From Spirochaetia bacterium (GTDB taxonomy: Bacteria; Spirochaetota; Spirochaetia; SZUA-6; Bin103): 64,000 bases of DNA. The stretch's first letter is position 1, and every line of letters begins with the position of its first letter. Under the pieces are notes generated by a model. It was given only the letters and a program-made list of their open reading frames with translations, was not told the DNA's origin and made no database searches. Shown one piece after another: positions 1 through 64,000 of the stretch. The position numbers and the translations under genes were made by a program. The DNA is taken from assembly GCA_965208575.1 (NCBI GenBank), contig CBDBOV010000005.1, positions 512,001 through 576,000 of the forward strand. The letters are read 5' to 3'.

Positions 1-95
1 ACGTGCACCCGTTCCTCGAACTCCCGGATCGTCTTCATGGTCCGGTAGGCCCGCAGCAGTTCCTCCCGGCTCAGAGGAAAGTTGTCGTTGCTCAT
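1..95 (-). CDS. acoA: TPP-dependent acetoin dehydrogenase E1 alpha subunit, 5' end only (runs off the window)
   Basis: Manual minus-strand translation gives MSNDNFPLSREELLRAYRTMKTIREFEERVH, the typical E1-alpha N-terminus (YRxMxxIRxFEE). A GGAG RBS lies upstream and acoX is on the same strand at 8099-9130. Confidence 0.7.
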   Translation of the reverse strand, partial: MSNDNFPLSREELLRAYRTMKTIREFEERVH

Positions 96-213
96 CGCTT
101 CTCCCGTAACGTGCAGCGCATCACGCGCTCCTGCCACCGACTATATCCCATCGCGACGCGAGAGTCCGCAACGGGTTTCATGGTCTTCGGTATTACGGCG
201 TGATCGTGCCGAC

Positions 214-961
214 TCAGAGCCAGTGGCGCCAGGCGCGCACGTCCACGCCGTTCCGGGTCGAGCTCTCCTCGCCTCCGTAGATGAGCGTGGCCGGGAGGCG
301 CTGGCCGGCGAGCGAGCCCCAGTAGGCGAGGCCCTTGAACAGATCGGTCCGAATGGTCTCGCCGGATTTGATCTCCACCGGGTGTGCGCCGTCCGGCGTA
401 TCGATCACCAGATCGATCTCGTTGCCCCGATGATCACGCCAGAAGTGGAGCCGTGGCAACTCCCCGGAGTGGTACGAGATCTTCAAGGCTTCGGCGATCA
501 TCATGTTCTCGAACACGGCGCCGCGCAGCGGGTGGCGTGCCAACTGGTCATCATCGCGAACTTGCAACAGCCAACACAAGAGCCCGGTATCGACAAAGTA
601 GAGCTTCGGACTCTTGATCAACCGCTTGTTGAAGTTGCGATGATGCGGCTGCAGGCGAAAGACCACGAAACTCGTCTCCAACACCGACAGCCAGCGGCGC
701 GCCGTGTCATGGCTGATGATCCGGTACGTGCTGCACTTCATCGAGGATCACGCCGGCAGCGGAATGGTGACGCAGGAAGCCGCGCGGATCCTCGATGGCA
801 AACCGGCGCTCGTCGGGTTGCTCCAGTGACACGTAGCCGAGTCTGGGAAACAGGTTGCGCAGCAGCGTGGTCTTACCCGACTGGCGGGGCCCGGTGACCG
901 ACAGAACGGGAAAGCCGCCTGCCGTACGCCGAAGTGTGGCGGCCAGATGCCGAGGAATCAC
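214..961 (-). pseudogene. AAA+ ATPase (AAA_14) with C-terminal DUF4143, internally deleted and frameshifted
   Basis: One frame carries Walker A GPRQSGKT and Walker B ILDEVQ. Right after 'VQHVPD' (~nt 720) the sequence switches to the DUF4143 part (ISHDTARRWL...KSPKLYFVDTGL...EIDL...VEIK) in another frame, so the middle of the protein is missing. Confidence 0.8.
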
Positions 962-1441
962 GTATGAGCTGTACAGATACACGATAGGATCGTCAATGTG
1001 TACGCCGCCCCGGCGCACCCGGCGCCCCGCCGCCGCAAGGGTGCTCATGCTGCCGCGGGTGCCCGACAATCTCAGAACAGTCCGTCCATCCGTCCAAATC
1101 CGTCCATTGTTGTGCCGGTTGACTTGTTGGCCGCAGGTGTGCGAGAGTAGGCGCCTCTGGTTGGAATGGATGAACCAGACGGCTGACAACACCACTCACT
1201 GCCACCGGTCAGCGCCCCAAGAGCGGCGCCCGAGGCGTCCGGCGCGTCCTATCCTCGCCTACCCCCCCCCCTTCGCCTGGCGCGCGAAAGTCTACAGAAG
1301 CAGCATAGCCTACTTAGCCTACTAGCGTGAGTTTCCTAGTTATTTCGGGTGGCTGGTAGTTTGAGTGGATAAGTCATTTTAGGATAGCAAGTTACTCGCT
1401 ATCCTGTCGGACGGGGCTTGTATACACTGACCGTGGTGCTG

Positions 1442-3142
1442 TCAGGGATGGGCGTGTCGGTATACGTCAAGTAGGCGGCACAGTTTGTCTTGCAGGGACG
1501 ACCGTTCAGAGAGCACGTATTGAGCCCGGTAGCGCCCTCTGGTGGCCGGCTCAGGCGCGGCGTAGAGGTTGACCACTTCGGTCACGCCGCTGAGTTCCGT
1601 CAGTAGTTGCTCGATGGTAAGGAGTTGTCCGCCGTCGGCCGCCTTGCGTTGCAGCAGCGAACTCAGCAGCAGTGCCAACACACAATAGAACACGTGTACG
1701 CGCAGCTTCTGATCGGTCCAGTGGAAGGTCGGCGAGAAGCTCACCCAGTGGGGATTCTTCATCTGCTTGAACGCCCGCTCCACGTGATGTTGAGCGCGGC
1801 TGGCCAAGATGATCTCCTGGTCGCTCCACGACTCGTTGTCGGTGCACAGGATGCGTTTGCCCAAGCGCCGGCGTTGCAAGCGCTGGTACGCTGCCCAATC
1901 GGTGCGAAATCGAAAACTGAGCACGCCGTCGGATTCGCTGATCTGAACCTTGAGAATCTGCTTTACGTACTGACCCGAGGTGATCGTGTCGAAATGCTTC
2001 TGCAAGGATGCTCTGCTGTAGCCTTTGCCCTTTGCTCCCGGTAGCTGGCTGCGCGCCAGCTTGCTGCGCAAGGCGCGCAACGCAGCGCGCTTCTTGCGCA
2101 ACGCGTGGTTGATCCCAGCCAGCTGCCCGTCCAGCAACCGGCGACTGTTGGTGACCACCACGGTGCGGCGCTCACCCCAGATCACCTTGTCGCTGCGGTA
2201 AGCGGTCACCCCGGCCAGCCGTGGGTCAGTGAAGGAGTGAAACCTGCCGGCGGGAACCGCCAGCAGATCCTCGTGCTGAGTCACGGTCAAGGAGGTGACG
2301 AAATGGTATGGGCCGGCTTGCAGCGCCTCGATATTCGCTCTCGAGGTGTTGCCGCCATCGAACACCAGCGTGACATCTTCGCAGTCCTGGGCCAACTGCT
2401 TGCAGCGGCTGATCAGCGTCTCGATCAAGCTCGAGAACATCGCGGCGTCATTCTGATTTCCCGGATACGGGTGTGAGAGCAGCGGAATGTGGTAGTCGCA
2501 GCTTACCAGGAGTGCCAAGCCCAGGATCCGCAGATCGGCGCGTTTGCTTTTCGCGTGGCCACGTTGTGCCAGTGCACTGACGGTGCGACTGTCGATGAAC
2601 GTATCGAAGTTGGTCGCATCGAAGATGAGCGGTCGCAGATCGATCCGGTAGTGGTCGATCACCCGCTGCGCCAGTTGTTGCTCAATCGCGCCGATGGCAG
2701 CGCTGTCGAGCATGTTCATGTGATCCCAGAATCGCTGACTGGCGAGCGAGCGCTGTGCAGCGGGGAGCAGCCGATTCAACACCGTGCGTCGATACCACTG
2801 GTACAGAGAAGCCTTGCTGGAGGCGGCCACACAACGGTTCAGCGCCGCCACCAGCAGATACTGTCCGCAGGACAGTCCTTGGTCTCGCTTGGGGACCTGG
2901 GTATCGATAAGGCCCACCACATCCAACTCTTGGGCGATCTGCCAGAGCGCGGCCAACGCACCGAACTGAATGACCTTCGCCTTTGCCGGTCGGGTGGGAG
3001 CCTCACGGAGGCGCTGGAGCAACTTCTCTGCGCTGCCGAGATGTTCGAGGACGATGGGACGTGGTTTGCCGTTGACGCGTCTGGACTCGACGATCTGCCA
3101 GTAGGTGTGCCCGCGGGAGACCTTTTTCTGGAGGGTGGCCAC
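1442..3142 (-). CDS. IS1634 family transposase
   Basis: MATLQKK...YWQIVESRRVNGKPRP N-terminus, DATNFDTF, RGHAKSKRADL, VFDGGN, HVERAFKQMK, FHWTDQKLRVHVFYC. GTG start at 3142 is preferred over 3160. Confidence 0.9.
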   Translation of the reverse strand: MATLQKKVSRGHTYWQIVESRRVNGKPRPIVLEHLGSAEKLLQRLREAPTRPAKAKVIQFGALAALWQIAQELDVVGLIDTQVPKRDQGLSCGQYLLVAALNRCVAASSKASLYQWYRRTVLNRLLPAAQRSLASQRFWDHMNMLDSAAIGAIEQQLAQRVIDHYRIDLRPLIFDATNFDTFIDSRTVSALAQRGHAKSKRADLRILGLALLVSCDYHIPLLSHPYPGNQNDAAMFSSLIETLISRCKQLAQDCEDVTLVFDGGNTSRANIEALQAGPYHFVTSLTVTQHEDLLAVPAGRFHSFTDPRLAGVTAYRSDKVIWGERRTVVVTNSRRLLDGQLAGINHALRKKRAALRALRSKLARSQLPGAKGKGYSRASLQKHFDTITSGQYVKQILKVQISESDGVLSFRFRTDWAAYQRLQRRRLGKRILCTDNESWSDQEIILASRAQHHVERAFKQMKNPHWVSFSPTFHWTDQKLRVHVFYCVLALLLSSLLQRKAADGGQLLTIEQLLTELSGVTEVVNLYAAPEPATRGRYRAQYVLSERSSLQDKLCRLLDVYRHAHP

Positions 3143-3268
3143 TGCAATCAGTGTATACACTTAGTACGGAGACAGTCAAGGAGAACCGGCATGAGTGGGT
3201 CGGAAGGATCGAAGAGGGGATACTTCGAGTAGTATTGAGGAAGCTGTCCGGCACGGCGCTCGATATAT

Positions 3269-3284
3269 TCAGTGTATACACTGA
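3269..3284. promoter_or_regulatory. Perfect 16-bp palindrome TCAGTGTATACACTGA, with related copies at 3148-3163 and 1419-1430
   Basis: Seen directly. The TGTATACACT core recurs on both sides of the transposase gene. Confidence 0.55.
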
Positions 3285-3653
3285 TCCTCTCAAGAGGAGA
3301 GTCCACTTCCGTGAACCTATCTTGTTTCATGGTAACAACTTATCTGGATGAACCAGAGAATCCCGCGGTCAAATCAACGGGATAAGTAGGAAGGTCAGGC
3401 TAGACAGCCGTGACGGCGCATTCGGCCGCGCCCTCGATTCCTTCGCCGCCGCCCGTGCCGACAGCGCGGCGGCTCCCGCAGACGTCCACACCCAGCGCCC
3501 TTCACTCCCACGCGGCCGCCGGCTTTGCGCCGTCCTCCTCACGTGGCGGGGCGCCACCACCACCACCATCATGCAAAAGCCGGTGTTACCGGCGCAACAA
3601 AAAACACGGGCTACGGGTCGCAGACCCACGATCCCGAAACAAGGAGGAGCACT

Positions 3654-5447
3654 ATGGCTCTTCGATTCTTTTGGTTCATAACACTGGCGCTTGCGCTGGT
3701 GGCGACCGCTGGGTTTGCCGCAGGCGACAGCGACAGCGACGACCCGGCGTCCGCCGCAGAGAAGGAAATGGTGCTCGACCCGACCACCGGCAAGATGGTC
3801 GTCGCGCCCCAGTATGGCGGCACACTGACACGCGCCCGAAATGCTCCATGCGACGGTACTGACATCTGGATAACCAGATGTGGAAATATCACAGCCGGTG
3901 GCGTCGTGGAGAAGCTGGGCATCGCGGACTGGGCAACGCCCAGGGACGAATACGACTTCCACAGACTCCAAGCTCCAGACCACACGATTGGGAGTCTGGC
4001 GGAAAGCTGGTCGCAGCCCGACCCACTGACTTATATCGTCAAAGTCCGCCAGGGCGTTCACTGGCATGATAAGCCGCCGATGAACGGGCGGGAGCTGACT
4101 GCCCAAGATGTGGAATATAACTTTCAGCGTATCTTGGGACTTGGCAGCGGTTTCACCGAACCTGCCGAAATTGCTTCATTCGATAAGTGGTCAGGTGTGA
4201 AAGTGGAATCGATAACGGCCACCGACAAATGGACGGTTGAGTTTAAGCTGAAGGAGCGCAACCTCCGTGCGCTGGCTGCTATCCTCAACGATGAGAGCGG
4301 TGGTATATACCCCCCCGAAGTGATCAAGGAACACGGAGACGCTAACGACTGGAGGAACCTGGTCGGCACCGGGCCCTTCATGCTGACCGACTGGGTCCAG
4401 GGCAGCTCTCTTACCTGGGACAAGAATCCTGACTACTGGGGCTACGACGAAAAATACCCGGGGAACAGCTTGCCCTATATTGACCAGCTAAGGGCTCTGG
4501 TTATGCCCGAACCGGCGACACGTCTGGCGGCCCTGCGCTCGGGGAGGATTGACTACGTAGGTTTTATCGGCACGACTATGATCCAGGCTCTCGAGCAGGT
4601 AGAAAGCCTCCTGAAGACCAACCCCGAACTCGGGATATGGCCGGCTGCCGCTGCGTCGAATAATAGTATGGGCATGAACATTCAGTTGCCGCCCTTCGAC
4701 GACATCAGGGTGCGCAAGGCACTGCAGATGGCACTAAACCTCGAAGAAATTAACCACGCGATGTATGGTGGCTATGCTGACATAATACCTCAGGGGCAGC
4801 TAAGTCGGCATATTAAACAGGCAGTCATCCAATTCGAAGACTGGCCCGAAGATGTCAAGAGGGTCTTTGACTACGATCCGGATGGTGCCGAAGCGTTGCT
4901 TGATGAGGCTGGATATCCGCGCGGTGCCGACGGCATCAGATTTGAGACCGACCTTATGCAGCTCGACCGGTACGATACAGACTATATGGAATTGGCCGTT
5001 TCGTACTGGAAAAAGATCGGCGTGAATGTAGAGATTGAGGTAGAGGGCGCTAACTTTGGCGCTAGACGAACGTCGAGAGATTATAGAATGATGCAAACGG
5101 ACTCGGCCGCGAAAGTGTCCGCATTGGGATGGGGCGGCGGGATGCGCTTTTTGCCGGAAACACATTGGAACACCTCCAATACCGACGACCCGTGGTATAA
5201 CGCCAAGTTTGAGGAGAAGAGAGCCGCTACCACCATGGCGGAAGTCAACAGGATAACTAAGGAGCTTAATCAGTATGCGATAGAGCAGTTCTGGTCGCTG
5301 TTTGGTCCTGTCGCCCCAACGTATGCCGTGAGTCAGCCGTGGATCATAGGCTATAACGGTGAAGGAGATATGGGAAATGGTCAGTTTAACCCCGTCTTCG
5401 CCAGGGTCTGGATTGATAGTGAGCTGAAGGAAGCCATGGGCTTCTAG
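3654..5447 (+). CDS. ABC transporter substrate-binding protein, family 5 (peptide/nickel type)
   Basis: AAGGAGG RBS, signal peptide, YGGTLT, LAESWSQPD, VRQGVHWHD, TAQDV, VGTGPF, PFDDIRVRKALQMA, YDPDGAEALLDEAG. Confidence 0.93.
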   Translation: MALRFFWFITLALALVATAGFAAGDSDSDDPASAAEKEMVLDPTTGKMVVAPQYGGTLTRARNAPCDGTDIWITRCGNITAGGVVEKLGIADWATPRDEYDFHRLQAPDHTIGSLAESWSQPDPLTYIVKVRQGVHWHDKPPMNGRELTAQDVEYNFQRILGLGSGFTEPAEIASFDKWSGVKVESITATDKWTVEFKLKERNLRALAAILNDESGGIYPPEVIKEHGDANDWRNLVGTGPFMLTDWVQGSSLTWDKNPDYWGYDEKYPGNSLPYIDQLRALVMPEPATRLAALRSGRIDYVGFIGTTMIQALEQVESLLKTNPELGIWPAAAASNNSMGMNIQLPPFDDIRVRKALQMALNLEEINHAMYGGYADIIPQGQLSRHIKQAVIQFEDWPEDVKRVFDYDPDGAEALLDEAGYPRGADGIRFETDLMQLDRYDTDYMELAVSYWKKIGVNVEIEVEGANFGARRTSRDYRMMQTDSAAKVSALGWGGGMRFLPETHWNTSNTDDPWYNAKFEEKRAATTMAEVNRITKELNQYAIEQFWSLFGPVAPTYAVSQPWIIGYNGEGDMGNGQFNPVFARVWIDSELKEAMGF

Positions 5448-5475
5448 ATTTCAAACCCCTTGTAGGCTGGGAACA

Positions 5476-5507
5476 GGCCCCGTAAAATCTCCGATTTTGC
5501 GGGGTCC
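5476..5507 (+). terminator. Stem-loop between the SBP and permease genes (attenuator or mRNA stabiliser)
   Basis: GGCCCCGTAAAATC-TCC-GATTTTGCGGGGTCC forms a near-perfect stem of ~14 bp. There is no U-tail. Confidence 0.5.
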
Positions 5508-5602
5508 CAGTGAGAGTTCTGTGTTCTCGTATTCTCGCTGTCGGTGGGGTTCGGTGGGGGGTAGTGGACGTCTGAGCTCGCAATGAAGAGGCGTAGTGTT
5601 AC

Positions 5603-6616
5603 ATGAGAGCCTATATCATCAGGCGGTTTATGCTGATAATCCCCACTCTGTTGATATTGACCATCCTGGTGTTTCTCTCGGTCCGCTTCCTCCCGGGCGA
5701 TACAATAGACGCAATGTTAGTCAATATGGTGGGTGACCTGGGATTCTATGGGCCCGGGGAGGCGCCCCGTGAAGCTCTCGAGCGTCGGCTGGGATTAGAC
5801 GTGCCTGTCTACGTGCAGTATGGGCGCTGGATCGGAGTGCTGCCAACCCCCGACTGGGTTACGGGAGAGTCCCACTTGAGAGGTCTCCTCCAGGGCACCC
5901 TTGGCACGTCACTGTGGGGCGCATGGGCGGTAGAGGAGAGAATACTCGATAGATTGCCCGTAACCATTGAGCTTGGTTTGCTGGCAATGCTCATCGGGCT
6001 GGTGATGGCGGTGCCCGTCGGCATCTTTTCGGCGATTCGCCAAGATACGGTGGCCGACTACGCCGGGCGCTCCGTCGCCATCCTTGGCCTGGCAACGCCT
6101 AACTTCTGGCTGGGAATCATGGTCATGCTCTACCCGGCAATCTGGTGGGGCTGGTCGCCGCCGCTGGAGCTGATTCCTTTTGCCGAAGATCCGCTGGGCA
6201 ATCTCGGGGTGTTTATCATTCCGAGCCTGATTCTGGGGACCGCCATGGCCGCAGCCACGATGCGGCTGACGCGCACCATGATGCTGGAGGTGCTCCGCCA
6301 GGACTACATCAGGACCGCCTGGTCCAAGGGTCTCAGGGAGAGGGCGGTCGTCATGAGACACGCCGTCAAGAATGCACTCATACCGGTGGTTACGTTGATA
6401 GGCCTGCAGTTGCCTCTCCTGGTAGGCGGCTCGGTGATCATAGAGAACATATTCAACCTGCCGGGGCTGGGTCGTCTCATGGTGACTGCACTCCAGGGCA
6501 GAGACTACCCGGTCGTCTCGGGAGTAAATCTGTTTTTCGCCGCTGCGGTTGTGGGGTTCAATCTCATCACCGACCTGGTCTATGCTTTCTTGGACCCCAG
6601 GGTCCGGTATGAATAA
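5603..6616 (+). CDS. ABC transporter permease (DppB/OppB-like)
   Basis: LGLDVPVYVQY, RLPVTIEL, ATPNFWLG, EAA-like loop 'QDYIRTAWSKGL', DLVYAFLDPRVRY. Confidence 0.93.
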   Translation: MRAYIIRRFMLIIPTLLILTILVFLSVRFLPGDTIDAMLVNMVGDLGFYGPGEAPREALERRLGLDVPVYVQYGRWIGVLPTPDWVTGESHLRGLLQGTLGTSLWGAWAVEERILDRLPVTIELGLLAMLIGLVMAVPVGIFSAIRQDTVADYAGRSVAILGLATPNFWLGIMVMLYPAIWWGWSPPLELIPFAEDPLGNLGVFIIPSLILGTAMAAATMRLTRTMMLEVLRQDYIRTAWSKGLRERAVVMRHAVKNALIPVVTLIGLQLPLLVGGSVIIENIFNLPGLGRLMVTALQGRDYPVVSGVNLFFAAAVVGFNLITDLVYAFLDPRVRYE

Positions 6617-7563
6617 TGAGTGACCGCGTGGGCATCCCGGAGAGTCACGGGCCGGCGAATGTAATTAAGAGGCTTTGGAAGGAGAAGCCACTTGGTATTT
6701 TCTCCGGCGTTATCGTCCTGCTATTGATTCTTATAGCTATCTTTGCCGATTTCGTGGCTCCTTTTCCATATGATGAGGTATTCATCTTAGACAGGCTGCA
6801 GGGCTCTTCAGCCAGGTATCCGTTGGGTACCGACCAGTTGGGACGAGATCTATTTAGCCGGCTTGTCTACGGGGGGCGTATTTCGTTGTTCGTCGGCCTG
6901 TCGGCGACCGCTATCAATGTGGTAGTTGCTGTCCTGATAGGCGGCATTTCAGGATTCCTTGGCGGTAAGTTGGACCTGGCTGTGCAGAGGGTTGTCGACG
7001 CCTGGATGGCGTTCCCGGGACTGCTCCTATTGTTAACCATAATGTCTCTGGTGGGGCGAGGTCTGCCTCAAATCATCGTGGTCTTGGGGATATCAGGCGG
7101 CGTCGGCAGCTCGAGAGTCATCAGAGGGGCAGTCATCGGCATCAAGGAAAACGACTATTTGCGCGCGGCAATGGCAACTGGCAGCTCAAAGATGAGGTCG
7201 CTTATCCGGCATGTCCTGCCTAATATCATGCCGGTCGTGATCATCATATTCAGCATCAACATCGGGGGTGTGATTATCACCGAGGCATCCTTGAGCTTCC
7301 TGGGATTCGGTCTGCCACTCTCGGTTCCCAGCTGGGGCGGGATGCTCAGCCGGGAGGGACGGAAGTTCATGGAGATGGCGCCACGGCTGGCTTTCTGGCC
7401 GGGGCTGTGCCTGACTGCTGTCGTCTACTGTTTGAACATGTTCGGCGACACGGTGCGGGACCTGCTCGACCCGAGGCTGCGCGGTGGTGGGGGTCGTCTG
7501 GATGCGCAAGGTTCAGTCAAGAAAGCCACGAAGAAACTAGCGGCCAGGGCCAATAATCAATAA
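6616..7563 (+). CDS. ABC transporter permease (DppC/OppC-like)
   Basis: LGTDQLGRDLFSRLVYGGRISL, HVLPN, EASLSFLGFG, PSWGGML, GDTVRDLLDPR. Confidence 0.93.
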   Translation: MSDRVGIPESHGPANVIKRLWKEKPLGIFSGVIVLLLILIAIFADFVAPFPYDEVFILDRLQGSSARYPLGTDQLGRDLFSRLVYGGRISLFVGLSATAINVVVAVLIGGISGFLGGKLDLAVQRVVDAWMAFPGLLLLLTIMSLVGRGLPQIIVVLGISGGVGSSRVIRGAVIGIKENDYLRAAMATGSSKMRSLIRHVLPNIMPVVIIIFSINIGGVIITEASLSFLGFGLPLSVPSWGGMLSREGRKFMEMAPRLAFWPGLCLTAVVYCLNMFGDTVRDLLDPRLRGGGGRLDAQGSVKKATKKLAARANNQ

Positions 7564-7635
7564 CCATGTCCATGAAATTGATGCGGGGACTGTCGGGCTT
7601 ACCGTTGAGAATAGAGGCTGGGGTGATCACCGGGC

Positions 7636-8100
7636 TTGGCGCCGAACAGGAACGAGAAGCGCGCAACGAACCTCCGAACGATAGCTGCGGTGCTGACTTC
7701 CGTAGCCGACGTTCTGCTCCATGCATTTGGCAGGTCGCCGGATGCTCCGATCCACGTCGCCTGGTGGAGTCAGGATCCTCGGGTGTTTGATGATCGCCGG
7801 CCATACCAGATCCGGCTGAACGCTCGGGACACCTACTGGTTTCAGTACGTCGGTCTGCCTCGCGAGATTCCGGAGTGGGGCGGTATGCTCAGCCGAGAAG
7901 GACGCATATACATGGAGGTGGCGCCGTGGCTGGCGCTGTGGCCCGGGCTGTGCCTGACCGTCGTCGTCTACTGCCTCAACATGTTCGGTGACGCGGTGAG
8001 GGACCTTCTCGACCCGAGGTTGAAGGGCGGCGTCGGCCGTCTGGGTGCCCATGGCGCGAAGTCTGCTCGGAAAGCCAGGAAGAAGCTGGCGGCTCGGACT
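7636..8100 (+). pseudogene. Chimeric remnant: fragment of an unrelated gene fused to a duplicate 3' end of a DppC-like permease
   Basis: ~7850-8095 encodes GLPREIPEWGGMLSREGRIYMEVAPWLALWPGLCL...GDAVRDLLDPRL, a diverged copy of ~7307-7550. The upstream part (PYQIRLNARDTYWFQY) is unrelated. Confidence 0.75.
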
Positions 8101-9130
8101 ACCGCGTCAACAGGCGGTGTTGCGCGGCGTAGCGCATCACCGCGCCCACGTCGAGCGTCCGGAACGCATTCGGGAGCAGGGTGAGTTCCGCCCGGTCGCC
8201 GGGCCGGAGGTACAGTTCGCGCTCGCCATCCAGGGAAATCATGCCCCGCTCGTGGTGCAGTGCCATCGTCTCGTCCGCGGCCAGAGTCTCATGGCGCCGC
8301 ACGCCGATCGGTGCGATCAGACCGGGCGCAATCGGCGCCCGCATCACGGTGGCGGCCTCGCCGGGGGGCTGCAGTTCGACGCGCAGACCGTGCGGTTCGC
8401 GCCGCCCCACCGGCCGCAGCAGCCCGGCCACCGCGGACAGGCCGATCGCCTCCGGATCGGCGAACGTCACGAAGATCTCGCGCAGGGTCTCGCTGCGCCA
8501 CAGGGCGCGGGCGCCCACGTAGGGTTCGGTGGTCACCGACACGTCCACAAGGGCCACGTCCGACCGCCGGCCCCCCTGAGCGTCGCTGATCGTGACCCGC
8601 AGCATCTTGTTCGGCTGCAGCGCCGTTGCCGCAGGAACGCGTCCGGTCACGGCCAGCCCCACCGCCAGGCCGGTAATGGTGGGCTCGCGGTGTTCCGGGA
8701 ACGCGTTGTTGGTACCGGTCGAGATGCCGGCGATGAACGCCGCGCCGCAGCAGCCCGCCACCGCCCGGTGGGTGCCGTCGCCGCCGAGCACGACGATCGC
8801 CTGCACGCCGGCCGCGGCCATCGCCCGGGTAGCGGCGTGGGTGTCTGCCACCGTGCCGGTGACCGGGGTAGCGGTGAAGTGCAGGGCCGGCAGGCCGGTG
8901 CGCCCCAGGTTGCGTTCGCGCCTCAGGCTGCGCGTGAGGTTCCTGCCGATGCCGCCTTTCTCGGGCATCATCAGCACCCGCGGCACGCCGCAGGCGCCGA
9001 GCGCGGCCAGCACCCGCAGTACCGTGTTGGCGCGGTCCGCGATCGGCATGCCGGTGGCGTTGGCGACCACCCGCCGAATATCGGTCGCCGCCGCCGGATT
9101 GGCGATCACCCCGACCGGGGCAGCGGTCAT
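8099..9130 (-). CDS. acoX: Acetoin catabolism protein X (ATP-NAD kinase family)
   Basis: VGVIANPAAATDIRRVVA, IVVLGGDGTHRAV, ISTGTNNAFP, EPTITGLA, VGARALW, ISLDGERE. Confidence 0.85.
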   Translation of the reverse strand: MTAAPVGVIANPAAATDIRRVVANATGMPIADRANTVLRVLAALGACGVPRVLMMPEKGGIGRNLTRSLRRERNLGRTGLPALHFTATPVTGTVADTHAATRAMAAAGVQAIVVLGGDGTHRAVAGCCGAAFIAGISTGTNNAFPEHREPTITGLAVGLAVTGRVPAATALQPNKMLRVTISDAQGGRRSDVALVDVSVTTEPYVGARALWRSETLREIFVTFADPEAIGLSAVAGLLRPVGRREPHGLRVELQPPGEAATVMRAPIAPGLIAPIGVRRHETLAADETMALHHERGMISLDGERELYLRPGDRAELTLLPNAFRTLDVGAVMRYAAQHRLLTR

Positions 9131-9134
9131 GGCG

Positions 9135-10046
9135 CTACTCCGCTCCCAGTGCCGCCAAGCTGGCCGGCAGGTCGAGGGTGTCGAGGTTGCGGCCCACGAA
9201 GGTGATGCGCGCGTCGGTGACCGGCTCCGGCCACTCCTCGATCTCCACTCCCGCCAGCGTCAGTTGCACCAGCTTCGCGCCGGCGTCGGTGTGTACCAGG
9301 CCCTTGGCCCGCTCCACCGCGCCGGACAGCCCGTGCAGAAGCTGCCGCAACGCCGCCGCCGGCACGGGGCGGTGGAGTTCGACGGTCAGGCTGCCGAACT
9401 CGTGGTAGTGGCCGGTGCGGTGGCCGCTGCCGGCGAAGTAGACCGGGCGCTCGTCGTACACCACCGCCGGGTCGACGGCGCAGCGCTCGGCGGCGAGCAG
9501 CAGCGCACCCGGCGGGCAGGTGGCCAGCAGGCGGCGGCGCACCGCCTCCTGCGTGGCGGCGCCGGCCAGGTCGGTCTTGTTCAGGATCACGGTGTTGGCC
9601 TGCTCCACCTGGCGCGGCAAGGCCAGCAGGTGGTCGGCGTAGCGCAGGTAGGTGCTGGCGTCCACCACGCAGGCCACGTTGCCCAGCCGGATGCGGTCGG
9701 CGAGGGAGGGGGCCGCGAACAGGGCCGGAAACGCCGCCGGTTCGGCCAGGCCGGTGGTCTCCATCAGGATCACGTCCGGCTCCTCATCGTCGAGCAGCGC
9801 GGCCAGCGCCTCCTGCATCGGCGCGCTCAGCGTGCAGCACACGCACCCCGACGCCAGCTCGGCCACCGCGTAACTGCCGCGGTCCACCAGCGTCCCGTCC
9901 ACCGGCACCGCGCCGAAGTCGTTTACCACCACCGCGGGCCGCGTATCCGCCGGCAACGCCGCCAGCAGCCGGTTCAGCAGCGTCGTCTTGCCCGACCCCA
10001 GGAACCCCGACAACACGTGCACGGGCACGCTGCCCAACGCCTGCAT
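9135..10046 (-). CDS. CobW/COG0523 family P-loop GTPase (metallochaperone)
   Basis: GFLGSGKTT, VVNDFG, GCVCCT, ETTGLAEP, LNKTDL, C-terminal RAKG. Confidence 0.9.
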   Translation of the reverse strand: MQALGSVPVHVLSGFLGSGKTTLLNRLLAALPADTRPAVVVNDFGAVPVDGTLVDRGSYAVAELASGCVCCTLSAPMQEALAALLDDEEPDVILMETTGLAEPAAFPALFAAPSLADRIRLGNVACVVDASTYLRYADHLLALPRQVEQANTVILNKTDLAGAATQEAVRRRLLATCPPGALLLAAERCAVDPAVVYDERPVYFAGSGHRTGHYHEFGSLTVELHRPVPAAALRQLLHGLSGAVERAKGLVHTDAGAKLVQLTLAGVEIEEWPEPVTDARITFVGRNLDTLDLPASLAALGAE

Positions 10047-10051
10047 ATTCG

Positions 10052-10453
10052 CTACGGCGGGCACACGGTCGGAATGACGCCGCGCTTGTTGCGTCGATAC
10101 ACCCCGAAGTCAGTGCGGTCGACGGTGATTACCGAGTAGCGTGGGAACAGTTCGCTCATGCGGATCAGGCAAAGGTCGGCAAGATCGGGCGACCGATCTT
10201 CATACTTCGACGCCAATTCGGCAAGGCGATCCAGGTGGCTCGCCGCGTTGAACGCCAGCCGAATGAACCCGTCGTCGATCATCGCCAGCACGACCGAAAC
10301 GCTCGCAAGGTGGTACGCTGCCTCGGCCAGGACCGCCTCGCAGGTGAGGCATGGCGGGGAGACGCGCTGCGCCACACTGACGGCCCACTCGTGATGGACA
10401 TCGCGGGCATTGGCGAATGCTACCAGGAAGCCCGTGTCGGCCAGACCCATCAC
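10052..10453 (-). CDS. PIN domain (VapC-like) toxin
   Basis: LADTGFLVA...D.HH, TCEAVLAEA, DLADLCL, TVD..DF..YR. Confidence 0.85.
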   Translation of the reverse strand: MMGLADTGFLVAFANARDVHHEWAVSVAQRVSPPCLTCEAVLAEAAYHLASVSVVLAMIDDGFIRLAFNAASHLDRLAELASKYEDRSPDLADLCLIRMSELFPRYSVITVDRTDFGVYRRNKRGVIPTVCPP

Positions 10454-10665
10454 GAGGACGAGAAACCCTTCCGGGTCGAAAGATCCGGAGCCAGTCGAAC
10501 CGACCCCGCGAGACGCAGGTAGTGCCGACTCTGCAAGTCCTCACGCCGCGCCTTCTCCAGTTGCTCGCGGATCAGGCGCCCTTGCGAAACGCCCATCGCC
10601 TTGGCAGTCGTCTCCACCCACGCTGCGAGATCCTCTTGCAAACGTATCGTTAACGTGTGACTCAT
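10450..10665 (-). CDS. Ribbon-helix-helix/CopG antitoxin (VapB-like)
   Basis: MSHTLTIRLQEDLAAWVETTAKAMGVSQGRLIREQLE; its stop overlaps the PIN start. Confidence 0.8.
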   Translation of the reverse strand: MSHTLTIRLQEDLAAWVETTAKAMGVSQGRLIREQLEKARREDLQSRHYLRLAGSVRLAPDLSTRKGFSSS

Positions 10666-10773
10666 ACGGCACATAGTTAACACATCCCGGCGGTCCGTCA
10701 AGCTGCCCCTCGCGTCGTCACCGGCTTGCACGGGCAGTCTGTTTTCGGTACCATTTTCGTACTGGAGGCGAGC

Positions 10774-11043
10774 GTGGACCTGGAGACATCCATTCGGCCA
10801 ATTTCGCAGGTAAAGAGCCAGGCGGCGGAGATGCTCCGGCATGTCAACGAGACACGGGACCCGATCATCATCACCCAACGCGGTGAGGCCAAGGGGGTGC
10901 TCGTCGATCCGCGCAGTTACCAGGAGATGGTGGACTCGCTCGGCATCCTGAAGCTGATCTCGCAGAGCGAGCGGTCGATCGAACTCGGCGAGGTGACGCC
11001 GCACGAAGAGCTGATGACGGCTCTGCGACGCCGCCTCGATTGA
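10774..11043 (+). CDS. Phd/YefM family antitoxin
   Basis: GGAGG RBS then GTG; IRPISQVKSQAAEML...PIIITQRGEAKGVLVD..SYQ. Confidence 0.88.
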   Translation: MDLETSIRPISQVKSQAAEMLRHVNETRDPIIITQRGEAKGVLVDPRSYQEMVDSLGILKLISQSERSIELGEVTPHEELMTALRRRLD

Positions 11044-11360
11044 TCCGCATCGTTTGGGCAACTCCCGCGACTCACGACTTGACAGAGGTCGTCGACTACC
11101 TGGCGCGGGACTCCCCGGCCGCCGCCGCCCGATTCCTGGCCCGCGTCGACCAGACCGTGAGCCGGCTGGGATCGCTGCCGCGCCTTGGCCGGGTGGTACC
11201 GGAACTCGAACGGCATCACGTGCTTCGCTATCGTGAGGTCGTGCTCAATCCTTGGCGTGTGATCTATCGCGCCGACCCGGACCGAGTCTACGTGCTCGCG
11301 GTGATCGACGGCAGGCGCAACGTGGAAGACATCCTCCTGCGGCGACTCCTGCGAACGTAA
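11040..11360 (+). CDS. RelE/ParE family toxin
   Basis: IVWATPATHDL.EVVDYLARDSP.AA, GRVVPE, WRVIYR, VLAVIDGRR; overlaps the antitoxin stop. Confidence 0.88.
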   Translation: MIRIVWATPATHDLTEVVDYLARDSPAAAARFLARVDQTVSRLGSLPRLGRVVPELERHHVLRYREVVLNPWRVIYRADPDRVYVLAVIDGRRNVEDILLRRLLRT

Positions 11361-11456
11361 CGGCGCTACCGGTGCGGCGGGGCAGCTCTCTTGTTGTATG
11401 CTGTGGCCGGCGACAGCGGCGCCGCCGTCGCCACGTAACGAGACGAAGGAGACCAC

Positions 11457-12914
11457 ATGGCACGCGCGGACCGCCCCAACATCGTATTCATACTGACCGA
11501 CGACCAGGCCGTCTGGGCCGCCGGCTGCTACGGCAATGCGGAGATCCGGACGCCGAACCTCGACCGTATCGCCGCCACCGGGGTGCGGTTCGAGAACTAC
11601 TTCGTCACCGTCCCGGTCTGCTCCGCCAGCCGGGCCACGCTGTTGACCGGCCGGATCCCCTCCCAGCACGGCGTGCACGACTTCCTCAAGGGTCCGCGCG
11701 CCTTGGGGGCGGATCCGCGCACCTTCCTGACCGACGAGGTCTGTTACACGGACGTGCTCGCCGAGCACGGCTGGAACTGCGCCCTGTCCGGGAAGTGGCA
11801 CCTGGGCTCCAGCTCGCTGCCCCAGCATCGGTTCTCACACTGGTTCGCCCACCCCCGCGGCGCCGGTCACTACAACGACCACGACATGGTCCGCAACGGC
11901 ACGACCGTGGCCACGTCCGGCTACGTGACCAACGTCATTACCGACGATGCGCTGGCCTACATCAATGCGCACGCCGCCGACGCGGACCCGTTCTACCTGA
12001 GCGTGCACTACACCGCCCCGCACGCCCCCTGGACCGGCCATCCTCAGGACATCGTCGACTCCTACGACGATTGCGCCTTCGCATCGTGCCCCCAGGAGGA
12101 GCTCCATCCGTGGGCGAAAGTGCCCAAGGGCAGCCCGTTCGCGGCGAGCAGCGGGCTGAGCGACAACATGGGGAACCGGGAATCCCTCAAAGGCTACTTT
12201 GCCGCGGTCACCGCCCTCGACCTGGACGTGGGCAGGATCCTGGACAAGCTCGAGGAGAAGGGGCTGCGGGGCGACACCCTGGTCGTGTTCACCTCCGACA
12301 ACGGCTACTCCTGCGGTCATCACGGCTTCTGGGGCAAGGGCAACGGCACGTTCCCGGTGAACATGTACGAGAACTCGATCAAGGTGCCGTTCCTGGCCAC
12401 GCATCCGGGGGTGATCCCGGAGGGGATCGTGCAGTCGGCCATGGTCAGTGAGCACGATTTCATGCCCACCCTGCTCGACTACGTCGGGCTGCCCCTGCCC
12501 GACACCAATCTCGCCGGGACCTCGTTTCTTGCCGCGCTGCAGGATGAGGAGGCGAGCGGGCGCGAGCAGGTCTGCGTGTACGACGAGTACGGCTCCTGCC
12601 GGATGATCCGGACCGCCGAGTGGAAGTACGTGCACCGCTACTCCGATCATCCCAACGAGCTGTGGGACTTGGTCAACGACCCCGACGAGCGCACCAATCT
12701 GATCGATGATCCGGCCCAGGCGGGTCGTGTTGAGGAGCTGCGAGGCCGGATGGAAGCGTGGTTCGCCCGGTACGTCGAGCCCGACAAGGATGGCCTGGCC
12801 TACAACGTCACCGGTGCCGGGCAGGTCCGCCCGGTCGGCAAGAAGTGGGAGGACGGCACCGACCCGTTCGACCCTGCCGTCACCCAGCCGCCCGTGGGCG
12901 GACGCGACCGCTGA
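11457..12914 (+). CDS. Sulfatase (formylglycine type)
   Basis: RPNIVFILTDDQ, TPNLDR, CSASRATLLTG, GKWHLG, FTSDNG, YENSIKVP, ELWDLVNDPDE. Confidence 0.92.
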   Translation: MARADRPNIVFILTDDQAVWAAGCYGNAEIRTPNLDRIAATGVRFENYFVTVPVCSASRATLLTGRIPSQHGVHDFLKGPRALGADPRTFLTDEVCYTDVLAEHGWNCALSGKWHLGSSSLPQHRFSHWFAHPRGAGHYNDHDMVRNGTTVATSGYVTNVITDDALAYINAHAADADPFYLSVHYTAPHAPWTGHPQDIVDSYDDCAFASCPQEELHPWAKVPKGSPFAASSGLSDNMGNRESLKGYFAAVTALDLDVGRILDKLEEKGLRGDTLVVFTSDNGYSCGHHGFWGKGNGTFPVNMYENSIKVPFLATHPGVIPEGIVQSAMVSEHDFMPTLLDYVGLPLPDTNLAGTSFLAALQDEEASGREQVCVYDEYGSCRMIRTAEWKYVHRYSDHPNELWDLVNDPDERTNLIDDPAQAGRVEELRGRMEAWFARYVEPDKDGLAYNVTGAGQVRPVGKKWEDGTDPFDPAVTQPPVGGRDR

Positions 12915-13048
12915 GGCTGATCCATCTCAACGCCGCGCGGCTGACCCGTGGGTCTGCCCGGAGGCCCTGGTCTGCGCGTATGGGGTCGCGGTCAGCAGCG
13001 CACGGGCCTCAGCCTGGCGTCGCATCCGTGGCACTCGGCGACGTCACA

Positions 13049-13393
13049 TCACCCCAGGCCCAGCAACAGTCGCAGACCCTCGTCGATCGCCTTCAACTCA
13101 TCGGCGCTGACCCGACCGAAGACCCTCGTAACGCGCCGCTTGTCGACGGCACGGACCTGGTCCACCAATGCGTATGAAGAGGCTCGCAGGCCGCTCCCGC
13201 CCGGCGCCAACGACGGATAGAGGGCGCCCTCACCTCGGGTCATGGTGACCGGAACAACACAGACCATCGGGAAGCGCTGGTCCTCCGTCACCTCTGGATC
13301 GGTTACCACCACGCACGGCCGCACGCCCTGCTGCTCGTGGCCGCGGGTCGGGTCGAGTGTCACCAGAACGATGGTTCCGCGACCGAGTCGCAC
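13049..13393 (-). CDS. PemK/MazF family toxin
   Basis: LDPTRGHEQQGVRPCVVV, VVPVT, ALVDQVRAVDKRR. Confidence 0.9.
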   Translation of the reverse strand: MRLGRGTIVLVTLDPTRGHEQQGVRPCVVVTDPEVTEDQRFPMVCVVPVTMTRGEGALYPSLAPGGSGLRASSYALVDQVRAVDKRRVTRVFGRVSADELKAIDEGLRLLLGLG

Positions 13394-13443
13394 GACGCGC
13401 TACTCCGAGACCCCGCGCGTGGCGCCATCCGTGGTCGCGCACA

Positions 13444-13737
13444 CTATTGCTCGACCCAGCCCTCTCCAGGGATCCAGCGAACGGCCTGGCCCTTCGCCAG
13501 GTCAACCAGGTCCTCGTCTCCATCAGGTAGACCGGCCAACCACTCGCGCTCGCCGGCTTCGGCGAGCGCCCTGCTCTCCACGTGGGGCTTCCGCAGCGAG
13601 CGGCGAAGCTCGTCCCGCCGGCGCCGGTCCAGCTCCCTTTGGACCGAGCGCAAAACGAACTTGCTCCGATTGCGCTCGCGGCGGTCGATTTCCCGAACCA
13701 GCTCCGCGGGCAGCGTGACGGTGACCCGCTCATTCAT
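13444..13737 (-). CDS. CopG/RHH antitoxin of the MazF-like toxin
   Basis: ERVTVTLPAELVREIDRRERNRSKFV; lies directly upstream of the toxin. Confidence 0.78.
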   Translation of the reverse strand: MNERVTVTLPAELVREIDRRERNRSKFVLRSVQRELDRRRRDELRRSLRKPHVESRALAEAGEREWLAGLPDGDEDLVDLAKGQAVRWIPGEGWVEQ

Positions 13738-13821
13738 TGAGTCATATCCTCAGTAAGATCATACTCAGCCCCGACCCTCACGAACAAGGCCGACACACGC
13801 CCCTGCTGCCCATACCGCCAA

Positions 13822-13893
13822 CGAGTTGCGCGGGGCATCGCCGATGATGTCCTGCGCAACCTCCACGTGCGCGGCAAGTACCGCGACGTGATC
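13822..13893 (+). pseudogene. Short scar of an hsdM 5' end
   Basis: GGGGCATCGCCGATGATGTCCTGCGCAACCTCCACGTGCGCGGCAAGTACCGCGACGTGATC encodes GIADDVLRNLHVRGKYRDVI, nearly identical to codons near the start of both hsdM copies (~18053 and ~23107). Confidence 0.85.
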
Positions 13894-14161
13894 AACGACG
13901 TGATCTTGGTCGCACGAAGTTGGATGCCCAGGTGCCCTTCGGTCAGGAACTTGCGCGCGCCGGGGTAGCCGGCGGCTCCCACAGCACGTCGAGCGCCGCC
14001 GTCAGATCGAGCGACTCGCCGAACCACTCCGGCGTGGCCGTGTGCGGGCCGATGCTGACACCGGCTGCCGCCAGCTGCGTCAAGTGCATCGATTGCCTGG
14101 ACTGAGCGGAAACTCATATCTACTGGTCAGAAATGTGATATTTATAGTGTCCAAATCAGTC

Positions 14162-15100
14162 ATGCACACTGAGCGTATCCCCAACCGAGTCGGATGCGGA
14201 CACCCCAGAGAACGCTTGGCCTCGTCCGGTGTCTATCGGGAACTCGGCGTGGGCGAATCGACGGTTTGCACGACACCCCGGAATGGGCCATGCACCGTCG
14301 AATTGCAGCATGTTGATGAAAGATCCGTTAGCGTGCGGGTCAACGGCGCGGTGATCCCGATCTCGCTGGGACACTTTGCCAGCAGATCGCAGGGCAATCC
14401 GGCAGACGACGTGGTCAGCATGGTCAACCGGGAGGGGCTTCGCATCGGCGCCGACATCACCCGTAACTATATGAGTGGGACCAAGTACTCGCTCAGCATG
14501 GTGAACCTCGCGGAGGATGCCCTCATCTACGTGGGACCTGCCGATGAGCCGCTCTCTGGTCCCGGCAGTTGTCGTTTTCCGGTGCCCGATTACGAATGGA
14601 ACTTCGGCGAGAACTGGCTCAATCCGGTACCCTATGGCTGGCATCTGGGGGTTGATCTGGACGGCGATCAGGGTCACCCGCTGGCAGCCGTAACCGACGG
14701 CACCGTTGTTGCGGTCCGGTACTTCGACGCCGCGCATCAGGAAGAAGACTACTGGGGCAACGGCCTGGCGCTGCTCGGCGATGACCGCCGGATCTATATC
14801 TACATGCACTGGGACAGCTTGGCGGAAGGAGTGTCGAAGGGCAGCCGCGTCAGCGCCGGCGATGAACTGGGCCGGATGGGACGATCCGGGTTTGCGTCGA
14901 AACCGTTTCCCACCCATCTTCATTTCGAAATCCTGATTCTCCGTCACCCGGAGAGGTTCCGCTTTGCGTTTGAGCTCGAGCCTGATGTTCTGCCCACGCC
15001 GAACCGCGTGTTGCCGCCGGAAACAGAGGGATGCGCCGTGAATCCGTACCCGTACCTGGTAGAGTGGTACCTGAGCACAAAGAATAACGGAACATCCTGA
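14162..15100 (+). CDS. M23 family metallopeptidase domain protein
   Basis: WHLGVDL (HxxxD), AVTDGTVV, YMH, G.MGRSG, THLHFEI, VNPYPYL. The start position is uncertain. Confidence 0.8.
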   Translation: MHTERIPNRVGCGHPRERLASSGVYRELGVGESTVCTTPRNGPCTVELQHVDERSVSVRVNGAVIPISLGHFASRSQGNPADDVVSMVNREGLRIGADITRNYMSGTKYSLSMVNLAEDALIYVGPADEPLSGPGSCRFPVPDYEWNFGENWLNPVPYGWHLGVDLDGDQGHPLAAVTDGTVVAVRYFDAAHQEEDYWGNGLALLGDDRRIYIYMHWDSLAEGVSKGSRVSAGDELGRMGRSGFASKPFPTHLHFEILILRHPERFRFAFELEPDVLPTPNRVLPPETEGCAVNPYPYLVEWYLSTKNNGTS

Positions 15101-15159
15101 ATCTGTTCGCTTTCCCAATGGTCGATGGCGCCCGGATGAACAATCGGACCATGCGTTAG

Positions 15160-16164
15160 GATGTCTGGCGGGACGATGGAAGCGATCGTTGGGGCGAGGC
15201 TCTCAAGACCTATCGCCCGTTTCTCCCGTACAACGAATTGGGCTCGATCCCCGACCGGCGACCGGCCGACCTGTACGACACGATGTCGGCGGCGTTGGGG
15301 CTCGACGCCCTCGTTGACGCCCGCCGCCGGTTGCGCGAGCGGAGAAGCGAGCGCGATAAACAGGTTCGCACCGCCGAATCCGGACGGCGCGAGTGGTATC
15401 GAAACGTAGAAGCGCTCGACGATGAACGGGCGCGGACCTGCGCGCAGGCGATCGGCACGCCGAAGGTCGGTTCGTGGGATCTCGATGCCGTGGAGCTGGT
15501 TCTGGAAGGCGCAATCGAACCGGAAGGCGAGGGTGAGATCGCCCTGTTGCGCGGACTCGCGGCCCTTTCCGTGCCGAGCGTCGAACAAGTACAGGCTGTG
15601 GCGGCCGGTTTGCGTACTACGGCGGAAGCGGCACGCGCTGCCGAGCAGACCGATGCCGGCCGCGCTCGGCAGATCGCGGATCTGCTTCAGGGCTCTCTTG
15701 CGCTGCACGCGGCGCATGGCGATCGTCCGTGCCCGGTATGTGGCTCCGGTGAGCTGACTCTCGCATGGCGGTCGCGGACGGAAGCCGAAGTGCGGCGCCT
15801 GCGTGCCGAGGCGGAAGCCGCGCATCGCGCCGGGCAGGCACTTGCCGACGCGCGGCGCGATGCGCAGACCCTGTTGTCCGCACCGCCGAACACGTTGCGC
15901 CAGGCAACGCCACCCGGGGTCGACGTGCACGCACTGCTGAACGCCGCACGCACCCTGATGGCGAAACTGGCGCTCGCCCTGTTCGATGATGCCGGACGCA
16001 CCGGCGAGGTACTGGGCAGAATCAACCGCTCCGACCATGGCTGGGCCGACACCGTCAGGTGGGCGAACAGTGGAGCGCACGGGGCCGCCGACGCGGCCGG
16101 GGACCTGCCGCGGATGGTCCGCGCGACCGAACGCCTGTCGCGCTGGCTCAGCAAGCGGCCATAG
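15160..16164 (+). pseudogene. Remnant of a Rad50/SMC-like ATPase (coiled coil with CPVC zinc hook and C-terminal RxxNxxxH)
   Basis: YRPFLPYNELGS...LYDTMSAALGL, Ala/Arg-rich coiled coil, CPVCG, C-terminal VRWANSGAHG. Walker A, the ABC signature and Walker B are absent. Confidence 0.6.
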
Positions 16165-16169
16165 CCGCC

Positions 16170-16565
16170 ATGACGCCGGTGGAGGTCCTCGCAGCGGCGG
16201 ATGCGCTGGCCGGACCTGGCCGGAGCACCCGCGTCGACGGCTGGCCGCGGGTGGTTGCGGTGCTCGCTCGACATGCGATCGAGGAAGCGCTGCGCCAATA
16301 CTGGGCCCTGCGTGAGCCGGGCATGGAACACTGCACGTGGCACGCGCAACTGCTGTGCCTCACCGCCTACCTGAGCAACCGCGACCTCGCGCGTGAAACC
16401 GCCGCCGCGTGGTCCAATCTGAGCCGCGCCTGCCACCACCACCCCTACGACCTTGCCCCGACCGCCACCGAGTTGCGCGGCCTCCTGGACGTCGCCCACC
16501 GGTTCGCCGCCGAAGTCGCCCGCCAAGCCGCCTCCCGCCGATCCACGACGTCGTGGACCGAATAA
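16170..16565 (+). CDS. Small alpha-helical protein with HEPN-like motif
   Basis: LARHAIEEAL...QLLCL...WSNLSRACHHHPYDLAPT; starts 5 nt after the SMC-like remnant. Confidence 0.6.
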   Translation: MTPVEVLAAADALAGPGRSTRVDGWPRVVAVLARHAIEEALRQYWALREPGMEHCTWHAQLLCLTAYLSNRDLARETAAAWSNLSRACHHHPYDLAPTATELRGLLDVAHRFAAEVARQAASRRSTTSWTE

Positions 16566-16850
16566 AGGAGGAGCGCGACATAAGACGCAGCTACCGCAAC
16601 ACGATCCCAGTGCGGCCACCGCCAAGCCGACGCGGTCGCCCGACGTCCCGTCCCGTGGTGCCTGAGCAGGGCTATGCGCCAACCCAAAGCCGGTTGCCAC
16701 TGACGCCGTCGTTGGTATTCTATCAGGGAGCGGAGCGGTGCCGCATGGAAGGACGGCAGAGCTTGCCAGTCCTTCGACGATGGGTTTACGTGCGGCTGAC
16801 GCACACGCACGCTCCGCTTACTACGGGAATCGTAGAGGTAGAGTATCAGA

Positions 16851-17048
16851 GTGCTTTTGACTGACGGCGAATTCGCTTCCATCCTGAGTGACGACACCAA
16901 GCGTATCGAGCAGGACCTTGCCTGGAATGAGGACGAGGACCACTCCCCGGCGTTTGAGTTCCGTGTCAACGTCGACTCGACGAGTGGGTGGCCGTTGTTC
17001 GTAAAGGGACGCTACAACGCGGCGGCCGGGACGCTGAATTACGTGTAA
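16851..17048 (+). pseudogene. Probably truncated small upstream partner of the DUF1828 gene
   Basis: MLLTDGEFASILSDDTKRIEQDLAW...FEFRV...LFVKGRYN; only 65 aa, coupled to the next gene by a TAATG overlap. Confidence 0.5.
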
Positions 17049-17827
17049 TGAAAGACCGTTGCGTGTACCAGGATCTGCAGCGAGAGATCGGCGCATTGTT
17101 CACGTGTTCAGATCACGGCGAATATCAGAGAATACGCACGCCCTATCTCTACCCGGACGGCGATCACATCGATCTCTTCTGTAAGGTTGTCGATGACGTA
17201 GTGACGGTAAGCGACCTCGCTGAGACCACGGGTTGGCTGCGCATGCAGTCGCTGGCCATGCGCCGTTCTCCGAAGCAAAGACGACTTATAGAAGATACTT
17301 GTGTGACTCATGGGATAGAGCTCTACCGCGGAATGCTTCAGGCGCGGTGCCGTCGCGGCGACGAATTGGCTTCCGTCGTTACGCGGGTCGCGCAGGCGGC
17401 TCTGCGGGTTTCCGACTTGTGGTTTACGTTTCGAACGCAGGCCGTGCAGTCAATTACGGACGAAGTAGCAGATTTTCTCGACGACCGCGAGCTAGGATTC
17501 GAGCGCTCCGAGAGACTCGCCGGCCGGTCGGGACGTGGTTGGACGGTCGATTTCCACGTTCGGGCCGAGTCTCGAAGTTCATTGGTTCAGGTGCTGAGCA
17601 CCGGAAATCGGGCGGCGGCCCACCGAGTCTCCGAGCATGTGTTGGCGGCGTGGCACGATCTAAATCACCTTGCAGCCGGGCCGGAAGCGCTAACCTTCGT
17701 TTCGCTGTTCGACGACACCGCCGACGTATGGGCGGATGAGGACTTTCGGTTGGTCGAGCCGCTGTCCATAGTGTCACGCTGGTCGCGGCCCGACGAACTC
17801 GCCGCTGTTCTGAGCGGGGCAGCATGA
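17048..17827 (+). CDS. DUF1828/DUF1829 domain protein
   Basis: RIRTPYLYPDGDHIDLF...VSDLAET.GWL; the C-terminal GRSGRGWTVDF segment resembles a restriction-endonuclease-like fold. Confidence 0.75.
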   Translation: MKDRCVYQDLQREIGALFTCSDHGEYQRIRTPYLYPDGDHIDLFCKVVDDVVTVSDLAETTGWLRMQSLAMRRSPKQRRLIEDTCVTHGIELYRGMLQARCRRGDELASVVTRVAQAALRVSDLWFTFRTQAVQSITDEVADFLDDRELGFERSERLAGRSGRGWTVDFHVRAESRSSLVQVLSTGNRAAAHRVSEHVLAAWHDLNHLAAGPEALTFVSLFDDTADVWADEDFRLVEPLSIVSRWSRPDELAAVLSGAA

Positions 17828-18012
17828 CAAGCACTCCGGATCCAGGAGCACGGCGTGGGCGAGATCATTTCGCGGTTCGATGGTGATCCGCGAGGTGCTG
17901 GAAGCCGACGATGGCAGGTCGCATGGAGTATCCGTGAGCCAGGAGCAGCCCATAGCCGACGTGGATCGACGGCTCTGCGCGGCGTGTCGCGACCCCAGGA
18001 CATAGTGCGAAG

Positions 18013-19146
18013 ATGAGCAACGGCGAGTTGAACTGGATCGCGAACTACATCTGGGGCATCGCCGACGATGTCCTGCGCGACCTGTACGTGCGCGGCAAGT
18101 ACCGCGACGTGATCCTGCCGATGACCGTGCTGCGGCGCCTCGACGCGGTATTGGAGGATAGCAAGCAGGCGGTCCTGGACATGAAGGCTTCGCTCGACGC
18201 CGCCGGAGTGGTGGAGCAGGACCCCGCCCTGCGCCAAGCGGCCGGTCAGGCGTTCTACAATACCTCCCGCTTCACCCTGAGCGACCTGCGCGCTCGCGCC
18301 AACCCGCAGCAGCTCGCCGCCGACTTCACGGCGTACCTCGACGGGTTCTCGCCTAACGTGCAGGACATCCTCGGCAACTTCGAGTTCCGCAACCAGATCC
18401 CGCGCCTGTCCCGTGCCGACGCCCTGGGCACCCTGATCGAGAAGCTCACCTCGCCCGACATCAATCTGAGCCCCGCTGCGGTTCGCAACGCCGACGGCTC
18501 GGTCAAGCATCCCGGGCTCGACAACCACGGCATGGGCACGATCTTCGAGGAGCTCGTGCGCCGTTTCAACGAGGAGAACAACGAGGAGGCGGGCGAGCAC
18601 TGGACCCCGCGCGACGCCGTTCGGTTGATGGCGAAGCTGGTCTTCCTGCCCATCGCCGATCAGATCACTTCCGGCACCTACTTGCTGTACGCCGGCGCCT
18701 GCGGCACCGGCGGCATGCTGACCGTGGCCGAGGAGACGCTGCAGGAACTCGCCGCCGAACACGGCAAGGAGGTCGCCACCCACCTGTACGGCCAGGAGAT
18801 CAACGCCGAGACCTTCGCCATCTGCAAGGCAGACCTGCTGCTGAAAGGGGAGGGCGAGGCCGCTGACAACATCGTGGGCGGCCCCGAGCACTCCACCCTG
18901 TTCAAGGACGCCTTCCCGTCGCACGAGTTCGACTTCATGCTCTCCAATCCGCCCTACGGCAAGAGCTGGAAGACCGACTTGGAGCGGATGGGCGGCAAGC
19001 GCGACATGCGCGACCCCCGCTTCGTGATCGAGCACGCGGGCGATCCCGAGTACTCGCTGGTGACCCGCTCCAGCGACGCCCAGATGCTGTTCCTGGCCAA
19101 CAAGCTCTCCAAAATGAAGCAGGCCACCGCCCTCGGCAGCCGCATC
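18013..19146 (+). pseudogene. hsdM: Type I RM methyltransferase, 3'-truncated copy
   Basis: Nearly identical to 23067-24200 up to ALGSRI, then unrelated sequence. SAM motif reads YAGACGTGG (vs YDGACGTGG) and SSDAQ (vs SSDGQ). Confidence 0.9.
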
Positions 19147-19282
19147 CGCCAACCCGTAGTCAAGGTTCCTGTTGACTCGTTCACGATCTGTAGTAATGCT
19201 AGCTTGAGCGACAGCAGGCATGCTTGGCCGGTGGCTCGGTCGGGCATGCTGGTGAATAGCGCCGGGCGAGAGAGGAGCAACC

Positions 19283-21061
19283 ATGCGGATATCGAGAATC
19301 CAGATTCAGAACTTTCGGAACTTCAAGGCTCTCGATGTTTGTCTGGGGCGCAGCACGGTGATCGTCGGCGAGAATAAGATCGGAAAGACGAACCTGCTGC
19401 ACGCGATTCGGCTCGTCCTTGACCCGTCGTTGCCTGACACTGCGCGGCAGTTGAGGGATGAGGACTTCTGGGACGGGCTACCGCGGCCGGTAGCTCGGGA
19501 ACAAAAGATTACGGTCTCGATTGATCTGGCGGAGTTTGAGGAGGACGAGAACCAAGTTGCATTGCTGTGTGAGCATCTAGTGGAGCCTGAGCCAATGGTT
19601 GCTCGATTGACGTATGTCTTTCAGTGTTTAGACACCGTCGAGGGCGAGCCTACCAAGGAGTCCGACTACGAGTTTTTCCTCTACGGTGGAGATAGGCCAG
19701 AAAGCCGTCTGGATTTTGGTCTTAGGCACCGTCTACCTCTTGATTTGTTGCCGGCACTTCGCGACGCTGAGGGCGACCTTGGAAGCTGGCGACGTTCTCC
19801 TCTACGCCCGCTCCTCGACGGTGTGGGCGGACGTATTAGTCGGGACGAACTTAGGACGCTTTCCGAGAACATTTCCGCAGCTACCGAAGCTGTGGCGCAG
19901 AACGAGGAAGTGAAGGGCCTCGTCCAGGCTATCAATACTCGCGTGGCCGATATGGTGGGTTCCAATCACTCTGTGGAGACAGAACTCGGCTTTTCTCCGG
20001 GTGATCCAGGGCGGCTGTTGCGAGCGTTGCGCCTGTTCATAGATGGGAGAAGGCGCGAGATCGGAGCTGCAAGCCTGGGATCAACGAACGTGCTCTACCT
20101 CACGCTTAAGGCTCTCGGACTTGATCAAGCAGTCGCGGATGGACAGCGCCATCACACGTTTCTGGCAATAGAGGAGCCGGAGGCGCACCTGCATCCTCAT
20201 CTTCAGCGACTCGTCTACCGCGACTTTCTTCGTTCTGAGGAGCAGCAAGACGACCCACGACCAATAACGGTCATCCTCACGACGCACTCACCGCACATTG
20301 TGAGCGTCGCGCCGCTGCACTCCCTTGTCCTGCTGCGCAAGGCGAGTGATGGCCAGAGTAGCGAGGGTGTATCGACGGCCCAACTAGAACTCACGCCTGA
20401 AGTTGTGGCCGACCTAGAGCGATATCTTGACGTTACTCGCGGCGAAATGCTCTTCGCTAAGGGCGTGCTTCTTGTCGAAGGTGACGCCGAGCGTTTCCTT
20501 CTGCCCTCTCTTGCCAATGCTAATGGGATCGATTTCGACGAGCTCGGGATTACCGTATGCTCCGTAGCGGGTACGAATTTTTTGCCTTACATGGAGTTGC
20601 TCGGTGACTGCGGGTTGCAGATCCCTGTAGCTGTCGTGACAGATGGAGATCCGGTAGACGACGGGAAGAAGCGTGGAGAGGCTCGAGTCCGAAGGCTACT
20701 CAAGGCTATCGTTGCACCGGAGGATTTGGACGGACGCACGAGAAGTCAGAGGCTGTGTATGGCAAGGGAACGAGGGCTCTTCGTTGGAGAACACACTTGT
20801 GAGATAGACCTGTTTCGGAGTGGCCTCCATGACGAGATCAGTCAGACACTGTTCGATCTCGCTCCGGGCGACGCTGTAAGGACTAGGGCGCAGCAATGGC
20901 AGGCCGAGCCAGATAGTGTGGATCCGGCTCGGCTTATGAAGGACATAACTGCGATCGGGAAGGGTCGCTTTGCGCAACACTTATCGACGCAGATCACCGC
21001 TGGGGTGTGGCCAGACTACATTGGAGAAGCCGTGACGTATGTCCGCAATCGCTGCCGTTAG
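19283..21061 (+). CDS. gajA: Gabija GajA-like OLD family ABC-ATPase/TOPRIM nuclease
   Basis: IQNFRNF, GENKIGKT, IEEPEAHLHP, TTHSP, TOPRIM VEGDAE and VTDGD; overlaps a UvrD gene. Confidence 0.85.
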   Translation: MRISRIQIQNFRNFKALDVCLGRSTVIVGENKIGKTNLLHAIRLVLDPSLPDTARQLRDEDFWDGLPRPVAREQKITVSIDLAEFEEDENQVALLCEHLVEPEPMVARLTYVFQCLDTVEGEPTKESDYEFFLYGGDRPESRLDFGLRHRLPLDLLPALRDAEGDLGSWRRSPLRPLLDGVGGRISRDELRTLSENISAATEAVAQNEEVKGLVQAINTRVADMVGSNHSVETELGFSPGDPGRLLRALRLFIDGRRREIGAASLGSTNVLYLTLKALGLDQAVADGQRHHTFLAIEEPEAHLHPHLQRLVYRDFLRSEEQQDDPRPITVILTTHSPHIVSVAPLHSLVLLRKASDGQSSEGVSTAQLELTPEVVADLERYLDVTRGEMLFAKGVLLVEGDAERFLLPSLANANGIDFDELGITVCSVAGTNFLPYMELLGDCGLQIPVAVVTDGDPVDDGKKRGEARVRRLLKAIVAPEDLDGRTRSQRLCMARERGLFVGEHTCEIDLFRSGLHDEISQTLFDLAPGDAVRTRAQQWQAEPDSVDPARLMKDITAIGKGRFAQHLSTQITAGVWPDYIGEAVTYVRNRCR

Positions 21062-22865
21062 ACCATCATCCACGTACCGGTATGCCGTCGAGGAGCTTCG
21101 AGGAAACCCCGGTCAGTGGCAGGCCTACAATGCCGTACGGCACTGCGCTGTACTTGCGGGCCCGGGCAGCGGCAAGACGAAGACACTCACGGTGAAGATT
21201 GCGAAATTGCTGGTCGAGAGCGTCCGGGAGCCACGCGGGTTGGCTTGTATCACCTACAATTCGGAGTGCGCACGCGAGCTAGTGACCAGACTCGAACGGT
21301 TAGGAGTCTATAGAGCTGACCACGTCTTCATCGGTACCGTTCACTCGTTCTGCCTCAGGAGGGTATTGATCCCCTACGTCGCTCTATCGGCGATCGAACT
21401 TCCGCAGGACTTCCGGGTAGCACAACCGAGTGAACAGGATACCCTATTCGGCCGAGCAGTCGAACTGGCAATCGGCGCGGACGAGCCACCGGGGCGCTGG
21501 AGGACACGAGCCGATGAGTACCGGCGCACGCACCTCGATCGAAGCTCCGACGAGTGGCAGGAGGACGAGCAGCTCGCATCACTCGTCGCCGAATACGAGT
21601 GCCTGTTGCGACAACGCGGGATGATCGACTTCGACGATATGGTGCTGTTGGGGCTGAGACTGATTGAGTCGCAGCGCTGGGTGCGAAGGGCGCTCCACGC
21701 GAAGTTCCCGTTCATCATCGTGGACGAATACCAAGATCTGGGCGTTCCACTTCATCGGATCGTGCGGAGCCTGTGCTTTCAAGCTGGTTCGTGTCTGTTT
21801 GCTGTTGGTGACCCTGATCAGTCGATCTATGGTTTCAACGGAGCTCGTCCCGAGCTACTTCGCCGCTTGGCTGATTCGCCACGCGTGGAGTCGATTCGTT
21901 TGCCGTTCAACTACCGCAGTGGTCCTACGATTGTCCGGGCCTCGGAAGTCGCCCTAGGTGAGGTGCGAGGCTACGAAGCACGAGGTGTTGGCAGGGGAAC
22001 TGTCGACCTACACGAGCGTCGGGGCGGTCTTCGAGACCAAGCACGGTACATCTGTGGGCAACTGATTCCAAATGCGATGGAGCGCGTCGAAGGCTTGCGG
22101 ATCGGTGATGTTGCTGTGCTCTATCTGGACAAGAATGACGGAGACGTGATTGCTGGGGTGGCAAGCGAGCATCGTGTTCCAACCATGAGAATAGACAGGG
22201 GCGCCCCCTACCCGAAGGCGCCGTTGACACGGTGGTTAGAAGACTGTGCCGCGTGGTGTGGAGGTGGCTGGAAGGTTGGCGCCCCCAGGTTGTCGTCCCT
22301 CCTGGCTACCTGGGCCTCGATCGTGAGGATCCCTGTCTCGTCTGATGCGCGATGGCATCACCACAAGGTGTGCTTGGTGCGCTTCCTTTTGTCGCATCGG
22401 AGTGGCGAGCTACCGCTTCGGGATTGGCTGACGAGGTTCTGGAAGGATTGTCTTGGTACACTCGACTCGGACACTACGCTGCGCGACGAGCGGGATGTGC
22501 TGGCGAGCGTCACCGAGGCCTCCAAAGTCAACGGCGCTATCGGCGAATGGAACGTGCGTCTCTTTGGTGGACAGGGCGGTTCGCCCGATCACTTGAATCT
22601 CATCACTCTGCACAGTGCGAAGGGGCTGGAATTCAGAGTTGTCGTCATGATGGGTATGGAACAGGGAAGAATTCCGCGCTGGGACGCTAGCGAACAGAAA
22701 AAGCGCGAAGAGCGCCGGCTGTTTTATGTCGGCCTCAGCCGGGCCAAGGACGAAGTCCACTTGACCTACTCGGGCTGGACAGCGAACCAGTATGGCCGCC
22801 GGTTCTGGAACGGTCCGTCTGAATTCCTTGTGGAAATTCGTGATAGCCTCCTGACGGACGTGTAA
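21039..22865 (+). CDS. gajB: Gabija GajB-like UvrD/SF1 helicase
   Basis: AGPGSGKT, GTVHSF, VDEYQD, VGDPDQSIYGF, NYRS, TLHSAKGLEF, EERRLFYVGLSRA. Confidence 0.85.
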   Translation: MSAIAAVRPSSTYRYAVEELRGNPGQWQAYNAVRHCAVLAGPGSGKTKTLTVKIAKLLVESVREPRGLACITYNSECARELVTRLERLGVYRADHVFIGTVHSFCLRRVLIPYVALSAIELPQDFRVAQPSEQDTLFGRAVELAIGADEPPGRWRTRADEYRRTHLDRSSDEWQEDEQLASLVAEYECLLRQRGMIDFDDMVLLGLRLIESQRWVRRALHAKFPFIIVDEYQDLGVPLHRIVRSLCFQAGSCLFAVGDPDQSIYGFNGARPELLRRLADSPRVESIRLPFNYRSGPTIVRASEVALGEVRGYEARGVGRGTVDLHERRGGLRDQARYICGQLIPNAMERVEGLRIGDVAVLYLDKNDGDVIAGVASEHRVPTMRIDRGAPYPKAPLTRWLEDCAAWCGGGWKVGAPRLSSLLATWASIVRIPVSSDARWHHHKVCLVRFLLSHRSGELPLRDWLTRFWKDCLGTLDSDTTLRDERDVLASVTEASKVNGAIGEWNVRLFGGQGGSPDHLNLITLHSAKGLEFRVVVMMGMEQGRIPRWDASEQKKREERRLFYVGLSRAKDEVHLTYSGWTANQYGRRFWNGPSEFLVEIRDSLLTDV

Positions 22866-23066
22866 CCTTGAACTATGATGGGCGATGCGTACCTAGCGTG
22901 GTTTCGGGTTGGCAAATGACTGCATCCCCGGCCATTACTTGTGGTGTAGTATTGGTTCACGGTCACGCGTTGGGGGCAGGGTGGGTATGCCGTAGGGTGT
23001 CTAGTACAGGGCTTACAGACGAGTGAACGAGCGACGGAGGCTCCGTTCGAAGGGAGTAGCGCGACG

Positions 23067-25139
23067 ATGAGGGATGGCGAGTTGAACTGGATCGCGAATT
23101 ACATCTGGGGTATCGCCGACGATGTGCTGCGCGACCTCTACGTGCGTGGTAAGTACCGGGATGTGATCCTGCCGATGACGGTGCTTCGCCGCCTCGACGC
23201 GGTGCTGGAAGGCACCAAGCGGGACGTCCTAGACATGAAGGCTTCGCTCGACGCCGCCGAAGTGGTGGAGCAGGACCCGGCGCTACGACAGGCGGCAGGC
23301 CAAGCGTTCTACAACACCTCCCGATTCACCTTGCGCGACCTGCGCGCCCGTGCCAACCGCCAGCAGCTCACCGCCGACTTCACGGTGTACCTCGACGGGT
23401 TTTCGCCCACTGTGCAGGACATTCTCGACAACTTCGAGTTCCGCAACCAGATCCCACGGCTGTCCCGCGCCGACGCCCTGGGCACCCTGATCGAGAAGCT
23501 CACCTCGCCCGACATCAACCTGAGCCCCGACCCGGTGCGCCACGCCGACGGCTCGGTCAAGCATCCCGGCCTCGACAACCACGGCATGGGCACGATCTTC
23601 GAGGAGCTGGTGCGGCGCTTCAACGAGGAGAACAACGAGGAGGCGGGCGAGCACTGGACCCCGCGCGACGCCGTGCGGTTGATGGCGAAGCTGGTCTTCC
23701 TGCCCATCGCCGACCAGATCAGCTCCGGGACCTACCTGCTGTACGACGGCGCCTGCGGCACGGGCGGCATGCTGACCGTGGCCGAGCAGACGCTGCAGGA
23801 ACTCGTCGCCGAGCGTGATAAGGAGGTTGCCACCCACCTGTACGGCCAGGAGATCAACGCCGAGACCTACGCCATCTGCAAGGCAGACCTGCTGCTGAAG
23901 GGTGAGGGCGAGGCCGCCGACAACATAGTCGGAGGCCCCGAGCATTCCACCCTGTTCAAGGACGCCTTCCCGTCGCACGAGTTCGACTTCATGCTCTCCA
24001 ATCCGCCCTACGGCAAGAGCTGGAAGACCGATTTGGAGCGCATGGGCGGCAAGCGCGACATGCGCGACCCCCGTTTCGTGATCGAGCACGCCGGCGACCC
24101 CGAGTACTCCCTGGTGACCCGCTCCAGCGACGGCCAGATGCTGTTCCTGGCCAACAAGCTTTCCAAGATGAAGCACGGCACCGCGCTCGGCAGCCGCATC
24201 GCCGAGGTACACAACGGCAGTTCGCTGTTCACCGGCGCCGCCGGTCAGGGCGAGAGCAACATCCGCCGCTGGATCATCGAGAACGACTGGCTGGAGGCGA
24301 TCGTCGCCCTGCCGCTCAACATGTTCTACAACACCGGCATCGCCACCTACGTCTGGGTGCTCACCAACCGCAAGCCCGAGCATCGCCGCGGCAAGGTGCA
24401 GCTCATCGACGCCACGGGCTGGCACCGTCCGCTGCGCAAGAATCTGGGCAAGAAGAACTGCGAGCTCGGCGAGGAGGACATCACCCGAATCTGCGATACC
24501 TTCCTCGCGTTTGAGGAGACGGAGCAGAGCAAGATCTTCGACAATGACACCTTCGGCTACTGGAGGGTCACGGTGGAGCGTCCCCTGCGAATTGAAGGAG
24601 CCGACCCCAACCGCCCCTATAAGGCCGCCGAGATCAAGAAACTCAAGGAAACCGGCGAGCGTAGCGAGACGGCGCCGCCGATCATCAGGAAGATCCACAA
24701 GCGAGGCATCGACGCTGATCCACTACACGGCCGGTTCGCAGCCTCCGTCGACGGAAAGCCGGCCGTTGTGGAGTACGAGCCCGACACCGAGATGCGCGAC
24801 ACCGAGCAGATCCCTCTGCAGGAGGCTGGTGGCATCGAAGCCTTCCTGAGGTGCGAGGTCCTGCCCTACGCCTCTGACGCTTGGTACCGGCCGGACAGCG
24901 TGCAAACCGGCTACGAGATCAGCTTCACCCGCTACTTCTATAAACCAAAACCCATGCGTACTCTGGTAGAGATACGTGCTGATATCCTCGCGCTGGAGCG
25001 AGAAACGGAGGGACTGCTGACAGACATCCTAGCACTTGAGCCGGGCATGTCGGAACTTGCGCCCCATCTGGGTGTACAACCACGTAAACGGACGCAAGGG
25101 TTGCCCCGTCATCGACATTCAGACTTGGGAACTGAGTGA
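23067..25139 (+). CDS. hsdM: Type I RM methyltransferase subunit (intact)
   Basis: IWGIADDVLR, AGEHWTPRDAV, YDGACGTGGML, YGQEIN, SNPPYG (N6-adenine motif IV), FYNTGIATY, GYEISFTRYFY. Confidence 0.95.
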   Translation: MRDGELNWIANYIWGIADDVLRDLYVRGKYRDVILPMTVLRRLDAVLEGTKRDVLDMKASLDAAEVVEQDPALRQAAGQAFYNTSRFTLRDLRARANRQQLTADFTVYLDGFSPTVQDILDNFEFRNQIPRLSRADALGTLIEKLTSPDINLSPDPVRHADGSVKHPGLDNHGMGTIFEELVRRFNEENNEEAGEHWTPRDAVRLMAKLVFLPIADQISSGTYLLYDGACGTGGMLTVAEQTLQELVAERDKEVATHLYGQEINAETYAICKADLLLKGEGEAADNIVGGPEHSTLFKDAFPSHEFDFMLSNPPYGKSWKTDLERMGGKRDMRDPRFVIEHAGDPEYSLVTRSSDGQMLFLANKLSKMKHGTALGSRIAEVHNGSSLFTGAAGQGESNIRRWIIENDWLEAIVALPLNMFYNTGIATYVWVLTNRKPEHRRGKVQLIDATGWHRPLRKNLGKKNCELGEEDITRICDTFLAFEETEQSKIFDNDTFGYWRVTVERPLRIEGADPNRPYKAAEIKKLKETGERSETAPPIIRKIHKRGIDADPLHGRFAASVDGKPAVVEYEPDTEMRDTEQIPLQEAGGIEAFLRCEVLPYASDAWYRPDSVQTGYEISFTRYFYKPKPMRTLVEIRADILALERETEGLLTDILALEPGMSELAPHLGVQPRKRTQGLPRHRHSDLGTE

Positions 25140-25420
25140 TGAAGCCTGAGCCTTCCACCGAGCGCTTCGATTGCGTTGGCTACACGCGTGACGTCCGCGA
25201 CCGAATCGGCGCCGAGATCGCGACGATGGACGACGGCGAGTTGACGCGATGCCTGCGCGGCACCCGGCCCCCGTCGCCCAATTACTCGCGCCAGACGAGA
25301 GTCTGGAGGATGGGCGTCCAGAACGGTATGATCACGATGATCGAGATCATCTTTGAACTCGCCCGGCTGCACTTCGAGCGGCTTCGGGAGCCGGATCGAA
25401 GCATCCCGACAGTCAACTAG
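25136..25420 (+). CDS. Small hypothetical protein (possibly a remnant)
   Basis: 94-aa ORF overlapping the hsdM stop (GTGA) and ending 12 nt before the PRTase-like gene. No motif recognised. Confidence 0.35.
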   Translation: MMKPEPSTERFDCVGYTRDVRDRIGAEIATMDDGELTRCLRGTRPPSPNYSRQTRVWRMGVQNGMITMIEIIFELARLHFERLREPDRSIPTVN

Positions 25421-25432
25421 AGGAACACCGCT

Positions 25433-26443
25433 TTGAAGCCCCGGCGTGATTTGCTGGAATCCATCGCTGACACCATCAAAGACTACCGCGTCGATGACCT
25501 TCCAGAGCCGACGCCGGACCATGTCGACAAGTGGATCCGTCAGTTCGAGCCGGATGTCCAGCGACCGATGTTGCACGAGATGGATCATGTTCTGCGCCAG
25601 ACCTACTTCTCGAAAGCGGCCGTACTCGGGATTTTCGAGAGAGTGATCAAGAACGTCGAGCTGACCAACGGCGATCCTCATGGATTCTGGCGTTCAGCCC
25701 ACCTGCTCGATATTCAGCAGGACGGGAACAGCCAAGCTGATATTCGGCGACTGTTCTGCGACGCCGTCAAGCGACAGTGGGGCCTAACCACAGGTGCCGG
25801 TGAATGCGTGTTCGTGTACCTGGACGACGTGCTATTCAGTGGGAGTCGGATAGGGAACGATCTATCGGCCTGGATCACCGGTGAGTCCCCCTCGGCCGCG
25901 ACTGTACATGTGGTGGTGATCGCTGCGCACCGTTTCGGGGAGTGGAAGTGCCGAGAGCGGCTCAAGAAGGCTGCGAGCGATGTGGGCAAGCGGGTGCAGT
26001 TTCACTTCTGGTCAGCGTTGCTTATTGAAAATCGACTCTCGTACCGCAACGTATCGGAGGTACTATGGCCCGTAACTGTTCCGAACGACGACGCCCTGTC
26101 GGCGTACCTCGCAGAGGAAACGAGATTTCCCTTCAGGCCGCGAGTGCCCGGCGGACAGTCCGAACATCGGATATTTTCTTCAGAAGAGGGGCGTCAGTTG
26201 TTGGAGAGGGAGCTGTTGCTTGCCGGAATCCAAATCCGGTCATTGAGCCAGCATCCAAGTCCGGCGATGCGGCCGCTGGGATTCAGCCCGTTCGGCCTCG
26301 GCTTTGGCTCTACGATCGTAACCTACCGCAATTGCCCGAACAACGCACCGCTGGCGCTCTGGTGGGGTGATCCCGAGGCTGACCAGAATCATCCCTTTTC
26401 CGGGTGGTGGCCGCTCGTGCAGCGTAAAGCCTATGCACGGTAG
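25433..26443 (+). CDS. Phosphoribosyltransferase-like protein (conflict-system type)
   Basis: PRPP-binding-loop-like FVYLDDVLFSGSRI, QQDGNSQ, C-terminal YRNCPNNAPLALWW and WWPLVQRK; GAGG RBS before a TTG start. Confidence 0.75.
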   Translation: MKPRRDLLESIADTIKDYRVDDLPEPTPDHVDKWIRQFEPDVQRPMLHEMDHVLRQTYFSKAAVLGIFERVIKNVELTNGDPHGFWRSAHLLDIQQDGNSQADIRRLFCDAVKRQWGLTTGAGECVFVYLDDVLFSGSRIGNDLSAWITGESPSAATVHVVVIAAHRFGEWKCRERLKKAASDVGKRVQFHFWSALLIENRLSYRNVSEVLWPVTVPNDDALSAYLAEETRFPFRPRVPGGQSEHRIFSSEEGRQLLERELLLAGIQIRSLSQHPSPAMRPLGFSPFGLGFGSTIVTYRNCPNNAPLALWWGDPEADQNHPFSGWWPLVQRKAYAR

Positions 26444-26449
26444 AGAGGT

Positions 26450-28564
26450 ATGATGGTACCTAGCGCATCGGCTGCGCTTCACCGCCAGAAACGTACGTAT
26501 GACCGCACGAATAGCGTTGTGTTCCTCAAAACGAGGGAGCGGTACGGCGGTCTGTCGAATATGGCCGGTGGGTTTCCCCTACGGGTGAACGGCCTGCGCA
26601 TTCTCACCTCTGAAGCGCTCTATCAAGCGTGTCGGTTTCCGCACCGGCCCGATCTGCAGCGGATGGTCATCGAGCAGCGTAGTCCGATGACGGCCAAGAT
26701 GAAGAGCAAGCCACACAGATATGAGACGCGGCGGGACTGGAACCGAGTGCGTGTCGCCATCATGCGTTGGTGCCTGCGCGTCAAGCTCGCACAGAATGCC
26801 GCCGCGTTCCGCAATCTGCTGTTGAGCACCGGAGACCTCGCGATCGTAGAGGAATCCCGAAGGGACGACTTCTGGGGAGCGAATCCTATAGACGAAAATA
26901 GGCTCGTCGGTGTGAACGCGCTCGGGCGGTTGCTGATGGAGTTACGGGAACTGGTCAAGAGCGAGCCTCAAGACAGCCTGCTGGACGTAGACCTCCCGTC
27001 AATACCCCATTTTCTGCTCGACGGGCGCCCTATTCAGCGGATTTTTTCCGGACGGGTGTGTGGCAGAGGCAAAGAGAAGGGAGATCCCCCGGCTTCGGCC
27101 GAGCAGCTTCGCACCGTAGACTCGAAGGTAGCGTCGTCACTTCTGAACTCCGCGATACCAACGGACTCTTCGCCCGCACGGAAGGATTCGCCGGAACATC
27201 GGAAGGAGGACGATCTGGCGCCTTCGGGTACGTATGCGGGCTACAAGAACTCCGGCGTCGAGTGGTTGGGAGAGGTGCCGACTCATTGGGACGTGCTGAG
27301 AGTCAAGGCATGGCTGGGCGTCAACCAACTGGTGCTGCCGGAAGACACCGATCCAGACTACACGTTCGACTACGTGGACATCGGGTCTGTGACGACCGGG
27401 CAGCTCTCGGCAAGACCCGAACGAATTCGTTTCGGAGACGCACCGTCTCGCGCTAGGCGCGTGGTCAGGCCCGGCGACACGCTTTTTTCGACAGTGAGGA
27501 CCTATCTGAAGGCGGTCTGGCATGTGGAACACTTGCGTACCGATCTGATCGCGTCAACTGGTTTCGCAGTATTTACGCCGCGGCACGGCACGGTCCCGAA
27601 GTTCACGAGCTACTTCTTCCAGAGTAATCCGTTCACAGACCGCGTAGCGGCTGAGTCAGTGGGAATGGCTTATCCAGCCATTGCCGAGGCGAGATTGGGG
27701 ACGCTCGAAGTGTGTGTGCCGCCTTTCGCGGAGCAAGCTGAGATCGTCGGCTTCCTCGACGACGCCGACCGGCACATTCGGCGCTACATCCGTGCCAAGC
27801 AGAAGTTGATCGTACTGCTGGAGGAGCAGAAGCAGGTCCTCATCCACGAGGCCGTCACCGGGAGGATCGACGTGCGGACAGGGCGACCGTATCCGTCCTA
27901 TAAGGACTCGGAGATCAAGTGGTTGGGGGCGGTGCCTACGCATTGGCAAGTACGCGCAGCAAAGTGGTACTTCCGGGAGTCCAACCACCGATCGGATACC
28001 GGTTCCGAGGAACTTCTATCTGTGTCACACATTACAGGTGTGACGCCGCGCAGTGGTAAGAGGAATGTCTCGATGTTCAAGGCTGAGTCGAACGTAGGGT
28101 ATAAGTTATGTGCGCCTGGCGACATTGTAGTGAATACGATGTGGGCTTGGATGTCCGCTTTGGGGATTGCCAGACAAAGCGGTATCGTCAGCCCGTCATA
28201 CGCTGTCTATCGCCCACGCGTGTCTTCGACGCTGAACGGAGAGTATGTCGACCTTTTGCTACGCACCGCGCCATACCAGAACGAGTACGTATGTAGGTCC
28301 ACTGGCATTCACTCTTCCCGATTAAGGTTGTATCCGGAGGACTTCTTGCGCATTCGGCTTCTTTGTCCGCCGGCGGAGGAGCAAGGCTCCATCGTTGATT
28401 TCGTCAATCGGGCATCAGACGTCACCGTTCGGTACATTGACCGTACATGCGACGAAATCGCTCGTCTTGAAGAGTACTGGGAACGCCTGATCGTCGATGT
28501 CGTCACGGGGAAGTTCGATGTTCGGGGGGCCACGGCTGAAATGAGGACGCTTGTTCAATTCTGA
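26450..28564 (+). CDS. hsdS: Fusion of an N-terminal NADAR (YbiA/DUF1768) domain to a complete type I RM specificity subunit
   Basis: aa ~20-170 NADAR: GGLSNM, TSEALYQA, DWN, KLAQN, LLLSTG, IVEES..DDFWG, GVNALGRLLMELR. Low-complexity linker at aa ~195-255. HsdS: YKNSGVEWLGEVPTHW-TRD1-PPFAEQ...AVTG, then YKDSEIKWLGAVPTHW-TRD2-PPAEEQ...DVVTGKFDVR. One uninterrupted frame. Confidence 0.9.
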   Translation: MMVPSASAALHRQKRTYDRTNSVVFLKTRERYGGLSNMAGGFPLRVNGLRILTSEALYQACRFPHRPDLQRMVIEQRSPMTAKMKSKPHRYETRRDWNRVRVAIMRWCLRVKLAQNAAAFRNLLLSTGDLAIVEESRRDDFWGANPIDENRLVGVNALGRLLMELRELVKSEPQDSLLDVDLPSIPHFLLDGRPIQRIFSGRVCGRGKEKGDPPASAEQLRTVDSKVASSLLNSAIPTDSSPARKDSPEHRKEDDLAPSGTYAGYKNSGVEWLGEVPTHWDVLRVKAWLGVNQLVLPEDTDPDYTFDYVDIGSVTTGQLSARPERIRFGDAPSRARRVVRPGDTLFSTVRTYLKAVWHVEHLRTDLIASTGFAVFTPRHGTVPKFTSYFFQSNPFTDRVAAESVGMAYPAIAEARLGTLEVCVPPFAEQAEIVGFLDDADRHIRRYIRAKQKLIVLLEEQKQVLIHEAVTGRIDVRTGRPYPSYKDSEIKWLGAVPTHWQVRAAKWYFRESNHRSDTGSEELLSVSHITGVTPRSGKRNVSMFKAESNVGYKLCAPGDIVVNTMWAWMSALGIARQSGIVSPSYAVYRPRVSSTLNGEYVDLLLRTAPYQNEYVCRSTGIHSSRLRLYPEDFLRIRLLCPPAEEQGSIVDFVNRASDVTVRYIDRTCDEIARLEEYWERLIVDVVTGKFDVRGATAEMRTLVQF

Positions 28565-28605
28565 GGAACCGGCTGACAAGTAAGCAATCGACCAGGAGGC
28601 GAAGT

Positions 28606-28903
28606 GTGATGGATGGAAAGCCTTCCGTGAAGTGGAACGGAGGCCTAGCAAGATTAGTGGCGCGTGGGCATTCACGGGAACACGGGTGCCGGTGTATACG
28701 CTGTTCAAGAACCTGAGAGAGGCGCTGGCCAATTGAATCTGCCGTCCGATGAGGCATGTCGGTTATGTTGTGGGAGCGCCTTTCGGCGCATTCGGCGGAT
28801 AGTCTGCCGATTGGCGTGTGGTTCGCCTTCGGACCAGGGACGTCGGCGAGGGCGATTGCGGCCGTGGGTGCTGGTGAGATCATTGAAGTGCCCATTCGGG
28901 TGA
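28606..28903 (+). pseudogene. Collapsed remnant of the DUF433 / PIN-like TA pair
   Basis: Segments match 38408-38952 (e.g. TGGGCATTCACGGGAACACGGGTGCCGGTGTA and GAAGTGCCCATTCGG), with large internal deletions. Confidence 0.8.
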
Positions 28904-28909
28904 AGTGAT

Positions 28910-31900
28910 ATGGCTACGGACACCACCGAACGGGCGCTGGAACGGCTGCTCTGCAGGGCACTGGCGGGCCACCCATGCGATCCGCCGGTCGAGGGCACCG
29001 TCGCAGATCCTCCGGCCGGCTACGGCGGAGTAGGGTGGAGCGGCGGAAGTTTCCATGACTACGACCGCGAATACTGCGTTGACTTGGTACAGTTCGCGGC
29101 GTTCTTGTGGGACACGCAGCCGGAGGCCGCCGAGGCGCTGGGACTGTGGCAGGACAGTCTTCCACGGCGAGCGTTTCTGACACGGCTGCAAGGCGAGGTG
29201 AGCAGGCGCGGCACGATCGATGTGCTGCGCAACGGGGTCAAGCACCGCGCGCTGCACGTCGAGTTGTTCTACGGCACACCGTCGGAGCACAACCGGCAGG
29301 CGCAGGAACGGTACGGGCAGAACCGGTTCACCGTGACCCGGCAGCTTCGCTACAGCCGGGATGAGGCGCAGCGGGCGCTGGACATCGGGTTGTTCATCAA
29401 CGGGTTGCCGGTGTTCACGTTCGAGCTGAAGAACAGCCTCACCAAGCAAACGGCGGATGACGCGGTGTTGCAGTACCAGCAGGATCGCAACCCGCGCGAG
29501 AAGCTGTTCGCGTTCGGGCGCTGCATCGCGCACTTCGCGGTGGACGAGCGCGAGGTGCAGTTCTGCACCCATCTCAAGGGAAAGGCATCGTGGTTCCTAC
29601 CGTTCAATCGCGGCTGGAACGACGGAGCGGGCAACCCGCCCAACCCACACGGGCTGGCGATCGATTACCTGTGGCGCGAGGTGCTGCCGACGGTGAGCGT
29701 GACCAACATCCTGGAGAACTACGCCCAGGTGGTAGAGGAGAAGGACGACAAGACCGGCAAGAAGCGGCGGGCGCAGGTCTGGCCGCGCTACCACCAGCTC
29801 GACGTGGTACGCCGCCTGCTGGCCGACGCCGAATCCCACGGGGCGGGCCGGCGCTACCTGATCCAGCACTCGGCCGGCAGTGGCAAGAGCAATTCCATTG
29901 CTTGGCTGGCGCATCAGCTCATCGGGTTGACCAGAGACGATGCACCGGTGTTCGACTCGATCATCGTGGTCACCGACCGGCGCATCCTCGACCGGCAGAT
30001 CCGCGACACCATCCGGCAGTACGCCCAGGTGTCGGCGACGGTCGGGCACGCCGACCGCTCGGGCGATCTGCGCCGGTTCATCGAGAGCGGCAAGAAGATT
30101 ATCATCTCCACGGTGCAGAAGTTCCCGTTCATCCTCGACGAGATCGGCAACGAGCAGCGCGGGCGCAGCTTCGCGATCATCATCGACGAGGCGCACTCCA
30201 GCCAGGGCGGCCGTACCAGCGCGGCGATGGCGCAGGCGCTGTCGGCGGCCGGCGAGGTGGACGAGGAGGAAACCTACGAGGACCAGATCAACCGCTTGAT
30301 GGAGTCGCGCAAGCTTTTGCCGAACGCCAGTTACTTCGCGTTTACCGCCACCCCCAAGAACAAGACGCTGGAGATCTTCGGTACTCTCGACCCGCAGCCG
30401 GACGGGACGGTGAGGCACTACGCGTTCCACAGCTACACCATGAAGCAGGCGATCCAGGAGGGGTTCATCCTCGACGTGCTCGCCCGCTACACGCCGGTGG
30501 CCAGCTACTACCGGCTGGCCAAGACGGTGGAGGACGACCCGGAGTTCGACGTCAAGAAGGCGCAGAGGAAGCTACGCCGGTTCGTGGAGGGCAGCGACCA
30601 CGCGACCCGCCTCAAGGCCGAGATCATGGTCGACCACTTCCACGACCAGGTGCTGGCGCAGGGCAAGATCGGCGGCGCGGCGCGGGCGATGGTGGTAACC
30701 AACGGCATAGAACGCGCCATCCAGTACTACCACGCCATCAGCGACTACCTGGCCGAGCGCAAGAGCCGCTACCAGGCCCTGGTCGCCTTCTCCGGCGAGC
30801 ACGAGTACGGCGGCGTGAGGCTGACCGAGGCGTCGTTGAACGGTTTGCCGTCAGCGCAGATCGCTGACCGCTTCCAGGAGGATCCGTACCGCTTCCTGGT
30901 GTGCGCGGACAAGTTCCAGACCGGCTACGACGAGCCGCTGCTGCACACCATGTACGTGGACAAGACGCTGTCCGGCATCAAGGCCGTGCAGACCCTGTCG
31001 CGTCTCAACCGGGCGCACCCCAAGAAGCACGACGTGTTCGTACTCGATTTTCTGAACGACGCCGACACCATCCGCGAGGCGTTCGCGGACTTCTACCGGG
31101 CGACGATCCTGGCCGACGAGACCGACCCCAACAAGCTGCACGACCTGCAGGCCGACCTGGACGCTGCCCAGGTCTATTCCGAGGAGCAGGTAGAGGAACT
31201 GGTGCGGCGCTACCTTGGCGGTGCCGAGCGCGACCGGCTCGATCCGATCCTGGATGATTGTGTGGCGGTGTACCTGCGCGAGCTGGACGAGGACGGACAG
31301 GTGGAGTTCAAGGGCAATGCCAAGGCATTCGTCCGCACCTACGGCTTTCTCTCCGCGGTGCTGCCGTACGGCAACCCCGGCTGGGAGAAGCGCTCGATCT
31401 TCCTCAACCTGCTGGTGCCAAAGCTGCCGGCGCCGGAGGAGCCCGACCTTGCCAAGGGGATCCTGGACGCAATCGACCTGGACAGCTACCGGGTGGAGAA
31501 ACAGGCGATGCAGAAGATCCTGCTGCCGGACGAGGACGCCGAGATCGGCCCGGTGCCCACCTCGGCCGGCGGCTCCCGCCCGGAGCCGGAGCTGGACCGG
31601 CTCTCCGTCATCCTGCGCACCTTCAACGAGCACTTCGGCGACATCCGGTGGGAGGACGCCGACCGCGTGCGGCAGCTCATCATCGAGACCATCCCGTCCC
31701 GCGTCGCCGCCGACACCGCGTTCCGCAACGCGCGGCAGAACTCGGACCGCCAGAACGCGCGCATCGAGCACGACAAGGCACTACTCCGCGTGATGACCTC
31801 CGTGATGCGCGACGACACCGAGCTGTTCAAGCAGTTCATGGACAACGACAGCTTCAAGCGCTGGCTCACCGATACCGTGTTCTCGCTTGCCTACGAACCG

Positions 31901-31915
31901 GCGGGCCCGGCCTGA
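28910..31915 (+). CDS. hsdR: Type I RM endonuclease subunit (intact, 1001 aa)
   Basis: LDIGLFINGLPVFTFELKN nuclease motif, QHSAGSGKS, VVTDR, IIDEAHSSQ, AFTATP, KFQTGYDEP, VQTLSRLNR. Confidence 0.95.
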   Translation: MATDTTERALERLLCRALAGHPCDPPVEGTVADPPAGYGGVGWSGGSFHDYDREYCVDLVQFAAFLWDTQPEAAEALGLWQDSLPRRAFLTRLQGEVSRRGTIDVLRNGVKHRALHVELFYGTPSEHNRQAQERYGQNRFTVTRQLRYSRDEAQRALDIGLFINGLPVFTFELKNSLTKQTADDAVLQYQQDRNPREKLFAFGRCIAHFAVDEREVQFCTHLKGKASWFLPFNRGWNDGAGNPPNPHGLAIDYLWREVLPTVSVTNILENYAQVVEEKDDKTGKKRRAQVWPRYHQLDVVRRLLADAESHGAGRRYLIQHSAGSGKSNSIAWLAHQLIGLTRDDAPVFDSIIVVTDRRILDRQIRDTIRQYAQVSATVGHADRSGDLRRFIESGKKIIISTVQKFPFILDEIGNEQRGRSFAIIIDEAHSSQGGRTSAAMAQALSAAGEVDEEETYEDQINRLMESRKLLPNASYFAFTATPKNKTLEIFGTLDPQPDGTVRHYAFHSYTMKQAIQEGFILDVLARYTPVASYYRLAKTVEDDPEFDVKKAQRKLRRFVEGSDHATRLKAEIMVDHFHDQVLAQGKIGGAARAMVVTNGIERAIQYYHAISDYLAERKSRYQALVAFSGEHEYGGVRLTEASLNGLPSAQIADRFQEDPYRFLVCADKFQTGYDEPLLHTMYVDKTLSGIKAVQTLSRLNRAHPKKHDVFVLDFLNDADTIREAFADFYRATILADETDPNKLHDLQADLDAAQVYSEEQVEELVRRYLGGAERDRLDPILDDCVAVYLRELDEDGQVEFKGNAKAFVRTYGFLSAVLPYGNPGWEKRSIFLNLLVPKLPAPEEPDLAKGILDAIDLDSYRVEKQAMQKILLPDEDAEIGPVPTSAGGSRPEPELDRLSVILRTFNEHFGDIRWEDADRVRQLIIETIPSRVAADTAFRNARQNSDRQNARIEHDKALLRVMTSVMRDDTELFKQFMDNDSFKRWLTDTVFSLAYEPAGPA

Positions 31916-32068
31916 ATCGCTGCAGCGGCGCGCCAGACGCTGCCCAGCCTGCCTGGTGTGCGACTCACGGCATCCAACGCAGAGGTGGCGAAGGCCTCCC
32001 CATGGTTTGGTGTTGTGGGCGCGTAGGCCTATACCTGCCTCAGAGTCAATGATTTGGTACGCTTTCGG

Positions 32069-32158
32069 AGTTCGCACCAGTTCGCACCAGTTCGCACCAG
32101 TTCGCACCAGTTCGCACCAGTTCGCACCAGTTCGTACCAGTTCGTACCAGTTCGTACC
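32069..32158. repeat. Tandem repeat of a 10-bp unit, 9 copies (6x AGTTCGCACC then 3x AGTTCGTACC)
   Basis: Counted directly. Head-to-tail with no spacers. Confidence 0.95.
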
Positions 32159-32569
32159 CGAAGACCCTTGACTCCGGCGGCGCCGCCGTGGGATCGTTAG
32201 ACCGGATTTTGCTTGGTGGTATATAGCCGTCGACACGAAGCAGAACTAAGGCGATGAGGTGACTCACCGCCTAAACCAGGAGTTGAAGTTGCGCACAATA
32301 TGTTCGTTGTATCTGATCACGCTATGCGTATGGTCGCTATCTTCAGGCACGAATCAACCTGAGTCTTTCGACGTCTTACCCAGCACCGAGAATCGATCAG
32401 TCGCCCTGACTCTTTTCGATACAAATGGTTCCGTACCGATGACTATTCATCGTCCAGAAGACGCGTCGACAGTCGGTCGTGACGCAGGCACCACGAAGAT
32501 AATTGGCGGATAGCTCGATCTCAGGGTGTCGACGTTGAGCAATCATTCACTCGCTTCCCGTCCGATATC

Positions 32570-33718
32570 GTGTCGCTTCAAGTGTATGACGCTTTCGGAA
32601 AACGATTGAATCAGGCGCCAAGCAACGACGAAACCGACACGATCTATGACTTCTTTTTCGAATTAGAACAGAGTCAGGCTACACCGATCGCATTGTTTTT
32701 CTATGTTGACGCCAACATCGAGACTCAGACATACGACGGCGAGCTCATTGTTGACACGTTTGTCCCGAGCGTTACATGGATCGCAGGATCACACGTCAAG
32801 GATAGTACGACCATCTTGAATGTAGCTATACCAACCGTCGGACAACTATACGCTATCGGTGGACGAGAGATTATAAAAAAGCAGCTTGCTTTGATGGAAT
32901 CCGTTTTGGCGAAGAACGAATATGCATCGGGATTGCTCAACGAAATCGCGGCCCGTATCGACCCGATCCTGATCGGATACGAGCGTCGCGACAAGAGAAA
33001 GTGGCCCACTTTTGTCGATTGCGAAGGATGTCCTCAGATGGTAGTAGTACCATCGGGATCATTTAGCGCTACAGACTCACTTATCGGCAGCGTCAGCGAG
33101 TCTCTCGATAGTTTTGCGATAGGATCGCATGAGGTATCACTTGCGGAATTTGCTGAGTTCGTTCGCGAAACGCAGCACAGTACCAATGCTGATTGTTTTG
33201 GATTTGATGACCAGACCGAAGAGTGGGCGTACGTTTCGACTGCGAATTGGCGGGATCCCGGGTACCGTACTGTGGCCAGCGAGCCTGTAACCTGCATTAG
33301 CTGGGACGATGCCGTCGCGTACGTGGAATGGCTTTCGAGAAAAGCGCGTTTGAAGTATCGGCTTGTCAGCTTCATTGAGTCGATGTACGTGGCGGAGCGC
33401 TATCTGCGGGACGCTCCCCCTGAGACTACGATTGAGGGGCTTGTGAACGACAAAAAGAGACAGAGTTATGAGTGGGTAGTCTGTTCTCATGTTACAGAAA
33501 TTATCGATGACGGCACTGGCCAACGCGTTGCATGCGATGGAGCCGTAGGAATCGAAGTGATCATTCCCGGCACAACCGCCACCTGGATCCCCGGGGATAG
33601 TAGCGGGGCTAATCACGCGCAAGGATTTCGCATTTCTCGCGACTTAGTTCAGGCCGTCGGGGGAAACTGGATGGTGGTCCTGCGGGGGAATGAGACAGTT
33701 GAGCGTATGCGACGGTGA
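32570..33718 (+). CDS. Protein with C-terminal FGE-sulfatase (SUMF1/C-type-lectin-like) domain; the ORF at 32259-32513 may be its detached N-terminus
   Basis: DCEGCPQMVVVPSGSF, FAIGSHEVS, NWRDPG, PVTCISWDDAVAYVEWLS, KYRL, GFRISRDL. Clearly lower GC than the flanks. Confidence 0.72.
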   Translation: MSLQVYDAFGKRLNQAPSNDETDTIYDFFFELEQSQATPIALFFYVDANIETQTYDGELIVDTFVPSVTWIAGSHVKDSTTILNVAIPTVGQLYAIGGREIIKKQLALMESVLAKNEYASGLLNEIAARIDPILIGYERRDKRKWPTFVDCEGCPQMVVVPSGSFSATDSLIGSVSESLDSFAIGSHEVSLAEFAEFVRETQHSTNADCFGFDDQTEEWAYVSTANWRDPGYRTVASEPVTCISWDDAVAYVEWLSRKARLKYRLVSFIESMYVAERYLRDAPPETTIEGLVNDKKRQSYEWVVCSHVTEIIDDGTGQRVACDGAVGIEVIIPGTTATWIPGDSSGANHAQGFRISRDLVQAVGGNWMVVLRGNETVERMRR

Positions 33719-33733
33719 TCGCCGAGCTTTCTC

Positions 33734-34501
33734 GTGACTAGAGGGCCACATGCCCACGTGGGCACACCGGTGGCTATAGGGTCTCTCATCTTGATGGTCG
33801 TGATCGCTGTAGCAGTTGTTTTGGTTAAGGGAAGAACACCAGATAGAGACCTATTTGTTCTAATGGGCATTCCGACGATTCTATATGTAGTTTACTTCGC
33901 CTTTCCGCGGGTTCGAAGGTGGCATGGACGGGTTCACTACTTGGCGATTTGCGCGGCTTTGTTGTGCGGAATAGCCGTCCTGATTTTCGACTATGATGAA
34001 ATTCCGATAGTCGGGTGGATGGGATTCTCCACATTAACACTGATAAGCACAGTAGCGTTCTTCATCTATTTTATACCACTATCGTGGTTGCGCTCTGATA
34101 GCGACCGGTCAGCTGCGTCTGATTTGGCAGAACAACTGCAATCGAGAATCGTGTCAATAAGGGAGCAGTTTGATGGATTTTACAGTTCGATAGCCCAGGA
34201 TGGAAAACGGTTGGATAACATCTTGTTGAGAGTCAGGCAGGAGATGGAGGACCATACGAAGGAATTGCGAGAAGCAGAGAGTGAGTTGACGAGGAATCGG
34301 GCACTAAGCTCCGTGTACAGAAGGTTGGCTGAGATGGCTAGAGATGACGCAGAAGAGATCATATCGGCTATCCAAGGGACAAGCCACATTCGTCAGTATC
34401 TCGTGACATTTTCTATTGGCGTCGCGAGCGGGCTTGTGGTAAGATCGATTCCTAAGGTCGCGTTCATTAGCAATACTATAGCGCTTCTGTCAGGAGGCTA
34501 A
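33734..34501 (+). CDS. Membrane protein: about 4 N-terminal TM helices, coiled coil and C-terminal hydrophobic segment
   Basis: Hydrophobic stretches at aa ~12-118, heptad-like region at aa ~125-205; AT-richer DNA. Confidence 0.65.
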   Translation: MTRGPHAHVGTPVAIGSLILMVVIAVAVVLVKGRTPDRDLFVLMGIPTILYVVYFAFPRVRRWHGRVHYLAICAALLCGIAVLIFDYDEIPIVGWMGFSTLTLISTVAFFIYFIPLSWLRSDSDRSAASDLAEQLQSRIVSIREQFDGFYSSIAQDGKRLDNILLRVRQEMEDHTKELREAESELTRNRALSSVYRRLAEMARDDAEEIISAIQGTSHIRQYLVTFSIGVASGLVVRSIPKVAFISNTIALLSGG

Positions 34502-34583
34502 GCAGATAAGATCAAAGCTCATTGCAGGTTCTATTCCGCGGTCAGCACAGACTGCCCCCGGGTAGGGAACTCGTGTGCATGGT

Positions 34584-34880
34584 CTACCCTACAGAGTTGC
34601 GCGGCCGACCGAGCGCGACTCCGAATCGCTGGTAATACTCGCCGGGTGGTGGCTTCAGCACGATCGTGTTCCTGCCGGTCTTCGCCACTATTCCGGCCTG
34701 AATTATCCACTCCTACAGGAAGCGTTTAGAGCGCATCGCCGCGCCATCCGTAACCCCAATAGGTTCAGCTTCAATGTCGTCAGGTTCCAGGCCAGACCGG
34801 CGATCACACAGTACGCCGGATTCGCCGCGAGGGAGCCGGTCGGTACATGCGCGTCTAACGTACCGTTCCGTATGTGTCCT
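34584..34880 (-). pseudogene. Degenerate IS1380-like transposase C-terminal fragment
   Basis: Manual reading gives HVPTGSLAANPAYCVIAGLAWNL...(frameshift)...MRSKRFL*EWIIQAGIVAKTGRNTIVL, resembling the IS1380 'PxxxfxANxAy...LAyNL...krfr..i.vag.vvrtgR' tail. Confidence 0.5.
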
Positions 34881-34909
34881 GACCTGGCACACCGAACAGT
34901 CGATTGCCC

Positions 34910-35823
34910 TGGCTGCACCCCGGCCTCTTCCACGGCACTCCTTCGGCTCACAAGCCGCAGGCACAGGAACGGTTCGAGCAGAACCGCTTCACCGTCACCC
35001 GCCAGCTTCGCTACAGCGGGGACGTGGCGCAGCGGGCGCTGGACGTCGGGCTGTTGATCAATGGGCTGCCGGTGCTCACGTTCGAGATGAAGAACACCTC
35101 ACCAAGCAGACGGTGGACGACACTTGTCCTGCAGTACCAGCAGGATCGCAACCCGCGCGAGAAGCTCTATTCCAGTTCGGACGCTGCATCGCGCACTTGC
35201 TGTAGACGAAGCGGGAGGTGCAATTCTGCATTCGCCTCGCCGGCAAGGCGTCGTGGTTCCTGCCGTTCAACCGGGGCTGGAACGACGGTGCGGGCAACCC
35301 GTCCAACCCGGACGGACTGGCGATCGACTGCCGGTGGCGGGAGGTGCTGACCCGGCGGAGCCTCACCGACATCCTGGAGAACTACGCCAAGGTGGTGGAG
35401 GCAAAGGACGAGAAGAGCGGCAGGAGGCAGCCGAAGCAGATCTGGCCGCGCTATCACCAGTTCGACGTCGTGCGCCGGCTGCCGGCCGACGCCGGCGAGT
35501 ACGGCGTGGGCAAGTGCTACCTGATCCGGCACTCGGCGGGCTGCGACAAGAGCAACTCCATCGCCTGGCTGGGCCCATCAACTGATCGGGCTGACCAGGG
35601 ACGACGCGCCGGTCTCGACTCGATCATCGTGGTTAGCGACTGGGTGGACCGTCAGATCCGGGACATGATCAGGCAGTACGCGCAGGTGGGGGCGACCGTC
35701 GGGCATGCCGACCGCTCGGGCGATCTGCCCCGGTCCATCGAGAGCGCCAAGACGATCATCATCTCCACGGTCCAGAAGTTTCCGTTCATCCTGGACGAGA
35801 TCGGAAATGAGCAGCGCGGGCGG
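34910..35823 (+). pseudogene. hsdR: Decayed internal fragment of hsdR
   Basis: QERFEQNRFTVTRQLRYS, LDVGLLINGLP, WFLPFNRGWNDGAGNP, RHSAGCDKSNS (Walker A broken), STVQKFPFILDEIGNEQRGR; several frameshifts. Confidence 0.9.
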
Positions 35824-35988
35824 GAGATTGACATCGATGCGAACACCTTTTATGTTGGAGCGCCAAATCCGCAATCGACTATCAGCGAGAATATCCTAAG
35901 AGTCGAAGGCCGGTCCGTGCTCAGGACGTAACACCAAGTCCTATGGGGGAAGCGAGGAACATGACTGCTAACACGTCGGGGGACGACG

Positions 35989-38004
35989 ATGAGACTCACG
36001 CATGTGCGAGTGCAGAACTATCGCTGTGTCCGTGACACAGGGTTGTTCGAGGTCGACCCGGCGAAGACGATTCTGGTAGGGCCGAACGAGGCCGGCAAGA
36101 CTGCGGTTCTTGAGGCTCTCCAGCAGATCAACCCACCCGCTGAAGTGAAGGGATTCGACCCTCTGCGCGACTACCCGCGCAAACTCTACAACGCCGACAT
36201 CCAATCGCAGAAGCGAGATCCCAGCGAGATTCCAATCGCGTCCGCTCAGTTCGCGCTTGAGCCCGACGATCTCGCCGTACTCCCGGACGGATTTGCTGCC
36301 ACGGGGTACCGATGTACCCGATTCCTCAACAACAAGCTAACGCACTGGCTCGAAGGCGGGCCGGAGGTTGTTGTGTTCAGCGAGGAGATTCGGAAGGATC
36401 TGATGCGTCTCGCCGCCCACGTCGACAGCCGTGGCGATGAAGACGGCGAGGCGGGGCTCGCCGTGGGCCTCGAAGAGATCATTACCGACTGGCACGTTGG
36501 GACGACCAAGATCGCCTGTGACCGCGCCGCTGAGCTGCGGCAGTGGCTCGACTCGATCTTGGAGTTCGTCGACGAGAACGATGCGACCCAGGATCAACGC
36601 CACACTCGCCTCCTTCAGTACACGCGGATAACGGAAGAGCGCGACGCCGCCCTCAAGAAGCTCAACAGTCGGATGCCGGTGTTCGTGTACTTCAGTAACT
36701 ATTTTCGCGTTCGTCCCAATCTCCACCTGCGCCGCTTCGCCGATCGCGTCGAGCAGGAGCTCCTTGACGATGACCGCTATGACTATGGCAACCTCTGCCT
36801 GCTCAAACTCCTCGGCTTCGACGCCCGGAGGCTGGCGGACCTCGGAAACGCTCCTGATCCGGGAGACGATGAAGAGGCATTCGACGGCTACCGCAGCCCG
36901 CTCGACGAGCGCGCCATCAAGCTCAACGCTGCCAGCGTTCGCCTAACCGGAGAAATCCGATCAATCTGGAACCCGGACCCTACTCGCGCTGAAGCCGATA
37001 CCGTGCTGATACAAGCCGACGGCCAGTACCTCAAGGTAGTGGTCCAGGACGAACTTGGCGTTCAGATCGAGGTAGACCAGCGCTCCGCAGGGTTTCAGTG
37101 GCTTGTGTCGTTCTTCGTTGTCTTCTTCGCCGAAGCCGAAGACGCTTACACCAATGCCATTCTGCTGCTCGACGAGCCGGGGCTGAGTCTCCATGGCCTC
37201 AAGCAGCGTGAATTCCGCCAGACCCTCTCACGCCTTGCCGAAGGCAACCAGACGATCTACACGACACACTCTCCCTTCTTGGTCGGACCCGAGGAATTGG
37301 ACTTGGTGCGCGTGGTGGAGATGACCGACCGCGACGACGGCACCAAGGTGCATACAAGCGTCACTGCAACCGATCCGGCCGCACTCCTGCCCCTACAGGA
37401 AGCGCTTGGGTACGATCTCGCTCAGAGTCTGTTCGCGCAGCAACGTAACTTGGTTCTGGAGGGCCTGACGGACTTCTGGTATTTCGAGGCGACCGCGCAA
37501 CTGCTACGCGACGCCGACCTAGCCAACCTCAACCAGAAGATCGCTCTGCTCCCTGCGAACACTGCCAGTAAAGTCGTGTACTTCGCCACCATCCTTCATG
37601 CGAACAATCTCAAGGTGGCCGCCCTGTTGGATTCCGACAACGCCGGGGATCAGGCTGCCAAACAGGAGACACTCATGCACACTCTCGGGAACAAGAACAT
37701 TCTCCGGACCCGTGATGTTTGCTCCGGCGCGATTACCAAGTCTGAAATCGAAGATCTGCTGCGCACCACTCTCGTTGGCATCGCTCAGTCGGAGCTTGGT
37801 TGGGACGCCATGGAAGTGTCCTCCAAGCAGCCACGCCGACCGATTGTCGACATCTTTACGGATGAGATAGACCATTTTTCCAAGTACCGACTCGCTAAGG
37901 CCTACCTGCGTTGGACCCGCGATCACAGCGCTGCTGATCTCACCGAAGACGAACGGAAATCATGGGTGGAACTCATCAAGCTAGTGAATCGAGCGCTTAA
38001 GTAG
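35989..38004 (+). CDS. Stand-alone OLD-like ABC ATPase with C-terminal TOPRIM domain
   Basis: VQNYRCV, GPNEAGKT, RSAGFQW, LLLDEPGLSLH, YTTHSPF, TOPRIM VLEGLTD and LLDSDNAG, IEDLL. Confidence 0.85.
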   Translation: MRLTHVRVQNYRCVRDTGLFEVDPAKTILVGPNEAGKTAVLEALQQINPPAEVKGFDPLRDYPRKLYNADIQSQKRDPSEIPIASAQFALEPDDLAVLPDGFAATGYRCTRFLNNKLTHWLEGGPEVVVFSEEIRKDLMRLAAHVDSRGDEDGEAGLAVGLEEIITDWHVGTTKIACDRAAELRQWLDSILEFVDENDATQDQRHTRLLQYTRITEERDAALKKLNSRMPVFVYFSNYFRVRPNLHLRRFADRVEQELLDDDRYDYGNLCLLKLLGFDARRLADLGNAPDPGDDEEAFDGYRSPLDERAIKLNAASVRLTGEIRSIWNPDPTRAEADTVLIQADGQYLKVVVQDELGVQIEVDQRSAGFQWLVSFFVVFFAEAEDAYTNAILLLDEPGLSLHGLKQREFRQTLSRLAEGNQTIYTTHSPFLVGPEELDLVRVVEMTDRDDGTKVHTSVTATDPAALLPLQEALGYDLAQSLFAQQRNLVLEGLTDFWYFEATAQLLRDADLANLNQKIALLPANTASKVVYFATILHANNLKVAALLDSDNAGDQAAKQETLMHTLGNKNILRTRDVCSGAITKSEIEDLLRTTLVGIAQSELGWDAMEVSSKQPRRPIVDIFTDEIDHFSKYRLAKAYLRWTRDHSAADLTEDERKSWVELIKLVNRALK

Positions 38005-38089
38005 GTAGAGTCAGTGAGCAACACTCGACAGTACGGAGTATATAGAAGGAAAGGGCCTGCAATTGCGCTCCTGGCAAGGCGGACACTCG

Positions 38090-38330
38090 GCGCTGGGCGC
38101 TTTCTCAGGCGAGCACGCGCCGGGGGCGAAGAAGAAGAGGTGACCGAGGCGTCACTGAACAGCGTGCCCGCTAAGCAGATCCGCGCGAGGTTCCACGAGA
38201 TTCCTAACGGTTCTTGGCTTTACATGGGCTACGGCGCCCGTTTGCTGCAGGTCCAGGACATGGACGAGACGGACGGACAGACTCTCACCGATGTTGTCGC
38301 GGGCAAGCTCAATGTAGCGAAGGCGGCGCT
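38090..38330 (+). pseudogene. Fused degenerate scraps of hsdR and the hsdS C-terminus
   Basis: TTTCTCAGGCGAGCAC = FSGEH, then VTEASLNS...QI...RFHE and MGYGARLLQ (cf. TGYDEPLLH). These are followed by TLTDVVAGKLNV (cf. RLIVDVVTGKFDV at the hsdS end). Confidence 0.65.
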
Positions 38331-38407
38331 AACTGTCACGAATACGACGTCGCCGTGGGCGCCGAGGAACCGACTGACGAGCGTGCAATCGAACAGGAGA
38401 TAACCGT

Positions 38408-38635
38408 ATGATGGACTGGAGCAACTGCCCGGCGGTGGAACGTAAGCCGGGCAAGATCAGCGGGGCTTGGGCATTCACAGGAACACGGGTACCGGTGTAC
38501 GCGTTGTTCGAGAATCTCGCCGGCGGTGCCACGATCGACGAATTCGTGGAGTGGTTTCCAGGCGTCGAAAAGCAACAGGTGCGTGCAGTACTGGAACATG
38601 AAGCACGGGCGCTGAGAAAGGCGCTGGCCCCTTGA
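38408..38635 (+). CDS. DUF433 family protein (antitoxin-like)
   Basis: DWSNCPAVERKPGKISGAWAFTGTRVPVYALFENL..GATIDEF.EWFP. Confidence 0.85.
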   Translation: MMDWSNCPAVERKPGKISGAWAFTGTRVPVYALFENLAGGATIDEFVEWFPGVEKQQVRAVLEHEARALRKALAP

Positions 38636-38952
38636 AGCTATTGTTCGATCAGGGCACGCCGGCTCCATTGCGGGTGCACCTTCCGGGGCATTCGGCGGAG
38701 ACGTTGGCCGAAAGGGGCTGGTCGGACAAGGACAACGGCGAGTTGCTTGATCTGGCGGAGCGAGAGGGCTACAGGGTTCTCGTGACGACGGATCAGAGTC
38801 TTCGCTACCAGCAGAACATGGCCGGGAGGCGAATCGGCCTTGTCGTTCTTCTTTCCACGGATTGGCGCGAGGTTCGCCTTCGGACAAGGGAAATCGGCGA
38901 GGCGATTGCGGCCGCGGGGTCCGGTGGGGTCATCGAAGTGCCCATTCGGTGA
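38632..38952 (+). CDS. DUF5615/Mut7-C-type PIN-like toxin
   Basis: MKLLFDQGTP.PL, GW....NGELL..AE, VLVTTDQSLRYQQN. Confidence 0.82.
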   Translation: MKLLFDQGTPAPLRVHLPGHSAETLAERGWSDKDNGELLDLAEREGYRVLVTTDQSLRYQQNMAGRRIGLVVLLSTDWREVRLRTREIGEAIAAAGSGGVIEVPIR

Positions 38953-41900
38953 AGTGATATGGCTACGGATACCACGGAACGGGCGCTGGAACGGCTGATC
39001 TGCACGGCGCTGGCGGGACATCCGTGCGATCCGCCGTCTGAGGGCGCCGTCGCGGATCCGCCAGCCGGGTACGGCGGGGTGGGGTGGACTGGCGGTAGTT
39101 TTCCACGACTACGACCGCGAGTACTGCGTCGACTTGGTGCAGCTCGCGGCATTCCTGCGTGACACCCAGCCCGAGGTCGCCGATGCGTTGGCGCTGTCCG
39201 AGGACGGTCCGACGCGGCGCGGGTTCCTGACTCGGCTGCAGGGGGAGATTGCCAAGCGCGGGACCATCGACGTGCTGCGCAACGGGATCAAACACGGACC
39301 GCTGCACCTGGATCTGTTCTATGGCACGCCGTCGGAGCACAACGCCGAGGCGCAGGAACGGTTCGCGCAGAACCGGTTCACGGTTACGCGGCAGCTTCGC
39401 TACAGCAGGGACGAGGCGCAGCGGGCGCTCGACATTGGGCTGTTCATCAACGGGCTGCCGGTGTTCACGTTCGAGTTGAAGAACAGCCTTACCAAACAGA
39501 CGGCGGACGACGCGGTGTTGCAGTACCAGCAGGATCGCAATCCGCGCGAGAGGCTGTTCGAGTTCGGGCGCTGCATCGCGCACTTCGCGGTGGACGAGCG
39601 CGAGGTGCAGTTCTGCACCCATCTCAAGGGCAAGGGGTCGTGGTTCCTGCCGTTCAACCGTGGTTGGAACGACGGCGCGGGCAACCCGCCGAACCCGCAC
39701 GGGCTGGCGATCGACTACCTGTGGCGCGAGGTGCTTCCGCGGGAGAGCCTGACCAACATCCTCGAGAACTATGCCCAGGTGGTGGAGGAGAAGGACGAGA
39801 AGACCGGCAGGAAGCGGCGGGCGCAGGTCTGGCCGCGCTACCATCAACTCGACGTGGTGCGCCGTCTGCTGGCCGACGCCGAAGCTCACAGGGTGGGGCG
39901 GCGTTACCTTATCCAGCACTCGGCGGGCAGCGGCAAGAGCAACTCCATCGCCTGGCTGGCGCACCAACTCATCGGACTGACCAGGGACGGCGCGCCGGTG
40001 TTCGACTCGATCATCGTGGTGACCGACCGGCGCATCCTCGATCGGCAGATCCGCGACACCATCCGACAGTATGCCCAGGTGTCGGCGACGGTCGGGCACG
40101 CCGACCGATCGGGCGATCTGCGGCGGTTCATTGAGAGTGGCAAGAAGATCATCATCTCCACGGTGCAGAAGTTCCCGTTCATCCTCGACGAGATCGGCAA
40201 CGAGCAGCGCGGGCGCAGCTTCGCGATCATCATCGACGAGGCGCACTCCAGCCAGGGCGGCCGTACCAGCGCGGCGATGGCGCAAGCGCTGTCGGTGGCC
40301 GGCGAGGTGGACGAGGAGGAGACCTACGAGGACCAGATCAACCGCCTGATGGAGTCGCGCAAGCTGCTGCCCAACGCAAGCTATTTCGCGTTTACCGCCA
40401 CGCCCAAGAACAAGACGCTGGAGATCTTCGGCACCCCGGACCCGCAGCCGGACGGCACAGTGCGGCACAACGCCTTCCACAGCTACACCATGAAGCAGGC
40501 GATCCAGGAGAAGTTCATCCTCGACGTGCTCGCCCGCTACACGCCGGTGGCCAGCTACTACCGGCTGGCCAAGACGGTGGAGGATGACCCGGAGTTCGAC
40601 GTCAAGAAGGCGCAGACGAACTGCGCCGGTTCGTGGAGAGCAGCGACCACGCGATCCGCCTCAAGGCCGAGATCATGGTCGACCACTTCCACGACCAGGT
40701 GCTCGCGCAGGGCAAGATCGGCGGCGCGGCGCGGGCGATGGTGGTGACCAACGGCATCGAGCGCGCCATCCAGTACTACCACGCCATCAGCGACTACCTG
40801 GCCGAGCGCAAGAGCCGCTACCAGGCTCTGGTCGCCTTCTCCGGCGAGCACGAGTACGGCGGCGTGAAGCTGAGCGAGGCGTCGTTGAATGGCCTGCGGT
40901 CGGCGCAGATCGCCGACCGCTTCCAGGATGCGTATTCCGGTGAAAAAAGCCACCCATTCCGGAAATAAAAAGCCACCGGGGAGTGGTCCGATCCTGAGAC
41001 GGCGAGTATAGCGGGGTGGCTTTTTTGAATCAATCTGACGGAGTGCGCGAAGGGAGTTCGGAGCGGTAACGAAGTTCCGGCCAGAGTGTCCGCGGGTGGC
41101 CTGTCGAGAGGAGGCCTGGCAGACCACGGTGGCGGAGGGAACCGCATCGACGGTGCCCCGGAACGGTGTGTGAGCGCCGCGTGATAGGGCGGAGAGTGCC
41201 CACGTCGCCGATGGAGCGCCGACGCGGCGGTGCGCCCGCCGCCGCTGCTGCCGCGACCTCGACCGGGTGGTCCGGCGGCCGGCAGCGGCAGTTGGCTGGG
41301 AACAGCAGTGCGACGGATTGCCCGTGGGTGCCTCGATGCGGCCATGCGCATGGCGGAGCGGTGGAACGCGCGGAGCCCGCGGCGCTGAGAAAGCGGTGAC
41401 TGCGGTCACGATACGGATTTTCCGGGGGATGCCTGAGGAACTCTCGCAGGTTGGAGGGCCGGCAGAGAGGCCGACTCTGACGCGAGCGGCCCCGCTGACA
41501 GCCAGGCGACTGGCCTGACACCCGTGGAGGGGCCGGAATGCCGGCGAGCACCGTCGCGACGGGTGCTCATGGTGCGCGCCGCGTGGTCGGGCTCGATGAC
41601 TGAGCGCGAACTCGCCGGCAAGTAACCCGGCGGTTGAAAGCGAACCGCACCCCGGCGCAGGGTGGGCGACCGAGCGGTGGGCCGTGCGCATGGAGTTCGG
41701 CACCCGCGGCGCGGACCGGCAGGACGAAGCCAACCGCAAGAGCCGCCGCAATCAGTAGGGCGCGCACCCGAGCAACCGTGGCGGGGGGCTGATAGACGGG
41801 CCGCCGGGCCGTGGTACATCGGCAGCAGGGGTGTCGTCTTCACCGTTTGCGTGTGTGCGGCGGTCGGAGTGGCCATCGGCATCATCGGCACCGTATCCAT

Positions 41901-42241
41901 GTGCATGGAGCGGCTGACCGTATCGACCGCGGGCGTCTCGACATACGCTCCGCGCCTTCGCCATCGCGACCTCCGAGAAGCTGACCACCGGCGCATCGTT
42001 ATTCACTCCGACCGTATATCCGTCCTGATTCCGGGGGTCTCCAAGTACCACCGTCCGCCCGGCGGCGCGTCCTGCGCCGCCGGGTGGCCGGTTTCCGGGC
42101 GGTATGCACCCGATATGCACCCAATATGCAGCGTGGTTGAGATGGCAGGGCAAAGAGCCCGCCCGGGTAGCGCACCGACCGCCGCTGACGCGCGGCGGCA
42201 GCAACGCTCCCGCCGCGGTCGTGGCGCCGGGGGTGGCGGCG

Positions 42242-43003
42242 CTATCCCAGCCGCTCGGCCGCGTCCCGCCGGGCACGCTCGGCATACAGCTTGCGCACCG
42301 AATCTCCCTCCAGGTTGATGCGGTGGGCGCCATGCACGATGCGGTCACAGATCGCATCGCCGATGGTGGGCTCGCCGATCACCTCATGCCAGGACGATAC
42401 CGGCAACTGCGAGACCATCAGGGTCGAGGCGCGACCGTGGCGGTCTTCGAGCATCTCCAGCAGGGCCAGCCGCGCCAGTCCGTCCAGTGGCTCCAGCGCG
42501 AAGTCGTCGATTATGACCAGCGCCTGCTTGCTGATCTTCTCCAGCTCCCGGACGTAGCTGCCGTCAGCCTTCGCCAGGCGCAGTTCCCCGAACAGCCGGG
42601 AGGACGCATGATAGCCGACCCGGAACCCGCGCAGACACGCTTGGTGGCCCAGCGCGGAGGCCAGGAAGCTCTTCCCGGAGCCGCACTTGCCGGTGATGAT
42701 CAGGTCCTGGTGGTGCTGCACCCAGCGGCAGTCGGCCAGCCGCAGCAGTTGGTTCTGATCCAGGTTGCGGCGCAGCGAGAAGTCTACCTCCTCGATGGCG
42801 GCCGGGTAGCGAAAGCGGGCCGCCTTCAGCAACCGCTGCAGACGCCGCTCATGGCGGTCGTCCCACTCGGCATCCACCAGGCGGGCCAGCAACTCGTCGG
42901 TCGTACACTGCGCCTGGCTGTCGAGGCTGGTGCGCAATGCCCGCGCCATGCCGTGCAGGCGCATCCGGTCGAGCTTGTCGAGGGTGGCTTGGTTATTGGT
43001 CAT
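42242..43003 (-). CDS. istB: IS21 helper ATPase
   Basis: MRLHGM, RRLQRLLKAARF, GKCGSGKSFLA, LVIIDDF, SQLPVSSW, DAICDRIVH. Confidence 0.93.
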   Translation of the reverse strand: MTNNQATLDKLDRMRLHGMARALRTSLDSQAQCTTDELLARLVDAEWDDRHERRLQRLLKAARFRYPAAIEEVDFSLRRNLDQNQLLRLADCRWVQHHQDLIITGKCGSGKSFLASALGHQACLRGFRVGYHASSRLFGELRLAKADGSYVRELEKISKQALVIIDDFALEPLDGLARLALLEMLEDRHGRASTLMVSQLPVSSWHEVIGEPTIGDAICDRIVHGAHRINLEGDSVRKLYAERARRDAAERLG

Positions 43004-43016
43004 CGTCGGGGTCTCC

Positions 43017-44496
43017 TCAGTTGTAGTAGTCGCTGCCGCGGACGTTGTCATGACTGGGGAAGCTCAGCGACTGCTGCTGTTGCTCCTCCTCCAGGCCCAG
43101 CTTCAGCATGTTCTGAATGCGGCGGTAGGAGCACAGCCCGTAGCGCAGCGCGCGCCCACAGGCGCGATCAAGCCGCGCGGCGCCGTAGCTCTTCTCCAGG
43201 TTCAGGATGCCGAGGCAGGAACGGAACCCCTGCGGCGGGTACTTGGCGTCCTTCAGCACCTGCTCGATCACCGCCTCGACGTTGGCGCCGTGCGCCCGCC
43301 CCCAGCGCAAGAACCGTTCCGGGGTCCACTCGGCATACCATCGGTGCTGCGGCGGCATGTGGTCGGGCAGCGTGGTGTAGCGACCCGGACGGCGGTCACG
43401 CTGGTACTCGGCGATGCGCACGTTGTCGTAGTAGATCGACACGGTACGCTCGTCGCAGCTCGACGTGATAGTTGAACCCGACCGTCGCTTCCCGGATCTG
43501 CTGCAGCGGGAAGTGGTGGCGAGGCAACGGCGCCAGGACCGGCTGTTCGATCTGCTCGAACAGCTCGCGCCGACAGTAGGGCAGGCGCTGGAAGCGGCGC
43601 TCGTTGTGCTCCTCCAGGAGCGGTCTGATCGCCGCGTTCAATTCCTCCAGGGAGTGGAAGGTACGATCCCGCAACGGCGCGTAGATGCGTTGATACGCCA
43701 ACCGTACCGCGTTCTCGACCAGAGCCTTGTCGCGCGCCTGCCGGACGCGGGCGGGCATGATGACCACCCTGTAGTGTTCGGCGAACGCGTCGAACTGCGG
43801 GTTGATGCCCGGCTGGTAGGGGTCCGACCGACTGACCGCGCTGCGCAGGTTGTCCGGGATGATCGCCTGCGGGCAGCCGCCGCAGTAGCGTAAAGCCCGC
43901 TCGTTGGAGCGGATCCAGTCGGCGCTTTGCTGCGTGGCGCTGGCCTCCACGTAGGTCAGCTCGCTGGCCCCGAGGATCGCCACGAACGTTTCCACCGGCT
44001 GCTCCTTGCCGCCCTCCCGGTCCACGATCGCCAGCCGGTCGCCGGCATAGTCGACGAACAGCTTCTCGCCGGCCTTGTGGTCGATGTGCATGCCCACCTC
44101 GGCGCTCTGCCGCCAGCGGTGGAAGTGGTAGCAGAACTGGCTGTTCTGATAGCCGTCCGGGTGGTCGCGCAGGTACTCCTCCCAGAGCAACTGCAGCGTC
44201 ACTCCCTTGCGCCGCAACTCCTTGACCATCGTCGGAAAGCGCTCGGCCAGCCGCTCATAGCGCGCGTTCGTCCGCGGCTCTCGATGGCCCTCCAACACGC
44301 TCACCAACTTGCTGTCGGGCAGCTCCTGTGCCTGCTCCCAGGTCAGTCCGCTGCCGTGGAACCACTCCAGGTACTTGGCCACCGCGGTTCGCGACACCTG
44401 CAGCGCGCGGCCAATCGCCCTCGCGCTCAGATCCGTGGTCACCCCGTAGCGGATGACCTCTTTGATTTTCTCCACGCTGATCCTCCTGCGTGCCAT
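43017..44496 (-). pseudogene. istA: IS21 transposase with a frameshifting internal deletion near 43455
   Basis: TLQLLWEEY, HKAGEKLFVDYAG, IIPDNLRSAV, PARVRQARDKALVE. The frame breaks between HVELR and DERTVSIY (the usual YSVP segment is absent); the C-terminus is H.NVRGSDYY. Confidence 0.88.
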
Positions 44497-45786
44497 GCCT
44501 CTCCCTCCTGTGCGGATCGGGAGAGCGTATTGCAGGATCGGACCAGATCCTGTCCGGGCGGCAGCCTCAGATTGGCTCTTTTCCCCCGGACGGGTGGCAT
44601 TTTATTTCCGGACGGGTGGCTTCCTTAAAACGGATCAGTGGCTCTTTTGCACCGGATTATGCACAGGAAGATCCCTACCGTTTCCTGGTGTGCGCGGACA
44701 AGTTCCAGACCGGCTACGACGAGCCGTTGCTGCACACCATGTATGTGGACAAGACGCTGTCAGGAATCAAGGCGGTGCAGACCCTGTCGCGCCTGAATCG
44801 GGCGCACCCCAAGAAGCACGACGTGTTCGTGCTCGACTTTCTGAACGACGCCGACACCATCCGCGAGGCGTTCGCGGACTTCTACCGGGCGACGATCCTG
44901 GCCGACGAGACCGATCCCAACAAGCTGCACGACTTGCAGGCCGACCTTGACCTGGCTCAGGTCTACTCCGAGGAGCAGGTAGAGGAACTGGTGCGGCGCT
45001 ACCTCGGCGGTGCCGAGCGCGACCAGCTCGATCCGATCCTGGATGCCTGCGTGGCGGTGTACCTGCGCGAGCTGGACGAGGACGGCCAGGTGGAGTTCAA
45101 GGGCAATGCCAAGGCGTTCATCCGCACCTACGGCTTTCTCTCCGCGGTGCTGCCGTACCGCAACGCCGGCTGGGAGAAGCGCTCGGTCTTCCTCAACCTC
45201 CTGGTGCCGAAGCTGCCGGCGCCGGTGGAGCCGGACCTCGCCAAGGGGATCCTGGACGCTATCGACCTGGACAGCTACCGGGTGGAGAAGCAGGCGATGC
45301 AGAAGATCCTGCTGCCGGACGAGGACGCCGAGATCGGCCCGGTGCCCACCTCGGCCGGCGGCTCCCGCCCGGAACCGGAGCTGGACCGGCTCTCCGTCAT
45401 CCTGCGCACCTTCAACGAGCACTTCGGCGACATCCAGTGGGAGGACGCCGACCGAGTGCGGCAACTCATCATCGAAACCATCCCGTCCCGCGTCGCCGCC
45501 GACACCGCGTTCCGCAACGCGCGCCGGAACTCCGACCGCCAGAACGCCCGTATCGAGCACGATCAGGCGCTGCTGCGAGTGATGACTTCCGTGATGCGCG
45601 ACGACACCGAGTTGTTCAAAGCAATTCATGGACAACGACAGCTTCAAGCGCTGGCTCACCGACACCGTGTTCTCCCTCGCCTACGACCCGGCAGGCCCGG
45701 CCTGAATCGCCGTAGCGGCGCGCCAGACGATGCCCAGCCGTTTCGGTGCGCGAATTCTCACGGCATCCATCGCGGAGATGGCTAAA

Positions 45787-47763
45787 CCGAAGTTCCAGAG
45801 CGGGAATCTTGTTAATTCGTTATTGATCTGAAAATTGCGCTCAACAGCCGATGTCCGTTACTGGCTACACTTGGGCGCTGACCTCCAGGAGATCGAAACA
45901 GCGCTGCTGCAGCGCGGTCGGTTCGCTGTGCATGGTGAACGTGGCGCCGCTATCCACTATCCGCACGCGGTTGGCCGTCAGCGTCCCCAACTCGCTCATC
46001 AGGCTGCGAAAGCTGTGCACCGGCAGACCGTCGTCGGTACGCTTGCTCGCCGCCTTCCGGTGTGCGGCCGGTGAGCGTTCCGCCGGTTGCACCACCGACT
46101 CGCGCAGCGCCTCGCCGGCGGCGCGGTCGTGGTCGTCGAACAGCACCGGCGCCAGCTTGCTGCGCATGTGCCACTCCACGTAGTAGGCCAGCATGCACAG
46201 GAACACGTGCGCCCGCACCCGGTCAGCACTGCGGTGATAGATCGGTCGCACCTTCAGATCCACCGTTTTCATGCTGCGGAAGGCGCGCTCCACCTTGGCC
46301 AGATCCTTGTACGCCGTCACCGTCTGCTCGGCGTCGAACAGCTCCGGCTCCACGTTGGAGCGCACGATGTAGAGCCCGTCCAGTTCTTCCTCGGCCGCGA
46401 TCTTGTCCAGGTCACGCACGAACGAGAACGAGTCGTCGGTGATGGTGGTGGTGAAATGCTTGCCCACCTTGTAGTGGTTGATCACCTTGCCCACCCGCAG
46501 GCCGATCGCGGCGGCGCCGCGCAGCGGCTTTTTGGCGCGCTGCGTGGCCGTCACGATCGGCGTCAGTTCCTCCTCCGTGGAGGCCAGCAACTTCTGCCTC
46601 TTGCGCTGCCGTTGCTCGGCCAGGATCGGGTTGCGGCACACGATCAGCCGCTCGCCGGGGAACTCGGGTGAGCTGATCTCCGCCAGGTCACGCTCGTCGA
46701 ACATGGTCTGCGCCACTTCGCCGGCCTCGATCAGCTTGCGGATGGTGGGCGCCCGCAGGGTCGTGATCCAGCGCAGGCCGTCGATCCCCTGCAGGTCCTC
46801 GCGGATGCGCGCGCCGGTGAGCATGCCGCGGTCGCCGACCAGCACGACGCGCTGCAAGCCGAAACGGTTGCGAATCTTGTCGACCTGAGCGGCGACCGTC
46901 TTGGGGTCACTGGTGGAGCCCTCGAATACCTCGACGGCGATGGGACAGCCGTCTGCGGTACACAGCAGGCCGAACACGATCTGCAAGGTGCCGCGTTTGC
47001 CGTCGCGGCTGTGACCACGGCGCGCCAACGGGCAGGTGTGGCCATGGAAGTAACTGGAAGTCAGGTCGTACAACATGAGCGTGTTGTCATGCAGATGGCG
47101 CTTGGCCAAGCGCTGCTCGATGCCGTGCTGGCGAGCGAGCAGCCAATCCATGGCGGCATACAGCTCATTCTCGTCGACGGCTCCCAACTGCAGCAGGTGG
47201 CCGAGGGAGGAGACGGCGCTTTCGGGGTTCAGGCCGCGAGCGGTGGCGAGTTTGGAGCGAGCGTCGACGACGCGAGCGACGATCATGGCGACGACCAGGT
47301 CGCGTTCACGGGAGGCGGGACGAGCGACGAGGGAATGGAGGGAGAGCTTGCGGAGGGAACCGAGGACGGCGGCGACGTGGCCGTGGGGATAGCTGCGCAA
47401 GATGGAGAGCAGTTCGTTGGGAGAGCGCAGAGCGATACCGCCGTTGAGGAGGACGCGCAAACCCTCGACGAGGTGATCGGGCCACTTGGAGAGGTTGGCG
47501 ATGGTGCGTTTTTTGACCTTGCCGTGCTGGCGGAAGGACTCGCGGAGGAGGACGGCTGGGGGAGAGTTGCGGTTGGGGACGGTGTCGATGTACATGGGCA
47601 CCCTACGGAGGGAATGGTAGATCATTTAATAATTACATGTCAACCAGATGAGAGAAAATTAACGCTGAACCACAGGACTATTTACATGGACACGATTTAC
47701 ACCCATGAACACGCTAATTCCTGTAATAGGAAACAGTTACAAGAACGGCCTCTCAAACCTCGG
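45787..47763 (-). mobile_element. IS1634 family element with 6-bp target duplication GCTAAA
   Basis: Short IRs CCGAAGTT (45787) and reverse-complement CCGAGGTT (ending 47763); GCTAAA at 45781-45786 and 47764-47769. Confidence 0.85.
45865..47595 (-). CDS. IS1634 family transposase (different subfamily from 1442-3142)
   Basis: MYIDTVPNRNSPPAVLLRES, LYDLTSSYF, RGHSRDGK, VGDRGM, DGLYIVRS, YKDLAKVERAFRSMK, RVRAHVFLCMLAY. Confidence 0.93.
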   Translation of the reverse strand: MYIDTVPNRNSPPAVLLRESFRQHGKVKKRTIANLSKWPDHLVEGLRVLLNGGIALRSPNELLSILRSYPHGHVAAVLGSLRKLSLHSLVARPASRERDLVVAMIVARVVDARSKLATARGLNPESAVSSLGHLLQLGAVDENELYAAMDWLLARQHGIEQRLAKRHLHDNTLMLYDLTSSYFHGHTCPLARRGHSRDGKRGTLQIVFGLLCTADGCPIAVEVFEGSTSDPKTVAAQVDKIRNRFGLQRVVLVGDRGMLTGARIREDLQGIDGLRWITTLRAPTIRKLIEAGEVAQTMFDERDLAEISSPEFPGERLIVCRNPILAEQRQRKRQKLLASTEEELTPIVTATQRAKKPLRGAAAIGLRVGKVINHYKVGKHFTTTITDDSFSFVRDLDKIAAEEELDGLYIVRSNVEPELFDAEQTVTAYKDLAKVERAFRSMKTVDLKVRPIYHRSADRVRAHVFLCMLAYYVEWHMRSKLAPVLFDDHDRAAGEALRESVVQPAERSPAAHRKAASKRTDDGLPVHSFRSLMSELGTLTANRVRIVDSGATFTMHSEPTALQQRCFDLLEVSAQV

Positions 47764-47814
47764 GCTAAAAGGCGATAACATGGTGTTTGATCGAGCCACG
47801 CGGAGGACGACCGG

Positions 47815-48027
47815 ATGAGACCGACCGAGATCATCTTTGAGGTTACCGAGGCTCCTGAAGGCGGATACGATGCCAGGGCGCTTGGGTACAGCATCTTTAC
47901 GCAGGGCGAAGACTGGAACGACCTGAAGGCCATGGCGAGAGACGCGGTGCTCTGCCACTTCGACGAAGCCAGCGCGCCGCGGGTGATCAGGTTGCATCTC
48001 GTCCGGGAGGAAGCTATCGCGGTATGA
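47815..48027 (+). CDS. HicB-like small antitoxin
   Basis: EIIFEVTEAPEGGYDARALGYSIFTQGE...L..MARDAVLCHF; ATGA overlap with a HicA-like start. Confidence 0.7.
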   Translation: MRPTEIIFEVTEAPEGGYDARALGYSIFTQGEDWNDLKAMARDAVLCHFDEASAPRVIRLHLVREEAIAV

Positions 48028-48089
48028 AGCTGCCCCGCGACCTCTCCGGCAATGAGGTCGCCAGGCTGCTTGGAACGACCTTGGGGTGA
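48024..48089 (+). pseudogene. Truncated HicA-like toxin
   Basis: MKLPRDLSGNEVARLL followed by an early stop after 21 codons. Confidence 0.6.
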
Positions 48090-48144
48090 ACCGTTGGCTG
48101 CTTGGCGGTGCCGGAAGGTTGCGGATCGGGCTGGGTGTTACGCC

Positions 48145-48442
48145 TCAGCGGTGCAAACTGGCGACAGGAGCGACCGGCACTTCCTGTTCGATCAACCGGC
48201 CTCGCTCGCTGACCACGACGGAGACATCGTGCCTGCTTTGAAGGGTCATCCAGAGTTCAGGTCCGGTGGCGAAGTATCGCCCCAGGCGCAGGGGCCGTAT
48301 CCGCGGAAACGGCGCGGTCTCCGCGCAGGATTGCCGTAACGCGGTTTGCCGGCACGCGGATGGCGAGGGCGAGCTGGTTGGCGCTCATGCCTCGCGTCCT
48401 CAGTTCCTCTCTGAGCACTCTACCGATGTGTTCGTACTCCAC
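48145..48442 (-). pseudogene. HigA-like HTH antitoxin, orphan, with a +1 frameshift (possibly a sequencing error)
   Basis: HIGRVLREEL...MSANQLALAIRVPANRVTAILRGDRAVSADTA | LRLGRYFATGPELWMTLQ; extra base in the G4 run at 48291-48294. Confidence 0.78.
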
Positions 48443-48446
48443 TATC

Positions 48447-48971
48447 TCATTGTCCGGAGCCAACAGAGCGGAGGATGTCCTTCATCAGCAGGGCCAAGTG
48501 CAGTTCGTCGGTCGGTGAGGGTTCGAACTCCGGGATCAGGTGGCGGTAGAAGTCTCGGGCCTGCGGGGTTTCGGCGTGGACGAGCAGCCCGCGGCAGCCG
48601 ATCTCCCGGCCCACGGCGGCGGTGCGGGCGATCACGTCCTGCAGCAGCGCGGCGCCCAGGCCCCGGCGTTCGTGGTGGATGCTGACTCCCAGGCGAGCCA
48701 GCAGCGCAACCGGCTGGGGGTAACGCCCCGCCCCCTTGCGCAGGCGCGACGGCGCTGCCTCCACGGCGATGGCGGCCATGCACCAAGCGTAGTATGCGAC
48801 CACCTCGCTACTGTCTGTGGGAGTGGCCACCAGGACCTTGGTTGCTCCGGTGGCCGCTGACTGTCGCCCGTGGCGGCGCAGCCATAGCGTCTGCTCTCGG
48901 GAGCGACACTCGAAACCGTCTACTCCATGGTTGCCGGACAGCAGAGCCGGTGGCAGGTACCTGGTAGTCAC
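48447..48971 (-). CDS. GNAT acetyltransferase toxin (TacT/AtaT-like)
   Basis: FECRS..QT.WL, VVAYYA, PVALLARLGV, RRGLGAALL, LLVHA....ARDFY. Confidence 0.88.
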   Translation of the reverse strand: MTTRYLPPALLSGNHGVDGFECRSREQTLWLRRHGRQSAATGATKVLVATPTDSSEVVAYYAWCMAAIAVEAAPSRLRKGAGRYPQPVALLARLGVSIHHERRGLGAALLQDVIARTAAVGREIGCRGLLVHAETPQARDFYRHLIPEFEPSPTDELHLALLMKDILRSVGSGQ

Positions 48972-49255
48972 TCCGCGACGAAAGGCGACAGCCGCTGCAT
49001 GAGTTCGCGGAGCCCGGGCAGGTCTCGCGGCGGGCGCGCGTTGATCGCCTCCCAGGCGGCGGCAGCCTCGGGAGACAGGACGAACTCGGTACGGTCCGCG
49101 AGCACTTGGCGGGCGGCGCTGGTGACGCTGCTCAGGACGAACGCGGTCACGGTGGTACCGGCGGCGGCCACGGCGCGGTCGATCAGCGCACGATCCTCAG
49201 GGGTGGCCCTGACTTCGATCCGCTGACTGCGGCGACGGTTCTGATCAACGTGCAT
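48968..49255 (-). CDS. DUF1778 (TacA-like RHH) antitoxin
   Basis: RSQRIEVRATPEDRALIDRA...TVTAFVL...ARQVLADR..FVLS; overlaps the toxin start. Confidence 0.88.
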   Translation of the reverse strand: MHVDQNRRRSQRIEVRATPEDRALIDRAVAAAGTTVTAFVLSSVTSAARQVLADRTEFVLSPEAAAAWEAINARPPRDLPGLRELMQRLSPFVAE

Positions 49256-49444
49256 TGTACGTCCAATGTACGGCAGATCGCGATCCGCCGGCAACCGGTC
49301 CCGACGAGCTGGAGCGGGTCGACCACGCTGCCGCCGAATCGGTCGCGGTAAACCACTACACCATCGCGGTTTGACCACCTCCGGTTGTGACCGGAACGTG
49401 CCACTTCGGGCGCCGGTCTTCCGGCGCATGACGCAGGGCCCGGT

Positions 49445-50071
49445 TCAACTCCAGCCGGAGAGGTAGGGGCCGGCTTGCTCGGCGCCATCGCGGAGGTGGG
49501 TGACGGCGGGCGGGATGGCCGCCCGGTCGATGCGGTAGATCACGTCGTTCGGCTGGAAGAGTTCGTTCAGCCGTGCCTCCAGGCCGGCCAGCACCGCCAC
49601 CAGGACGCGGTTGATGCCGGCGTGGGCGACGATCAGCGTGGTGCGCTCATCCAGCCGGCCCGACACCGACCGCGCGCGCTCCCGGATCTCCGCCAGCGAC
49701 TCGCCGCCCGCGTACCGGTAGCTGACGCGGTCCTCATCGCGCATGCGCCGCGCGCGCTCGCCCGGGAAACGTTCGTCCACCTCCTCACGGGTCAGCCCTT
49801 CCCACCGTCCGATGGCGATCTCGGCCAGTGCGGCGTCGACCTCGACCGGGATGCCGACCGCCTCGGCCACTACGTCCGCCGTGTGCCGCGCTCGTCCGAG
49901 GGGGCTGCACAGCAGCCGCGCGACGCCGCGTCCACGCATGGTCTCGGCGGCCGCCCGCGCCTGCGCCCGGCCGAGCGCGGTCAGCGGCGAGTCGAGGCGG
50001 CCCTGGTAGCGGCCCTGCGCGTTCCACTCGGTCTGCCCGTGGCGGGCCAGGAACAGCGGCCCGATCGCCAC
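49445..50071 (-). CDS. Histidine phosphatase family protein
   Basis: LARHGQTEWN..GRYQG, SPLGRA..TA, LAEI..G.WEGL, GGES, IVAHAG. Confidence 0.9.
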   Translation of the reverse strand: MAIGPLFLARHGQTEWNAQGRYQGRLDSPLTALGRAQARAAAETMRGRGVARLLCSPLGRARHTADVVAEAVGIPVEVDAALAEIAIGRWEGLTREEVDERFPGERARRMRDEDRVSYRYAGGESLAEIRERARSVSGRLDERTTLIVAHAGINRVLVAVLAGLEARLNELFQPNDVIYRIDRAAIPPAVTHLRDGAEQAGPYLSGWS

Positions 50072-50365
50072 CGCATCCCGGCGCGGCGTTTGGTGCGGCA
50101 CTTTGCGGTATCGAGGCGATTCTCCGGCAAATGATTGATCCTGCACGGCACAACAGTATCACCAAGGGATACGGATCCACACGTGCTTGAGATCGACCTG
50201 TCATAGGATTGCGCCGTAGGAGATCGCTCAGACAGTCGCTCCCGCTGATTCCAGTTCGGTGACCTCGTTCCGCCCTTTCTTGACAGGCGCTGTGCGGTCC
50301 CGCAGTGTGTTTGGACTATGGCGGTTCGCGAGGCGCGGCCCGCCGGCCAATCAGGAGGGAGTGGT

Positions 50366-51706
50366 ATGAAGAAGGTCGTTGCCGTTCTGGCATTGGCGGT
50401 GCTCGCGGCGGGTGTGTTTGCGGCGGGCACCGAAGAGGGGGCCGCCGACGTGCAGAAGGTGGTGTGGTGGACGTCGAGCCTGCAGACCGAGTACCGGCCG
50501 GCGATCCAGGAGCTGTTTCTGGACCCGCTGGCCGAGGCGCACCCCGAAGTCGAGCTTGAGCTGGTGTACATGGAGGACTACTACCGCACCACGCAGACCG
50601 CGATTCAGGCCGGCGCCGGACCGGACATCATTCAGCTTGGCGGGCCCGGCTACGCCCTGGAGTACTGGAGCGCCGGCCAGCTCTCCGACATGAGCGACCT
50701 GGCCGGCCACTACGGGTGGGAGAGCCGGCTGCTCGGCTGGGCGTACGAGTCCGGCACCAGCGCGGACGGCTCGCTGATTACCCTGCCGATGCACTACGAG
50801 ACGCTGCTCCTGTTCTACAACGAGACCCTGTTCGAGCAGTACGGCCTGCAGCCGCCGGCGAACCGCGCCGACGTGGAGCAGGTCTGCGGCGTCGCGGTCG
50901 ACGAGGGGCTGATCTGCTTTTCCCACTACGTGGCGCGCAACCGCTGGCAGTTCCCGGCCATGTGGGGCGGCTACGCCGGCCATGACCGGTTCTACGCTGC
51001 CAGCATCCAGGAGATGCGCTGGGACCACCCGCTGCTGGTGGAGGCGATGGAGTACTGGAACTCCCAGGTGCAGGCCGGCTGGTGGGGCGGCGACCTGGAA
51101 ACCTACTACAGCATGGGCTACGCGGACGCCAACAGCGCGCTGATGGAAGGCGACGCGCTGATGATGATCAACGGCACTTGGGTCACCGAGTCGCTGATCT
51201 CGATGGAGGCGGAGTCGGGTAACCACTGGAACTTCGTGCAAACGCCGCCCCTGCGCGACGGCGTGGAGCCGGTGTACGAACTCAGCATCGGCGAGAGCAT
51301 CGCCCTGAGCGCGTCGGCGAAGCATCGCGATGCCGCCGGCACCGTGCTGAACTTCCTGTTCGAGGACACCACGCGGGCGGCCAAGATCGCCGAATCGACC
51401 CGCTTTTCGAGTTGGTTTCCGCCGCTCCACTACAAGGAAGCGGACTTCGGCTCCGACATCGACCCGCGCATCACGAGGTGGATCTCCGAGTTCAGCCTGG
51501 AGACCGGGCGCGGCAAGACCGGGTACCCGGTGTGGGGCTACTGGCCGCCGCAATCCAAGACCTGGGCCGAGCAGGAGATCGTCAAGGTGCACAACGGCGA
51601 CATGACGGCGGCCGACTTCATGGCTGCCTTCCAGGAGGTATACGCGGCCGATTACGCCGAGGCGGGCATGCCGATTCCGCCGGCGCCGAACACCCGCAGT
51701 CCGTGA
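50366..51706 (+). CDS. Carbohydrate ABC transporter substrate-binding protein
   Basis: AGGAGG RBS, signal peptide with FAAGTEE, GAGPDI, LFYNETLFEQYGL.PP, ALMMINGTW. Confidence 0.88.
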   Translation: MKKVVAVLALAVLAAGVFAAGTEEGAADVQKVVWWTSSLQTEYRPAIQELFLDPLAEAHPEVELELVYMEDYYRTTQTAIQAGAGPDIIQLGGPGYALEYWSAGQLSDMSDLAGHYGWESRLLGWAYESGTSADGSLITLPMHYETLLLFYNETLFEQYGLQPPANRADVEQVCGVAVDEGLICFSHYVARNRWQFPAMWGGYAGHDRFYAASIQEMRWDHPLLVEAMEYWNSQVQAGWWGGDLETYYSMGYADANSALMEGDALMMINGTWVTESLISMEAESGNHWNFVQTPPLRDGVEPVYELSIGESIALSASAKHRDAAGTVLNFLFEDTTRAAKIAESTRFSSWFPPLHYKEADFGSDIDPRITRWISEFSLETGRGKTGYPVWGYWPPQSKTWAEQEIVKVHNGDMTAADFMAAFQEVYAADYAEAGMPIPPAPNTRSP

Positions 51707-51775
51707 CCGACGCGCCATGCGCGGAACGCCGCGCGATGTGCGACTTGCGCGACGGCGTGAGGTAGGAGTGCGGCG

Positions 51776-52696
51776 ATGGGCGATGCCGTCGTCGTAGGGA
51801 CCGCCCCGGGACTGGCCCGGCCCCGGGGCCGCAGGAGTTCGTTGGCCGGGTGGACGTTTCTGCTCCCGGTTATCGCGCTGAACCTGGTCGTCATCATCGG
51901 GCCCGCCGTGGCCAGTATCTACTACTCGCTGACCGAGTGGTCGGGCCTGGGAGCGCCGGAGTTCGTCGGCCTCGGCAACTACGGCCAGTTGGCCCAGGAT
52001 CCGAACTTCCACAAGGCGTTCGTCAACAACGTGCAGTGGACGGTGATGAACCTGACGCTGCCGGTAGGGTTCGGGCTCGTCGGCGCGGCGCTGCTGTCGC
52101 GGGTGCGCCGCTTCTCGATGGTCTACCGGGTGGTGTTCTTCGTGCCCTACGTGATCGCCAGCGTGGTCAACGTCAACATCTGGCGGCAGATCTACCACCC
52201 GCTGAAAGGCGTCGGGCCCTACCTGGCCGAACTCGTGGGGCTGGAGTGGCTCAACATCAAGCCGCTCGGCGACCCGGACCTGGTGCTGTACGCTGTCTAC
52301 TTCACCAACTTCTGGCACTGGTGGGGCTTCCTGCTGGTGCTGTACCTGGCGGCCATGCAGTCGATCGACGCCGATCTGTATGACGCCGCCGCCGTGGAGG
52401 GCGCCAGCGGCAGCCAGCAGTTCCGCTACGTCACCATCCCCGGCATCCTGCCGACCCTGATGTACTCGCTCCTGCAGACCATCATCTGGTCGTTCCTGTC
52501 GTTCGACTACGTGTTCCTGATGACCGAGGGCGGCCCCGGCAACGCCTCGCTCCTGCTCGCCGTGTACGCGTACCAGAACGCGTTCGCCGACTTCCGGGTC
52601 GGCTACGCCGCCGCCATCGGCATGTCGCTCAGCTTCGTGGCCGCCCTGGTGACGCTGCTGTTCGTCGTACTGCGGCGCCGGGGGTGGGAGGTATGA
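51776..52696 (+). CDS. Carbohydrate ABC transporter permease
   Basis: FVGLGNY, FFVPYV, YLAAMQSIDADLYDAAAVEGAS, MTEGGPG, GYAAA. Confidence 0.92.
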   Translation: MGDAVVVGTAPGLARPRGRRSSLAGWTFLLPVIALNLVVIIGPAVASIYYSLTEWSGLGAPEFVGLGNYGQLAQDPNFHKAFVNNVQWTVMNLTLPVGFGLVGAALLSRVRRFSMVYRVVFFVPYVIASVVNVNIWRQIYHPLKGVGPYLAELVGLEWLNIKPLGDPDLVLYAVYFTNFWHWWGFLLVLYLAAMQSIDADLYDAAAVEGASGSQQFRYVTIPGILPTLMYSLLQTIIWSFLSFDYVFLMTEGGPGNASLLLAVYAYQNAFADFRVGYAAAIGMSLSFVAALVTLLFVVLRRRGWEV

Positions 52697-53550
52697 GCTC
52701 CGCCGCGGTCGCGGGCTCCGGCCGCCGGCGGGTGCCGTCGCTGGCGCCGACCTACGTCGTGCTGACCCTGATGGCGATCTTCTCGCTCTATCCGATCGTC
52801 ATGCTGTCGTTCAACTCGCTCAAGACCAACCGCGAGATCGGCGCCAATCCGCTCGGGCCGCCGACGGGCGAGATCCAGGTGCTGAACTACAGCAAGGCAT
52901 GGGTGAACGGGCGCTACGCCGTCACCATGCGCAACAGCGCCGTCATCTCGACCGGTACCGCGGCCCTGGTGCTGGTCGTGGCCGGTCTGGCCGGTTACTC
53001 GCTGGCGCGCCTGCGGCCGCGCGGCGGCGACGTGCTGCTGGTGGTGTTCCTGGTGTCCTCGGCGATGCCGCTGCTGCTGTTCCTGTTCCCGCTGTTCTTC
53101 ATGTGGAAGCACCTGGGGCTGATCAACAACCTGGTCGGCGTCATGATCATCCATGCCGCCCGCTTCGCCACCTTCTCCACCTTCCTGCTGCGCGCTTACA
53201 TGGTCTCCATCCCGCGCGATTTCGAGGACGCGGCGCTGATCGACGGCGCCAACCGCCTGCAGGTGTTCACCCGCATCATCGTGCCGATCACCAAGCCCGG
53301 ATTCCTGACCGTGGCCCTGATCGTGATGCTGTGGGGGTGGAACGAGTTCCTGGTGTCGGTCACGTTCATTCACGATCCCAACCTGAAACCGGTCGCCACC
53401 AGCCTGTACGCGTTCGCCAGCCGTTTCGACCGCGACTGGGCGCTCACCAACGCCGCCTCGGTCCTGATGCTGGCCCCGGCCGTGATCCTGTTCCTGATCT
53501 TCCAGCGCCAGTTCATCCAGGGCATGACCCAGGGCGCGGTGAAGGGCTGA
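52693..53550 (+). CDS. Carbohydrate ABC transporter permease
   Basis: NSLK, AGYSLAR, IPRDFEDAALIDGA, WNEFL, FQRQFIQGMTQGAVKG. Confidence 0.92.
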   Translation: MSSAAVAGSGRRRVPSLAPTYVVLTLMAIFSLYPIVMLSFNSLKTNREIGANPLGPPTGEIQVLNYSKAWVNGRYAVTMRNSAVISTGTAALVLVVAGLAGYSLARLRPRGGDVLLVVFLVSSAMPLLLFLFPLFFMWKHLGLINNLVGVMIIHAARFATFSTFLLRAYMVSIPRDFEDAALIDGANRLQVFTRIIVPITKPGFLTVALIVMLWGWNEFLVSVTFIHDPNLKPVATSLYAFASRFDRDWALTNAASVLMLAPAVILFLIFQRQFIQGMTQGAVKG

Positions 53551-53616
53551 GGCCGTAAGCCGATTCCCCTCCTGGACCGCCGGGTGGCGGGGGGCTATCA
53601 TCGGCGGGCAACAGCG

Positions 53617-54603
53617 ATGGGCCGATACCTGGTACGCCGATTCCTGTACGTGATCGTCGTTCTCTGGATCGTGTCGGTGGTGTCGTTTCTGATTATCCAG
53701 TTGCCGCCCGGCGACTACCTGACCAGTTACATCATGCAGCTCCAGGAGTCGGGCAGCGAGGTGGGCGCCGCGGAGATCGCCGCGCTCAAGCGGCAGTACG
53801 GGCTCGACCTGCCGATCCCGCTGCGCTACGTGAACTGGGCGGCGGGCACGCTGCGCGGCGACTTCGGGTTCTCGTTCGAGTGGAACCGGCCCGTTGCGGA
53901 GCTGATCGGCCAGCGGCTTGCGCTCACCACCGTGATCTCCATCATCACCATGCTGTTCACCTTCCTGGTGGCGATTCCGGTGGGCGTGTACTCGGCCACC
54001 CACCAATACTCGGTGGGGGACTTCACCTTCACCACGCTCGGCTTCATGGGCCTGGCGATTCCCAACTTCTTCCTGGCGCTGATCCTGATGTACCTGTTCT
54101 CGCGCTTCCTGGACATCAGCGTCGCCGGGCTGTTCTCCACCGAGTACCTGCGCGCCGGCTGGAGCCTGGGCAAGGTGTTCGACCTGCTGCAGCACCTGCC
54201 GGTGCCGATCATCGTGGTCGGCACGGCGGGCACCGCGGAGCTGATCCGGGTGATGCGCGGGTCGCTGCTCGACGAGCTGCGCAAGCAGTACGTGATCACG
54301 GCGCGCGCCAAGGGGGTGAGCGAGCGCTCGCTGCTGTTCAAGTACCCGGTGCGCATCGCGATCAACCCGATCGTCAGCTCGGTGAGCTGGCTGCTGCCGC
54401 AGATCGTGTCGGGGGCCACCATCACCTCGGTGGTGCTGAATCTGCCCACCACCGGGCCGCTGCTGCTGGGCGCGCTGCTCAGCGAGGACATCTACCTGTC
54501 CTCCACCATCGTCATGCTGCTGGGCTTCATGACCGTGATCGGCACCTTCGTGTCGGACATGATGCTGGTGTCGATCGACCCGCGCATCCGGTTTGCGCGC
54601 TGA
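53617..54603 (+). CDS. Oligopeptide/oligosaccharide ABC permease (OppB-like)
   Basis: IQLPPGDY, YGLDLP, GDFGFS, AIPNFFLAL, QYVITARAKG, IDPRIRF. Confidence 0.92.
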   Translation: MGRYLVRRFLYVIVVLWIVSVVSFLIIQLPPGDYLTSYIMQLQESGSEVGAAEIAALKRQYGLDLPIPLRYVNWAAGTLRGDFGFSFEWNRPVAELIGQRLALTTVISIITMLFTFLVAIPVGVYSATHQYSVGDFTFTTLGFMGLAIPNFFLALILMYLFSRFLDISVAGLFSTEYLRAGWSLGKVFDLLQHLPVPIIVVGTAGTAELIRVMRGSLLDELRKQYVITARAKGVSERSLLFKYPVRIAINPIVSSVSWLLPQIVSGATITSVVLNLPTTGPLLLGALLSEDIYLSSTIVMLLGFMTVIGTFVSDMMLVSIDPRIRFAR

Positions 54604-54610
54604 GCCGGCG

Positions 54611-55717
54611 ATGAGCAATTTGAGCAACGTCGACGAATCCTACTACCTGGCCTCGCAGTGGCAGCTCATGTGGCGCAAGTTCCGCAAGCACCGGCTGGCC
54701 GTCGGCGGCGGCACCGTGCTGGCGCTGTGCTACCTGGTCGCGCTGTTCTGCGTCTCCCTGGCGCCCTACGACGTGGGCCGCCGCTTCCCGGAACACATCT
54801 ACGCGCCGCCGGTGCGCGTCCACTTCGTCGACGCCGAGGGCCGCCTGCACCTGCGCCCGTTCGTGTACGGTCTGGTCAAGGATGTCCACCCCGAGACCTG
54901 GGTCAGCATCTACACCGAAGACACCTCGCGCCGCTTCCCGCTGCGCTTCTTCGTGCGCGGCGACCCGTACAAGTTCTGGGGCGTGCTGCGCACCGACCTC
55001 CGCCTGTTCGGGGTGGCCGAGCCGGGGGTGCTGTTCCTGTTCGGCACCGACGACCTGGGCCGCGACCTGTTCTCGCGGGTGCTGTACGCCACCCGCATCT
55101 CGCTGTCGATCAGCCTGGTCGGCGTGCTGCTGAGCTTCGTCATCGGCTGCGTGCTCGGCGGCATCTCCGGCTACTACGGCGGGTCGGTGGACATGGCGGT
55201 GCAGCGCGTGATCGAGTTCATCCTGTCGCTGCCGACGATTCCGCTGTGGCTGGCGCTGGCGGCGGCGCTGCCGGCGCAGTGGAAGCCGCTGCAGGTATAC
55301 TTCGGCATCAGCATCGTGCTGTCGGCGGTGGGCTGGACGCGGTTGGCGCGCGTGGTCCGCGGCAAGTTCCTGGAGCTTCGCGAGGAAGACTTCGTGCTCG
55401 CCGGCAAGGTGGCCGGCGCCACCGACCGGCGCATCATAGCCGGGCACCTGATCCCGTCGTTCCTGAGCTTCCTGATCGTCAGCCTGACCCTGGCGGTGCC
55501 CAACATGATCCTGGCCGAGACCGCGCTCAGCTTCCTGGGCGTCGGCCTGCGCTCGCCGGTGGTGAGCTGGGGCGTGCTGATGCAGGAGGCGCAGAACGTG
55601 CAGACCATCGCCCTGTATCCCTGGTTGATGATCCCGGGCGTGTTCGTGGTGATCACGGTGTTGGCGTTCAACTTCCTCGGCGACGGCCTGCGCGACGCCG
55701 CCGACCCCTACAAGTAG
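54611..55717 (+). CDS. Oligopeptide/oligosaccharide ABC permease (OppC-like)
   Basis: SQWQLMWRKF, FGTDDLGRDLFSR, ETALSFLG, SWGVL, GDGLRDAADPY. Confidence 0.92.
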   Translation: MSNLSNVDESYYLASQWQLMWRKFRKHRLAVGGGTVLALCYLVALFCVSLAPYDVGRRFPEHIYAPPVRVHFVDAEGRLHLRPFVYGLVKDVHPETWVSIYTEDTSRRFPLRFFVRGDPYKFWGVLRTDLRLFGVAEPGVLFLFGTDDLGRDLFSRVLYATRISLSISLVGVLLSFVIGCVLGGISGYYGGSVDMAVQRVIEFILSLPTIPLWLALAAALPAQWKPLQVYFGISIVLSAVGWTRLARVVRGKFLELREEDFVLAGKVAGATDRRIIAGHLIPSFLSFLIVSLTLAVPNMILAETALSFLGVGLRSPVVSWGVLMQEAQNVQTIALYPWLMIPGVFVVITVLAFNFLGDGLRDAADPYK

Positions 55718-55785
55718 GGCGCATTGTTGCGCCACGCCCGCGGCCGTGGTAGACAACTTTGTCAACCAATCGAGGGAGGTGCACA

Positions 55786-57801
55786 ATGAGGAGCACACTA
55801 TTGGCCTTGGCGGTCGCGTTGCTGGCGCTGCCGGGGCTGTTCGCGGCCAGCACCGCCGAGAGCGCGGCGGTCGAGGACACCGGGGCCCAGATGACCGGCG
55901 GGTTCGCGGTCCACGCCACGCTCGCCGACTACGAGCAGGCCACCGGCAACACGATCACCGCGTTCAACGAAGCGCCGATGCTGGCGGCCATGGTGGCGGC
56001 GGGCGAGTTGCCGCCGGTACAGGAACGCCTGCCGGAGGAACCGCTGGTGGTGCAGCCGCTGGCGAGCATCGGCAGCTACGGCGGCAACCTGATCGGCGCC
56101 GCCAACTATCCCACTTACGGCGCCGACGACGTGTGGAGCGCCCGCATCCAGGGGCTGCTGAAGCCGTCCATGGACCTGAGCACGGTGGTGGCCAACGCCG
56201 CCAGTGGGTGGCAGGCCTCCGACGACCTGCGCAGCCTGACGCTCCACCTGCGCCGCGGCATGAAGTGGTCCGACGGCCACCCGTTCACGGCCGACGACAT
56301 CATGTTCTGGTACGAGGACTATCTCGGCAACGACGAGATCAACCCGGTCAAGCCGAAGATGTGGTCGCCCGGCGGCGAGCTGATGAAGGTGGAGAAGCTG
56401 GACGACCTGACGGTGCGCTACCGCTTCGCGGCGCCGTTTCCCGGAGGTACGGTGCTGATGGCCGCGGTGCCGCGCGACGGCAACTGGACGACGTTCGCGC
56501 CGCGCCACTACCTGGAGCAGTTCCACATTTCCTACAACCCCGAGGCCGACGACCTGGCCAAGGCGTCGGGCCACGACAACTGGTACCAGTTGCTGCGTTC
56601 GCACTGGGGCCTGGAGATTCAGTCGCGCGAAGACGTCGACCTGCCGAGCATCGATACCTGGGTGCTGGAGGAAGTCGACGCGGCGGGCAACAAGTACTTC
56701 ACCCGCAACCCCTACTACTGGAAGATCGACACCGCCGGCAACCAGCTCCCCTACATCGACGAGCAGACGCGGCAGTTGTTCGACAGCATGGAGACGATCC
56801 ACCTGCAGGTGATCAACGGCGAGCTCAGCTACGCCGCGTTCCACTCGGTGCTGAACAACTACCCGCTGTACAAGTCCAACGAGGCGGAGGGCGGCTACCG
56901 CGTGTTGCTGTGGAAGTCGCTGCGCGGGGCGGAGCAGACCTTCTACTGGAACCAGACCAGCAAGGATCCGGTGCTGCGCGAGATCTTCAACGACATCCGC
57001 TTCCGCCAGGCCACCTCGCTGGCGATCAACCGCGCCGAGATCAACGACAGCCTGTTCTTCGGGCGCGCCGTGCCGCGCCAGGCCACGGTGAATCCCGATA
57101 ACGAGCTGTTCGAGCCGTGGATGGCGGACCACTACGCCGAGTACGATCCCGACCGCGCCAACGAGCTGCTCGACGAGATGGGCCTGGAGTGGGACGCCGA
57201 CGGCGAGTACCGGCTGCGCCCCGACGGCAAGCGCATCGCGGTGGTGTTTCCCTATCGCGAGTTGGAGGGCCCCAAGCAGCGCATCAACGAGCTGGCCCAG
57301 GAGTACTGGAAGGCGATCGGCATCGACGTGACCCTCAAGCAGGTGAGCAGCAAGCTGTTCTGGGAGATGGTCAACGCCAACGAGGTCGACCTGGGCGGCA
57401 AGCACCTGGACATGAACACCGTGACCGGGTTGTACAGTTGCACCTTCTGCCGCTTCCGGCCCTCCTGGGGCGTGTCCAACGGCCGGCCATGGCAAACCTG
57501 GTACAACACCGACGGCGCCCAAGGCGAAGAGCCGCCGCCCGACGTCAAGGAGCTGTTCGAGCTCTCCGACCAGTGGCTCACCATGCCGCCCAACACCGAC
57601 GAGTGGCGGGCGCTCGGCAAGGAGCTGATGAAGAGGAACGTGGAGGGCATGTACCAGGTCGGCACCGTGGGCATGGGCCCGCAGCCGGTGCTGGTGGCGA
57701 ACAACCTGCACAACATTCCCGACGAGGGCTCCTGGTGGTACGACTGGTTCGCGGTGTGGTTCGCCGGCTACCACGCCGACCAGTGGTACTTCAGCGAATA
57801 G
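55786..57801 (+). CDS. ABC substrate-binding protein, family 5 (sugar/oligosaccharide-type branch)
   Basis: GGAGG RBS, signal peptide, EAPMLA..V..GELPPV.ERLP..P, LRRGMKWSDGHPFTADD, RNPYYWKID.AGNQLPYID. Confidence 0.92.
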   Translation: MRSTLLALAVALLALPGLFAASTAESAAVEDTGAQMTGGFAVHATLADYEQATGNTITAFNEAPMLAAMVAAGELPPVQERLPEEPLVVQPLASIGSYGGNLIGAANYPTYGADDVWSARIQGLLKPSMDLSTVVANAASGWQASDDLRSLTLHLRRGMKWSDGHPFTADDIMFWYEDYLGNDEINPVKPKMWSPGGELMKVEKLDDLTVRYRFAAPFPGGTVLMAAVPRDGNWTTFAPRHYLEQFHISYNPEADDLAKASGHDNWYQLLRSHWGLEIQSREDVDLPSIDTWVLEEVDAAGNKYFTRNPYYWKIDTAGNQLPYIDEQTRQLFDSMETIHLQVINGELSYAAFHSVLNNYPLYKSNEAEGGYRVLLWKSLRGAEQTFYWNQTSKDPVLREIFNDIRFRQATSLAINRAEINDSLFFGRAVPRQATVNPDNELFEPWMADHYAEYDPDRANELLDEMGLEWDADGEYRLRPDGKRIAVVFPYRELEGPKQRINELAQEYWKAIGIDVTLKQVSSKLFWEMVNANEVDLGGKHLDMNTVTGLYSCTFCRFRPSWGVSNGRPWQTWYNTDGAQGEEPPPDVKELFELSDQWLTMPPNTDEWRALGKELMKRNVEGMYQVGTVGMGPQPVLVANNLHNIPDEGSWWYDWFAVWFAGYHADQWYFSE

Positions 57802-57917
57802 GAGAGCAAGGGCACACTGCGCGATAGAGCAGGAGCGCCGGTGAGCCGCGCGCGCCTCGCCCGCACCGGGGCGGGGCGGCGCGCCCGCCGCCCGCGGCGG
57901 CGCCGCGGATCAGCGGG

Positions 57918-60479
57918 TCAGCGGGACAGCGTGACGGTCACCGAGTCTCCCGCCGCGATGGTTCGCCGCTGCGGGAGGCGCGCCGCTCCGAGCCCGCGCA
58001 GCACCAGCTCCCGCAACTCCAGCTCGCCGCCGCCGACCGTCACCGTCGCCTCGGTGGCGCCCGCGAACGGCGTCTGCCGGCAGGTGCCCCAGCCGGTGCC
58101 GTGGCTCCAGAACCAGGTCGCCTTGCGCTCGGCGGCGGCGAACGTGAGGGTTGCGCTCGGCCGCGAGTAGGCGAAGCCGGTCAGCGCGAGCAGCGCCGAC
58201 CAGGCGGCCATGGAGCGCACGTAGTGCTCGCCGCACTCGATCTCCGAGAACGGGTTGCGCTTGCGGCCATCGTAGCGGCTGCGGATCGCCTCGATTACCT
58301 GCAGGCCGGCTTCGACCTGGCCCGCGTACAGCATGCCGGCGGCGGCGGTGTACTCGGAGCCGTTCCAGATCTCCGACTTGCGCCGCAGCGACCAGGGCGG
58401 CTCGCCGCCGCGCGGGTAGGAGGCGTAGATCAGCGCCTGCTCGTCGCCGAGCGCGAAGGTGCGCAGGTGGTTGAAGTGGGTGTGGAACTCGGTGCGGTAG
58501 TTGTAGCGCAGGATGCTGTGCAGCGTGCGCCGCACCTGCTCCGGTTCCAGGACGTAGCCCAGGTCGCACACGTGCGCGGCGTACTGGCCGGCGAGCTGGT
58601 CGACCTGGCAGCCGGCGCCGAGCTGGTCAGGCATTTGCAGGCGGCGTTCGGCGTGCTCCATCACCAGGCCGCGCGGGGCGGCGGCGCCCGGCGGCGGCGG
58701 GCGGACCTGCTGTTCGTAGTACTCGCCGTTGAACAGGTGCTCGTCCACCCAGGCGCGGCCGCGGCCGGCCAGCTCCCGGCACCGGTCGGCAAAGGCCGCG
58801 TCGTCCATGGCGCGGGCCATCCGCTCGGCCGCATGCAGCGCGGCCAGGTACCAGGCCGCCATCAGCGGATTGGGGCCGAACAGCTCGTAGTCCAGCGTGT
58901 TGTGCTGCGGGCCCTCCATCACGCCGTCGCGGTCGCCGTCCCAGCCGCCCGGTATCCAGCAGAACTCCATGCACGCGCGCGCTCTGGGCCACAGCCGCGC
59001 CAGCCACGCCGGGTCGCCGCTGAGCTGCCAGTCGCGGTACAGCTTCAGGATGCTCGCCATCTGGCCGTCCGCCGCGGCGAACGAGTGATCGCGGGCGCGC
59101 GGCAGCGGCAGGTGCACCCGGAAGTGCATCAGGCCGTGGTCATCGGTGGCGTGCAGGAACTGCACCTCGCGCATCCGCTGCGACAGTTCCAGGAACAGCG
59201 ACGCCGTGGCGTGCTCGTAACCCCACACGTGGTTGCACGACCCCATGCAGCACCCCTCGTTCGAGAAGCCGCCCTCGAACCCGTGGAAGTGGCCGTCCTC
59301 GGTACGGAAGCAGACCTGCGTGCGCAGCGTGCTGACGTTGAACAGGGCGGCCTCCTTGACCGCCGCCGGCAGGTCGCTCTCGCACACCGCCTGCACGAAC
59401 GCCACCGTGTCGGCTTCCAGCCGCGGGAGCTGGTCGAAGGTGCGTTCCACCACCTCCCAGGCGTCGCGGTAGCAGGTGGCGTAGTGGTTGCCGACCCGGG
59501 GGCCGCCGGTGCCGGGGCCGTCGCCGCCGGCGGTGAAGGTGGGTTCGGTGAAGCCGCCGATCGGACTCCAGGCCATGCGATTGGGGAAGTGCCAGCCGAT
59601 CACGAAGCTCACCGACGCCGTGGCATGCGCGGGCAGCGCCAGCGACACTGCCAGAGAGGCGTGCGGCGTCGCTCCCGTCCCCGTCCCGGCCCCCGCGTCG
59701 CGCGGTTCCAGCCGGCCGTCCGCGCTGAAGTCGTGCCAGAAGTCGCGCAGCGGCCACGGGGCCGGCTCGTCCAGCCAGGCGGTGCGCCGGGTCACCTCAC
59801 CGGCGGCGTCGGTCGCCAGGGCGATGGTTCCGGCCTGCTCGGCCGCGGCGTCCACCCCCGCTGAGGAGAGCAGGATGCCGCGCACCGGCGCTGTCCCTCC
59901 ACGCTCCCGGTATTCGTTGCAGTTGCCGGCGGGAGCGCCGAGGGCGCCATCGTAGCCGACGACGTTGGCGATGGTGCCGCACACCGCAACGCGCAGCGGG
60001 GCCGCCGTGGTATTGGTCACGTTGAATCGCAGGATGGCGGCCGGGATGCTGCTCGCGGCGACGTCGCCCGGGATCAGCGGGTTGAACCCCTGCACCAGGG
60101 CGGTGACCGGCAGGTCTGGATCGGCAAGATCCACTTGGCCGAAAGGGTAGGCAGCCGCGAAGCTGCAGGAGCGAAAGCGCGGCAGCCCGTGGTTGGGCTC
60201 GCCGCAGCCCTTCTGGCCGGTGATATAGTCGGCCTCGTCGATCGGTCCCTCCAGGGCACGCGCATGGCGTTCGCCGCCGGGCTGCTCGGTGTACACCGCG
60301 AAGAACGAGTCCGGCGGCGCAAAGCCCTTGGCGGGTCGGTTCATGATCTCCCAGTCGCGCAGGTTGCCGCGTCCGCCGAGGGAGATGGTGCCGGTGCCGA
60401 TGCCACCGAGCGGCAGCGCGATCATGCGCAGGTGATCCTGGTCGTACCGTCGCAACACCGGCCATGTCGGTTGCGTCAT
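57918..60479 (-). CDS. GH116 family beta-glucosidase / non-lysosomal glucosylceramidase-like
   Basis: ALPLGGIGTG, DWEIMNRP, NPLIPGD..ASS.P, GSCNHVWGY, AADGQ, QHNTLD, DQLAGQ, EIWNG.EY, R.RYDG..RNPF.EIECG.HY.R. Confidence 0.9.
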   Translation of the reverse strand: MTQPTWPVLRRYDQDHLRMIALPLGGIGTGTISLGGRGNLRDWEIMNRPAKGFAPPDSFFAVYTEQPGGERHARALEGPIDEADYITGQKGCGEPNHGLPRFRSCSFAAAYPFGQVDLADPDLPVTALVQGFNPLIPGDVAASSIPAAILRFNVTNTTAAPLRVAVCGTIANVVGYDGALGAPAGNCNEYRERGGTAPVRGILLSSAGVDAAAEQAGTIALATDAAGEVTRRTAWLDEPAPWPLRDFWHDFSADGRLEPRDAGAGTGTGATPHASLAVSLALPAHATASVSFVIGWHFPNRMAWSPIGGFTEPTFTAGGDGPGTGGPRVGNHYATCYRDAWEVVERTFDQLPRLEADTVAFVQAVCESDLPAAVKEAALFNVSTLRTQVCFRTEDGHFHGFEGGFSNEGCCMGSCNHVWGYEHATASLFLELSQRMREVQFLHATDDHGLMHFRVHLPLPRARDHSFAAADGQMASILKLYRDWQLSGDPAWLARLWPRARACMEFCWIPGGWDGDRDGVMEGPQHNTLDYELFGPNPLMAAWYLAALHAAERMARAMDDAAFADRCRELAGRGRAWVDEHLFNGEYYEQQVRPPPPGAAAPRGLVMEHAERRLQMPDQLGAGCQVDQLAGQYAAHVCDLGYVLEPEQVRRTLHSILRYNYRTEFHTHFNHLRTFALGDEQALIYASYPRGGEPPWSLRRKSEIWNGSEYTAAAGMLYAGQVEAGLQVIEAIRSRYDGRKRNPFSEIECGEHYVRSMAAWSALLALTGFAYSRPSATLTFAAAERKATWFWSHGTGWGTCRQTPFAGATEATVTVGGGELELRELVLRGLGAARLPQRRTIAAGDSVTVTLSR

Positions 60480-60594
60480 GTAATGCGTTCCCCGCCGGCG
60501 AGGGTAGGGCGCGACCGGTGGCCCGTCAAATCCGTCGCGCCGGTGTCGGCAGCGCTTTTGAGGCGGCGCCGGATGTGCCGTACAATCCGCCTTC

Positions 60595-61239
60595 ATGGCA
60601 CTGCAGATCTACACCCACGGCCGCCGCGACCAGCCCACGGTGGCGCTGACCTTCGACGACGGCCCCAATCCGCCGGTCACCGATCAGATCCTGGAGATTC
60701 TCGCGCAACGCGAGGTCCGGGCCACCTTCTTCCCCATCGGACGCTGGGTGGAGCGCTGGCCGCAGGCGTTCGCGCGCATGGTGGCCGCCGGCCACGTGAT
60801 CGGCAACCACAGCTACGAGCACGACCGCTACCTGGGCGACTTCGACCGCGCCGAGGCGGTGCTCGCCAACGTCACGGGCAAGCCGTCGCGCTTCCTGCGC
60901 GCCCACTTCTTCTACTTCCACCTGTGCCTGGGGTCGCCGCTGGCCACCTCGCCGGGTATCAGGATCGTCGATGCCGACGTCAATCCGGCCGATTTCTCGC
61001 GCACCGACCCCGACGAGATCGTCCGGCGGACCCTGGAGTCGGACCAGTTGCAGGGCGGTTCGATCATCGACCTGCACGACGGCGCGGAGATGGAAGACGA
61101 CGCCACCCGCCTGTCCCGCCCGCGGCCACTGATCGAGGCCTTGCCGCGGATCATCGACGGCCTGCGCGAACGCGGCCTGACCCCGGTCGGCCTGGACGAG
61201 ATGGAGCTGGTCGACCCAACCGAATGGTCCCCGCCCTGA
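60595..61239 (+). CDS. Polysaccharide deacetylase (NodB/CE4) family protein
   Basis: VALTFDDGP, ATFF, GHVIGNHSYEH, GSIIDLHDG. Confidence 0.9.
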   Translation: MALQIYTHGRRDQPTVALTFDDGPNPPVTDQILEILAQREVRATFFPIGRWVERWPQAFARMVAAGHVIGNHSYEHDRYLGDFDRAEAVLANVTGKPSRFLRAHFFYFHLCLGSPLATSPGIRIVDADVNPADFSRTDPDEIVRRTLESDQLQGGSIIDLHDGAEMEDDATRLSRPRPLIEALPRIIDGLRERGLTPVGLDEMELVDPTEWSPP

Positions 61240-61257
61240 ATGGCGGCGCCTCGGAGC

Positions 61258-61854
61258 TCACCACCTCATGCGGGTGCGCAGGTTGGCGATGTGGGCGTGG
61301 TGGTGGCTGCCGTGCCAGGCGTAGCTCTGGATGATCCAGCTTACGGTGATCGTGCCTGCCTCCGGGTGGTGCAGCGCGCGCAGCAGCGCCGACTCGTCGA
61401 GCGAACGCAGCGTGGCGGTCCAGCGCGCGTGCAGCCCGTCCAGCAGCCGCAGCGACACCTCCGGCGGCTCCGTGCCGGCGTCGGGCAGCCGGGCCCACGC
61501 CTCCTGGTCGTATGGCTTGATGGTGGGCGCGTCCTCGGTGAGCGCCAGCTTGGTGCGCACGTAGGCGTTCACGTGGCTGTCGGGCAGGTGGTGGACCACC
61601 TGGCGCACCGTCCAGCCGCCGGGACGGTACGGCGTGTCGAGCTGGCGGTCGGAAAGATCCTGCACCAGGGTGCGCAGTTCGGCCGGCAGCGCGGCGATGC
61701 GATCGATCCAGCGTTGGTGCTTCTCCGGCGTCGGGTGCGGGTCCTCCCGGAACCGCCCGATCGGGTACCTGAGCCGCTCCACGGCGGCGTCTTCCGTGCC
61801 GGCGGCGCCTGTGTCGTCGCCGCCCGGTGCGTAGGCCTTCACGTCCGCCACCAT
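61258..61854 (-). CDS. YfiT/BstA-like DinB-superfamily thiol transferase / metal-dependent hydrolase
   Basis: LRYPIGRF, QLDTPYRPGGWTVRQVVHHLPDSH, LALTED.PTIKPYD, YAWHGSHHHAHI. Confidence 0.9.
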   Translation of the reverse strand: MVADVKAYAPGGDDTGAAGTEDAAVERLRYPIGRFREDPHPTPEKHQRWIDRIAALPAELRTLVQDLSDRQLDTPYRPGGWTVRQVVHHLPDSHVNAYVRTKLALTEDAPTIKPYDQEAWARLPDAGTEPPEVSLRLLDGLHARWTATLRSLDESALLRALHHPEAGTITVSWIIQSYAWHGSHHHAHIANLRTRMRW

Positions 61855-61903
61855 ATCGCCAACCCGGCCTGCGTTGACAGCGCCGGACCGCCGCGCCGCC
61901 GCT

Positions 61904-62776
61904 TCAGGGCGGATCGGCAAGCGCGTCGCGGATGCGGTCCAGGATGTTCCGGTCCAGGACCAGGGAGACGTGGTTGGCGCCCTCACCGGCGATCACCGTG
62001 CTCCCGCTCTGCTCCAGGAATGCGACCTCGGCATCGCTGAGGCGGCCGACCACGGTGTCGGCCGTGGCGTACACGTAGATCGCCTTGCGCAGGTCGGTGG
62101 CGGCGAGCCGGTGGGTATAGCGGTCGTGGAAGGTGGCGCCCGCGATGAGCAGCCTGATCCACTCCCGGTCGGTCGTGGGGCGCTGTCCGGACGGCTCCGG
62201 GTCGGTTGCGTCGGGGAAGTGGTAGAGCATCCCCGCCAGCGCCCCGTCGACGTACTCGCGCGGCATGTCCAGGCGCCCCGCCATCAGCAGGTAGCGGTCG
62301 GCGCCGCCGGGGCCGTGCTGAGCCAGGTAGCGCGCCACCAGGAACGACCCGTAGGAATAGCCCACCACTACCACGCGCTTGCCCCGTGCCTTGAAGTGGT
62401 CGATCACGCGGCGCAGCAGTGCCACGCTGACGTCGACCTCGGCCTGCAGGTCGGCGAGCGACAGCCGGGCATGGCGGGCCGCGAGACGGTGGTTGAGGGT
62501 GAGCGTCTGGTGTACCTGCACCAGGTGGATCTCCTCGTGATTGGGCAGGCTCAGGAACGGAAGCAGCACGTCGAAGCTGATGTCGTGCGAGGGGCCGCCC
62601 TGCTCGAAGATCCACACCGAGTCGGCCCCCGGGCTCGCCGCGGCGGGGTGGACCACGAACAGCTCCGTGACCTCGGCCGGCAGCCGCGTGGCCCGGTACT
62701 CGCCGCCGACGCCGCTACAACCCGCAAGCAGCAGCGCAAGCAGGGCCGGCACGAACCGGCGCGGATGCGCAGTCAC
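61904..62776 (-). CDS. Alpha/beta hydrolase fold lipoprotein
   Basis: Lipobox LLAGC, QGGP oxyanion region, GYSYG nucleophile elbow, D and H near the C-terminus. Confidence 0.75.
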   Translation of the reverse strand: MTAHPRRFVPALLALLLAGCSGVGGEYRATRLPAEVTELFVVHPAAASPGADSVWIFEQGGPSHDISFDVLLPFLSLPNHEEIHLVQVHQTLTLNHRLAARHARLSLADLQAEVDVSVALLRRVIDHFKARGKRVVVVGYSYGSFLVARYLAQHGPGGADRYLLMAGRLDMPREYVDGALAGMLYHFPDATDPEPSGQRPTTDREWIRLLIAGATFHDRYTHRLAATDLRKAIYVYATADTVVGRLSDAEVAFLEQSGSTVIAGEGANHVSLVLDRNILDRIRDALADPP

Positions 62777-62943
62777 TCTCGCGGCACCGCGGCGGGCGCC
62801 GTGGCAGATCCGGCGCTTACCACTGGCGAGAACGGACATCGTGTTCGGCAAGCCTCAGCTTAGCACGCTCACGGTGCCGGTGCCGCCCGGCAAGCGGTTG
62901 GCGTTGCCGAACGGGTCGCGATGCTGAATCATGGCGAGCAACC

Positions 62944-64000
62944 GTGGTGTCCACGAGATGGCGGATGCTGGCCCTGGGCTGGCTGGCGTACTGCGCGTTC
63001 GGCATGGCCGTCGGGTCCCTTGCGCCGCTGGTGTCGCCCATCATGGGCGACCTGGGCCTGTCGAGCGCGCGCATGGGGCTGGTACTGGGAGTCTGGCAAC
63101 TGGTCTACGTGTTCACCGCCATACCCCTCGGCGTAGCGGTTGACCGGCTGGGGGTGCGCCGCTCCATCGCGCTGGCGCTGGCGGTGATCATCCTGTCGCT
63201 GGTGCTGCGCGCCGCGGCGACCTCGTTCTGGACGCTCCTGGCCTCGGTGGCGCTGTTCGGGGTCGGCGGGCCGGTGGTGTCGATCGGCGTGCCCAAGATC
63301 GTGGCCGAGTGGTTCCCGCCGCGCGAGCGCGGGAGCGCCGCCGGGTTCTACACCACCGCTCCCACCATCGGCGCCGTCGTCGTGCTGGCCACCGCGGCCG
63401 GCGTCCTGCTGCGCCTGGTCGGGTCGTGGCGCCTGGTGATGCTGGTGTTTGCCGTGGCCGGAGTCGGCGCGCTGCTGCTGTGGACCCTCGGCTATCGCGA
63501 TCCGCCGGCGGGCGGCACTTCGGCCGCGCGCCCGGCGCCGGTGGCGCGGGTGCGCGGCAGGTGGCTGGTGCTGCTGCGCGAGCGCAACATGCGCCTGCTG
63601 CTGGTGCTGGCCGTGGGCACGTTCGCGGTGAACCACGGCCTGAACGCATGGCAGCCCACCTACCTCGAAGAGGCGGGCTTCACCTTGGCGGCCGCCGGGA
63701 GATGGACCGCGGTCGGCACCCTGTGCGGCCTGCTGACCGCGCTGATCGTACCCGGCCTGTCACGCCCCGGCGCGCGCCGCATCGCCCTGGCGGCGCTGCT
63801 GCTGGCCGGGGCAGCCGGCCTGGCCGGCATGACGGTTCTGGACGCCGGGCCGTTGCTCGCCGCGTCCTGGGTCACCGCCATGGCGCGCGCTCCGGTTCTT
63901 CCGCTGATGATGCTGCTGCTGATGGAGCAGCCCGGCGTCGGTGCCCGCCACCTCGGGCTGGGTGCCGGCCTGCTGTTCGCGGCGGCCGAGATCGGCGGCT
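62944..64000 (+). CDS. MFS transporter, partial (runs off the window)
   Basis: Open frame VVSTRWRMLALGWLAY...; MFS motif A G.AVDRLGVRR, VAEWFPPRERG.A.G; many TM helices. Confidence 0.85.
   Translation, partial: MVSTRWRMLALGWLAYCAFGMAVGSLAPLVSPIMGDLGLSSARMGLVLGVWQLVYVFTAIPLGVAVDRLGVRRSIALALAVIILSLVLRAAATSFWTLLASVALFGVGGPVVSIGVPKIVAEWFPPRERGSAAGFYTTAPTIGAVVVLATAAGVLLRLVGSWRLVMLVFAVAGVGALLLWTLGYRDPPAGGTSAARPAPVARVRGRWLVLLRERNMRLLLVLAVGTFAVNHGLNAWQPTYLEEAGFTLAAAGRWTAVGTLCGLLTALIVPGLSRPGARRIALAALLLAGAAGLAGMTVLDAGPLLAASWVTAMARAPVLPLMMLLLMEQPGVGARHLGLGAGLLFAAAEIGG

Follow-up and report, generated by a model that had tools for sequence, protein, structure and literature searches.

Why should a type I restriction-modification (RM) operon encode, within a single polypeptide, a complete DNA-specificity subunit and a NADAR domain, and why should this fusion lie directly behind a gene for a phosphoribosyltransferase (PRTase)-like protein? 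The question is raised by a locus from a Spirochaetia bacterium, found in a stretch of 64,000 nucleotides (GenBank assembly GCA_965208575.1, contig CBDBOV010000005.1, positions 512,001 to 576,000) that we refer to as the window. An earlier note on this DNA had taken the PRTase/NADAR pair for a candidate new system, a view that must be given up, as both proteins pass the NCBIfam equivalog cut-offs for DS-32, reported as a two-gene anti-phage system validated in E. coli with an unknown mechanism (DefensePredictor, bioRxiv 10.1101/2025.01.08.631726; Science 2026, PMC13092281). Here DS-32 is nested in a type I RM operon that belongs to a widespread family, and occupies the space between hsdM and hsdS.

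The features of the locus are collected in Table 1. The order hsdM, small ORF, PRTase-like gene, 704-aa ORF and hsdR is seen in the ORF coordinates as it had first been read, including the 6-nt gap (26444-26449) before the 704-aa ORF, whose ATGATG is preceded by a Shine-Dalgarno-like GAGAGG, and the motifs quoted at that time (YLDDVLFSGS, NCPNN, LSNM, SEALYQA, LLSTG, VEESRRDDFWG and GVNALGRLLMELR) were all found in the translations. The description of hsdM and hsdR as intact was likewise upheld, both proteins giving full-length matches to type I models: HsdM carries HsdM_N (Pfam, 6e-20) and an N6-adenine methyltransferase domain (N6_Mtase, 8.2e-49), with 776 bits to PADLOC MTase_I PDLC03029, and HsdR combines a nuclease region at its N-terminus with an SF2 motor (Pfam HSDR_N, SWI2_SNF2, ResIII and T1R_D3-like; PADLOC REase_I, 2.1e-45). 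HsdM is 84-86% identical over ~655 residues to its homologues at loci L002 and L007, and HsdR 77-80% identical over ~999 residues to those at L002, L007 and L072. Relatives of this operon carry GmrSD, YhcG and other passengers. Because the operon is adjoined by a Gabija system, the region can be regarded as a defence island.

Table 1. Features of the locus, with positions in the window
Feature	Position	Strand	Basis
Gabija system (gajA 19283-21061, gajB 21039-22865)	19283-22865	+	PADLOC GajA 1.8e-219, GajB 2.1e-220
hsdM, type I RM methyltransferase subunit, 690 aa	23067-25139	+	Pfam, PADLOC
Small ORF, 94 aa	25136-25420	+	ORF translation
DS-32A PRTase-like ORF, 336 aa	25433-26443	+	NCBIfam, Pfam
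Single NADAR::HsdS ORF, 704 aa	26450-28564	+	Pfam, NCBIfam, PADLOC
DS-32B NADAR domain, aa 1-200 of the 704-aa ORF	26450-27049	+	NCBIfam, Pfam, AlphaFold2
Disordered Pro/Ser/charged linker, aa 202-258, ~57 residues	27053-27223	+	pLDDT <50
ASSLLN, aa 228-233, degenerate copy of Q-x-S-L-F-D/E	27131-27148	+	Alignment register
Complete HsdS, aa 259-704, two TRDs and two long helices	27224-28564	+	PADLOC, AlphaFold2
50-aa frame, weakly DUF433-like, in the hsdS-hsdR gap	28584-28733	+	Sub-threshold Pfam
hsdR, type I restriction subunit, 1001 aa	28910-31915	+	Pfam, PADLOC

Two minor reading frames lie in the operon. The one behind hsdM had no Pfam, NCBIfam or PADLOC match and, since it was matched in only one of 80 loci (L007, 40% over aa 1-52, where its counterpart is an 82-aa ORF beside other embedded genes), it is probably a remnant of an earlier embedded cassette rather than part of DS-32; in most of the 80 loci the PRTase gene follows hsdM without an intervening ORF. 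The other lies in the 345 bp gap before hsdR, where a toxin-antitoxin scar had been proposed; the frame weakly resembles DUF433, but the match (E 0.0024, 18.1 bits) falls below the 23.6 cut-off, and it is a possible toxin-antitoxin remnant.

The assignment to DS-32 is made on profile matches. DS-32A gives 382 bits against NF053875 (DS32_1_antiphage, cut-off 250), with aa 7-331 aligned to positions 1-322 of 322, and the NADAR domain gives 265.6 bits against NF053876 (DS32_2_antiphage, cut-off 240), with aa 15-195 aligned to positions 1-181 of 181; in a whole-genome search the latter model gave 269.7 bits for NADAR. By these matches the pair is DS-32, and the window holds a fused variant, because its NADAR is the N-terminal domain of a 704-aa ORF and not a stand-alone protein of ~181-200 aa. 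The PRTase gene comes first and the two genes are co-directional and tightly coupled, as in DS-32, whose E. coli homologues are annotated as 'phosphoribosyltransferase-like anti-phage protein' and 'NADAR family anti-phage protein'. The E. coli pair sits in lambdoid prophages, whereas that of the window is enclosed by a type I RM operon and has its NADAR joined to a complete HsdS; compared with the E. coli-type pair, the PRTase is only ~33% and NADAR only ~44% identical, and the QSLSLF-type C-terminal tail of the E. coli protein contrasts with an internal, degenerate linker motif in the window. The DefensePredictor preprint (bioRxiv 10.1101/2025.01.08.631726) reports phage protection with a need for both genes, for the E. 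coli system alone, likens DS-32 to DarG and finds no similarity of DS-32A to DarT.

Both enzymes look active, because the DD and G of the PRPP loop and the NADAR motif positions are invariant and the PRTase fold is of type I. DS-32A (Pfam PF24390 PRTase-CE, E 4.7e-48) consists of an N-terminal helical region, a type I PRTase core and a C-terminal RNCPNN...WWGD extension; its PRPP loop is VYLDDVLFSGSR, of which D131, D132 and G137 are invariant across 56 homologues. The type I fold is that of its AlphaFold2 model (pLDDT 93.7), which superposes on UPRT 1i5e_B (VIA Z 9.5, rmsd 2.8, 118 residues), and no recognised DNA-binding domain was seen in this predicted structure. The NADAR domain (Pfam PF08719, aa 25-167, E 7.6e-24) is modelled with confidence to about residue 200 (pLDDT ~90). 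Its residues E55, K83, E134, D139, W142 and G143 are invariant across 54 homologues, and the SE, AK and VE..D.FWG positions do not vary between fused and unfused forms. The sole PADLOC candidate match for NADAR, PDC-M42C, was weak (E 1.2e-5).

Other defence systems that employ a NADAR or a PRTase resemble the pair in part. In DarTG1, NADAR reverses the ADP-ribosylation of guanine in DNA by DarT1, as reported by Schuller (2023); the window pair shares with it a NADAR eraser and a putative maker of an N-glycosidic ribosyl bond, a role against phage and a logic centred on DNA, but its putative writer has a PRPP-type PRTase fold, not that of an ADP-ribosyltransferase, and its NADAR is YbiA-like. 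DarTG1 was rejected as an assignment, the neighbour of NADAR being a PRTase-CE protein of type I PRTase fold and the scanned ORFs containing no ART domain. ShosTA also uses a PRTase-family effector or toxin, and its antitoxin ShosA is reported to bind DNA and to counter ShosT without binding it (Yang 2026). The window pair lacks a DprA-like antitoxin, having NADAR as the partner, and ShosTA was set aside too, with no PADLOC match to ShosT or ShosA and no sequence match of the DS-32A profile to solved ShosT chains (the PRPP loop alone matched PyrR, E ~0.3). Type III-A retrons have a PRTase effector as well, beside a reverse transcriptase and an ncRNA, and the Pfam PRTase-CE family names mark their neighbours; no reverse transcriptase was present in the examined ORFs between hsdM and hsdR, or in those scanned across 19283-33718, and PADLOC PRTase_III-A matched DS-32A weakly (E 1e-4), in the C-terminal motif only.

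The second half of the question concerns the fusion itself. In the AlphaFold2 model of the 704-aa protein, the poorly predicted linker is followed by a two-TRD HsdS with long helices at residues 426-469 and 642-685; Pfam Methylase_S lies beside NADAR in this ORF, and PADLOC Specificity_I PDLC03191 matches aa 261-691 to positions 10-432 of 436 (E 6.4e-76), so that model and profile agree on the complete HsdS that had been described. As NADAR is covalently joined to the HsdS N-terminus, the fusion protein would be expected in the M2S methylase complex and also in the R2M2S restriction complex. The arrangement of an eraser-type enzyme tethered to HsdS in an intact type I RM operon recurs widely. 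The NADAR part had 976 protein matches of 387-1232 aa, and NADAR and Methylase_S occurred together in 97 of the 120 matches listed; a single-ORF NADAR::HsdS was found in 45 of 80 genome loci, spread over many phyla, in 6 of 38 viral loci and in 32 of 80 metagenome loci. Because so many listed proteins and genome loci share it, the fusion is not the product of a chance stop-codon loss, one of the outcomes that the earlier note had named as refuting its proposal. Architectures interleave in the NADAR tree, where well-supported branches force at least six changes of HsdS label.

Embedding as such has precedents. In the passages of Payne et al. (bioRxiv 10.1101/2024.01.29.577857) that bear on it, type I RM and Hma operons are described as common hosts of embedded defence cassettes, and the locus resembles these 'guilt by embedding' cassettes in having a second defence module nested co-directionally between RM/Hma genes. 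It differs in the covalent link between one passenger component and the DNA-recognition subunit of the host system (in the HmaB fusions described below, the methylation subunit). Those passages mention NADAR only in a figure-legend abbreviation list, and PRTase and HsdS not at all; no description of the NADAR::HsdS fusion or of parallel fusions was found in the literature searched. The claim that no characterised system has such an architecture must then be divided: the pair is known as DS-32 and its embedding in RM operons is of a described kind, but the fusion of a DS-32 NADAR to a complete HsdS via a disordered linker is apparently undescribed, as are its HmaB and HhH parallels and the Q-x-S-L-F motif found in most of the linkers or tails, which are treated below.

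The association of the two proteins is close. Of the 80 NADAR-seeded loci, 76 had a PRTase match immediately upstream of NADAR, and in PRTase-seeded loci NADAR lay directly downstream in all 38 viral and in 75 of 76 metagenome cases, which bears out the suggestion of a consistent pair. The only candidate PRTase-only locus, L260, keeps the first ~30 NADAR residues and lies on a low-coverage contig, while L004 and L035 hold orphan NADARs without a PRTase; this asymmetry fits the writer/eraser or toxin/antitoxin logic that had been put forward. Across genome, viral and metagenome loci the fused partner is always NADAR and never the PRTase. NADAR is also found at the N-terminus of HmaB (9 genome loci, 1 viral locus and 7 metagenome loci), in the order HmaA-PRTase-NADAR::HmaB-HmaC and in two Hma subfamilies whose HmaA proteins are only ~31-34% identical; this fusion is analogous to that with HsdS and arose independently. 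Other NADAR copies carry HhH_3 tails.

A short motif forms a further possible tether. The ASSLLN of the window linker aligns in register with the QxSLF-D of 36 other fusions. A strict Q..LF is present in 43 of 52 HsdS fusions and, in linkers or tails, in 53 of 119 proteins overall, for which shuffling gave a mean of 1.1 and a maximum of 6; E. coli-type DS-32B proteins end in GQSLSLF, GQTMELF or GQTMDLF. Stand-alone NADARs at L019, L022, L031 and L068, among others, have no tether or motif. The beta-clamp, DnaN, is bound through the consensus QL[SD]LF or QxxLxF, which the Q-x-S-L-F motif resembles in sequence.

By analogy with the systems above, we lean towards reading DS-32 as a writer/eraser pair whose eraser is held at DNA, here via HsdS, and whose adduct is on DNA bases. 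In such a toxin/antitoxin-like pair, the PRTase-like enzyme would transfer ribose-5-phosphate from PRPP onto a nitrogen nucleophile, and NADAR would hydrolyse the resulting N-glycosidic bond. The eraser of this NADAR clade appears to have been given a DNA-directed tether repeatedly, in the form of HsdS, HmaB, helix-hairpin-helix domains or the motif resembling a beta-clamp-binding one, and because such tethers recur it would most likely work at DNA, with the adduct most likely on DNA bases; the lesion would be a PRPP-dependent analogue of the guanine ADP-ribosylation made by DarT1 and reversed by NADAR. The tethered eraser would keep host DNA clean, and the lesion would build up on phage DNA, or in the host once its RM or replisome anchor has been put out of action by a phage. 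The literature searched gave no precedent for DNA phosphoribosylation by a PRTase, a chemistry that we consider plausible by analogy for DS-32. Decidedly more tentative is the full scheme, in which DS-32A/PRTase-CE would be a PRPP-dependent DNA-base phosphoribosyltransferase, the NADAR eraser would ride on interchangeable tethers (beta-clamp motif, HhH, HsdS or HmaB), the subunit that sets the methylation 'self' code would position it in the fused forms, and phage proteins blocking this subunit would unleash the lesion. Since HsdS also binds its sites on phage DNA, tethering by itself leaves the discrimination of self from non-self unexplained.

A soluble metabolite could instead be the target, which we hold to be possible though rather improbable. 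DS-32A would then act like ShosT, which among PRTase toxins of defence systems has been studied best and for which a disruption of purine metabolism is reported (Pu 2025; Yang 2026), depleting PRPP or making a toxic nucleotide, and NADAR would hydrolyse the soluble product, in keeping with its closeness to the small-molecule N-glycosidase YbiA (2b3w_A, E 7.7e-18; TIGR02464 match sub-threshold); the HsdS or HmaB fusion and the tail motif would be a guard or regulatory device, by which the antitoxin is inactivated or destabilised upon phage attack on the RM complex or replisome. A precedent for an effector embedded in this manner is PrrC, which the passages of Payne et al. place almost exclusively in type I RM (bioRxiv 10.1101/2024.01.29.577857), and the E. 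coli DS-32B, at ~200 aa, has no folded DNA-binding domain. Against this, four different DNA-directed tethers recur on NADAR and would be superfluous for a soluble substrate, and DS-32A resembles ShosT neither in PADLOC nor in its profile.

Less probable still is passive embedding, with an independent DS-32 cassette between hsdM and hsdS and a fusion that is no more than a tolerated stop-codon loss, spread by horizontal transfer and uncoupled from restriction. Embedded cassettes are common, the E. coli DS-32 is reported to work alone, the NADAR-HsdS linker is long and disordered and decayed copies exist (L006 has a truncated PRTase and a NADAR that stands apart from HsdS); moreover, the RM family of the window lacks DS-32 in 58 of 63 loci and thus mostly works without it, so the fusion could serve co-expression or co-inheritance only. 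Passive embedding sits poorly, however, with a fusion kept in frame over NADAR lineages 60-73% identical and from many phyla despite hypervariable TRDs, with the independent HmaB fusions and with the choice of NADAR as the fused partner. Two models of the earlier note, in which NADAR-HsdS strips ribosyl or ADP-ribosyl shields from invading DNA for HsdR to cut or the PRTase writes a second self-mark, seem very improbable: NADARs are reported to remove ADP-ribose from DNA bases (Schuller 2023) and the orphan at L004 is a NADAR::HsdS beside a GmrSD-type enzyme targeting modified DNA, but the almost obligate PRTase makes its product, not a phage mark, the simplest NADAR substrate and fits poorly with shield removal, a self-mark erased at HsdS sites by the same operon is hard to square with protection, and stand-alone DS-32 is reported to defend without any RM system. 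The remaining model of that note, a guard circuit in which phage anti-restriction proteins would release PRTase toxicity, may apply.

The natural fusions can be likened to a genetic experiment done by evolution on a validated system of unknown mechanism, and they turn 'PRTase plus NADAR' into a specific, testable hypothesis, namely that DNA receives a reversible ribose-phosphate lesion and that the eraser stays on the DNA of the host. They also show, as few examples do, a restriction system physically joined to the defence cassette that it hosts, a joining that could serve anti-restriction sensing or the coupling of two immunity layers. The recurrent arrangement suggests that DS-32 acts on DNA. 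Should the proposed chemistry prove right, an enzymatic DNA modification of a new type would be gained, together with a new family of DNA-repair or eraser fusions programmable through HsdS; in the full scheme, restriction and reversible DNA lesions would depend on one shared DNA-recognition module.

An intact type I restriction-modification (RM) operon in the window houses the two genes of DS-32, an anti-phage system composed of a phosphoribosyltransferase (PRTase)-like protein and a NADAR protein, with the NADAR domain being covalently and flexibly tethered to the specificity subunit, HsdS. The gene order described in the earlier note is borne out by the ORF layout, and all of the motifs that it quoted are found in the translations; we are highly confident of the identity and architecture of the locus. 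Between the PRTase-like ORF and the 704-aa fusion ORF there are 6 nt, where GAGAGG resembles a Shine-Dalgarno sequence, and 345 bp lie between the fusion and hsdR. A scan for promoters and terminators over 22700-32300 returned no more than expected by chance.

Features of the DS-32-containing type I RM operon and its surroundings
Feature	Position	Domains and remarks
Gabija	19283-22865	GajA 592 aa, GajB 608 aa, 23-nt overlap; both E about 1e-219 (PADLOC)
hsdM	23067-25139	Pfam HsdM_N and N6_Mtase
94-aa small ORF	25136-25420	between hsdM and PRTase-like ORF
PRTase-like ORF, 336 aa	25433-26443	Pfam PRTase-CE, E 4.7e-48
704-aa ORF	26450-28564	Pfam NADAR aa 25-167 (E 7.6e-24) and Methylase_S
hsdR	28910-31915	Pfam HSDR_N, SWI2_SNF2, ResIII, T1R_D3-like
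10-bp repeat	32069-32158	9 copies of AGTTCGCACC
FGE-sulfatase domain protein	32570-33718	

The earlier note considered the PRTase/NADAR pair a candidate new system, a view that has to be abandoned as both proteins fall within DS-32 equivalog families. The PRTase scores 382 bits against the curated NCBIfam equivalog NF053875, 'DS32_1_antiphage' (cut-off 250), and the NADAR part 265.6 bits against NF053876, 'DS32_2_antiphage' (cut-off 240), with aa 15-195 covering all 181 model positions. Together with this assignment, the annotation of E. coli genomes makes the pair a known one, a related pair from IMG/VR being 99.8% identical to a stretch of the E. coli chromosome annotated as 'phosphoribosyltransferase-like anti-phage protein' and 'NADAR family anti-phage protein'. 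This E. coli-type pair, found in 63 of the 5426 complete E. coli genomes, belongs to a lambdoid prophage, in whose nin region it is flanked by replication gene P on one side and by ninE/rusA on the other. In the available text of the DefensePredictor preprint (bioRxiv 10.1101/2025.01.08.631726), DS-32 is a validated two-gene system of a PRTase and a NADAR protein with its mechanism given as unknown, the NADAR being structurally like DarG and the PRTase unrelated to DarT; the available text of the journal version (PMC13092281) names NADAR in passing only. PADLOC holds no strong model for either protein, the best matches being PRTase_III-A (E 1e-4) and PDC-M42C (E 1.2e-5).

Judged from conserved residues and predicted folds, both enzymes look active. 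The PRTase model (pLDDT 93.7) has a type I PRTase core, with a VIA Z score of 9.5 to UPRT (1i5e_B) and Foldseek matches to UPRT, XGPRT and PyrR, and Y129, D131, D132 and G137 of its PRPP loop are invariant among 56 homologues. Both fold searches returned generic type I PRTases only, ShosT being absent, although a relationship to ShosT may still exist; a profile search against PDB sequences gave only a PRPP-loop match to PyrR at E about 0.3 and a spurious EF-hand match. For the helical N-terminal region of the PRTase and its C-terminal extension, RNCPNN...WWGD, no counterpart is annotated. The NADAR domain resembles YbiA (2b3w, E 7.7e-18), and E55, K83, E134, D139, W142 and G143 are invariant among 54 homologues, both fused and unfused. 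These residues presumably correspond one by one to those of Schuller et al. 2023, in the available text of which the Glu and Lys of the equivalent motifs are required for guanine de-ADP-ribosylation. In an AlphaFold2 model of the 704-aa protein, built on 37 fusion homologues, the NADAR domain is confident up to around residue 200, residues 202-258 between the two halves have pLDDT <50, and the C-terminal part takes the canonical HsdS form, with two TRDs and a pair of long helices; aa 261-691 match the PADLOC type I specificity model nearly end to end.

The fusion itself is recurrent, and an assembly artefact or chance read-through as the origin of the 704-aa ORF is therefore rejected. Among proteins 387-1232 aa long, 976 match the NADAR part, and 97 of the 120 matches listed carry NADAR and Methylase_S together at ~680-770 aa. 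A genome scan, using one genome per species, confirmed 326 loci, the best 80 of which were kept and span Acidobacteriota, Chloroflexota, Pseudomonadota, Desulfobacterota, Planctomycetota, Verrucomicrobiota, Gemmatimonadota, Poribacteria, Cyanobacteria and others. One ORF holds NADAR and HsdS in 45 of these best 80, and matches to hsdM and hsdR both flank the fusion in 39 of the 45, the other six being on short contigs. As NF053876 finds a match in just one of 401 genomes from the window's own phylum, namely the window's own, the distribution of the DS-32 NADAR family is sporadic, the element probably moving horizontally.

The PRTase is consistently found upstream of NADAR, with a full or partial match directly 5' in 76 of the 80 NADAR-seeded loci (best 80 of 326). 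The four exceptions are a NADAR at the start of its contig (L046), a NADAR alone amid PhyH and glycosidase genes (L035), a locus with an unassigned 359-aa ORF (L076), and a type I RM operon with NADAR::HsdS and no PRTase (L004:1-10402), where the genes between hsdM and the fusion encode a YhcG-type PD-(D/E)XK nuclease and the type IV restriction enzyme GmrSD. When seeded with the PRTase, NADAR lies directly 3' in 38/38 IMG/VR loci and in 75/76 of those metagenome loci that have 150 bp or more of downstream sequence; the single locus without a full NADAR, L260 (1689-2036), encodes its first ~30 residues followed by unrelated sequence, and this low-coverage contig may be chimeric. NADAR can thus stand alone and the PRTase essentially never does, which is the pattern expected of a toxin with its antidote. 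A further locus, L006:9686-12161, resembles a decayed copy, having a PRTase match to the first ~54 residues only and a NADAR stop followed by a separate HsdS frame.

HsdS is one of several proteins to which NADAR is joined. In nine genome loci, it is fused to a DUF1156 adenine methyltransferase, identified by PADLOC in L010 as HmaB of the Hma system, giving the order HmaA-PRTase-NADAR::HmaB-HmaC; the same fusion occurs in one IMG/VR locus and seven loci of the metagenome sample. Hma loci with the DS-32 PRTase and with NADAR at the HmaB N-terminus include L010 (5364-16896), L048, L049, L052, L062, L064, L077, L079 and L103. These Hma fusions split into two subfamilies, with HmaA only ~31-34% identical between them. 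In seven loci, NADAR is followed by a helix-hairpin-helix (HhH_3) module, recognized by Pfam (L011, L023), tblastn (L021, L033, L039, L076) or alignment by eye (L045), and in a rarer architecture (L034:452-2347) the fused tail, ~430 aa long, is weakly similar to P-loop and Schlafen-type helicase families. On a quick IQ-TREE phylogeny of 119 NADAR domains, the E. coli-type proteins group together in a clade composed of short forms only, and the remaining 95 rows make up a clade in which HsdS, HmaB, HhH and short forms are interleaved. The HsdS label requires 14 changes, at least six of these being forced by well-supported branches, so the tether has been gained or lost repeatedly.

Many of these proteins share a motif, Q-x-S/G-L-F-D/E, ~30 residues past the NADAR domain. 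Its strict form, Q..LF, is carried by 53 of 119 proteins, whereas 500 shuffles gave 1.1 on average and 6 at most; among the HsdS fusions, 43 of 52 have it. In the E. coli-type clade, 22 of 24 rows end exactly in GQSLSLF, GQTMELF or GQTMDLF, GQSLSLF being the extreme C-terminus of DS-32B, the NADAR protein, in L093:7008-7610 and E. coli L120:6999-7610. We take the motif to fit the bacterial beta-sliding-clamp-binding consensus (QL[SD]LF; QAMSLF in the delta subunit), which would make it a putative binding peptide; no paper tying NADAR to a clamp-type motif was found in the literature. The window's copy, ASSLLN, is degenerate but in register in the alignment of fusion homologues, and its closest relatives are degenerate too.

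DS-32 is optional for the window's RM family: of the 63 HsdM-seeded IMG/VR loci that extend 3 kb or more downstream, five have both genes and 58 neither. Other passengers, including GmrSD-like, YhcG and small ORFs, are common between the hsd genes of relatives. In L007:3975-6500, the hsdM frame extends ~180 residues beyond the usual HsdM end, and three ORFs follow it: a small one related to the 94-aa ORF of the window, one of 72 aa, and one of 613 aa that looks GmrSD/DUF262-like by eye. The 94-aa ORF has no family match and is not conserved among relatives, and its similarity to the small ORF of L007 is confined to the first 52 residues of the latter; it is therefore probably a remnant rather than a DS-32 component. 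The 'TA scar' proposed before hsdR in the earlier note is plausible, given a 50-aa DUF433-like frame in the gap, but weak, as the match is below threshold. The complete Gabija system directly 5' of hsdM places the operon in a defence island. Just 3' of hsdR, GC falls to 0.48-0.54 after the 10-bp repeat (32000-34500), the FGE-sulfatase domain protein lying within this stretch; no tRNA was found in the 64-kb window.

Payne et al. (bioRxiv 10.1101/2024.01.29.577857) have already described embedding in RM and Hma operons; the available text of that preprint mentions NADAR solely among the abbreviations of a figure legend. The searchable literature yielded neither the fusions of NADAR to HsdS or HmaB nor the HhH forms or the conserved motif of the tail or linker; embedded or fused homologues may be listed in the supplementary tables of Payne et al. 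(PDC) and DefensePredictor (DS-32). What is known is thus the DS-32 pair and its embedding, while the fusions, HhH forms and motif are apparently new.

The PRTase and NADAR are strictly paired, and the latter is repeatedly tethered to DNA-directed proteins. We propose that the PRTase would act as a toxic or effector 'writer' using PRPP, with its N-ribosyl product being hydrolysed by NADAR as the 'eraser'. Given how regularly the eraser is attached to machinery bound to DNA, the product would probably be on DNA, as a ribose-5-phosphate analogue of DarT1's ADP-ribosyl-guanine, and host DNA would be protected by the eraser kept on it. Lesions on the DNA of the phage could then provide defence, as could abortive infection when the anchor is put out of action by a phage, which would be a guard logic like that of PrrC. 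We lean modestly towards the overall reading of a tethered writer and eraser; DNA phosphoribosylation specifically we consider rather unlikely. Against the proposal, HsdS binds phage DNA too, some NADARs are without any tether, and the PRTase has no evident DNA-binding feature. In addition, ShosT, the studied PRTase toxin, targets purine metabolism according to the available text of Pu 2025. The fusions are valuable because they provide a strong clue, from comparative genomics, to how DS-32 works.
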